A stretch of 53,909 bases of DNA, the filler included, from Catajapyx aquilonaris (lineage: Eukaryota), in assembly GCA_000934665.2 (NCBI GenBank). It is 2 parts of 2 records of this genome, joined end to end, with 100 filler letters (N's around TTAATTAATTAA, not from the genome) between each part and the next. Parts side by side here need not be neighbours in the genome. Positions count along the whole stretch, not along the records: positions 27,042 to 53,909 come from KZ539291.1; 1 more part is not named here. One strand, written 5' to 3'. Below are positions 1 through 53,909 of the stretch, one piece after another. The notes under the pieces are model-generated. The model did no database searches. It saw only the letters and a program-made list of their open reading frames with translations, and was not told the origin of the DNA. The translations under genes were made by a program, and so were the position numbers. Numbering within the stretch: position 1 is the stretch's first letter; the number at the start of each line of letters is the position of its first letter.

Positions 1-349
1 TGTGGTGAGCAGATTCACTGTCCAGGGTAATAGGTAGCATGCCGCCCACGGAAACCCCCTTCAAAATTGGCGCAAACCCACGACCCGACACCCGTGCCGA
101 CCAAATATGGCGTGGACCAAAGACGGCTGAGATGTCAGGCAATTTCTGCCAGTCCCGGTTGGCGGCGCGCGCGGAGGGAGCGGACTGGGCCGGGCGGGCA
201 GCTCTTTTGCGCCAGATTCGAATTTCCGAACTTTGACGGATCGCCCTGGCCTTACAGTTCGTCTCTCAGGAAAACTGCTTATACCCTTGGAATCAGGATT
301 TTTTGCCCGATTTTTAGAACACAACTTGTATTTTGAGTGGAGTGTCCCT
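1..349. mobile_element. Right end of a TTAA-inserted DNA element (Kolobok-like), truncated by the window edge
   Basis: Ends ...AGTGTCCCT followed by TTAA (350-353). The equivalent position in the mirror arm (3608-3611) is a single TTAA, i.e. an empty site. An AGG terminus with a TTAA target is typical of Kolobok. Confidence 0.45.
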
Positions 350-1023
350 TTAAACCTTTTTCTTCTCTCTTTACAAAGAAGGTATAAAAGTGGTGCCAAG
401 TGCTGCACACAATTACTACTGCGTAGGCAAAGTGAGTTTTAGTAACGTTATACATCAGTCCCTTCGACAAGCCACATATCGCAAACAGTAACTAACACAA
501 GTATGGATTTTTTTTTGTAGAAATGAGATAACCATGTACTTGTTATATTTAAAAAATAAGGAGGGTGTTTTCTGTGGTCATCAAATAAAAAATTAATTTG
601 TTTGTAAAAATTATACTTCAAAATCAACCTTTCCATACCTAAGTTAAAGGTCTCTTTGAACCTGAAATAGCTCACACATTTGTCAGAATAGTTAAAATTG
701 TACCCTCTAATGTTACAATACCATCTGATATATTTGAAACATATTTCACTGTTAACTTATCTTTGCAGTGAAGGGTCACATCCAACTTGTTGCCAATTCC
801 TGCATGTGTTTGTGAACCTTTTCATCTATGACATGTGTACTTCCTGATACAGATGATGATGAAGGAACTGGAACTTCTCAGAGTAAATTGTCGTAGGGTA
901 CCCAACAAGTCATTTTTAGTTGGCCAAAAGTATGTTGCTGAAGGACCCGGCGGATGCATGAACTGAACTTTAGCATCCCTTTCCTCTGCGCAGTTGTCCA
1001 GTATCTTCCCAATCCACCACTTA

Positions 1024-1407
1024 GGCCCCTGCCACACTAGACGGAATTTCCGCGACGGAAATTCCATCGCATTCCACTAAAAAAATCAAACACATGGAAG
1101 TAAACGAGATTAGGTTGGGAGGTGACACACACGACGGATTTTCCATCCTTCCGTCGAGCACCAGCCAAAGACACGAAGGAAAAAATCGGCCGCCGCTTCG
1201 GTCAAGGACAATAATCCCATAGCAATACATTGATTCAGCTGGGGGAATGCCACACTACAACGGAAAAAGCGGCTTTTCTGGCATGGAAACCAGGGGATTG
1301 GTAGCAGAAAGGGCACCAAGGTGGCAGCACAGTCGACGGAAATTCCACGTGAAAAAAAGTTGCAAAATCATTCCGTCACGAAAATTCCGTCTAGTGTGGC
1401 AGGGCCC
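1024..1407. mobile_element. PIF/Harbinger-like MITE
   Basis: TIR GG(C/G)CCCTGCCACACTAGACGGAATTT. TTA TSD at 1021-1023 and 1408-1410. Empty site present in the mirror arm (~2272-2276). Confidence 0.9.
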
Positions 1408-1631
1408 TTACTGTCATAGATAACTGCATAAAACTTTTCTGGAATAATATTGACCAACTCTTTTGTTTCACCACAAACAATAAATAGCCTTGAAAGATTT
1501 GTCAGACTCTGAAATCTGTTTCACCAAAAGGGTTCTTTTGTCCAATGGTTTGAAGAAGTGGTTCTCTCTGGTGCCTAACTACTGATAAGGCTTTATCAAA
1601 CCGTCTCTTCAGGAAGTCTGTGTTTGCATCC

Positions 1632-2465
1632 TACAAGCATGACTGTAAACTAATGTCAAAATCCATATGCTTTATCAGCGACTGCCTTAAACATGACACA
1701 ACAACTTATTTCACATTCCAGAAATCACCTTTACAATACTTGAAACAAGAACATTCACATTTGAAAAGTGTAGTGCTGTGTATTTTAGTGACAGAAGTGC
1801 AGCCCAGTACAAAAACTATAAGAACTTTGTTTAACTTGTGTCACCATGAAGACGACCATGGTATGAAGGCTGAGTGGCATTTCTTTGCCACCAGTCATGG
1901 CAAAAATGCCTGTGATGGATTAGGGGGAACAATTAAGCGCCTTGCTACGAGGGCATGCCTTCAGAGAACCACGGAGGGACAAATTTTGAGTCCCAAAGCT
2001 CTGTTTGAATTTGCCTCTAAAAACATTAAAGGATTCAGGTGTTTTTCACACCAGCAGCGGAAGTGGATGCAAATGAAGACTTCCTGAGGAGACTGTTTGA
2101 TAATGCCTTATCAATAGTAGGCACCAGAGAGAACCACTTCTTCAAACCATTGGACAAAAGAACCCTTTTGGTGAAACGGATTTCAGTTTCCGACAAATCT
2201 TTCAAGTTTGCGGTGAAACAAAAGAGTTGGTCAATATTATTCCAGAAAAGTTTTATGCAGTTATCTATGACAGTAAGTGATGGATTGGGAAGATACTGGA
2301 CAACTGCGCAGAGGAAAGGGATGCTAAAGTTCAGTTCATGCATCCGCTGGGTCCTTCAGCAGCATACTTTTGGCCAACTAAAAATGACTGTTGTTGGGTA
2401 CCCTACGACAATTTACTCAGAGAAGTTCCAGTTCCTTCATCATGATCTGTATCAGGAAGGACATA
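1632..2465 (+). pseudogene. Degenerate DDD-type transposase fragment (Sola2-like)
   Basis: Frameshifted reading YFSDRSAAQYKNYKN...NLCHHEDDHGMKAEWHFFATSHGKNACDGLGGTIKR, then ...WIGKILDNCAEERDAKVQFMHP. The SD..QYKN and W.FF..HGK..CDG.GG motifs are characteristic. Probable element terminus ...TGGAATGACC at ~3874. Confidence 0.7.
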
Positions 2466-3127
2466 CAGTAAAACTTCTATGAGTCGAATCTCCATGGGAC
2501 CGGAAAAAAACTTCTAGTTATAGAAGATTCGAGTTAGAGAAGTTTGGATTTTTTTAAAGCACATGACTCTATAAGGAAGCGTACCTTTATATCCAGCGGC
2601 GAAAGGTGTTCAAAACTCAAAAATAACTGTCACTATCACACTTGCAATGTTCCTCGTTGTTTTGTTGTAAAAAAATCTCAGTTATGGACATTTGACTACA
2701 CTTAGATTCAAGGAATTGATTGTCTCAATCGAGTCAAACACTTCTTTCGGTACGTCAGGTAGACAGAGATCAGGAAATCGAGCCTTTCTGTACATGCGAG
2801 GGTGATAGATCAGAAGGGCTTATGAACCATACGTCTTCCATGGTTCATACGCCCTTCTGATCTATCACCCTCGATGTGGCCTACTCTCGACCCTTCGGCT
2901 GGGAAATGAGAAAATTTTCCGTGCTCGCCACCATGAACTTGGACTTAGGGAGACTGAAAATGCATTGATATCCCATCATAAGGCCCTGCCTGCACTTCGA
3001 GTTATAAAAATTTGAGTGAGGGAAGTTTATTTCCTATTATTTTACATTGTGACCAACCAAGCTCATCATTTTCTTCGACTTACAGAGAACTTCGACTTAG
3101 GAAGTTCGACTTATGGAAGTTTTACTG
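2466..3127. mobile_element. pogo/Tigger-like MITE, copy 1
   Basis: TIR CAGTAAAACTT..AAGTTTTACTG, flanked by TA/CA. Absent from the mirror arm. A second copy lies at 24626-25241. Confidence 0.88.
2797..2873. mobile_element. 77-bp hairpin mini-insertion
   Basis: CGAGGGTGATAGATCAGAAGGGC..GCCCTTCTGATCTATCACCCTCG flanked by a duplicated ATG. The empty site TACATGTGGC is present in the second MITE copy (~24966-24975). Confidence 0.85.
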
Positions 3128-4145
3128 CATGTCATAGATGAAAAGGTTCACCAACACATGCAGGAATTGGCAACAAGTTGGATGTGACCCTTCACTGCAA
3201 AGGTAAGTTAACAGTGAAATATGTTTCAAATATATCAGATGGTATTGTAACATTAGAGGGTACAATTTTAACTATTCTGACAAATGTGTGAGCTATTTCA
3301 GGTTCAAAGAGACCTTTAACTTAGGTATGGAAAGGTTGATTTTGAAGTATAATTTTTACAAACAAATTAATTTTTTATTTGATAACCACAAAAACACCCT
3401 CCTTATTTTTTAAATATAACAAGTACATGGATATCTCATTCTACAAAAAAAAATCCATACTTGTGTTAGTTACTGTTTGCGATATGTGGCTTGTCGAAGC
3501 GACTGATGTATAACGTTACTAAAACTCACTTTGCCTACGCAGTAGTAATTATGTGCAGCACTTGGCACCACTTTCATACCTTATTTGTAAAGAGAGAAGA
3601 AAAAGGTTTAATTTGACCCCAAAATCAGCCCAATCGGTGAAAAAAATAAGTAAATTACGAGGATTTTTCTAAACTGACGCAGAAACTCCGACCACTTGAA
3701 TCACAACAAAATCGACATTTTCAACAATTTCTCCTGAACCCAATTTTGGACCAAAAAAATTTGGAAAAAATAATTTGATGTCACCTCATACGTAGCTGCT
3801 CATGTTAAAATTTCGAAAAAAATCTGAAATGTGAGAGCACGGTCGAAAATCAGGTGATCTGGCGTGGAATGACCAGCAGTCCTTCTCCATCAGGGTTACA
3901 AACCAAACATTACAACATACGGGACGTTCTGTAATAACACCAATACACTTCTAGGGTGAACACGTATGCTGCTGTCCCAAAGAAATAAGCCCAACAAAAC
4001 TGGTAGGAGGAAATTTGCATGCCTTTTTTGGGTGGGGGTTTAAAAATAGCACCCTAGGTGAAAATCATTGGATCTGGCACCATTGGTTTCGCTCTCAATC
4101 CATGCCCAAGATGGAACTGACGCGTCTGAGACCTACAAATCTGAC

Positions 4146-5461
4146 AAGGAACATTTCCTGGACAGGTGATAATGAGTTATGTTGATGAAACTTTACATGC
4201 TAATATAGGACAATATAATGATAACCAAAAATGAAATATTTCGTGCTGAGGCCCATATTTGCAAAAGTTATGACATCTTAAAGTGCCAAAAATAATACAT
4301 TTTCATACACAATGGGATTACATTAGCGACCACATATAATAACATTGAAGTGAGTAATCAGTTTACGGACTTTTTCTCATCAGAAAAAAGTCAAAAAGAA
4401 CTGCTCTGTCCGTCCGTCCGTCCGTCTGTGGACAGGTATCAAGGCCTAAACCGCAAGAGATAACGAGAAACAGTTTTCATATTCGGATTAAGCTGACCAA
4501 AATAGGTTCCATGGTGAACTTCCGGTGACCCGCCACTTCCAGATTTCCGGGTTAACTCTATCCGCACAAGTTTACTGTACGGGCAGGTTATCGTTGGATT
4601 TCGAAATTAGTTTCCGTCGATTCCTGACCGTGTTTTTAGGGGATTTACTCTGGGTTTTACCTGACGCTCTGGCACAGGAACTGCGGAGATCAGTCTTGGT
4701 CATGCGAAACGAAGTTCCGCCATCTTCGTGTCTGGCAAAGGTCCGTGAAGATAGCACCAACACTTTGTGCTCAAAAATCATACATGATAACCGTTTGTCA
4801 TTATCTCTTGCAGTATAGGCCTTGATACCTGTCCACAGATGGACTTTTTTTCAGCTGAGAAAAAAGTATAGAAACTGATTATGCACTCTTTTTTTTTTTT
4901 CTTTTTTTCTGGGAGGANGAGGTTTACCCCATTGGAGGGAACGAAGCCCTTTTAGGGGGGTGGATTACCACCATCTGTGCCAATTTTGAATTTTTTCTTC
5001 AGACTCAGTGCAAGGAGATTAAGGAGTACGGTAATGATGGGGGAGTTGGGAGGGGACACAGGTGCAAGTGCAATGTCTGAAAAGGGTCATGTACAGTCCC
5101 CCAGGAGGCCGGCTGCCAAGACGCTTCCTTAGGCGCGGGCCAGAGACCATACTGACGCAGGCGACTCCCGGGCGGGGATTAGAACCCAGGACCTTTCGCA
5201 CAGCAAGTCGAGACGTTGCCATCTCGGCCACCGCACCTTCCCCCTGATTATGCACTTCAATGTCATTATATGTGGTCGCTAATGTAATACCATTGTGTAT
5301 GAAAATGTGTTTTTTTGGCACTTTAAGACGCCATAACTTCTGCAAATATGGGCCTTCAGCCCAAAATATTTCTTTTTTGGTTATCATACAGTATAATGTC
5401 CTGTATTAGCATGTTAAGTTTCATCAAGATCCGTCATTATCACCCGGGAAATGTCCCTTGT
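4146..5461. repeat. Inverted repeat (arms ~4146-4447 and ~4817-4887 + 5244-5461) that includes the 5' end of a Helentron/DINE-1-like element
   Basis: The arms match as reverse complements. A (GTCC)n microsatellite at ~4407-4425 follows ACTTTTTCTCATC. Segment 4370-4680 is homologous to 7021-7283 plus 9401-9470. Confidence 0.75.
4888..5243 (-). mobile_element. tRNA-derived SINE
   Basis: Minus-strand head with A box TGGCCGAGATGG and B box GGTTCTAATCC, an A-rich tail, and a 13-bp TSD CTGATTATGCACT (4875-4887, 5244-5256). Confidence 0.92.
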
Positions 5462-6097
5462 GAGTTGCACCTGGAGAGCCATATATGCTATGCACGAGAA
5501 GGTGACGTCATCCTATTGCGACATCTACACGGTTTTTAAAAAGGCTGCTTCCACCCCTCGTAACCATCCAAGATAATTCTACATGATTGCCTACTCCCTC
5601 TGATAAACTATAAAAACATTATGTGTCAGTTTCAAGGTCTAGTTTAAACGGAGGTAATGCGAGCCACCAGGCAGTGGCGGAACTAGGGTAGTTTGGCCGA
5701 ACTCGGGTCCCTGAGGTTAGGGGGCCCCTGGGCCCTGAGCAGCATACCCGCATAACTGTCGCTAAAAAAATAAAAAAATACATGTAGTTCAAAATTAGAG
5801 GAAAGAGAGCGCAGGTCGACGCGAATAACGTGTGACAGTTGATTTGCCCGCTTCCCCTGTTTCCTCCCTTGTCCTGTTGGCCCTCTGGAAGTGGGGGCAG
5901 GAGGGGAGTAGGAGGAAGTAGGAGAGGGAGGCCGGGGAGAGCGGGCGGAGAGAGCGGTGGAAATGGATTGAGAGGAGTGGCGCCGAGCCGTCCCCAAGAT
6001 AGTCCTGATATTTTCAGCATTTTGCGGGGGGACCTGTGTCGAGGTAAAAACACACTATTCTGGAGGTAAAAGGAGTTATAAGCTCATTTCCAAAGTA

Positions 6098-6845
6098 CAG
6101 GGTGTTCCAGAGTTAACGACTCACTCTTTGAAACGCAATTACTTTCGAACGGAACAACATATTTATTTAAAGTACGTACCAAAACATCAAGGGAGGTTGC
6201 GAAAATCTTCCATGTAGGTGACAGTACTAAGCAATGCTCAGGTCTTGCAACAAAAATGGCCGAAGCAAGACTGTCATTAGAGAAACGTGTCCAGTGTGTT
6301 CGACTGTATTCAGTGACAAAAAATGTTACAGAAGTGTGCCGTCAAATGGCAAACCTTTTCGGTGGACTGGCTCCTACCCGAAAAACTGTTGCGAGGATAA
6401 ACCAACGGTTCGATGAAACTGGAAGTGTCTTGGATCAAAAGAAACCCGGCAAAGGGAGAACAGTTGTGAATGCAGAAAACAAACAGCGCATCCGAGATGC
6501 ACTGGAAAGTTCTCCAGCAAAAGCAAAATCAGTCCGACGCCTGTGGGGTTATCTGAAGGAAAAGGTTTACCACCATCGAATGGGCTCCCTGGAGCATCTG
6601 CGTGACATAATCACACAGGAATTCAACGCGATCCCTGTTGACTTCTGTCGGAAGGTCTGCGACAACGTCGCCTTGCGATTGCAGGCCTGCATCGACGTGG
6701 AAGGGGGGTTGACCATACCATGGACCATACCAGGTCTTAAGTTAGTATTTCCTTGATGTTTTGGTACGTACATTAAATAAATATGTTATTCCGTTCGAAA
6801 GTAATTGCGTTTCAAAGAGTGAGTCGTCAACTCTGGAACACCCTG
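6098..6845 (+). mobile_element. Internally deleted Tc1/mariner-superfamily element (DUF4817/rosa-maT type)
   Basis: ~95-bp TIRs CAGGGTGTTCCAGAGTT.., TA TSD at both ends, internal transposase-derived ORF. Confidence 0.92.
6256..6756 (+). CDS. Truncated transposase ORF: N-terminal HTH fused in frame to the C-terminus, catalytic core deleted
   Basis: 166-aa ORF. N-terminus ...PTRKTVARINQRFDETGSVLD..PGKGRTV; C-terminus LWGYLKEKVY...LRLQACIDVEGG. No DDD core between them. Confidence 0.7.
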   Translation: MAEARLSLEKRVQCVRLYSVTKNVTEVCRQMANLFGGLAPTRKTVARINQRFDETGSVLDQKKPGKGRTVVNAENKQRIRDALESSPAKAKSVRRLWGYLKEKVYHHRMGSLEHLRDIITQEFNAIPVDFCRKVCDNVALRLQACIDVEGGLTIPWTIPGLKLVFP

Positions 6846-7283
6846 TACAACTGCAATGTTGGCATATGAACAGCACTGACTAATCTAATGAGAAACGTTG
6901 TTGTTCAACATTACTGGAAATTGAATAAAGATTATCAGGAAAGTAAAATCTACAATAATACAGTGTTAGCTAACACAAATATGTGGATGGTGACACTTCG
7001 GCATGATGAGTTTTTTAGGCGTTTTCTCATCATCGAAAAAAAAGTATTATAGAACTGCTGTCTCTCCGCCCATCTGTCTGGGGACAGATATCAGGGCCTC
7101 AAATGCATAAGACAGCTGCAAACGGTTTTCATATTTGGATTAAGCGTGAACTAAATAGGTGTCATGGTCAACTTCTGGTGATCCGCCACTTCCGGTTTTC
7201 CGGGTTCACTCTATCCTCACAAGTCTACTTTATGGGCGGGTTAATGTTGCATTTCAAAATTAGTTTCCCTACATTCCTGACCA

Positions 7284-9400
7284 GGCTGAAGTAAAGTATA
7301 CAGCCCATTCGCATAGTCACTTAGAAAACAGTACCTGCTGCTTGCTGACCCTTTACACCGTTGTTTTGTGTGGGTTTAAAGTGGGGGAAGTGGCCACCCT
7401 TACCAAAATTTGACATTGCCACGAGCTCGCAGTGAGGTCGTGTGGACCTTGCAACCTCGTATGGAGCTCGCAATCACATCGTGCTACCTCGCAGACCGGA
7501 TTACTGAACAAATGTTCAACACTTTCACCTCCAGCTCGTGGAAAGTGACCTCGCCGCGAGCTCGCATTTCACGACGTGTACCTTGCGACCTCGCCCGATG
7601 GTCGCAAAACACGACGTCTCCGCGAGCTCGTGGAAAGTGACCTCGCCGCGAGCTCGCGTTTTACGACCTCGCCCGTAGGTCGCAAAATGCGCGAACTTAT
7701 TGGCTCCTGGCAACTTCCCGCGTCAAGATGGCGCTGCTGATCGGATTCTCGTTACAAGTCTGCTCCGATTTATCCCACAACAATGCGAATTAATTTTGGC
7801 CATTACATGTACGCAAAGGTGGCAGGAGACTCCATTGCATGCGGCTCATTTGCCCCCGACTTACTTCATTGTGACATAAATTTGCTAGAGGCGGTCGATG
7901 GCAATGCTTATGGTGCGAGCGGGACAATCCGGGGCATGGAAAGGCGGCTTTTTCTGCGAAGGCTCAACATGAAGAACCACACAATATGAGCACTTCCGGA
8001 CTTCCTTGTAAACCAACCAAGCAACGGCCGCTCAGACTGCAACGAGGTGGCAGCTATAATAAATAATAAGTCACTCCCCGTGATGACCATCTTATGAGTG
8101 CCTTGCAACCCACCTCGCAGGGACATCGTGGTTAATGAAAAACCACTGCGAACTCGGATTTGGCAATTAAAAACGTAGCCACTAGTGTTGTATATTGCTA
8201 GGTCTTATTCCATGAGCTAACTATCAATTCGTAGGTTACTAACTTGCCGCGACCTTGCAAACCACGCGGTCGTGGCGACCTTGCAAACCACGACGTCGTG
8301 GCGACCTGACTAGCCCACCTCGCAGAGACATCGTTTTTGAAACAAATGAGAGCTCGCTGCGAGCTCACATTTTGCGATGTACAACCTAGCTGCCAGGTCG
8401 CAATTTGCGAGGTCCTGCGACCTCGCCACGAGGTCGCGAGAATTTTGGTAAGGGGCAGCGACCCCGGAATTAATTCCTCAAGCTGGACAAGGATCCATAC
8501 AGGATCATTGTTATCAGTCATGACAAGGCGTAAGTTGCCTTGGTTACGAATAACCTGTTTACTCGAAGCTGTGTTCTGTTCGTTACATGGAAATGTGCTT
8601 TATTATTCTTTTCGGGTCTTCGGGGATCCTATTCAGGACAGATTTTGAGGTGATTATAGGATGGAATAGCCCTCGTCTTGGTGATGCTGTATGGCTTTTT
8701 GTTACCGCAAGAGTACTGTCCATTGCTGGGGGCTTGCCAGGCATGGTACGTCGCCCTTGCGTGATATTTTTAGTTTTTGCAGAGCGAAAGCGGAGCTGGG
8801 TGCTTATTTTAGGTTTGTATACACCTACAATGCGGTCCTCATTGTGCGCCGCAGGCCAACGAACGGTTATTGTGGCTTTGCCAAGCGCGACATTTACCTT
8901 CACAGTCCGTTAAACAATGAAAGACATGTCACAATCCGCCCTCTTCCACCCGGCTGTCCCCTCCAATCACGTCCATGACTCACTCTGCAGACATACTACT
9001 GCACATGCTCAGTAAACACAGCTGGTGTGACATCATGTCGTTCTTAGGGTTAACGAACTGCAGCAACCATCATAGCGTTTAAATTTGCCACCTCCTTCTA
9101 AGCACTCCCAACCCACCGCGTCGCTAGATGCGAACAAACGATAGATTTTCCTGATATTCATTGTTGCCTATTGCGTTCTTGAGATGGAGTGATTGTTTAT
9201 AACCTAGCAACATACGACTCGGCCTGAAGGATAACAATGATCCTGTCTGCATTCTGCTGCAGCTTAAGGAATTAATTCTGGGGTCCCTAGTCACCTCCCC
9301 CACTTCAAACCCACACAAAACCACGATGCAAATGGTCAGCAACCCGCAGGTACCGCTTCCTAATTGATTCGATGAATAGGCCATATACTTGACATAAGCC
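7284..9400. mobile_element. Long-TIR non-autonomous DNA transposon with 8-bp TSD (Mutator/Merlin-like)
   Basis: Termini GGCTGAAGTAAAGTATA and TATACTTGACATAAGCC, ~200-bp diverged TIRs, TSD CCTGACCA at 7276-7283 and 9401-9408. Confidence 0.8.
7397..8454. mobile_element. CACTA/EnSpm-like non-autonomous element
   Basis: TIR CCCTTACCAAAATT and many short sub-terminal GCGAGCTCGC/GCGACCTCGC repeats at both ends. Interrupts the left TIR of the 7284-9400 element, with a 2-3 bp TSD (CA). Confidence 0.75.
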
Positions 9401-10014
9401 CCTGACCATGTGTGTCGCAGAATTTGCCAGGGTTTTACCTGGCACTCTGGCACAGAGGCTGTGCAATTACTTCCTGACGTTGGACATGTTTGCAATGACC
9501 GTCCTCGGCCTCCATGAGAAAAAGTCTACTATAATCGTGCTCATGTGATTTGCCAATCTTGTCATTTTCACCAACATTTTGGAACCTCAATCCCTCATTT
9601 AAGGTGCAAAATTACAAGCTAATATATTTAATTTTAACTTACCAAATTGTTCAGTAGCTTCGGCAACATTTGGTTTCCTGAGAAACCGCCTGAAAAAGCA
9701 AGTAGTGAATGAAAACCCAGTTCATTTTAATGTAGTGGTGAAGAGGAGGAGGCTTATTCAGTCTCAGTAACACTGTCTAAGTGAGAAAGGAAAAAAAACA
9801 ATAGAAAAATGTTGGTGTATGCTGAGCCTCTCTAGAAATTGCATATGAAAGCTCAATAATAATGGCTCAGGAATCAAGAATTGTCAGTAAATGAAGCAAC
9901 TCAACAGTTTCAGGTATAACTAAAATGTTCCAAAAATGATTAGCAAATACTGTATGACGCTAAAATGTATATGAAAACCCATAAAACAGGGAAATAGAAA
10001 GAGCTCTGGCTAGA

Positions 10015-10087
10015 AGGTACCACCGAGAGTTGAACTCGGACTGCTGAACTCCATGAGTCCAGAGTGCTACCATTACACCATGGATCC
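10015..10087 (-). pseudogene. tRNA-Gln-derived pseudogene
   Basis: Minus strand GGATCCATGGTGTAATGGTAGCACTCTGGACTCATGGAGTTCAGCAGTCCGAGTTCAACTCTCGGTGGTACCT closely follows metazoan tRNA-Gln. It has two acceptor-stem mismatches and a 9-nt anticodon loop. Confidence 0.85.
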
Positions 10088-10835
10088 TTTTCAGTAGCTC
10101 TTCTTTCCCTTTGTTAGTATGCTAAGAAAAGCCACAAGGACTTAAATATATTACTAACAAAATATAAGCTCGTAATTTAACTGCTGAAGGGATTCAGTTC
10201 AAGTATTCTTATCAGCAATCCATGGAGATAATAGACTGACTTGCCAATTAACTACATTCAAACACAAGAAATAATTAGAAAAAGCACTTCTAATAAGTCA
10301 CCAAAACTGAAATTAATTTAATAATTGGGAAAATTACTACCGAAAACCATAACAACAGAACACTAAATGTCAGTCCACAAAGTGCCTATTAAATATTCAA
10401 TTTCATGGCGACCATTCTGGTGGGCAATTACTGACAACTGTATGCCATCCAGTCAAAATGTGTGAGGTCATGACCGAGTGTGCTTTCTGCCCGTTTCTGC
10501 CATAGGTTCCTTGAATAGCCTTCATCATTTTTCCACTACCTGAGTTACCGACTTTAAGGAATCATCTGATCTGACCTAGTGGTCAGTTTACAGTATGAAA
10601 AAGGTAAATATGCGCTGAATAATTTTTCATAATGCTAATTGCTAGGCTTCATAATTAAACTGGTGGCGTTTTTTACAAGACCGTTTGACAGAGGTATAAT
10701 AAAGTACTGTAATATGAAATCCTTGAGCTGCGTTACATGGGCCGTAGCGTCGCCTCTATTTCAATACGAATCGGAAAGGTGCTCCTTCGGCAACATGTTA
10801 CATGTCTGACCTCTGAAAGCAGTCTGTCCCCCTCA

Positions 10836-11016
10836 AGGCCGGTATCCACGCACGAGATTCTCGCATACGCGGAGCCAACTGCACAGGCCCGGATACGAGG
10901 AAAGGGGATTAAAGTTGAAAATTTTCAACTTTTTCCTCTTTCCTCGTATCCGGGCATGCGCAGTTGGCTCCTCGCAGCTCCTCGTATGCGAGAATCTTGT
11001 ACGTGGATACCGGCCT
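10836..11016. mobile_element. Harbinger-like hairpin MITE
   Basis: TIR AGGCCGGTATCCACG, almost fully palindromic, TCA TSD. Related copy at 35504-35716. Confidence 0.88.
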
Positions 11017-11871
11017 TCACCCATTCTCTCCCTCCCACTGCTGATCCCCACCCACTTCGAAATCCAGTAAGTTGGAAAATTTGGAGTTGGGAGAAAAAAG
11101 GGTCGAGTGATAAGGCAGGAGTAATCCTCTTAAAACCGAGTGATGCTGCAGGCAAATGGTTACATGCAGGAAAAACTCGCATCAAACCTTCTTGATGCGC
11201 AGGTAATGGGTGGTTCTACCGTGTGCGGCTTACTGACTGTGCAGCTCAGTTGATGCGCATTTTCACATGTTTCATGCCAGAGATGCTGCTCTGTAAGCTG
11301 CGCACCTTTCTGAACCGCCTTGAAGTGGCATCATGTAATGTGCCTCCTTCACCCCTAATAAGATGGGTACCATTTTGCATTTGCTACAAATTTTGGGATG
11401 GATCATCAAAGAAAATCCTGCTGGCGAGTTATTATTGGCATTAACAGAAAAATTCCATGCTCAGAGTCCATCTCTCTGTCTATTCTTCAAGCTATGGCAG
11501 ATTGGGTCACAATGGCCAAAGGATTCTCTCAAGATGCCTGGAATTTTTCTAGGCAAATCACACATACCCTGTCAGAAGCAACCACCAGTCTTACTGTTGG
11601 CATAAGTTTAAAGGAAATCTCACCAAGTGGGGAAAGAGAAAAAATCCTGAAGATGATTATCATCCCATTTCATCAGTTGCAGTGTGATGACATTTGAGCC
11701 CATAGCCAGAGAATCACTGATCACCCCACCCAAACTGACATAGCCTAGTAGAGCTGCCAGAGATGCAGACTCTGACAGCACTTGGGAGTCTCTTGCACCC
11801 CAACACAAAAATTGCTGACCCCCATCCCACACACAAAAAAAAGAAATTATCAAAAAGGGGTCCATCCTTAA

Positions 11872-12152
11872 CCCTGGAACCGTGACGTGGGGTCTTTTAG
11901 GACCCCAAAGGAATTAAAATGCATTAAAATGATAATTACAATAAACTTTTGCCATTTAAAAAAAGTATATAACAGGAAGTGCATGTTTATTTTGAATTAG
12001 CGAGCATTTTAGCCATTGTTCAAAGAATGATTGCATATAGTCAATACATCAAAAAGTATTATATAAAATTAATAAAAATTAAAATATGGATGGGGTCATT
12101 TAGACCCCTCGTCACGGTTGCTGCGACTTTCAGGCACGTCACGGTTCCAGGG
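11872..12152. mobile_element. piggyBac-like MITE
   Basis: TTAA TSD, TIR CCCTGGAACCGTGACGTG, plus an inner inverted repeat. Confidence 0.88.
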
Positions 12153-12860
12153 TTAAAGGCTAATGAAATGTTCCTAAATGCTTCATGCTTTGAACGCCCG
12201 ACTACAGGCCACATATATTCTGTGACCCACCAACCGTTCCACACGAAAGATCAATTAGAGAGAGTATCTGAGACTGCAATAATAGTTGTCATAGTTTGGC
12301 AATCTACCAGGTGTTTATTTTCCACTTTCCATTTCTTATACCAAGACATATTCACAACACGTATTTTTAAAATTAGACTTATGCAAAACAATTCGAACCA
12401 TTTCTGGTGAACTTTCAGTCACCAAGAGGGATTCTCTACTTGTTTCATGCTCACCATTTGTTTCTACAACAACAGCAACATATTACAGAATAAGTAAGTA
12501 AGGGTGGATGCAATACAACACAAGAATATTGCTTACATCACTCTCATTTTGTTCCCCAATTCATTCCCATGTTAAATTTACCCTTATTCATTCAGTTAAG
12601 TTAATTTACCCACATCTGCAGGCAATTAGCTGGAGCAGAAGAGGATAATATAAAAGGCTATATGAAATGTTGCTTCAGGGACCTGGCTGCCAAATGACAT
12701 AGTGGATGCCTAATGGCATGCCTGTTATTAGGAGGTATGACAATAATTCAAGAGAGATTCCGACATCATTTAGAACCAGTCTATTACTTGTGATGTACAG
12801 AAAATCCTTCTATCTACATGATCACCATTACGGACAATTCACGTACTCAACACAATCTAA

Positions 12861-13022
12861 AGGTGTGTTTACATGTGAGCGATTTGACGAGCGAAGTGGA
12901 GGAAAATCACGGCTGAGGCTGAGTAACCCAAGTAACTAATATTGTTGGAGGTGAAAATCGATTGTTAATTTCAGTCTCGCCGATGATTTCGCTCGCCAAA
13001 TCGCTCGCATGTAAATGCCCCT
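12861..13022. mobile_element. Harbinger-like MITE
   Basis: Imperfect TIR AGGTGTGTTTACATGTGAGCGATTTG / CAAATCGCTCGCATGTAAATGCCCCT, with TAA/TTA flanks. Confidence 0.75.
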
Positions 13023-14321
13023 TTAACCAATATCAGTAGAAATGGCATTCACAGTCCAGTTAGCCACAGAGACAGTGTTGTTGATTACTGAATTACAATA
13101 CAACTGCCCTTTGGTCTACATCAGCTAAAGTGAAGAAAAAAAACACCAATAATAAATCTGTGTATGTTACTGACCCAGCACTACAATCAATCACTCAGTA
13201 GTCTTCAGCAGACACCAGCCATGCAATGCTTCCCAAGTATTTACAACCTACTCAGGCAGCCAGCCACCCTTGCCCTACCCTTCTCCAGTAACATGAACTT
13301 TGCAGAATGGAGAGATAGCTAGCTTGGGTAACGATTTTCGGCTAGGGGGCGGTGGGGGGGGGGGGGGNAGCAGCTACTCCTCCATTTCCATTATTGACCG
13401 ACCGCTTGCCTGGAATCATCCACCCATCCAGCCTCCCCCTCCCTCACCATCAGGACACACCCCGCCCCCACACCCTCCCAAAATGCAGGTGACGGCCAGG
13501 CCAGCTGTAGACAATTGCCGTGGCATGCGCTACCCGACTTACCCACCTATGATAGGATCATATGACAGCGAGCCATGTATGTCTGGGCCTGCACAGTGCA
13601 CACTTACTTTTTGAGTTTGCTGGATATGGAGCGATAGTGCCGGAGAAAATCTCCGCGGCCACCGCTCTCCGCCATGTTGCCTTCCACCGCCTTCCACCAT
13701 CAGGCAACCTCGCATGAGTCGCATCATGGAGTCTTTACAGCTGTTATGCATAGCTATTGTTTTCACTATCAGCTCCCTGGTCAGCGCTTCTGCCCCTGAA
13801 TGTGCCAATATCGTGGTCAATATCATCTAAATTTGTTACTGCACTATGGAGTACGAAGGGCATTAATAACGCTGTTGCACCTTCCAGCCTATATTGTATG
13901 CCGTAATTATGTGCCTGTATCACGGCCTGTATGTATGAAACGCAGGCGCTAGCTCCTCGTTGTTAAGAGTCAATTTTGCCCGATAACTAATAACAGTAGC
14001 AGCTACTCTGGAAACACGACGATACTAGCGTCTGTTTCTGACTTTATGTTATCCATGCTCTCAAGATCAAGCATCAAGATGGCAGTTGGCTAGAGACTTG
14101 GGATTTGGTTGGAGGTGTATATTTTGGTCCATTCATCGTTGTATAACTCCCTTAGTGCTAGTCGTAATTACTAGTGGGGGATTTTGTACATTTGCATGCA
14201 TGTGTTATCACTGCGTACAGGAGAGCAGATGCAGAGTTTTCATGCCAACATGAGTAAGCATCACTTGGTGAGCTGCGGAGTTTGATATGAGGCGTAATGC
14301 AACACTTGGGAAGTACTATAA

Positions 14322-14429
14322 GTCCAACAAGAATTGTCGCAGCGGCAGCGCACGAACTACAATCTACGAGCACAAGTATATGAGAGACTGTAGTTCGTGC
14401 GCTGCCGCTTGCGACAATTATTGTTGGAC
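14322..14429. repeat. ~108-bp hairpin (tiny MITE-like)
   Basis: GTCCAACAAGAATTGTCGCAGCGGCAGCGCACGAACTAC and its near-perfect reverse complement, separated by a short loop. Confidence 0.8.
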
Positions 14430-14802
14430 ACCAGGTACATTTGGTTAACCCTTCTCAGGGACTCCGCAACTGGGTAGGCGAAGAAATATTTTGCACCTCT
14501 GGGTGGAGAGATATGGAAGTGACGGGGTGAGGGATGGAGCCCTTTGTGTTGGTGTGTTTCTGAGGCTTTGAGGTGACTGCACCTCACCAAATTCCCAGTG
14601 GTGTTAGTTGCTGTTAATATTTCAAACACCCATAGTAGGTGTTGCTTACATTTAGGGAATTGTATTCACATTTTCACTTGACTTGTTCTAATATTATATT
14701 TTGATTGTCATTGTCGTTCTGCTGCTGACTGTTGGACCTGGACTAGGAATGTGTTTACATTTTTACTGTAAATGTTTTTTTTTTTAACCTTGAGTGATTG
14801 TA

Positions 14803-15151
14803 CAGGGTGATTCTCACGAATGGAAACCCAAACATTCCTCAATAACTTTCATTAATTGCGGGCATCTAGAGGAAACGGGCCAGTTGCCTTGAGATGCCCA
14901 CCCGCCAAGTAGGCTGGCCGGCGGGGATGAGAGCAATCCCCGCCGGGAATCAGCAGGAGTCTTCGGCAATATGCAGACTCGGATTTAAAAATTCTTGGAT
15001 GCTGGAGGGGACCACTTTTGGTGTATATTCTTTAGTCAGACCTTGTTTGGCATGATACAAGGTAAGTACATGTCCATTTTCATTGTGAACCATACCATAG
15101 TTAAAAAGTTATTGAGGAATGTTTGGGTTTCTATTCGAGAGAATCACCCTG
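14803..15151. mobile_element. Tc1/mariner-superfamily MITE
   Basis: ~45-bp TIR CAGGGTGATTCTC..GAAACCCAAACATTCCTCAATAACTTT, TA TSDs, residual C-terminal motif LDAGGDHF. Confidence 0.88.
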
Positions 15152-16689
15152 TATGTTTGTGTGTGCATGTAATCATGTCATCTATTTCAGAGCTGCCAAC
15201 CCTCCCGCATTGGGCGGGGGACTCCCGCATTTACGTGTTCTCCCCCGCCCCCCCGCAAGCAGGGTTATTTCCCCCGCCGTAGAGATTATCGTTAAATTAT
15301 TAGATTTAGTACAAGTACTACCTCACTCAGCCCCGTGTCACTTCCCCCCTAGTTGTATGGATGCGATAGTTTCATTTCTGTGTCTCCACCAGTAGTCCGG
15401 ATGTTAAGCCACAAGAATCGACCCCACCTTGCATTTTGGTATTAAAGCATGCCGCTTTGCTGAATGACTATATGGACCCTCCCCTTCATTTTAAGAAATG
15501 TTGCCACGGTCGGAACCCGTGCAGAGGCACGATATACGTGGTGCCAACCGCTCAGGGACCGGTATAGGTGAAACTCGTTTCTGAGCGACAGAAATGTCCG
15601 ATCGACATCGGGTTTTTTACCAGTTGGGGCGGGAATGGATGCCGGACTATTCCCAATCAAAAGTTATCCTCAAATTATAATTTTCCAGCCAAAATAAATA
15701 AAAAAGCGCAAAGTGTAGTTCAAAAAAATTCAAAAAGGTCCGATGATCTGGAAACCCGTTAAAGCACCGTAGAAATGTGTAGAGATGAAATCGAAGCTCT
15801 CAATTTCAGGGTTTCTAATGATGTACTCCAGATGCCTGTGCGATAATTAGAAACCCATTAATCCCCGTAAACAAGATGGCCGGCGCGTGGCGCCTTGCAC
15901 ACCTTTACATGAATAAGGGCCTTGCATTCGGTGATAAAACACTGATAAAACATGAAACTCGGTCCAATTGGCCTTTGGACACTACTGAACATGTCTGGAA
16001 GTGAGGCCACTATGGATGACCCCGCTGGGGGTCACTCGCAGGGTTGCCTGATCTAATAGGCTCTCTAAAGTAAACTACGTGAATATAGGGAGCTTGCATT
16101 CGGTGATAAAAACGTGAAACTCGGCACGGTAGTTCTTTGAACACATCTCAACATATCTGGACGTGGGGTCACGGTGGGTGACCCCTGGTGGCCTCGCCAG
16201 GGGTCACTATCGCGGAGTTGCCAAATCGAACATGCGTTGCACACCTTTACATGAATAAGGGCCTTGCAGTCGGTGATAAAACGCTGATAAAACATGAAAC
16301 TCACCCCAATTGGTCTTTGGACACTACTGAACATGTCTGGAAGTGAGGCCACTATGGATGACCCGGCCGGGGGTAACTCGCAGGGTTGCCAGATCTAATG
16401 GGCTCTCTAAGTAAACTATGTGAATAGGGAGCTTGCATTCGGTGGCAAAGACGTGAAACTCGGTACAATATAGTTCTTTTCCCACTTCCGAACATATCTG
16501 GACGTGGAGCCACGATGACCCACCCCGATGGAGGGCACTAACGCACTATCATGGTGTTGCCATATCTGACAGAATGTGCAACATGCGTTTATATTTTGAT
16601 AGGGAGCTTGCATTCGGTGACAAAGCCATCAAACTTGGTACGTTAGTTCTTTGGACACTTCCGAACATATCTGGACGTGGAGCCACGTT

Positions 16690-17286
16690 GGGGTTGGGGT
16701 GGGATTGCCTGCCCTCCCCTACAACGTCACAGGTGCTTGGCGCAGTATAGCCATTGCTGCTGTTGCGCCATTAAGGGGGGGATAAAGAGAATTTGGGAGT
16801 AAAGTTCTCGCTAACTAACAACAGCAGAACCGATCTTTTTTTTGTGTAAGTGTAACTGACCTCTCTCTTGCACATGTACACTGTACTTTTCCCAAATTCT
16901 TAATGTAGTATTATAAAAAGTCATTTGCATTCGGGAGTAATTTACGCAGTCGTAAAATTTTAAGTTATGTCGTAACAAGCACCCAAAAATGCGGAAAAAT
17001 GAGGTGCTCCTGACCAACAAAGCCGATTTTTATAATTAACTATAACCTTTCGGCAAATAATAATTTTGTTAAAATTTGACTGATTTGAGAACTACTAGAA
17101 GTTGGGGGAACCCTAATTTTCACGGTTTTTATTGTGCCTCGAGGGAATGGTCAACCGCAAAAGCGTCCTTTCTTTTGTGTAGAGAGGGTGAGATCCACTG
17201 TCTCCTCTTTCGGCCAGAGTTGGAACTCGAAGAAGGTCCTGCTTTTCTTTATCCCAGCCTTAAACCATCAATCAATCAATCAATCA
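16690..17286 (+). mobile_element. 5'-truncated SINE-like fragment with (ATCA)n tail, interrupted at TTAA
   Basis: ...GCTGTTGCGCCATTAA|insert|ACC(ATCA)n, flanked by CCACG(T/A)TG on both sides. Confidence 0.55.
16775..17259. mobile_element. TTAA-inserted element (Kolobok-like)
   Basis: TTAA at 16771-16774 and 17260-17263; imperfect TIR GG..GGGATAAAGA.AA. Confidence 0.6.
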
Positions 17287-18427
17287 ACCACGATGACCCA
17301 CCCCGAGGGAGGGCACTATCGCAGGGTTTCCAGATTCTGGAATCCAGAATCTGCAACGTGTGTTTATAATTGAATAATGAGCTTGCATTCGGTGGGTCAT
17401 CGTGGCTCCACATCCAGATATGTTCGGAAGTGTCCAAAGAACTGACGTACCAAGTTTTATGGCTTTGTCACCGAATGCAAGCTCATTATTCAAATATAAA
17501 CACATGTTGCACATTCTGTTAGATATGGCAACCCTGCAATAGTGCCCTCCCTCGGGGTGGGTCATCGTGGCTCCACGTCCAGATATGTTCGGAAGTGTCC
17601 AGAGAACAATTCTACCAAGTTTCACGTCTTTGTCACCAAATTCAAGCTCCCTATCAAAATATAAACGCATGTTCCACAGTCTGTTAGATTTGGCAACACC
17701 ATGATAGTGCTCTCCACCGGGGTGGGTCATCGTGTCCCCACGTCCAGATATGTTCGGAAGTGTGCAAAAAACTATTTTGTACCGAGTTTCAAGTCTTTGT
17801 CACCGAATGCAAGCTCCCTATTCACATAATTTACTTAGAGAGCCCATTAGATCTGGCAACCCTGCGAGTGACCCCCAGCGGGGTCATCCATAGTGGCCTC
17901 ACTTCCAGACATGTTCAGTAGTGTCCAAAGGCCAATTGGACCGAGTTTCATGTTTTATCAGTGTTTTATCACCGAATGCAAGGCCCTTATTCATGTAAAG
18001 GTGTGCAAGGCGCCACGCGCCGGCCATCTTGTTTACGGGGATTAATGGGTTTCTAATTATCGCACAGGCATCTGGAGTACATCATTAGAAACCCTGAAAT
18101 TGAGAGCTTCGATTTCATCTCTACACATTTCTACGGTGCTTTAACGGGTTTCCAGATCATCGGACCTTTTTGAATTTTTTTGAACTACACTTTGCGCTTT
18201 TTTATTTATTTTGGCGGGAAAATTATAATTTGAGGATAACTTTTGATTGGGAATAGTCCGGCATCCATTCCCGCCCCAACTGGTAAAAAACCCGATGTCG
18301 AGCGGACATTTCTGTCGCTCAGAATCGGGTTTCACCTATACCGGTCCCTGAGCGGTTGGCACCCTGTATATCGTGCCTCTGCACGGGTTCCGACCGTGGC
18401 AACATTTCTTAAAATGAAGGGGAGGGT

Positions 18428-19008
18428 CACTGGCGTATCAAGACTCTTGGGGGCCCTGGGGCAAAAAGGTACGCGGGGCCCCCTCCATAGTAATACGCAG
18501 CAGTGGCGGATCCAGGAATTTTTCTGGGNGGGAGATTTTTTCGGTTCAAGGTCACAACCCTTCCTCGCGACCCCAAATTTGGAGTCACGACCGCAAAATT
18601 GCACTGTTCTAGAGGGTTTTTGCGAGTTTTCCACCCGGTTTTTTTTTTTGGTTCCTTTTTGCCCCCCCTACATCCGCCACTGGTGATACGTAATGATTAC
18701 GTATAAGCTATCTATTAATGTAATGATTTCTCATTTTCATTGTTTTTGTGCCATACTGATTACTGACACTGCGACTACGAGAGTCTGACAGTGAGATAGT
18801 ACGAGCTAAGACCCCGAATTGATTGGATCGAACCCGCTTTCTTACGTCTTATAGAATAATATAGAATATAAGTTATAGACGTTAGGCCTATTATGGATTT
18901 GTGGGTTTCCTCTAAATTTTCTAAAACTCGTCGGAAAATTCGGGGGCCCCTTTGCTCGGGGGCCCTGGGGCAGTCGCCCCACCTGCCCCTATGGTAGTTA
19001 CGCCACTG
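18428..19008. mobile_element. hAT-like MITE
   Basis: TIR CA(C/G)TGGCGTA with 8-bp TSD GGGAGGGT. The empty site is visible in the left Academ arm (~15475-15484). Confidence 0.88.
18501..18682. mobile_element. Small hAT-like MITE nested in 18428-19008
   Basis: TIR CAGTGGCGGAT; imperfect TSD GTAATACG/GTGATACG. Confidence 0.75.
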
Positions 19009-19312
19009 GGGAGGGTCCATATAGTCATTCAGCAAAGCGGCATGCTTTAATACCAAAATGCAAGGTGAAGTCGCTTAACCTCCGGACTACAGGCTGGGAA
19101 TTTGGCGCTAGCCGCGCTACATCGTTCGCTATCCGCCATCTTCTTCAAGGTGTACTCAAGTGGTAAGTCTGCGGAAGAAAGATCCAGCCAATCACGACAG
19201 ACTACCCGCTACCTACCACAGGAGTTGCACCTTGAACAAGATGGCGTCTTAGCGAACCATGGGACACAGAATTTATTACACTACCTTATTCGTGGAGAGT
19301 CATAGGGCTGAC

Positions 19313-19511
19313 CATGGGCATAGCCAGGGGGGGCAGCCCCCCAAATCNGCAGCCCCCCCTAAATCTCTCCCATTTTGCCCCATTTGAGGTCACGAGGAAG
19401 GGTTGTGACCTTGAACGGAAAAAATTTCCCCATGCGGCGGGTCCTGCGCCCCCTCCCCAGACACAATTTGCGTCCTGCTCCCCCCTAACCGAAATCCTGG
19501 CTACGCCCATG
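19313..19511. mobile_element. Small MITE with 8-bp TSD
   Basis: TIR CATGGGC(A/G)TAGCCAGG; TSD GGGCTGAC/GAGCTGAC. Confidence 0.8.
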
Positions 19512-19934
19512 GAGCTGACCTCACTCTAATGCTTCTGAGGAACGTGTGTTCAGTATGATTAGAAAAAACGTAGCCTATCATTAACTGGAACACTATCATC
19601 TATTATGACTGTCAAAGTGGAAAACTTAAATGCAGCCACATTTAAACCCCCTAAGGAAGTTCTTCTTACAGCCAAAAAAGCTACTGTAACCTATAACAAA
19701 GTACATGCTGGTAAGTAAATGTGCCTGAAACATTCCTATAATTTGATTTTGACTTTATATGAAAATCCCCCTCTCAGATGGCCAATCCCCCTCATTATTT
19801 CATTACCTCCCCCTCATTTTTGGGGGGTAGGGTTGGCAGCTCTGTCTATTTCATCATCCATTATGCTCTCTGCATAGCCTGACCAGTCACCAGAGGGTTC
19901 ATTGTATCGGTCAAAGGAGATGGCCACCCCTTAA

Positions 19935-21652
19935 CCCCTTGAGCCCCAGCCACCTAGAATCTAGGCGATGAGAACTCGACCACGCAGTACCAGCTACACC
20001 CGCCATCGCCTAGTTTTCTGCTTACGCTGCAAATACGGACAAGATATTTTACAAACAATAACAGCTATACTTACCCAATCCTGGAAAACCATATGAATGT
20101 GTTGGAAACAATTTTATTCCCATATAAGCCCCTTAATTAATTTCCAAACAGATCGCTGAAAAGATGAAAATCCAAGTAATACCGGCCAAGTGTTAGGCTG
20201 ATTTAATTATGAAATACGTTAAAATATACCATACGGAATAACAATCTTGAGAAGCGTGCCAGATGAATTTGCTGAAATCGTCGTACTTTTCGAGAAATAA
20301 GTATATTTGGGAGTTATCCGAAGTGACAGGCAAGTCGCACAAAAATATTAATATATTTCTGGAAAAATACGAGGGGTGATCAAAAAGTTCCCGGACTGTC
20401 GATATACCGTGCAAACCAGTGGAGCTACGAACTTGTGACGTTAGGGGGCGCTAGGTGCACCTTTCATCTATTAGTCTGAAAAATCTCGTCTTCATAGGTG
20501 CACATGTTTCCGAGTTTCGGCAGTTTTCTTGACACCGTGTTGTTGTGCTTCTGCGATTTTTCGAAATGGCTGACGTTAGGGAGCAAAAGATTTGCATTAA
20601 ATTTTGCTTCTAGCTCCACAAAACTTCGGATGCAACCTACCGAATGCTGAACAAGGCTTTTGATGAACAAGTTGTAAGACAAGCAATAACATATGAGTGG
20701 TGTAACAGCTTCAAAGGTGGCTCGCCAAGTGCGCGGCAAAATCAACTCAATGCTGATCATTTTCTTTGACATTTTAGGAATTGTGCATATGGAGTTTCTC
20801 CCTCCTGATAAAACTGTCAACGGCAATTCTTACTGCGATGGGTTGAGACGATTTAGGCTCAATTGGCCGGGGATATGGAAGAACAGAGACTGGTTGCTGG
20901 CTTGCTGCACCATGACAATGCCGCCTGCACACACCTCACGCGTAGTCAGGGACTTCCTGATAAAAAATAACATGACCACTGTTCCCCACCCTGACTGTTC
21001 GTTTGTCCTGGCACCATGTGATTTCTACCTCTTCCCTAAAATGAAATTTGGGTAGAAAAGGAGGCATTTTGACTCCACTAAAGAGGTCTAAGCAAAATCG
21101 CAGCAGGTGTTGAACACACTACTGTTGACCAATTTTTTTTTGGTGCTTCCAAAAATGGGAAATTCGCTGGAATTGTTGTATACGTGCCCAAGGTGACTAC
21201 TTTGAAGGTGGTGCAGTGGAAATTAGGACTTAAAGTAAATATTAATGTTTTTATGAACACAGTCCGGGAACTTTTTGATCACACCTCGTACAACGATTTC
21301 AACAAAGTCTTGTGGAATGGTTCTCAAGATTGTTATTCCGTTTATTTTAACGTATTTCATAATTAAATCAGCCTAACATTTGGCTGGTAGTACTTGGATG
21401 TTCATATTTTCAGCGATCTGTTTGGAAATTAATTTATGGACTTGTAGCCAAGGAAAATTGTTTCTAATATAAACGTTGTGTTTTGCATGAAAGTAAAAGT
21501 ATAGATGTTATTATTTGTAAACTATCTTATCCTTATTTGCAAGTGGAAACTGAAGCGAAAAGAATCTAGGCGATGGAGGTAAAGCTGATACGAGTGATAC
21601 CTGGTGGTCAAGTTCTCATCGCCTAGATTCTGGGCGGCTGGGGCTCTACGCG
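19935..21652. mobile_element. piggyBac-like non-autonomous element with long (~350 bp) imperfect TIRs
   Basis: TTAA at 19931-19934 and 21653-21656. Arms 19935-20290 and 21290-21652 match in reverse complement. Confidence 0.8.
20370..21288 (+). mobile_element. Internally deleted, decayed mariner (DD34D) element
   Basis: TIR CGAGG(G/T)GTGATCAAAAAGTTCCCGGACTGT with TA TSDs. Transposase remnants EQKICIKFCF.., MLIIFFDILGIVHMEFLP..TVN..YC, HHDNA and LAPCDFYLFPKMK, with stops and frameshifts. Confidence 0.93.
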
Positions 21653-23336
21653 TTAAAGCAGTGGTTCCCATCCCGATTAACCGAAGGCGTTCGAGTCAGC
21701 AAATTCAAATATGCGAGGCATGTAGTTCTGCTAGTGGCTGCTAGTGCTGTGGCACTGCAGCGCTTTCCCCCTTCCTGCCAACCACGGTGGAGGGAAAAAC
21801 GGTGTAGAAGCTTCCCTATCCCACAACGCTAGAGAGTTGAAGCCCAAAACGGGCCACGATGTTAGTTCGGTCGCCTCCCGCCAGAGGCCCTGGCGGTGAA
21901 CATCCTAGTCCTGTTTTAACAGCAGATGCATGCGGGAATTATTGCTAATGTTGACCAAATCTGCGTCTGGAGCGAATTAAACGAGGAAAAATTCTTTGAG
22001 GAAGAAAGCAGCAGGTACGAGCTATTGTGTGAAATGGTATTGCAGCCTTTTTTCTGACGTAAGTACTCACATATGGGGATGCTTTCATATCGAAATAAGA
22101 CCCGGTCCCAGCCAGCTCAGGTTTACTGCTCAGCTGTGTGGCTCACTGTATGTCTCAGCTTGTGTTCATGTTGTATATACTAACAGTAAGTTTGCCTGGT
22201 GTAGGATTATTGCAGTTTTGCGATGGAATTCGTCTCCCTGTGGTTTAGCGTCAGGTGCAGTGAAAATGTGATAGTTTTGTTTACTGCACATCACATAAAC
22301 CTTGATATAACAAGTCAAAACAGTGTAAAGAGACAAAGTGATACAGCAATTAAAGACATTACCATGAATTTGAGGTGCTGCTTAAATACAGAAAGGGGAG
22401 GGCGCGAATGTTCCCGTTCAAGGGCACATCCTGGTTGAGGATTAGCTGGTCACACGTGTTTGAAACACGGTTTGAAACATGCGGTTTGAAATATGGCACT
22501 CGAGTGTAAGGGGCAGACTCGCTGCCTTTTGGGAGCCCGGGGAATTTCTAACTTCCTCTGGCCCGCCCATCTTCGGAGAAATTGATGGCAGGTGCTGAGC
22601 ATCCCATGTCACATGTGAGACATTCTTCATCAGATTGGTCACGATGTCTATATTGTGGATTGGTAAATGATCTCATATAGGCGATCATGGATGTGGAATC
22701 GACGGGAAAGAGAATTCCCGCCGTCTACTATGCGATCATAATATTCAGCAAAAGTAGCTTGAGTAGTGCGTACAGTGTGTAGATCAAGGGTATAAAATAG
22801 TAGGTAATAAACTAATAATTATTTCAGTTTACTCAAAAGGGTCAACTCATTTATTCTATCATAATTCATATTATATGTACAGTACATCATCTTGGTACGC
22901 GTGCGGGCAGCGGTACTGAAAGGTACGGTATTTATTTTGGCATGACAAGTCCGTAGATCGTAGTTGAATACAATTACGACATTTGAATGAATGTCGTAGG
23001 AACACATCGGGCACCATTTTCAGTTTTTTCTGTCACATATTAGCAGAAAAATGAACGTAGTAGTAATGCAAGACCATATGCGCTTCCAGTAAAACAGGAC
23101 TAGATGTTGCCGTTAGCGCATCTGGCGGCCGAGCCTGCAACCATCTCCTTGTCCCCATTTTGGGCATCAGCCCCCGGGGAGAGCGCACTCACCGTTTTCC
23201 CTACATCATGCTGCCAATGGACCTATGTGACCAACCTCGCGGCGTCAGTGGCGTGTGAGCCTTCGCTTGTGACAGATCATGCTGTAGTTGTTGTACCATT
23301 CGCAATGGCGACTAAACATAAGCAGTTTTGTGTTAA

Positions 23337-23828
23337 AGGAAGGGTTCAGTGATTTTGCATGTTGAGCTCCAAAAATCAAACACGACTCCCTGATTTGAAA
23401 TATCCGGTCCGTTTTGTTGGCAAATGCCCCATAAGTGTAAAATTTCAAGTCAATGTTGATTTTTTTGAAAATCAGCGCCGAACACGGGTTCCCTCTAGCC
23501 ACAAGAGTGGAAGCTTCGATGCAGCGGTCGAAGCTTCCACTCTTGTGGCTAGAGGGAACCCGTGTCCCGTGAAAAGATGAAAAAATGGGCTCCGAGCAGG
23601 CTCCGAGACTAAGCCAATCTCATTGGCCACGGTGGTGGCAGGTTACCGGAATTTCCGCGGGAGGTGCTGGCTGTACGCTTACCGTATCGAATACAGTAGC
23701 GGATGTGGACTTTCACCTAATGGCATTTGTTTACGCGGCGTCAGATTCCAAAACTGACCACATTTTTGGAATCAGGGAGTCTTCCTTGATCTCTGAAGCC
23801 CAACATGCAAAATCACTGAACCCTTCCT
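23337..23828. mobile_element. Kolobok-like MITE
   Basis: TTAA TSDs, TIR AGGAAGGGTTCAGTGATTTTGCATGTTG. Confidence 0.82.
23482..23565. repeat. Perfect palindrome, 38-bp arms with 8-nt loop
   Basis: ACACGGGTTCCCTCTAGCCACAAGAGTGGAAGCTTCGA-tgcagcgg-reverse complement. Confidence 0.92.
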
Positions 23829-24114
23829 TTAAATGTCACTGTTTCTTTGTTTCATATTGCTCCTATGACACAGGTACAATTTTTATCATGAATGATCGGT
23901 TATCCAAAAAATCAGTTATCTGAACACCCCCAGTCCCCAATTGTTTCGGCTAATCGATGCTCTACTGTAGTATTATTAGTTCAAAAAATTAAAATGAGTA
24001 AAATAACTGACATACAAAAGCAACAAATCTACTATTGGATTTTTAAATATTGGCCCCTGTGTTTGACTCGAAATAACTCCCAGGAAAATGGTCCAAAAAA
24101 ATTACGCTATACAT

Positions 24115-25345
24115 TGTTATGCCGCAAAATGAATTTTTTATGGCACATCTCGGAGGAAAAAATATTCCCCCTGTGAACCCTGAATAGTGTGAATCTTTGT
24201 CTACCTAATGATATATTTTAAACTTAGAAATCGCCATACGTGTAATCATAATTAAGTTAATTGCACACCTCAGCTATCTCGGCTGTTTCTCATCCGAATT
24301 ACTTCGGGAATGTATCGACGGCAAGTGAGAAATGTGCGTGATAAAATTACACCATGCTCTATGACACTAAAATTTTTAAACGTATTTAAAAGTGTTGCTG
24401 TCTATTCCTGCCAGAACGTGGGCTGGGTACTTGTTTATTAAACTTGCGAAAACAATACTTTTGAAATTTTTAGTGTAATAGCGCACAGTGGATTTTTTAT
24501 CACACATTTCTGGCTTGCCATCGATACATTCGCGAATTAATTCGAATGATAAATGGCTGAGATAACGGAGGTGTGCAATTAACTTAATTATGATTGCACA
24601 AATGGCGATTTCTAAGTTTCAAATACAGTAAAACAGTAACAGTAAAGAGTAATAAGTCGAATCTTCATGGGACCAGGAAAAAACTTCGAGTTATAGAAGA
24701 TTCAAGTTACAGAAGTTTGGATTTTTTAAAGTACAGAACTCTATAAGGAAGCCCACCTTTATATCTAGCAACGAAAGGTGTTCAAAACTTAAAAATACCT
24801 CTCACTATCACGCTTACAATGTTCCTCATTGTTTTGTTGTAAAAAAAAAATGTCAGTTATGGACATTTGCCTACTCTTAGATTCAAGGATTCAATTGTCA
24901 CAATCAAGTCAAACACTTCTTTCGATACATCTGGTAGACATAAATCAGGAAATTGAGCCTTTCTGTACATGTGGCCTACTCTCGACCCTTTGGCTGGGAA
25001 ATGAGAAAATTTTCCTTACTCGCCAACATGGACTTGTACTTAGGGAGACTGAAAATGCATTGATATCCCATCATAAGGCCCTGCCTGATCTTCGAGTTAT
25101 GGAGAACTTCGAGTTAGGGAAGTTTATTTCCTATTTTTTTACATTGTGACCAACCAAGCTCATCATTTTCTTCGACTTATAGAGAACTTCGACTTACTGT
25201 TAGGGAAGTTCGACTTATGGAAGTTTTACTTGGTTTTACTGTATATCATTAGATAGACAAAGATTATTGCACTATTCAGGGCTCACAAGGGGAATGTTTT
25301 GGCCTCCGGAGAAGTGTCATTAAAAATTCATTTTGCAGCATAATG
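24115..25345. repeat. Old fold-back (long-TIR) element with its right arm interrupted by a MITE
   Basis: ~24115-24385 matches the reverse complement of ~24455-24625 plus 25242-25345. Termini not resolved. Confidence 0.75.
24626..25241. mobile_element. pogo/Tigger-like MITE, copy 2
   Basis: Collinear with 2466-3127; CAGTAAAAC/GTTTTACTG termini with TA TSDs. Confidence 0.9.
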
Positions 25346-25637
25346 TTGGCAACTAGTCAAAAAATGACACCTTTCCGCCGCCTTCTTGCGATAAAAAACT
25401 ACACAATGAAGATAGGTAAACAACTCGCACATATGTAACGATATACTTGCCCAACACCAATGAAGTTCACCTAGCACGAAAATCACCTGCATGTCGATGT
25501 TACAAATACGAATTACTTGAGAATGAATCATGTTTTAATCACAGAACTTATATGCTAATGAGCCACATGGAAGAGCAATGTTGGGGCAAGATATCAATGC
25601 ATTTGTCAGTGGAACAAGATGAATAGGACAGTATTTA

Positions 25638-26851
25638 TTTAGCGCGAAGGGGGCAATGGAGTTCGCCCAGTGCGCTAAACGCGCCACCAAGTTCGCCTAG
25701 AGTGATGGTGTCCCGAACCTCCTGTAGTTTGGCCCTCAAGGGATGCCTTGGTGCAAGGATGTTTCCTCGGAAGTATACCTTCTTTATGATTTTCCAGTCT
25801 ATCTCAATCGGATTGAGGTCTAGGCTGCTCCATGGCCATGTAGAATGTCAATCCCTTTGTCTGCTTCCGATGTTTTGGGATGATGCAAAGTCCTGTTGAA
25901 ATATTACGTTGACATCTGGATGTAAGGTTGCTATTGAGGGCACACACAGCGGATGGTTTCTCAGAATCTCCTGAAACATGGCTGTATCGATGGTGCCACT
26001 GATGCTGTGAAAGTTGCCAAGGCCTACACTACCCATGCATCCCCACACCATAATGTTCTGTGCATGTTTGACAGTTCTAGTGAGACATTGGGATGGTACA
26101 CCTCTTCCTTTGTTTGCAGTACTCGATTATATATGTCCCTGTACTGACTAATTCATCGAGAAACTTGACTAATTCCACATCTGATGTGCCCAATGCTTAC
26201 ATTTCTTCTCCCAAGAAAGTCTGTTTCCTGTTCCAGTACCATCAAGAGTGGTTTTTTCTTGCCCTATTGTCAAGAGGGCAGGTCCTGATTTCATGAATTC
26301 GCCGTTAGTCTTTGAGAAGTTGCGCATAAAAGTTCATCTTCATGTCACTTATGCAGAATCGACAGGTTGTTGTGTGGACCACCTTTTGAGTCACCTGTGA
26401 CCAGTTTGAAATTGATGGTCGCTGCTCCTTTCGCCAATTTTGCGACACATTTTTTTCAGCTCTCAGTTTTTCCTTGCTGCTGTTGCCTGGTGACGCCCAT
26501 AGTAAGGTTTTATTCTGGATGGTTCTTGTAGTTTTGTTACTTCATGCGATGCCGCTTACCATGGAGCATGGCACATGCCCTTCTTGTCCAACCACATACG
26601 CAGACTTTCCTTCTTCAGAGCTCTTCCATATCACCTTGCATACCTCTTGGGGAATGGGCTTACCACCTCCCGTCATTGTTATTTTCAGACACAGAGTGCA
26701 ATGAGTAATGGCATTGTGGCGCAGGGAAAGAGACCTGCCCTTTTTTTCCCATCTGGCACAACCGCATCAGTCTGTATTTAACAGTGGGCGAACTTTGTGG
26801 CGCGTTTAGCACTCTGGGCAATCTCCATTGCCCCCTGCACGCTAAGGGCTG
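25638..26851 (-). mobile_element. Decayed Tc1-type (DD34E) element
   Basis: Minus-strand remnants MVWGCM..G.G, IFQQD and WP.SSLDLNPIE. ~60-bp inverted repeats at 25638-25700 and 26785-26845. Confidence 0.8.
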
Positions 26852-26941
26852 TAAAATGAACGCCCGCCTGCAAGTACTTGCAGTAAACAAGTTACCTGCG
26901 TTTCGTCGCCATGGTTACGGTGCGAGCTAAAAAGAACACCG

Positions 26942-27040
26942 NNNNNNNNNNNNNNNNNNNNNNNNNNNNNNNNNNNNNNNNNNNNTTAATTAATTAANNN
27001 NNNNNNNNNNNNNNNNNNNNNNNNNNNNNNNNNNNNNNNN
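26942..27040. other. Assembly gap / artificial contig spacer
   Basis: N run with a central TTAATTAATTAA (26986-26997), which gives stop codons in all six frames. Confidence 0.95.
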
Positions 27041-27464
27041 NATACACGTGAGGCACGTATGGGTAGCGTTTGTCCAGGATAAATAGCCATATGTCCTCAT
27101 TGATTACCGGAAATGCTCCAGTGTAATTTTCAGCACTGCACATATACTTGACCCATACCCAAAATAGCGATTAATTCAACAAAATTGTTCAATAGGTGTT
27201 AACTGCAGCAGTGTACCACCATGTGTATACATACCACACACACTTTAAAAAAAACGTCAAGTAATTAGCATGTGCCACTTCCGTCACAGGGGAATGACCC
27301 ACAACGCCTATATATGCCTCTTAAAAAATACAAGGTCTTCCTATCAGGCGCCTTATCAAATCCTGAATGAAGCGTCACATTTGCGAAATCTGAGCGTAGG
27401 TGCAAGGCGTGTAATCCTCTACCCCCTCCAAATTCCGGATTTCAAAATGAGACAATTGACCAAC

Positions 27465-30389
27465 CTCATTATCCGTGAAGTTCCAGTGTACCGGTCTCTT
27501 TGACTCGCATCTCAGCTGAAGAGTTGACCCCGGTTGTACCATCATGTCTCCACTAGGTGTCGACGGGTATATCCTCGGTGGGTCATACTTGACATAACCC
27601 TGCGCATCTGCACAAAAAACAATCACGTCATTCACAAAACTGACAACCTTCACACCACAAAATCACCTTTCCAAAAACACAAGAGAAGCAGAAGAGCCCT
27701 GAAGCCCTTCATGCTAAGTAACACACTGGCTCAAGACTGTGGCTCGAATATGCGTCAGAGTCTCGGTTTCCTATACTCCTACACTGTGCTGAGGTAATTT
27801 TCTGACTATTCTGTCGTCACTTGTACTTCCTCTAGACAAGTATAGTATCAATCTCTGATAAAAAACCTGTTAGGTCCAGCACCTGTTTGGAGATGCATTA
27901 GAAGGATGACATCAATCACTGGGATGAGTAAAGTGACAAGTGATGCACTTTTTTGGTCCATATTTTTTGGCAGGACCTATAAACATGTTGATGGTAATTT
28001 AGAAGAAAAATGCCGATGCAGATTTTTAGTATAAAATTACATTAATTACACTTGGCCAGATACAAGTTGGTGCATAATTTCCAGGTAATGATTTATATTA
28101 TCTATGAGTAATGAGTTTATCTTGATCCGTTTCCTTTTCAGAAACATGTACCACAGCTTCTTACGCAGATTTATTTTTTGCCAACATTCTTGTCCCGTCA
28201 ATGTAAATTCACAAATATTTGGTCGGACAGTGACGTACATTGAAATATTTGCAAAAGCTTATCTGAAGATAACAGCGCATGGAAAGCAAATATCAGTACG
28301 AGATTTCCTAACACAGAATATGGTGAAAATTAGCTAACACCGCAGTGAAAACGTGTAACAATCCTATTAAATGGGTGTGGCAAAAATCTGAGTCCTTCGT
28401 GGGCTCCATATCCATAATTAATTCGCACCTATCTGCGTGCCCTTTTCCTGACTCCCATTATGCTGGGTGTAGCTCCCATTTTGCGGATAAATATAGTCCA
28501 TGGTTTAATTTTCAGCATATGGATCACGTCTTTCCTGAAATAGCTAAGATCAGGTGCTAAGTGTCTATACGTCGGTTTTTTCCCCCCCGGATGTATACAG
28601 GACATATGGTGGATTCACCTTTAAAATTTATTGAAACGCTGTCCCTGAACGATATGAGTAGGCAGAAGGTGATAGCAGCTAATAAATGAACTGTCCTCTG
28701 TTATCTCATGGCAGCCCCCAAACAATCCACGAGATAACCATTTTTGCCCACTCATCTCATGAGAAACAGACCCCTCCACAAATCTCACAGGATGTTTTTG
28801 AGTGTCCTGCCTTCCTATTGGTTTCCCGTTAATTAATTAAGCGATGTTGTGCCCTGTTTAATTATTACTGATAATCTGAACATGCACTGCAATGTTGCTC
28901 GCCTGCCGCTGTACAATAACTCCAAAGTGTGTGTGGGCGACAGACTTTCATTTCAGTCGCCAAGGTCCCTGTCTGGCTCGAACTTGCTTGAACATGACCA
29001 TACTTGACCTACTAATGGGCAGTACCAGAAACCGTATTGGCATCAATGCTCTGTGGCTGTGGGTGTTGAAGAAAATAGAGAGAAAAAAGGACCCCACGCT
29101 GCCATGGTTTCTTTTTCATAATGGGGCTTCCTCTGGGATTGGGATCTGTTGTCAGGAAATGAAAGGAAGCAGCAGCTGACATTTGTAAGATATCCTTAGC
29201 TTGAAGATAAAATGGCCAGGCGGTCCAGGGATGTCAAGACATATATCATCACTTGGTCCTCTAGCAACATATAGGTCCGTATTTCAGGATTTGAAGCATT
29301 GCACAGTTGTTGGATAAATACTGGTGTTGAAAGGTGGCCATATTGCAAACTAATCAAGCGTCTGGGAAAGTGATTCGTAGAGTGTTGCCCTCTTGGCATC
29401 GAATCTGTCATTGTTGCCAACGTGCCAATTTGGTGGCAACTGTCCGAAATAATTGGCCATGTAGCACCTCATGGCTCCAATGATAGACAAGACAATATCG
29501 GCTGGAAGGAATGGTGTTTATCCACTTGAGCAAGCAGCAACTGCCCACATGAAAATCCGGCCATTATAATTATGCAGCCGGACCTCCGGGTTGTGCCCAT
29601 ATAAATCGTCCGTGTAGCGGTGCAGGCATGGACCACAACAAAAAAATCATTGTTGCGAAGGGTAACAGATGCTGGAAGATTGAGCCAGACATATGTGCTC
29701 GAGCATGTAATTTTTTGACACCCCCCATGAGCACCATCCTGGATATCGAGTGTCCTATAACTGGCATTGCAATTGTAACGCTGTTTTATTGTCACATGCT
29801 TATGTTTTTTTTTTAACCTCGCGCTGTTGGAGGGCTGGCAATGTGCAATACCGTTCCATCAGCTTGATTAGACAACGTATCCTTGTTCAAAGTACACTTG
29901 TTTGTGTTTGCTTCGGGAAATTAGTTTGGACACCCACCTACGCTGCCAATATCCACCTCGTCCATTTTCGGCTATTAATACATGCACACTGCGACATTTT
30001 CTTGTTGGAGGGTCACCTTTGGTACAATGTTAATTTCCGGTTAAATCCTGCACCATCGCCGGTAGTCTTATTAATTGCCATTCATTTATATGTTTTTTAT
30101 TTTGGTATACATTTCAGAGAGGTAATATATACCTATTGTGGTTACTTTTTTATTGACGACTACCAGCATTATGGTATATCTGCTGCAGTTATGCAACATG
30201 GCCTTAGGCATTATAATTACTATGGGAAAGAACATGGGTTCGATGCCCGGTACCGATGCCGGCTTTCCTGGTCACCTCAGGGCACACTTAGTTTCCAAAA
30301 AGAAGCCTTTGCCCTTTAATCCCTAAGAATAGCAACAGGTTGCAACTCTCTGTCCATACTGGAGCTGGCTCCAGGGTGACAACCAGCCC

Positions 30390-30451
<62 letters not shown>

Positions 30452-32633
30452 GCCGTTTGTTTCGAAGAACAATGGGCGCCACCTTTTTGCTCCATTGGGT
30501 GCCTGGTTGCGCCATCATCAATCTATCGACTCAGTTTTCTTGGTACAAGGTACTTTCCCCTCAGAAACTGGTTGGAGCATGAGGAAGCGCAAAAATCCTC
30601 TCTTAAAACTAAACGCCCATTATAAATGAAGGTGGTCCGATATAATATTTTTTTTGCAGGGAGCTGGGGAAGGAAGGCGGCGGAAGTCAGTTATCGCCCT
30701 CCGGAAGCAGTGGGTCAGCTGTGATAATGAAGTTTAGTCACGGGGACAAAACGACAGCAAGGTCTCTCTCTCTCTCTAGCATTTTATGCCAAGGACTCCA
30801 TATCACCTCGCAACAGGACGCTATTTGGTTATTACCACCTTTAGCTAACAGCCAATTTTCGCTTAGAAATATAATCAGACATAACAGGAAGCCGATGATT
30901 TCAGGCATAGTAAACAGCTCTATTGGGGACAGTCAATAATAACGATGTCCAATTGGCCTGAATATCACTTTTTTTTCTGTGCTATTATTGGGTGTCACGT
31001 TTTCAAGTCGACTAATGAGATGGAAAAAAAAAATATATTGCAGTCAGATCGTGTTGGCGCATTCGTTAGACGCCGGCTTCCTATTTCCTTTGTAGGCACC
31101 GCCGGAGTTACTGCCCTTTTGTTGACAAAATGCTAGGAATGTGTGTTAGTCACCACGTTTTTTGATTAGACCCCAGACTGCTTGTATATCGGAGTGAAAA
31201 ACCCGCAAAGAGTCGTTGCCCTATACTCATTAAGCTAAAAAAAACCGCAATCAGCAGTGATTCGCTAATATTGAGTCAACTGCATAATAATGAATATGCA
31301 CACTTTTTGAGTGTCCTGGACTCCACCTGTATGAAATTTTCGTCCACATTTTCCAGGAATGTACAGTGAAAGCGGCCATGATTCCTAAGAAGTCGTCCCC
31401 ATTTCGATCGTATTTTGTGCAAAAAACCGGAACCTTGGCAGCAGTGCAGGCTGGCATCGATCTGTGTTCTGGAATTCAAGCATTCTACTCATCAGATTTC
31501 CCCAACTTATCGATGTCCCGCATCTACGTCAACACCACCAGTTGCGACATACTCAGTACACTCAAATTAAAATAAATCAACTAAACTTTCGACACCCACG
31601 TGTACTATACACGTGCGTTTGTTCTCCTGAAAATTCACCGTGATTCCTAAGAAAAAGGGCCCCTCCTCCTCAATGGCACCTTTGAGGTTTGGCCTTCTTC
31701 CTGGAGGCACGTGAGTCACATACGTACAAGGTTCTTGTATTAGGTGAGGCCATTATCATTCAAGGTTGTCCACCGGCATTGTTTCTATACACGTTAAGTT
31801 TCTCATTTAACTATTTTCCGGGTTGTCGTCAGTTCAATAATATTGTACTCTGTACATAAATTCTTGTCAGCAGGTTTCAATATGTAATAAAACTAATTAG
31901 TAACTAATAAATTATAATGGCACTAAATTGGCTTACATGTGTCGATGTGTGAGTTTGTGACATAACGTTTCAAAAAATAAATCCGATTATTAGTTAGTAT
32001 TGCACCTATTTGAGAGTGAATCAATTGCCCTGGAGGCACAGGGTGAGTCACAGCATTCTTAAGAGCTCACGTACATTCCTCGACCTAAAAGGTAAGACTT
32101 TTAATTACCTTTCCAAGCCCTCTACCCCCCTAAAGCCTGGCAGGTAAAAGAGATAAGTACTTTCTGACCAGGGTTCAGGGTCGTTTAGGCGCCTTTTCTG
32201 GCAGTTTGGGAAGCCTTGGGATCAGGAACCCCGTATAGTCAAGGTCCTTAAGAATCTGCGGTGATGCTTCCGTCCACATTTGCGTTTGTTTTTAAGACCA
32301 CGATTTAAGATTACTGTTGCTAACTGATGTTGCGGTAATTAGCTCTAATAAACAGGTATATGACCATTCGATCCTATACTAGCAATGATGAGCCCAATGA
32401 GGCCTATGGCTTTTTAAAACAAATATGCAATGACCTTTGACCTCCATAGCCGCGACAGGTGTGCACCATTTAAAGCACGTAGGCGGCAACTCCAGACAAA
32501 AAAAATATAGTTGAAAAGAATTATGCAGAGACACTATAGGGTGGGGCTGAGATAAAGCTGAATAGTGTTTTTCCCCACCTGCCTGACTGGCAATCCACGC
32601 TGTTAGGATGCAAATGAGAAGGGCGGTCCGCAT
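27465..32633 (-). CDS. PVR/VEGFR-like Ig-domain gene B, first two coding exons (remainder not seen before the gap)
   Basis: Exon 32633-32579 encodes the signal peptide MRTALLICILTAWIASQA (phase 1). Exon 27607-27465 encodes DAQGYVKYDPPRIYPSTPSGDMMVQPGSTLQLRCESKRPVHWNFTDNE (phase 0). Phases and motif match exons 1-2 of the gene at 38345. Confidence 0.7.
29200..29800 (-). pseudogene. Possible highly decayed Ty3/gypsy integrase relic
   Basis: DGAHGGCQK....YVW and AGFSCGQLLLAQVDKHHS loosely recall the H.G..K...ARSYVWWP and AGPF.G..L.VVD.HS integrase motifs. Very degenerate. Confidence 0.3.
30190..30447 (+). mobile_element. Probable tRNA-derived SINE ending in an (ATT)19 microsatellite (30391-30447)
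   Basis: B-box-like GGTTCGATGCC at ~30237 and a simple-repeat tail. The A box is degenerate. Confidence 0.55.
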
Positions 32634-34201
32634 CTTATCAGCACCCGAGATGGTCAATGCCGACATGTCATCGCAAGGGGTCACTGGCACTGCCCAATTT
32701 ACACGGGGGTAACTGGGCCCCAACTAGGACATCCGACCTGTACTGGTTGTGTAACAGATAAGGACTGACTGAGAGAGTGTCTCCGGGTTTTGCTGGATGA
32801 CTCTGGCGCGCTTTTTACATGGGACGCATGCGCTGAATGGGGCAAGCAAGGTTGGAAATACAAGTGTGGGTCAGAAACAGGTATGATGCGTGGCTAGTGT
32901 ATAGGTTGCCAACACTGCATGTACGGTGATTCATGGGAGCGTACTTGAACTTCTAATAAGTGATGCTAGTTGAAGGTTTTTTAACGACAAATTCCGCCCG
33001 AGGCGCATATTCAATGTAACGTACGTGATTTGTTTAATGTGCAGCCGATTTACGATGCATTTCCATATGGACGTAACTACGTAACCTCGTTTCAAAGAAA
33101 CAGGGTTGCACTATAGCGTCGAAAGCCGGTCTTTCGAAATATGCAGTACTACCCCATATCTGCAATACGTATCGGAAGTATCAGGGAGACACGATGACAA
33201 GCATTACCTCAACTTTAACAACTTTCTAAACTGACAAGTGAGACATATATTAGGCTCCAAATGTCGTAGTGCATGGTATTGATTAATTTCACCACATTCT
33301 GCCACGCTGTATGTTCATGTTCCAACATGGTTCCAACATAGTAAAATAATTTTTTAAAGGGTGGGCATAAACTTTGATTGCACGTTGTTTTTTACGATAC
33401 AAAATACTGTAGTAGCGCAGTATAATTCTGACACAGAGTGGGTGAGTAAGCAGTGCTGAACGACTAACTACATACGCTGACAGTTGACATTTAAAAAGTC
33501 ATCTGCAGATCTCACTATCCAACGGCATTATTCTGACTCATTTTTGGAGTTTCCCATGTCAAGTAGTGTTTCTGCGTCTACCTCTGACGATGATCTCTAC
33601 CAAGAGCTAATAACTCTTGTCTCTACTAATTGTAGTCCCAAGTAGTTTTCAAAGTAGTTGAGAGATATACCAATAATGGAATAATTACGGCAACACCCCT
33701 GCCACCATCGATTTCCAACCTACAAATGCCTTTCAATTCATAAGCAGAAGGTAATCCATCAAGTAGAGTAGATTTAGTAGGCGGAATTTATTGGCATGTC
33801 TTTCTAACTGTGGCTGTCATGCAAACAATCTAAATACACATGTTATGTTGGAATGACATGCTTACTAATTGCACTCATGCAGGAAACGATTGAAAGCCAA
33901 CTCATACTCTCTCCTGATACATTTTAGCGTGGGAGTAAGCTCTAAGAAGTCAATCCTTAGCACCATCAATCTCCTCTCAAGTAGTTCATATAGCCGATGA
34001 GTAAGATCATTGATTTCTTGGGGGCTGCACGCTGAGCAATGCTACGTTGTCTTCTGACAATGCCGGATGATGGTGGGAGTGCTATTTCTATTGGAATTCG
34101 ATCCTACGCGACACAACAATGCTTCAACCCTTCCAAATCAGTTCAAATAGCGCGCCGCCCTGTTGGCTCCCTCCGCCAGTTGGCACCACTGGATCCTCCT
34201 C

Positions 34202-34217
34202 TGCCGAGTCACGTGAT
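34202..34217. promoter_or_regulatory. Overlapping ARE (GTGACTCGGCA on - strand) and E-box/CLEAR-like GTCACGTGAT just upstream of the POMP ATG
   Basis: TGCCGAGTCACGTGAT matches RTGACnnnGCA and contains CACGTG, ending 5 nt before the start codon. Confidence 0.55.
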
Positions 34218-34222
34218 CCAAG

Positions 34223-36493
34223 ATGGTGAGTTTTCGGCGTTGTCATCCTCCTTCGAAAGAGTAGCTTCGATCGAAGGGGTTTTTGGGTCGTTCGCTCTTT
34301 TGGGTGTCCAGAAGAAGGGTCCGGAAAAACTCTGGGATTGTTGCCTGGATAGTGCATGCAGTGATGGTGGGGGATTTCTCTTGGGAGAGAGCCACACTTA
34401 CCTTAGTATTACTGTAGTTGTGCTTATTTTTGGTGTGACTCTCTTCTTTTCAGGCTGGAAGAATGATGCCCAAGTTGGAGGGAAAGACGGGGCGGGAGGA
34501 GAAGCAGATGCCCAGGGAAGGACTCTACGGGGTGCACGACGTCATGACCTACGGGTAAGGTTCTTGCTCGTCAAATGCTTCGGATGCTCGATGTAGCTCC
34601 GCACAGGTTTAGTTAGCTGCCAGAAGGTGTGCACAGTTGTACTGCAAGTACCGTACGTCTAGGCATACGTCTACCGTATGTGAAAAATGGGATTACCCAG
34701 AGTCACATGACAGTTATCTGAATGACAAGGTAATAGCGGTAATAGTAGTACTGTATAAATAACCTATAAAATAGCCTTGTGTATTCTATTGCAAAACAGG
34801 AATATGAATGGTTTATGAACGACCCGACAGCGATCTGTACTTACCTAACAGAAGGATCGTTGATAATTAACCCCCTACAATTTCAATCACTTCTGCGTAC
34901 TTTGACCGACACCAAGTTCAACGTAAATACTGTATAATAACTCATTAGGAAATTGCGCTCTTCGGCACATGTAAACAAATGGACATGACGTAAACGGTTA
35001 GTTGGAGCAGCATGTTTACACTGTACATGTGCTCAGGGATCCAAGTTACGAACAAATCCGACTTATGTACATTTTCAGGAACATAACCCATTCGTAGACC
35101 AGGGACTACCTGTATTCTGTTGCAATACCGTTGTTCACATTTTAACACAGGTATGACAGTGTTGCCCTTTATCCAATGGAGTTCACATAAAAATTATTAC
35201 ATGTGAAATATTTGCATTTGTTATGAGTCAATTAAATGAACTACTTCTGGAACTAATTGTGGGAAAACTGACTAGGATACACCATTCCTACCTACCTGTG
35301 CATGAAACTCAAGATCTTAGCCTACTTTCCATACATAGATCCCTTGCAAGAAGCAGGTCTGCCATCTAATGGACTCTGGACAGACAAGGGAAAGCTCTTT
35401 CATGTGGCATTTTCAAGTGTGAGAGTGGCAGTGATTGTCAGTGCCAACTGAGCCCACCATCTTGAACATGCCCTACAGAACTACGTATAGTTATACCGAG
35501 TTAAAGCCGGTACCGACGTAAGAGTTTTCTCTCATAAGAGGAGCCAACTGCGCATGCCCGGATACGAGGAAAGAGGAAAAGTTGAAAATTTTCAACTTTA
35601 ATCCCCTTTTAGAGGGACAAGAGGGGCCCTGAGGCGACAAAGAGTCCGTCTCGACGTACAAGATTTCTCGCACAAGAGGACTCTTATGAAAGAAACTCTA
35701 ACGTGGATACTGGCCTTTATACCATGCTTGCAAGAAATAAAATGGAGGCTGGATGATAGCATTTATACCATGTCGAACTGAGTCTGGGCAAAGTGTGCAA
35801 GGAAGAACCAGCCAGCAGCCAGTCAGAATGCACTGAGGCAGGGAAGCTCTAGGCAGCTAATGTTCATGCATGGTCTGTATTGCGTCAGTGAATGAGTTAT
35901 ACAAGTAGGCCTACATAAATTTAAATGGTCAATTTTTTTTGCACAAGTTTGTAGTGATTCGGGGAGCATATCAATATATTCTAAGGGGAAATTTTTTAGC
36001 AAAATGGTTTCAAAAATTCCGAAAATTGTACATATGTTGATACTAATGCATGCCACTCCGATCAAAATTGACAAAGTTAATAATGTCAATATGCATTTCT
36101 AATCCAGGTTGGCAGCTACTCGAGACAACCTAACGTCATCTCATCCTCTGGAAAAGTCTGAGAAGAATGTAAGCATCCTTGGTTTCATCAAGCAGTCCAA
36201 TCTCTTAATATGGCATTTGTTTCCTACAGTACTTCAAGACTTTGGAGGAGATGGAGATGAATGCTGCCCGTCGACATCAGGGGAATCACATGCCCCTTGT
36301 GCTGCACATGGAGCGTCGTTCGGCCATGAAGGTCGGCCACCTGTCCTTTCTTCCCCGATCCAATCTCATGCATGATGTCTTGACTGGACGAGACTCAGAT
36401 GTGGGCTTTGAAGACTACCTCAACCCTGCTGAGTTTCGTGAGGTCATGGGTCAACCCCATGCTGTCATGGAAAAACAGCTGGGGCTGCTGTAA
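34223..36493 (+). CDS. POMP: Proteasome maturation protein (POMP/Ump1), complete, 4 coding exons, 142 aa
   Basis: Exons 34223-34225 (ATG|gtgagt), 34454-34554, 36108-36168 and 36230-36493; all GT-AG and phase-consistent. Motifs EGLYGVHD, SHPLEKSEKN, QGNHMPL.L.MER, LP.SNLM.DVLTGRD..VGFED.LN, MGQPH..ME..LGLL. AATAAA at 36573. Confidence 0.96.
35504..35716. mobile_element. Harbinger-like MITE in POMP intron 2
   Basis: Homologous to 10836-11016; TTA TSD. Confidence 0.8.
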
Positions 36494-36610
36494 ATGGAAT
36501 AAGTATTTCCACATGGTACATTTTGAAGGTCTTTTTAAGATTTATTGTGTTTCGTATTAAATGAAAATGTTCAATAAATTGCTCCATGCCCATCATTCTT
36601 GTTTTTGAAC

Positions 36611-38345
36611 TCACACAGTAATGTTGTCGTCCACTTCAAATTCCTTACCTGAAAAATTGTACATTTATTTTAATCAAGGTTGTCATTTTGTGACTCATTG
36701 AAACAAATCTGGCCGGATTTCCCTGCACAGTTATTATTTAATTGCGGGTTATGCCAGCCATAAAGAATGAGTGCAATCCACCTGGATTTGTTTTATTGAA
36801 TTCAATGTTCCTTGACCTAGCTGAATCAAATACAGGCAGCCCCTGACTTATGTAAATAGATCGTTTAGTAGGTACATCAGTTGAAGTGGAATCAGTGGAA
36901 ATCGGGGTTTGCCTGTATTTTGAAGTACATTCAAACTGGGCAATCGGAACTGCCATCTTTTCTTACAAGCAAAGTTTCATCCAATATATTGCTTGAAGGG
37001 CATATGTAAGTTCAATCTGAGGGACTTTTTGAAGGATGAGGACAGGGATGCCCAGTGCAGATCTCTTAATGAGTTCAGTATTTTATAAGGTCGGAAATGT
37101 ACTTACTAATGACATGAATGATTTGAGTTGCAGAATTCTTTTCTTGCATATGAGTAGTAAGGGTGCAGGTGTAACTTCCCGAGTTGGCCATTGAGGCATT
37201 TGTAATGCTGAGCACACGAGTTGCTTGTACGCATGCATTCTTTGCCACAGTTTTTTTTTCCAACTTTGGATCACCTACAGTGATGCCATCTTCAGTTGGA
37301 ATTGCCCATTCCAGGGTGAAAATGTCCCCCATATCCATTGTGACAGTGCAAGTCAGTGTGAAATTTTGGCCCTGAACTGCCAAGGAATCGACGCTTGAAG
37401 TAATATGTGGTTTTGGGGGTGACTTCAGTTGACCTGAAATGACCAGGTATTGAATTCTGTGGTCAAAGAACAATAATAATCAACACATACGTAGTATCAT
37501 TATTTCCCAAAGACTCGTTTCGACTTTGCTTCCACGAGTTGCAATGCAATCGTAGAGCCCTGTGTGAAGTGCAACTTGTGCGTCAGTAATGGTGAAGCCA
37601 ACTTGAGGGTCATATTTTACCAGAGATGATTCAGGCGATATCTGCGTATGAAGTGGTATGTATTAATTTTGAAGAGTTAACCTCATTCTGAACACATACC
37701 TCCTCTTCACTGTTGAGAACCAAGCTGATATGAACATCTGGGCTTGTCGGCTTGCATGGGATTGTCACTGACTGGTGTTGAGTCGCCAACCGAAAGTTGT
37801 ACGGCTGCGATTGTGTCAACAAATGAGTCTCATCTGAAAAATACATGTCTAGAAAAAGTCAGGCGCTTAAAACGTGTAGTGTTTACCTTGTACGTAGACA
37901 TAAACATGGGCACTTCTGTTGTTGCTATCTAAGCAGGTGTAAAAACCAGTGTCTTCAAAATGTGCTTGCAAGGTCAAATTTGAGCCATGAGGCAGCACAC
38001 TTGAAGGAACAAAGTACGAGTCAATTTCTGCATCTTCCTGAAAATTTAGATGCTGATTGTTATGATCAAGCGTGATGTGGGTTTCCCTACTGATGCAATA
38101 CCTCATTTGCGTAGTTCCAGTGGATTGGCTGCTTTCCGAGACATGTCAGTGTGAGCGTCTGTCCACTTTTGGTGACAATCTGGTTACCATCCTCAGTTAG
38201 GATCACAGGTGCCGCATCTTGTTCTACAGGTAATGCTGGTGGAACATGCCAAAATTAAAACAGATTGCTGATTATGTCTATGGCAATGCGAATACATACC
38301 ACTGGCTAGTGCGAACAAAAAGGCAAGGATTAAAGCCCAAATCAT
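36611..38345 (-). CDS. Secreted PVR/VEGFR-like protein: signal peptide + 3 Ig domains, no TM or kinase (326 aa model)
   Basis: Exons 38345-38300, 38235-38102, 38037-37887, 37833-37700, 37641-37491, 37433-37107 and 36648-36611. All GT-AG, phases consistent, no stops. Signal peptide MIWALILAFLFALAS; Ig2 motifs VTIPCKPTSPDV and YDPQVGF are typical of the VEGFR/PVR family; (D/N).G.Y.C in the Ig domains. The terminal exon is the least certain. Confidence 0.85.
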
Positions 38346-40338
38346 TGTCACGAGCTGAAATGTCAGTGTGAAAGGTATTTGCCTGTTTTTATTGCTTTTA
38401 TAGTTTTGGGGGAGGTGCATGGGAAAAAAAAGGAAGGAGAAAATTGCGCATGTTGAAAGATTATACGCAGAAAGTAGTTATGATTCATTATGGTCATTTT
38501 CGAGTTTCCTGTATGCTTACGTGATGCCTTGGTTTTCCTCTTAAACCCACGATCATATTTGGGAAGTGGTCTGCCAAGTCTTGATATGGGCCAGCAGACT
38601 TTTTGTTGTCTAAAGGTGGTGACTGTTGTTATATAATCAGTACAAAAGATATTGGCTCATTACTGAAACTACATTCATGCAAATTAATTTTGTTGAAACC
38701 TAATTCAGCAGGGTTGTAATTAAGTGTTTGGAGAATTTGTAAGGGCGATGAACATGTTGGTGCTTACTTAACTAGCAACTGGTATGTGCTCTTCGTAGCC
38801 TATGTGTAAAAAATGATGGACATTGGAAATTAATTCATCTTATAATATTATTTTCTCTCAAATGTCTAATACTGTAAATCAGGGTGAATTGAGGATAAAT
38901 TTACCAAGATATGTGGCCTAATGTTATAGGCTTTTTTAAAAAATAAATTGAAAGCTATGAAAATGTGGATTTTGCAGGAGTGAAGGGAAGCAATGGACGT
39001 AATTGGCTTAATGAGAATCCGCTGTTATTTGGCATCATTGTTTGTTGATGCAATCCAGTGTTTAGGCAGATAGCTTAGTATACACACACAGTGGAATTTT
39101 GCAGTTATTGGTGGTTTTTGGTGAGTAATTTGAGATCTCTAAACTTCAAATTGCTGAATTTTGATAATTATTACATTTTTTGTGTGAAAATATACCTGTT
39201 TTTTTGTACCGGCAATGGGAATAGGGAAACGGTTGCAACGTTTTAATTCAACGCCCCTATATTAATAACAATGGTCTTTATTATGTGCCATTAGAAAAGC
39301 ATTGTTGTTATGATAATTTATTGAAATCAAATGGATTTTTGAATTTGAGAAAAGCTTTTTTTTTCTCTCTTTCTTCCTTTTTTTTAAAAGACCTGCAAGA
39401 GTCGGCATGACATTTTGTATAATTTTTGAATAAAATTGCCAAAGGTAATAATTTGCTGCTAGCTTTTTGACGGTGCGCTACATGCAGTTGGCCTAATCAT
39501 CCAACTGGATCAAGCCCCTAATTACGCACCATTTCCAAGCCTTTAATCTACTTTGCACATTGCGTGAGTTGATTTGCTAATAAAATCTACCGGTCCCAAA
39601 TCCACGCTGTGACGTCACCGCAGTGTTGCACATCTGCCCAATACATTTAACATTAAATGTGCTTGCATCAACGCAGGAATGGGTTTAATTAGTAATTTAA
39701 ATACTTTATAAACATGTGTTGGGTTTAAATGTGGTTGTTCCATCCCCGCCCTGGGGCTATTGTCCCTGTTCGTCTGGCAACTGTGTACTTGAAAAATGGC
39801 AGCTGCCGTGTTACTTGTTCGCGGTTAATCCCTCCAGTTGAGGAGAGGCGGGTCCCCCTCGCCTCCTTTTCCGTCCAGTGTGTCTCAGGTGGCTTGCCTC
39901 CGTAGGTACCTCCTTCCCGGCCAAGTGGTGAGTTGAATTCTTGGAACACTAGAATGACTAGAAGTCAGCGTGGGGTTTGAAGGGAGGGCTTCAAACACAA
40001 AAGGTCCTTTCCGTGCATAATGTGTCGGCAAAGACATCTGTACCCACTTGCGCTGTCTTTTAGGCAAACTATTTTTCATTCATGAAGAAGCACATTTTGT
40101 TATGAAATGATCACAGCTGACCTTGACAAACCGCAGTCAAGTAACATGCACCTACTAATTATATGTCTCTGTGGTTGTTTTTTTGTGGTATTTCTTATGT
40201 CAGTTAGATCACTAAGGAGGAAACTAATATGCTGTAATTCGCATATAATTTCCCAAAGATGGCTAAGGACATTTGCAGGGAGATAATTTTGTAGATCTGT
40301 TACATGTCTGACTAAATTGAAATTTTAAAAAGTTACAA

Positions 40339-40808
40339 CAACAATAATAATAATTTATTTATTTGATACCCCGTGCTGGAGCCATTGGCTCCCTTAGGGG
40401 GGTGGTATACCACTATTTTTCCTTACGAATTTTCTTTTGCATTTTTCTCTCCGGTGCAGGGATCAGGATAGGGATTTGTGAGGAGGGGACACTGGTGCAA
40501 GTGTGTTGTCTTTATGTTGGGGGTCGTGTGCAGTCCCCCAGCGGGTCAGGTTGCAAGACAACCCCCTAGGTGCGGGTCAGAAACTCACCACCGACACCGC
40601 AACTCCCCATGGATGGGTCAAGGATAGGAAAGGAAGGGGGCGGCTGTGGCCTATTATTTACGGAAGCGACCCAGGACTTTTTCTGGGAGGACCGTGGGAA
40701 ACCACAAAACCACGGTTAGGATTGCCGGTCCTGGGACTCAAACCCAGCACCTCCCAATTAGCAGTCGGACACCTTATCCACTCCACCAACCTGCTTCGGT
40801 TTGAAACA
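40339..40808 (-). mobile_element. tRNA-derived SINE related to 4888-5243
   Basis: Minus-strand head TGGTGGAGTGG..GACTGCTAAT..GGTTTGAGTCC. Body homologous to the first SINE. AT-rich tail and 12-bp TSD AAAAAGTTACAA (40327-40338, 40809-40820). Confidence 0.88.
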
Positions 40809-43723
40809 AAAAAGTTACAATTATGTACCGTAGTGGGGTATACCTTTCCTTTTCTTCATATGCAGGGGGGTCCAAAATATATGTCTGACTAATATGCCTA
40901 TTGACACTAATCTGCTTATTTTAGCAATTACTTTTGCCTAGTTTTAATGGTTATAATAAGTATTAGCTGCTCATAAATTATGTTACATGTGTCAATCCTT
41001 TATGACAACCAGTCGGCTTTGATTTGAGAATCCATACTACAGTGTACAGAAATTAATTTCATGTAATGCCAGGTTTTGTTTAAGGAGGGCGGAGAGAGAA
41101 TGGGAAAGATCCGAAACATAGATTTTGTTTAGTTTTTACATCCTCACTTTTACTGCAATGCACCTAAATTTGGGCCTTCAAATGGGTTGGTTCACTTTAG
41201 GCAGATGCCACAGTTTTTTTGAAATGGGCTAGACCTAATGGAATCAAAGCAACAATATTTTCTATCTGAATATCTTCTTAGAGGAAAACAAATAAATTCG
41301 TTTTACAGCAAAGGACCTTCAATCGCCTTCAATGTAGAACCTGTTCTTTTTTTTCAGTTTCAGGAAACAGGCCCAACACTTGCTCATTAGCTGCATCATT
41401 ATGTTGCATTGGCAGAGTTCTTTACGATGAGGTTGGCCAGGCTATGACTCACTTAACGTTGTGTTTGGTTACAAGCAGCAACTTGTTTTTACACATGGAG
41501 ACTTAATTTATGATGTTGTGTAGGGGTTGTATCACTTGTAAATTTGTTGTTCAATCACTACCAACTGCTTTTATAGGCAACTCTGAGTTTACATATGCAT
41601 GTATGATAATTATTTAACCTGCTCTGACTGAGTAAAGGTTGTGTTTTGCCTACTACGTCAGTCGTACAGTGCATTAATTTTGTTGTGACTCAATTGTAAC
41701 AAAAAGTGGTAGTATTTTTTCCCAGAAGGTCATTTTTGACAAGGCCGTAGGTATTGCTAAACAATATATGGCTTCCATGTGACGTGTTTCACACAGCTTC
41801 AAAACAGTAAGATTGCTGAAAATAAATTAAGTGGGAATTCTGATTGAGCATAGTTGATTGTTCCATACCTGGGATTAGAAAAAAAAACCGTTGCAAACTG
41901 AAGCGAGATATTCAGGCAGCAGTGAAGGTGGCATTATGATTGAATTCAACTGGATTCATCTGTTATTTACATTGTACCTGATTGTGCTATAAACCTTGTT
42001 ACCAGGTAATGGGAAAAATGGTGGTAAACAAAAGGTGCTGAATGTGTCTTTGTTCTACCGGGAAGGTTTTTTTTCTTGAATTTATTGCAAGACGTTACGG
42101 ATCTGGCGTTACTTTTGGTGAGCGAAGGTCTTTTTAATATAGTATTTGAATTTAAGTGTCACTAGCACATACAAAGTCTGCTTTATTATCCTATAGGGAG
42201 CGATGCACTAAGTTGACACCTCCAACAATGAGACAGGGTAAAACATGATGAGCTACTTTCTGAAGTCTGACATGTGCATTCCGACAGGTATATCCTGGGC
42301 AGTGGAGTGTCTAATCCATCATGTTTTACTCCACCCTGTTATTGGAAGTGGCAAAGTAGGCAGTGCACCACCAGATATATTCAGTAGCATAATCATAGTT
42401 CATAATGATAACCACTGTCCTATAGTTTATGTGTCATGATGATTTTAAAATGCTGGTTATTTATTAACATTGGTTTTGTGGTCCGTCACTTCCTCCGGAT
42501 TTCTCTGAACTGGAAAACGCATCGCCTGACCCACTTATACTGATGTGATATATCTGTGCATATCTACATTTTAACTAGTCGCGAGAGTCACATACCGTAA
42601 TGTTATTTTATGAGTGTTACTAACGCTAGAAAAAGTTGTAGGTGCCCAGCCTTCCACCTATAGCGGAAAGCATTTCATTTGTAGTGTGTTTCTCATGGAA
42701 GAAAACATGTATTACGCTGCTATTGCCCTTGTTGTTTGTCATTGTGCTAGAGTTGTACTCTACCTCGTTTGTTCAAATCAAAATGGATGAAAGCCTCAAA
42801 TAATAACAGCAAAACACGTTGTTTATATTCCGCATGCGACGGACCAGTATTTAATTGATTCGATTTAACCCTCCGTTATGTCACAATGTGAATCACCCTC
42901 CTGGAAATTAACATGCAGCTGCACACGCTTGTTTATCCAGCTCTGCACGAGTCATGGAGAACAAAAATGCATGAATATTCACTACCTCGTAATTTTGTGG
43001 CCGGTGGCGTGCGGATTGAAAAAGAGAAGGTTCATGTATCGAGTGCCAAGCGAACTGGATATACACCAGGGATATAGCTTTTTTTCGTATGATTTTGAAG
43101 AGTGTGCCAATCCTAGGTGCAAAGGTCGTTTCCCCTAGCGAAAATTTATTGAAAAGAGGAGGGGGGGGGGGGGATAATAATTGAACACCATGGAGACCCC
43201 CTCGGTTGCCATGAGTACTAGGCACTCTGAAGACAAACAAATAGGCCCACCTTCGCATCGATGAGCCCAACGTCAATTCACACAATGGGTAGTCCGTTAG
43301 TCGTTGGATTTCTGGAGTGCACGCTGGTCATGTCCAGTACCTCCTGGTTGTCTCCAGTCATTTATTTATTTACATATATGATTGCCTGCAAGTGAGTAAC
43401 CTCAAGGCATATTGCGGCTTTTTTTTATGCTGTCGTGCCCTCTCCTCGGCTTCTTTCTCAAAGAAGTAAAGTTGGGGGAGTAATTGGGCGGAATCATGGG
43501 GCAGGCAGGAAGGAAAAGATCGTTTATAAGCATCGATCAGGGATCGATCTGGCGCGTAATTCGTGGCCGCCACTACTTCAACTGCTGACGTTATTGCCAG
43601 TGTGAGCGAAACTGAAAAAGAAAGGGGGTGTGTGGACACAATTGTTGCCAAAATATATATACACAGTACATATCGGATTTGTGGACAAGTGTGTGCGCGT
43701 GTGTTTCAAGACTTGGGGGAAGT

Positions 43724-46700
43724 ATGGAGTGGTCCTACAATAATAGCAACAGGTAAGCGGGCTTTGAGCGGCACACGTTGAATATCTGAAGAGATGCTGT
43801 GCAAATAATCTCTCCACTCGGAAAAATCTGGGGAAATCCCTACGGGGCTTACTTTTAATGATGTGTGTGTTTTTTTTTAATATAAAAAAAATATTGGAGT
43901 GCTTTTGGCGCGTTGTGAAAAATTCAGGGCAAGAGTAATGAGGAGGGAGGGGCATTAATCAAATGTCGGCTTTTTGACGGAAAGCTGTTTCAAATTGGTG
44001 GGTGGAAAGTATTACAAAATGCATTGAGGAATGGATTTTTGTGAGGAGTTGCGACTGGCTGCTTTTTCCAAACATTTTTGTTCACGCTTGGTGCACTTTG
44101 CATGTACTTACATTGCCAGTGTGTACGTTCCTATAATAGTAGATGCGGGTTCTAAATATATTGCAGAGAGTTTGCCCATGACAGTTAATGGCATCTGAAA
44201 ATGATATAAAAATGCCCCAGTGATCGATAGCGCCCGCCTTGTATAAGTAGCGCAACTGCTTAACATTGAGCTGCATGGAACCGCTATGCTTGTTGGCCGA
44301 GCGATTTTATCGTAATGGCTTGATTCAAAAAGGAAAATCAATGATTCATTGAACATATATTCATATAATTATAGGAAATGCGTGTAAATGCAAATGTACT
44401 TCAAATGAATGGAATCAAATAATGTGGGGTTGGGGGTTTATTTGCACTGAAAAGGTGTGCAGAGCCTGGTTGCATATGGTAAGGTTTTGAACCCCCCCAG
44501 ACACCCACTGAATGCATTAGGGTGGTGGGAGAGAGGAGGGGTGGATACTACATAGAGACGGGGAAGAAAATCGATGGGTAGAATGGGGGGGAGTTGCGAG
44601 GGCAACAACTAACGGAGATGATAAATTAGGCAGCAATTTCCCCCATTTTCCAACGAATGCTATACGAAAGCTCATTGATATCCTCGCAAAATGAAGGAGG
44701 GGCAAAGAAAGAAATATGGAACCAGATATGCACGACCGTAAATTCTATATATTCAGCTAGTAAATTGGCTGGGTTTCATTTGCGAAGTCTAGACCTCTTC
44801 TCTATCCAAGTCCCCCCATAACAACTTTTTAGCATGCTAATGGTGTGCCCTGTGTTGATGCACAAATGCGATAGACTCAGAAGTTCGGTTCTGTTATCAC
44901 ATCTGAGCTGGCGGATATCCTTACGATGAATTTAAATCAGCTTTCCTTTCAACCCAAATGAAGTAAAGCTGCAACTTGTAGTATGTACGGCACTGTTGCT
45001 ATGGCTACGTGATTCAGTCCTGAACTATACAGGATTTGCACTGCCTCTCTTTTTATTTGCGCTCCAATTTGCGAGAGTGCGTAAGTTGGCTCTCGAATGA
45101 CGTCACTGGGAGAAAAAAAAAGGATCGGAGAGCAATGAATATAAATGGGTCATTTTTAAAATTAAACTTCAATTCCTTAAACGGTGGGTTCTAATCAGCT
45201 GGAGGACCCCAGTTGAAGGTCGGTATTAAATCCAATTTGGCATATTCCACTTCAGCATTTATACAAAGTATAGTGTTCTTGCACTGTTATTCGATTGATA
45301 GCTTGATTTTTTTTTTCCTCCAACTTTTGCGTGCTGATTGAAGTTGTGAGGAACGAGCTTTCTTCTTACTAAAGTGTTTGTTAAGATCACCTGAGCCTCG
45401 AGCACGCGATACTATTTTCGTTCAAAATTTGAAGCATTTTTATATACTTACCAAGGGGAAAAGGCGGAAGTCGCTTGTAATTGGAAGAACTTGGCATTGA
45501 GACCCAGTTTTCTGGGTAATATGGAGTACATGGTGGTGTGGGGCTGGCCAAACTACTCTTGTCAAGGAAAATTGAAAGCTGAGGTCAGATATGGTATAAG
45601 TGTGTTTTATTCGTACTTGTGTGATGAATGATGATACTTGAAAAAGATATCTGTAGTTATTTTATTACATATGTATATCGATTGCATGGCAATTATCATT
45701 TCTAAACAACATGATAATTTTTATACATTTCCGCACCAAAACTGTCCGCGGCCCCCCAAGGAAGGAAACTTTCTGCTCCTATTTTGATTACGTTATAAAA
45801 ATTTGCAAAATAATGGAATCGCGACTCATTCTTTGCTTCTGACAGTTGCATCAGTCTTACCTAACTAGAAATTTTAATTAGTACATGCACTTCCTTAAAA
45901 TCTGCAGATTAATTAGGGCCCTTTGGCGGAGCTTTTGGGGGTCTTGGTTTCGAGACTCCTAATGTTTCGTGACTTCCTAAGGGAAACTTTCCGGCCATCC
46001 TACAACTGCTGGAGAAAAGTGAAATTTTACGGGACCATCAGTCGCTAACCATGTCATTCTACCAGCCCAAATTATATAGTGTACTTCATTCATGAGATGA
46101 ATATTTTCCAAAACGACGTTTCAAATATACAGGGCTTGTGTATGGTAACTGTACAGTGTACTGCTAGTTGTGTACAGCAATAACAGGCCATGGCCATGCT
46201 TTCACTATTCGTTCTGTATGTATATACTGTGCATTAATATTGCATACAACGTGTGCTGTACAGGATGGCTCACACTCACAATTACGGCCCGAGTTGTTTA
46301 GCCTACTCCAACTCCAGTATTTAAAGAGAAGCAAGCATGTGATTGTTGCTTCTCATTACACTGGTTGCTGGAGCGAACAGTCGATAACCCCTTACAGGCC
46401 TGGCGGCGCATGTATAGTGAAAACCTGGAATAATTACCTGTGGAAAATATAACATATTGGCATGGAAGAGCCACGGTCGTTTGCAGTAATTGCCATTGTA
46501 CAGCGCCATTAATTACCTGCATGCAAATTAAGCGGCTAAATAGTTTGAAGCACCCTCATTTTCACAAAGAATTTTCGCGCTAGAGGTAAATGCAATCAGG
46601 TCGACTGTAGCACCAGAAGCACTCGAAAAAAACACATAATCCCTTGCTTGGTAATTCTAGGCATGTTTACCACAAGCCTTTGCTTGTTACAATACAGGGT

Positions 46701-49700
46701 GTTTCATAACGATTCAAAGGAGGAGCATCTGAGCCTAAAGGGCATCTCTCTGCATGAATGAGCCTCAGTTTGCATTGCTTTTGTGCAGAGGGTATATATG
46801 GAAAAAAAAATTAGAGCATCTTGATGTCTGAATCATTCAAAACGGTGGGGCGTTGGAAAAGGAAACGGGGCCAAGCAAAGGCTTTCCAGGAAAGAGGGGC
46901 AGTGGTTGCCATTGGCGCCCAGGGAACCATCAACGCAATCGATACGCACTTTGTATTCCGCTCTACTTCTTTTTTTATGCGACATTTTTTTTTTCTGTCT
47001 GGCCCACACGACACTGAGACTGGCATTTTGCAGTGCTTCAACCCAGATGGACTTCACACGTCGATTAGCAAGCGGCCGTGCCAAGCATGGAAAACGCACT
47101 GAAATGAGCTGTTCGCACCCGCGTATGACGCACCGGAAGGCATATGCTTTTTGCACATAAAAAAACAAAACAAAATTGGCGAGGATCCTGTGTGTTGGGA
47201 CAATTTGCTGGGGGTTTTTAGGCTTTGTGTGGTGCTGTCAGAGAGGACATCTCCCGGACAGTGTTCATTCCACAACCTGAATAATGTACTGCACAGGAAC
47301 GTCTGGATTTTTGGGATCGTGCATGATTCATGTGGTGGAACTTTGGCGATTTTTTTGAACCTGTTTTTTTTTTCCATCTCATGAAATTGCAAAAGCCTCG
47401 TTCAAACGAATTCGTTTTATCCCAAAAGTTTCAGGTATAAAGAGCACCCTTTCTATTCTCTTATAAAATACAAGTGGGTCAATCTCTAGACTTGACTGCG
47501 TTGAAATTGGGATTCTTTGGTTCAATTCGTGAGACCTTATGCCCCCACCAGAATTATTAAAACTCTCCAGTATGTACATAGAACTGCCCTCCTAGTAACT
47601 AGATTAGATACTGTAGATTCTGTTTGAGTCGGACTCATTTGGTATTCCTTTTTTCGCGTGTGTTTGTACAGCGTCGGCGGCAGTTGCAGCAGGGCACCGT
47701 GGTCGTCGTCTCCGTCCTCGCCCGTACCTCCGTCCTCGCCAGAAGACATGGACCAAGACTTCGTCAGGGATGGCCTCGGGTCGGGCAGGTCAGCCCAGTT
47801 GCGGCAGCAGAAGCTGGAGCATCAGGTCAGTTGTAGCCACTGATTTGCATTGACATTTTGCTGGGATTTACCACCAGATTTGCATGTTTTCGAGGCAGTT
47901 CCATACTGTTCAGTTTGCTACCTAGCAGGTGCTTTTAGAAATAATCTGAAAAAATTAACAACTGCAACGGACAGATTAATTAGAATCCGCTGCGGATCTT
48001 CAACTAAGCAATCGGCAGGGTCCACATTTTGGCCTATTTTCAGGGAAGGCTATTGAACTATTATGAATTGTGCATTAGTCAGGGGCAGATAGGATCCGGA
48101 ATCGATTGCACCTTTACACGGTGATTCCTTCAGTCTCAAGGCTCATAAGGAAGACTATGAAGGGCCTTTTTGAGGAATATAAACCCCCGCAGAAAGGTTC
48201 AAAAAAGCGATTCCATATGTCTCTTCTTCGTATGATGGATGACTCGAATCTTTGTTCCCGCGAGGAGTTTTTTTTTAAAGGAATTGTGTTTTTGGGAGCC
48301 CGAGGCACAAAGTTTGTCACTTAATCATTTCCGCGGAGTTAGATGAGATATTGGAAATCCGTTGGGCCGTAAACGAATCACCGCAGTTGCAGACTCCATC
48401 CCCCCTCTAGCCGATTCCTATTGGGTCTCATCAACGTTTCGGAGCCAAAATTCAATCGAGTTCTTTGGGCGATGCTCCCAGCGCTATTACCGATGCCGCT
48501 CATCATGAATATTTGATCCAAGTGTGTTTGCCCGACTACAATTTGCATGCCCGGAATAATCTCAATTTAAATGAAAACTGGATTTACTAAGGTGCGCAAG
48601 TAAATCAGTGTAAATGGCACGCACGTTGGTGCGGACAAAGTCCACCAGGGTGCTATAACCATCCATTGAAGTGGGTCCCACCCTCTCTGACCGCTATATA
48701 TATGTCGTCTAATTGTTGAACGGGTCAACACGGACATATTAAGCCGACGGAGAGAATAAGGTGATTAGTATAGTGTGATTACGAAACTGCTGCAGTGCGC
48801 CCTGGCGGTAACGTCACCAGGAACAAGAAAGCCTGAATGGGAAAAGCTGCAGACCTGTGCTTTGGGAATTGCATGCAGACTTGAACAGAGTGGGTGACTG
48901 GAAGGGGGGGTCCCCTCCCCACCGCCTCCCCGGTTCCTACCCCCCTAGGAGAGAGGCGGGGGCGGCGTTTCAGATGAATATCGCAACAGGAGCTTACTAC
49001 CTCCCCCCCCTTTTGCGGACTACGAATAGTGCCACTAGTCAGTTCTGGGAGTCTATGGTAGTCGGGTGCACTCTAGTGATTCACTGCCATGACCTCGCTA
49101 CTTCACGAGTTGAAGATGGACTCTCAGGTATTGTTGCGGCGGATGGCGCTAAATGCAGAGTTTCTTCTCACACTATGTAGCACGAGTGTTTCTAAAATAA
49201 GGGTACAAGGACGCCGGGAGGCTCAATTTTATCGACTGATTATTCGCCCCCCTCCACCTTTGTATTGTATAGTGCAAACATGGCTCAGGCGGGTTGTGCA
49301 ATTTGCATAAGGGTTGGGGCCAACTTATATAGAGGGCCTGGGCGGTTCATAATTTACGTCATTTCATAAATGCCGAGGGGTGGGATCAACTTTGCTCTTT
49401 GCCAGTGTTTGAGAAGAAAATGCCAATATTTTCGCATTTTTCATTGCTGCGGCCTGTGGGTTATTGCTGCGTTTTCGTATACAGTGTATAGCGTGCGATG
49501 ATATTGCGGTTGATATCGTAAAAGCATTGTGCGGCCACTGCTTGTGGGCTGTTCAAGGGAATGCAGTTTTGTCGATTCGATAGAAGGTTTTTTTTTTTTT
49601 TCCGTGGTACAAGGCTATCTCGGACCCCTGGTGGGTTGTAGGATGTTTTTTTTTACAGTGGGTTTTAGGTGGAATGGGTAGGGCTTTGGCTATATTTAAA

Positions 49701-52343
49701 GCACCGTTGGGTGTATTTGCGAAGCATATTTTATGTCAATGGGAGGCATATTGGCAGATTGATTTTTTTTTTTAAAAAAAAGGAGGGGGATTAGGCAGAA
49801 GTTTAGTAGCAAGTTTTAGAAGGATTTGCGTCATGCTGTTCGATATTAGATTCAAGTTTTAGTGTTTAGCAATGGCTGAATCGTTTGTCATCGTATATTG
49901 CCCAACTTTTTTATTATTATCTTGACACAAAATTGAGAGACTCACTTTTGTTTCCGTGAGCTCCGTTACAACCAGTGCTTAATCATTCTAGCACGTCTCA
50001 TGGACAGTTTGTCAGACACATTATGGTGGGTGTCCAGTTAGCGAAAACAACAGCACAAAAGCACATTTGGAAAGACCTTGACCGCACTCAAACAGCCCAT
50101 ATGTGGATAATTCCCAGCGTGCAGGTAATCATCAGGCACCCCTTCCCACCTCCCTGTCCACACTGTGTATTTGTCGGGACAGGACACGAGTCCCCGCGGT
50201 TTGCGGATCCATTAGCCCCACTCTAAAGCAGAGCACACAGCAGCACCGGTGGTTCTAACCAACGTCCTCTTTGAATCCTCCCCACAGAGGCAGCTGATGG
50301 AACAGAAGCAGAGGCAGAAGAGGCAGCAGGGCATGGGCATGGTGCAGGCCTCGGACGCCAGGGTCTCCTCGGCCAAAGGACGCAGACCCCTCAGTGCACG
50401 GCCATTGTCATCAGGAGCCAAGAGGGAGCTCCATGGTGAGATATAAAAGGGTCATTTACACACCCCGACACTGTCCACTGTTTGGTTCGTAGGCAATAGC
50501 AACGACAAAAAAAAGGAGCATTATTCATTCATACTGAACATATCGAATAACAGCAAAGTCCAATCTGAAGGAGAAGCTTAAAAGCGAACTAATATAGAGC
50601 TGGAAACCACTTTAAAATATTTACGAGTGCATACAGGTCACTTTTAAGGCTCTGTTCCTAGCAACCAGGTCCAGTTTCAACATTGCTGTGTAAACACATT
50701 TTGGGACATTTTGCCAGCGCAACTTTTACCCTTTTCAAAAGAAAACGTGGGATGACACGCGACCCGACCTTCCAAGTCTTCTTACATGATCGATCGGTCG
50801 ATATGTGGCCCCTTGGCCCCCACCCATCGATTGGTGCTGGGGGGTCTTCGAATTCTCAAGCCGACAGCAGGAGATCTGGCTCTTATTGCGCCAAATAAGG
50901 AACCATACTCATTTTTTGGACCCCCCACCACCTGCACACAATTTGTGTTCTGCTCTTTTGTCTAATCAGATCCCTGGGGTCCGGGGGGGGGGGGGGGNGG
51001 GGGGGGGGGGGAGCTCTATCATTTATTAAACAGGGATTTCCCGGAGGATTGTACAGCTAAGCCGCAGGATTTGGCATGACAGTTGGAGGCATACACACCG
51101 GTCGAGCTGCTGCGGGATGCGTTTAATTTGCTCTCACAAAGTGCTGCACTCAGATGTGATTAATTCTGTATTCAGCCTGGCCTTGTGTCGCATTATAAAG
51201 GTGGACTAGGCGGAGATTCTGATTATCAGAGGCTCTGGAGCCTTTTGTTCTGTTGCATTGGGTTGGGATGACAACTTCTTGGTTTCTGATGTGAAGAAGC
51301 CTCTCTTTGGCTTCCTAAATGGCTTTTGAGCTGGTCTGTATGGGAGGAAGATTTGACACTGTAGAGTGCTATACGGTGAAGCTGTAGCGTGAGTGGAAGA
51401 GGCTTGCAGGAGTTGGGATGCAACAGGTACATAATGCTGGGAGGCAGCTTCCGGCTTAATATTACTGGCGTTTTGATGCGATTATCGCACGCAGCTCAAA
51501 TCGCCAGGATTCAACAGAGTTGACAACAATCAACTTTTTTATATAAAAAAAACCCTGAATAGTAGATGAACTCTGTGTGCGCCTTTCTGCTTATATCGCT
51601 GAATATGGCGCTTATTGATGCTTCATAACACACAATTACGGGGCAGTGCGGTCACATGCCCTCTCCAACTTTTCATTACGTCCGGATGAGCACTTGACAG
51701 CGTTCACTCTGCCTGTTTTCATTAACCGAATGTCAGGTCACCTGTGGGTTGGCCCGGAACGCTGCCGTCATATTGGAAATGCCATAAATTAAATTCGCCA
51801 GGCATCTTCCTATTAGGCGATGCGGAGGTCACATGATCGTCAAAAGGTCGGCCTATTATTCCCAATTCAGACGCATGAATATGAAATTGGGGAAGAATTG
51901 CTCGAGGAAATGCATTTGAAGCTCTTTATTAACTTCAGGGCAAATGTGTTGCAGTTACACACTATTGTTCAGTCGAACAGGTGCATAGGTTGAATCTTAT
52001 CGGAGAGGGCTTCTGTTTCGCTTGAAAATAGAGACCGGTTGAGACTATAAGAACCGTGTCGACTGAGCACTTGGCGCGTTAAATATCATTTACATGCGTA
52101 CTGAAAATGGTGCATATGCAGCATGTATACTGTACATATTGATTATAGTGTGTAAATAACAGCTCCATGTTTATTTTTCCCTATGCGCAGGTTACGACGG
52201 TCCTCTCCAGTACACAATGACCCCAGGGAATCCGGACTCGATGACCACCGTCCAAGTTCTACCGGTCATCGGCCACAGCACGGATTACGAGGACGACGGC
52301 CTGGAGATCCTGGAGATTTCAAACGACCTCGCCTCTCCAACAG
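43724..52343 (+). CDS. ktub: King tubby / Tubby-family protein, 5' coding exons (Tub domain lies beyond the window)
   Basis: Exons 43724-43752 (MEWSYNNSN, phase 2; tentative), 47672-47825, 50288-50435 and 52191-52343. They read LRQQKLEHQ|RQLMEQKQRQKRQ..GMVQASD..RELH|GYDGPLQY...NPD, matching the TUB/king-tubby N-terminal motifs. Confidence 0.9.
49089..49127 (+). CDS. Candidate alternative first coding exon of king tubby
   Basis: GCC-ATG..MTSLLHELKMDSQ|gtattg, phase 0 and compatible with exon 50288. Inr-like TCAGTT at 49039-49044. Confidence 0.45.
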
Positions 52344-53909
52344 GTAGGATGCTGCTATTATATACATATATCGAGCTGGCCGGTGACGTCTTCTTTGCAT
52401 TGGGCCCCGCGGAGGCTCTTTGTCCGGATTTGGACCGGATTAGAGGTCAGATATGAAAAATGTAAGGCTCGTTGGAGCCTACTCGCTGACGACAATTCAG
52501 AATGTAGCAAAAAATGTGCAGGAGAAAAGAAGACTGAAGTGTATGTATCCAACATGTGTTCGTGGTCTATTTGTCTCCAGCGTCCTAGGTGCTATCACTA
52601 AGTTGGCTCCTGCCTCACATCACCTCCGATGAACGTCTATGCGGTCCGACCTGGCGCTTTGAAAGCCGCTAAACACACGAAAGGCGTCTAGAAGTCTATA
52701 TAGAGAGGCGGCTTAAAACTTGCCTACACCACCCCCCGTAAAGTTGGGAGGGTTTGCTCGAGCCGAGTTTCCTAAGGCTATTGGAAGGCTATTGCGTTTT
52801 CCCCCTGGTTTGTATCAGCAGCACGCGAGATTCTCCTTGCCTTTCGTCGTGCCAATTTTCCTCCGCCCGGTTTTCCCATGCGCCTGCAGACACCATTAAA
52901 ACCACTTGATTCAAGCTCTCCTTTTTTTTTGTGTCCCCAGCAGAGCCGTATACACTTCATGGTAAAAGTCACGAGAAGGTTTTTGCTTCAAGAAGCAGGT
53001 CGGATTTAAAAATGTCGGTGGTGAACTGCTTAATTAAGTCCCGGCGACGTCTTCGGCGCCTGATTTAGCAGTAATGCGAGCCCCCCCGAGACTTTGGTCG
53101 ATAGACCTCGTTCTGGATGCATTTCGAAACGGAATTACACTTGATGTGTACGTCGCTCGTTGGAGGAAAAACCCTCAGGTTTTTATGCAAAGTGACTGAC
53201 ATCAAGTAAATTGCTAAACTTGAAGGGTTTCACTTCGGTTAGAAATCGATTATATAAGCTAAATTTGATGCCAGTTTAGTGTAATTTTTAATATTTTAAT
53301 TTTAAAGTGCATATGGATTCCAGGGCTTTTTTAAAAATAAATGAACGTGCAGGTTAAACCCCCAACGTCAGGCATTGTGTTAGGCTGTCAGCTACATGAC
53401 CCACATCTGGAAATCATTGGAGCTTGGCAAAACCGCTATCGGGGCGTGGAAAATGTAGCGCTCTGATATTAGGTGTTGGGCTTGGTAAAGCTTCCTGTGC
53501 TGCGGAGGCTAATTAGCAGGGTTTAGGACGTGGATTGGCAGACTCCCAACCAGCCAATCGACGCCGCTATTTTTTTTATTACAAACTTCAAGAGCGTGTA
53601 AGTAATCAGAAGAGGATAAACATGGGGGGGGGGGGGGNNNNNNNNNNNNNNNGGCGTAAAAGCGGTTATCTCTAGCTATAGATAGCATTAGTGGTTGGAC
53701 CAATAGCAGGATACAGGGTTAAGTGACATGTTGAGGTTCCTTTCATCGCGGATTTCCTGTTGTCATTTGCGACAAACGGGTGTACAGGGATACCCTTTTG
53801 TGGCTTGTTGTTGTGGCCCGGTCCCAGAAAGGACAAACAGATTTTATTCGGAGAGCCGCGTGACATTTATAGGATGAAGGGTCGTCCAACTTGTGTGTGC
53901 TGAGCTGAG

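Follow-up and report, generated by a model that had tools for sequence, protein, structure and literature searches.

The window analysed here, a stretch of 53,909 nucleotides from the genome of Catajapyx aquilonaris, carries on its minus strand a gene for a protein with three immunoglobulin (Ig) domains, located at 38345..36611 (gene A). Its seven exons add up to 981 nt, encoding 326 amino acids followed by TGA, and are separated by introns 1 to 6 of 64, 64, 53, 58, 57 and 458 nt, all six with GT..AG ends. The initial annotation of this DNA had described seven phase-consistent exons without stops, small introns of 53-64 nt and a minus-strand AATAAA after the gene; the exons and introns were reproduced from the sequence and the AATAAA is present at 36546-36541. 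Read-through at the 37107 donor gives SKYISDLIKY and then a stop, as had been reported (ORF 37075-37479). A POMP/UMP1 gene on the plus strand (Pfam UMP1, 6e-18) converges on the 3' end of gene A. The features of both genes are listed below; contig joints refer to the transcript contig described thereafter.

38300..38345, minus strand: exon 1 of gene A, 46 nt, with the ATG and the signal peptide; ends in phase 1 at donor GTATGT
38102..38235, minus strand: exon 2, first half of Ig1, with Cys47 and Trp55; contig joint 38036>38101 (cut +1) fixes its 3' end
37887..38037, minus strand: exon 3, second half of Ig1, with DTGFYTC; contig joints on both sides
37700..37833, minus strand: exon 4, first half of Ig2, with IPCKPTSPDV; contig joints
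37491..37641, minus strand: exon 5, second half of Ig2, with YDPQVGF and GLYDC; contig joints
37107..37433, minus strand: exon 6, the entire Ig3, with Cys234, Trp248, Cys273 and Cys295; contig joints
37107, minus strand: 3' end of exon 6, phase 1, donor GTAAGT
36649..37106, minus strand: intron 6, 458 nt; contig joint 36643>37102, a skip of 458 with CT..AC ends (cut +5)
36611..36648, minus strand: coding part of exon 7, tail (S)KEFEVDDNITV and TGA; contig unbroken from 36230 to 36643
36613-36611, minus strand: TGA stop codon of gene A
36546-36541, minus strand: AATAAA polyadenylation signal of gene A (sequence motif)
36230..36493, plus strand: last coding exon of POMP, with the stop at 36491-36493; contig joint 36168>36230
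36573-36578, plus strand: AATAAA of POMP (sequence motif)

Transcript evidence for gene A was obtained from a public run in which 43% of the sampled words of 36500-38500 are present, approximately the share that exons alone would yield. The kind of run is unrecorded, and we take it to derive from RNA because the introns have been removed. Its contigs were compared over 27050-40000, and one contig of 1534 nt shows no letter that differs from the window. After the cut shifts given in the list, the joints of this contig coincide exactly with introns 2, 3, 4, 5 and 6, and their CT..AC ends correspond to GT..AG on the minus strand. Such a match to five introns in one spliced contig puts the gene model beyond chance. 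The junction from 37107 to 36648, which had been singled out for verification, is among those seen in the contig, as a skip of 458 nt. In RNA, gene A uses a private terminal exon that bears the stop codon. Contig cover extends up to about 38210, taking in about 109 nt of exon 2 from its 3' side, and is zero in the bin 38282-38713; exon 1 and intron 1 are predictions. Gene A is a transcription unit of its own, with its own stop codon and polyadenylation signal, of which the 3' side is seen in RNA and the 5' exon is predicted. Assembled contigs drop rare forms and prove neither a single transcript nor the ends of the RNA, so a minor isoform that splices from 37107 onward is possible.

The 1534-nt contig continues unbroken from 36643 down to 36230 and then follows plus-strand GT..AG joints of POMP (34365>34453, 34553>36107 and 36168>36230), and we therefore regard it as an assembly merge of two convergent mRNAs. 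The stop codons of POMP and gene A are about 120 nt apart (36493-36613), and either gene has its polyadenylation signal past that of the other; antisense overlap between the 3' ends of the two mRNAs is probable.

Translation of the spliced model gave the signal peptide, Ig1-Ig3 and short tail that the initial annotation had claimed, the tail being 12 residues long and hydrophilic. Scanned in stretches of 19 residues, the protein is most hydrophobic from residue 1 on, and the signal peptide is likely cleaved between ASA and LP, judging from the sequence. Cleavage there would leave a mature protein of 310 residues and about 34 kDa, with a pI of 4.8 and five N-x-S/T sites. No transmembrane helix was detected in it, the maximal 19-residue Kyte-Doolittle mean past residue 20 being 0.9. 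Its seven Cys are at positions 47, 95, 137, 187, 234, 273 and 295, and no member of the three Cys pairs is missing; the D.G.Y.C motifs are present too.

Cys273 is the seventh, unpaired Cys of Ig3 (KNACVQ) to which the initial annotation had drawn attention, proposing that the protein might dimerise through a disulfide. That this residue is unpaired was confirmed. In an alignment of 14 rows no other row has a Cys here; 12 others carry a residue in the column, and in eight of them it is F, Y, L or V. A single-sequence fold of the Ig3 exon is all-beta with a mean pLDDT of 60.3, which is low confidence, and places Cys273 at the start of a strand. The hydrophobic column in other rows and this placement suggest that Cys273 may instead be a buried free thiol. 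Covalent dimerisation via Cys273 is only a possibility, and a weakly founded one.

The homology of gene A was investigated first at the level of single exons. As a single-exon ORF, the Ig3 exon matched generic Ig families of Pfam, with Ig_3 at 3.7e-08 and 34.2 bits (cutoff 30). The ORF of exon 4 alone reached 18.4 bits (E 0.0019) against PF21339, VEGFR-1-like Ig-like, for which the cutoff is 27; this domain (D2) is split over two exons and the score was taken on exon 4, not on the spliced protein. Among solved structures, the Ig3 exon is matched best by D3 of PDGFR-beta (3mjg_X residues 187-268, E 6.5e-06), and D3 of VEGFR-2 also matches. When the same exon was used as the query of a HMMER search against 1.84 billion representatives, 78 matches were obtained at E <=1e-3. 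Many of these are multi-Ig proteins that score over several stretches, but a distinct set, made up of proteins of about 800-1430 aa and the 341-aa protein P0039, matches only once each, at residues ~190-360. The best match over a receptor's own Ig3 had an E of 1.4e-08. The matched receptors carry names such as 'VEGFR 1-like' and come from insects, crustaceans, chelicerates, molluscs and deuterostomes.

Eighteen of the 78 matches were run through Pfam, with the result that 12 contain a tyrosine kinase domain, four do not, and two are unrelated Ig proteins. Three of the kinase-less proteins (P0028, P0039 and P0066) carry VEGFR-type Ig domains and the fourth, P0013, generic Ig only. The copepod VEGFR-like proteins P0013/P0085 (Lepeophtheirus, 921 aa) and P0066/P0089 (Tigriopus, 928-947 aa) have Ig domains up to about residue 750 and no Pfam kinase, which makes them either paralogs without a kinase or gene models cut short. 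At the other extreme of domain content is P0001, a RefSeq model of 3070 aa from Acanthaster planci, in which three to four complete VEGFR D1-D3 units, with four PF21339 stretches, precede a single kinase at 2497-2812. Either a tandem array has been fused in this model or it represents a receptor whose ligand-binding modules have multiplied.

With the spliced gene A model as query, phmmer returned one co-linear match per receptor, in which model residues 17-325 align with receptor residues ~20-350. Scores were 147.0 bits for the VEGFR1-like protein of Schistocerca nitens, 142.7 for Ladona, and 136.1 and 123.1 (Pollicipes). In the reverse direction, all 16 receptor-type proteins used in tblastn matched 37078-38221 on the minus strand, in N-terminal order. 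Gene A and the receptors have in common the motifs VYVYV.DE.HLL, IPCKPTSPDV, YDPQVGF, LEW..P and NA...SG.Y.C, at an overall identity of 24-33%. An IQ-TREE analysis of 22 D1-D3 segments, with rows picked from the matches of the homology search and with a midpoint root only, put gene A on the insect-plus-crustacean side (split support 86/99) and gave it no firm place within; its end branch measures 1.17 against a median of 0.98. The co-linear D1-D3 alignment, the pancrustacean clade and the PDGFR-beta D3 structure match agree with the earlier assignment of the gene as PVR/VEGFR-like and not a member of another Ig family. The initial annotation had suggested a HMMER search of the 326-aa model and a tree as checks of that assignment, and arthropod VEGFR-like kinases were matched by the one and insect/crustacean grouping was recovered in the other. 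Broader searches added little: a word-indexed search, which is an insensitive method, found no close relative of the Ig3 exon among 5.8 billion clustered proteins, a metagenome scan for related loci gave 155 pattern matches of which none was confirmed, and an ESM Atlas search returned generic Ig clusters only.

The rest of the receptor was not found in the window. Exons for D4-D7, a transmembrane segment or a kinase were not detected by tblastn with the 16 receptor-type proteins, 12 of which bear a kinase. Just one tblastn match has its start in a later Ig domain: residues 568-642 of P0013 align with the Ig3 exon itself (E 7.7e-05). No remnant of Ig4 was found in intron 6 with the receptor proteins. 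Of the 372 stop-to-stop ORFs of at least 55 aa in the window, 366 were scanned with Pfam, the six left out being other frames over gene A itself; none matched PF07714 or another kinase family, and none of the 366 gave an Ig match outside gene A. Four weak tblastn matches to kinase regions, at 14294-14437 and 51084-51203, were dismissed as chance, having a stop inside or lacking a catalytic motif, and the ORFs at these two places have no Pfam match even at E 10. The earlier statement that no transmembrane or kinase exon precedes POMP thus held in both the tblastn search and the Pfam ORF scan. Among the features that define class III/V receptor kinases, a homologous co-linear D1-D3 module is present in gene A, at up to 147 bits. 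Of the four such features tested, the other three, namely D4-D7, the transmembrane helix and the split kinase, are missing, and the gene A product is accordingly not a receptor kinase.

Elsewhere in the window, an ORF at 50216-50443 on the plus strand matches the Tubby N-terminal domain PF16322 below the cutoff (E 1.9e-05) and may be a tubby-like first exon. Transposon remnants lie on the plus strand at 6082-6753 (DUF4817/HTH_32, E 1e-07) and at 20690-21052 (partial Transposase_1 DDE domain, E 9.6e-08). A weak match to the Polycomb EED insertion domain at 30319-30522 on the minus strand (E 6.3e-04) is below the cutoff and has no WD40 matches nearby. A transposon origin of the last exon of gene A was also considered and is unsupported, as neither intron 6 nor the 3' end of the gene has a second copy in the window, where just short imperfect inverted repeats were found.

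A second PVR-like 5' end (gene B) is located 9 kb downstream of gene A, also on the minus strand, with its ATG at 27712. Its features, and the join at which this piece of sequence ends, are as follows.

27667..27712, minus strand: exon 1 of gene B, 46 nt, phase 1, signal peptide MKGFRALLLLLCFWK; donor GTGATT, followed by a 59-nt intron
27465..27607, minus strand: exon 2 of gene B, 143 nt, first half of a PVR-type Ig1, LQLRCESKRPVHWNF; ends with NE followed by gt
26942..27041, no strand: filler join, 44 N + TTAATTAATTAA + 44 N, with stops in all six frames

The first exons of the two genes are equal in length (46 nt) and phase, and exon 2 of gene B ends with NE before the gt at the homologous place. 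In tblastn with the gene A model, exon 2 of gene B is 26% identical to exon 2 of gene A over 50 aa (E 5e-05). With receptor proteins as queries the E values range from 7.8e-04 to 0.34, and in 15 of 16 comparisons the exon is placed at the receptor N-terminus. Scoring of the two exon-2 peptides against 16 receptors gave a mixed outcome, gene B being higher in 10 and gene A in six, and a word-indexed protein search, an insensitive method, gave no match for exon 2 of gene B. Only 63 codons of gene B are present, and the sequence piece ends at 27042, about 420 nt further on. Spacers with stops in six frames are used to concatenate contigs, and because of the filler join at 26942-27041 the DNA below 26942 need not adjoin gene B. 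Gene B may be the start of a full-length receptor gene. Cover of the public run is absent over 27050-33961, which includes gene B, and above about 38210, an absence that counts neither for nor against.

What lies at 38345..36611 is a spliced, open, PVR-derived D1-D3 frame with a signal peptide and without an anchor. We favour, with moderate confidence, the reading that gene A is a stand-alone transcribed gene for a secreted PVR D1-D3 protein, that it arose by 5' duplication, and that its product acts as a trap for PVF ligands. Gene A would have originated when the 5' portion of a PVR gene was duplicated, the probable start of that gene being located 9 kb downstream; the old donor between Ig3 and Ig4 (D3/D4) at 37107 would have been kept and would now be joined to a new terminal exon of 38 nt that lies just ahead of the POMP 3' end. 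The partial duplication proposed in the initial annotation is plausible: a second PVR-like 5' end exists nearby, with a matching exon 1 length and exon 2 end, although just 63 codons of that second copy are present and its identity is as low as 26%. D2-D3 is the ligand-binding unit in VEGFR-1/-2, and the gene A protein would bind dimeric PVF ligands extracellularly. Lacking the membrane-proximal domains and the kinase, it should, by analogy, bind PVF outside the cell without signalling. It would in this way withhold PVF from PVR or alter the range of PVF, and so lower or reshape PVR signalling.

The least probable alternative is that gene A is a functionless transcribed remnant of a partial duplication. 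In its favour, neither the word-indexed search nor the metagenome scan yielded an ortholog. However, the 981-nt frame is open over seven exons, with six canonical introns of which five are used in RNA, and all Ig core residues are intact although the sequence has diverged deeply from all its relatives, gene B included (26% over 50 aa). Such intactness is hard to square with neutral decay and argues for selection, and we consider a remnant very improbable. A different job is conceivable as well. A secreted Ig protein derived from PVR D1-D3 might serve another ligand, adhesion or immune recognition without trapping PVF, and this would fit the fact that identity to receptor D1-D3 is only 24-33%, at which ligand specificity may have changed. 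The absence of a close relative among 5.8 billion clustered proteins in the word search, the E of just 1.4e-08 for the best match of the Ig3 exon over a receptor Ig3, and the occurrence of Cys273 in gene A alone among the aligned rows point the same way. We nevertheless regard another job as rather unlikely, for gene A retains the receptor-family framework motifs of D2 and D3, its branch is not unusually long, and a retained ligand-binding module is most simply expected to keep the ligands of its family.

Alternatively, gene A could be the short output of a larger PVR locus, an isoform made from the same promoter by alternative polyadenylation in the manner of sFlt1, with POMP nested in an intron. 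In other transcripts of that promoter, exon 6 would bypass exon 7 and be spliced to receptor exons further downstream. The donor at 37107 is a strong GTAAGT whose phase, 1, is that of the acceptor of gene B exon 2, and the PVR-like 5' end downstream is on the same strand. Precedents for variation in this part of the receptor exist in Drosophila Pvr, for which a preprint describes three isoforms by alternative splicing in ligand-binding exons (bioRxiv 10.1101/2020.09.01.278382), and in the 3070-aa starfish RefSeq model with its three to four D1-D3 units before one kinase. This arrangement is nevertheless unlikely: the sole assembled form includes exon 7 and extends to the 3' end, where the convergent POMP gene overlaps or adjoins gene A; gene B begins with a start codon and signal peptide of its own; and the splice would have to span an intron exceeding 9 kb, compared to 53-64 nt for the other introns of gene A. 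Slightly more doubtful still is the idea that the two PVR-like starts, at 38345 and 27712, belong to one modular locus of duplicated D1-D3 cassettes, each of which would yield a secreted trap by early termination or be joined by splicing to a common receptor body. If it were true, a switch like that of sFlt1 would have arisen independently in a hexapod, with POMP nested inside, and the starfish model, in which three to four D1-D3 units precede a single kinase, would follow the same principle.

Under the preferred reading of gene A as a separate gene for a secreted PVF trap, the closest relatives in sequence are the arthropod Pvr proteins (VEGFR 1-like; Schistocerca, Ladona, Pollicipes), whose D1-D3 are co-linear with gene A at 123-147 bits and share its linker and strand motifs. 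Gene A differs from them in lacking D4-D7, the transmembrane helix and the split kinase, in ending 12 residues past D3, and in its extra Cys273. In mode of action, the nearest counterpart would be vertebrate sFlt1. According to PMC2773843, D2-D3 is the high-affinity VEGF-binding unit of VEGFR-1/-2, and kinase-less sFlt1, a splice variant of the receptor without the transmembrane and kinase domains, is a decoy. The gene A protein resembles sFlt1, as described there, in being secreted and kinase-less with the ligand-binding Ig domains kept, and by analogy it would be a decoy as well. Gene A has three Ig domains, its own promoter region and a private terminal exon, which sFlt1 does not share; no receptor exons were found in the 9.6 kb of contiguous DNA downstream of gene A, and only the short form was seen. 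sFlt1 keeps six Ig domains.

A separate gene for such a product is known from Drosophila, where, according to PMC12398695, the secreted product of Sdr (Secreted decoy of InR), a decoy for insulin-like peptides, binds the receptor's ligands and is without transmembrane and kinase domains. Gene A is likewise a separate gene for a secreted, anchor-less and kinase-less product, one that would bind ligand by analogy with what that source describes. Sdr belongs to the insulin receptor family, with another fold and other ligands. Vertebrate PDGFRL likewise stands alone as a gene, its product being small, secreted and similar to a PDGFR ectodomain, and two kinase-poor matches in this analysis bear the UniRef name PDGFRL. 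PDGFRL and gene A are likened here by description, and since gene A groups with pancrustacean receptors, any likeness to PDGFRL would be convergent. By these analogies, gene A would work most like sFlt1, but as a gene of its own, as Sdr is and perhaps PDGFRL too.

The P0039 cluster is similar to gene A in architecture and size, with 341 aa made up of a signal peptide, three Ig domains and a 20-residue tail, and is encoded on Logan contigs of 1.0-1.3 kb. Its PDB match is D1-D3 of VEGFR-1 (E 1.8e-23), and it scores 74.9 bits against the gene A model. In contrast to gene A, to which it is 24% identical, P0039 groups with a scorpion receptor (95/89), which indicates an independent short form of chelicerate type, as a gene or an isoform. 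A word-indexed search among longer proteins, again an insensitive method, found no long counterpart of P0039. Short D1-D3 forms may therefore recur in arthropods, as far as these sequences suggest.

A full-text literature search, with subscription journals outside its scope, did not turn up any description of an invertebrate with a stand-alone soluble PVR, nor one of a dedicated extracellular antagonist of PVF ligands. PVR signalling in arthropods steers blood-cell survival and migration as well as epithelial movements. If the trap role proves true, a separately encoded D1-D3 protein would be a dedicated extracellular antagonist of PVF. Traps made from the front end of a receptor would then have arisen repeatedly, by RNA processing in the case of sFlt1, by duplication in Sdr and possibly PDGFRL, and once more in gene A.
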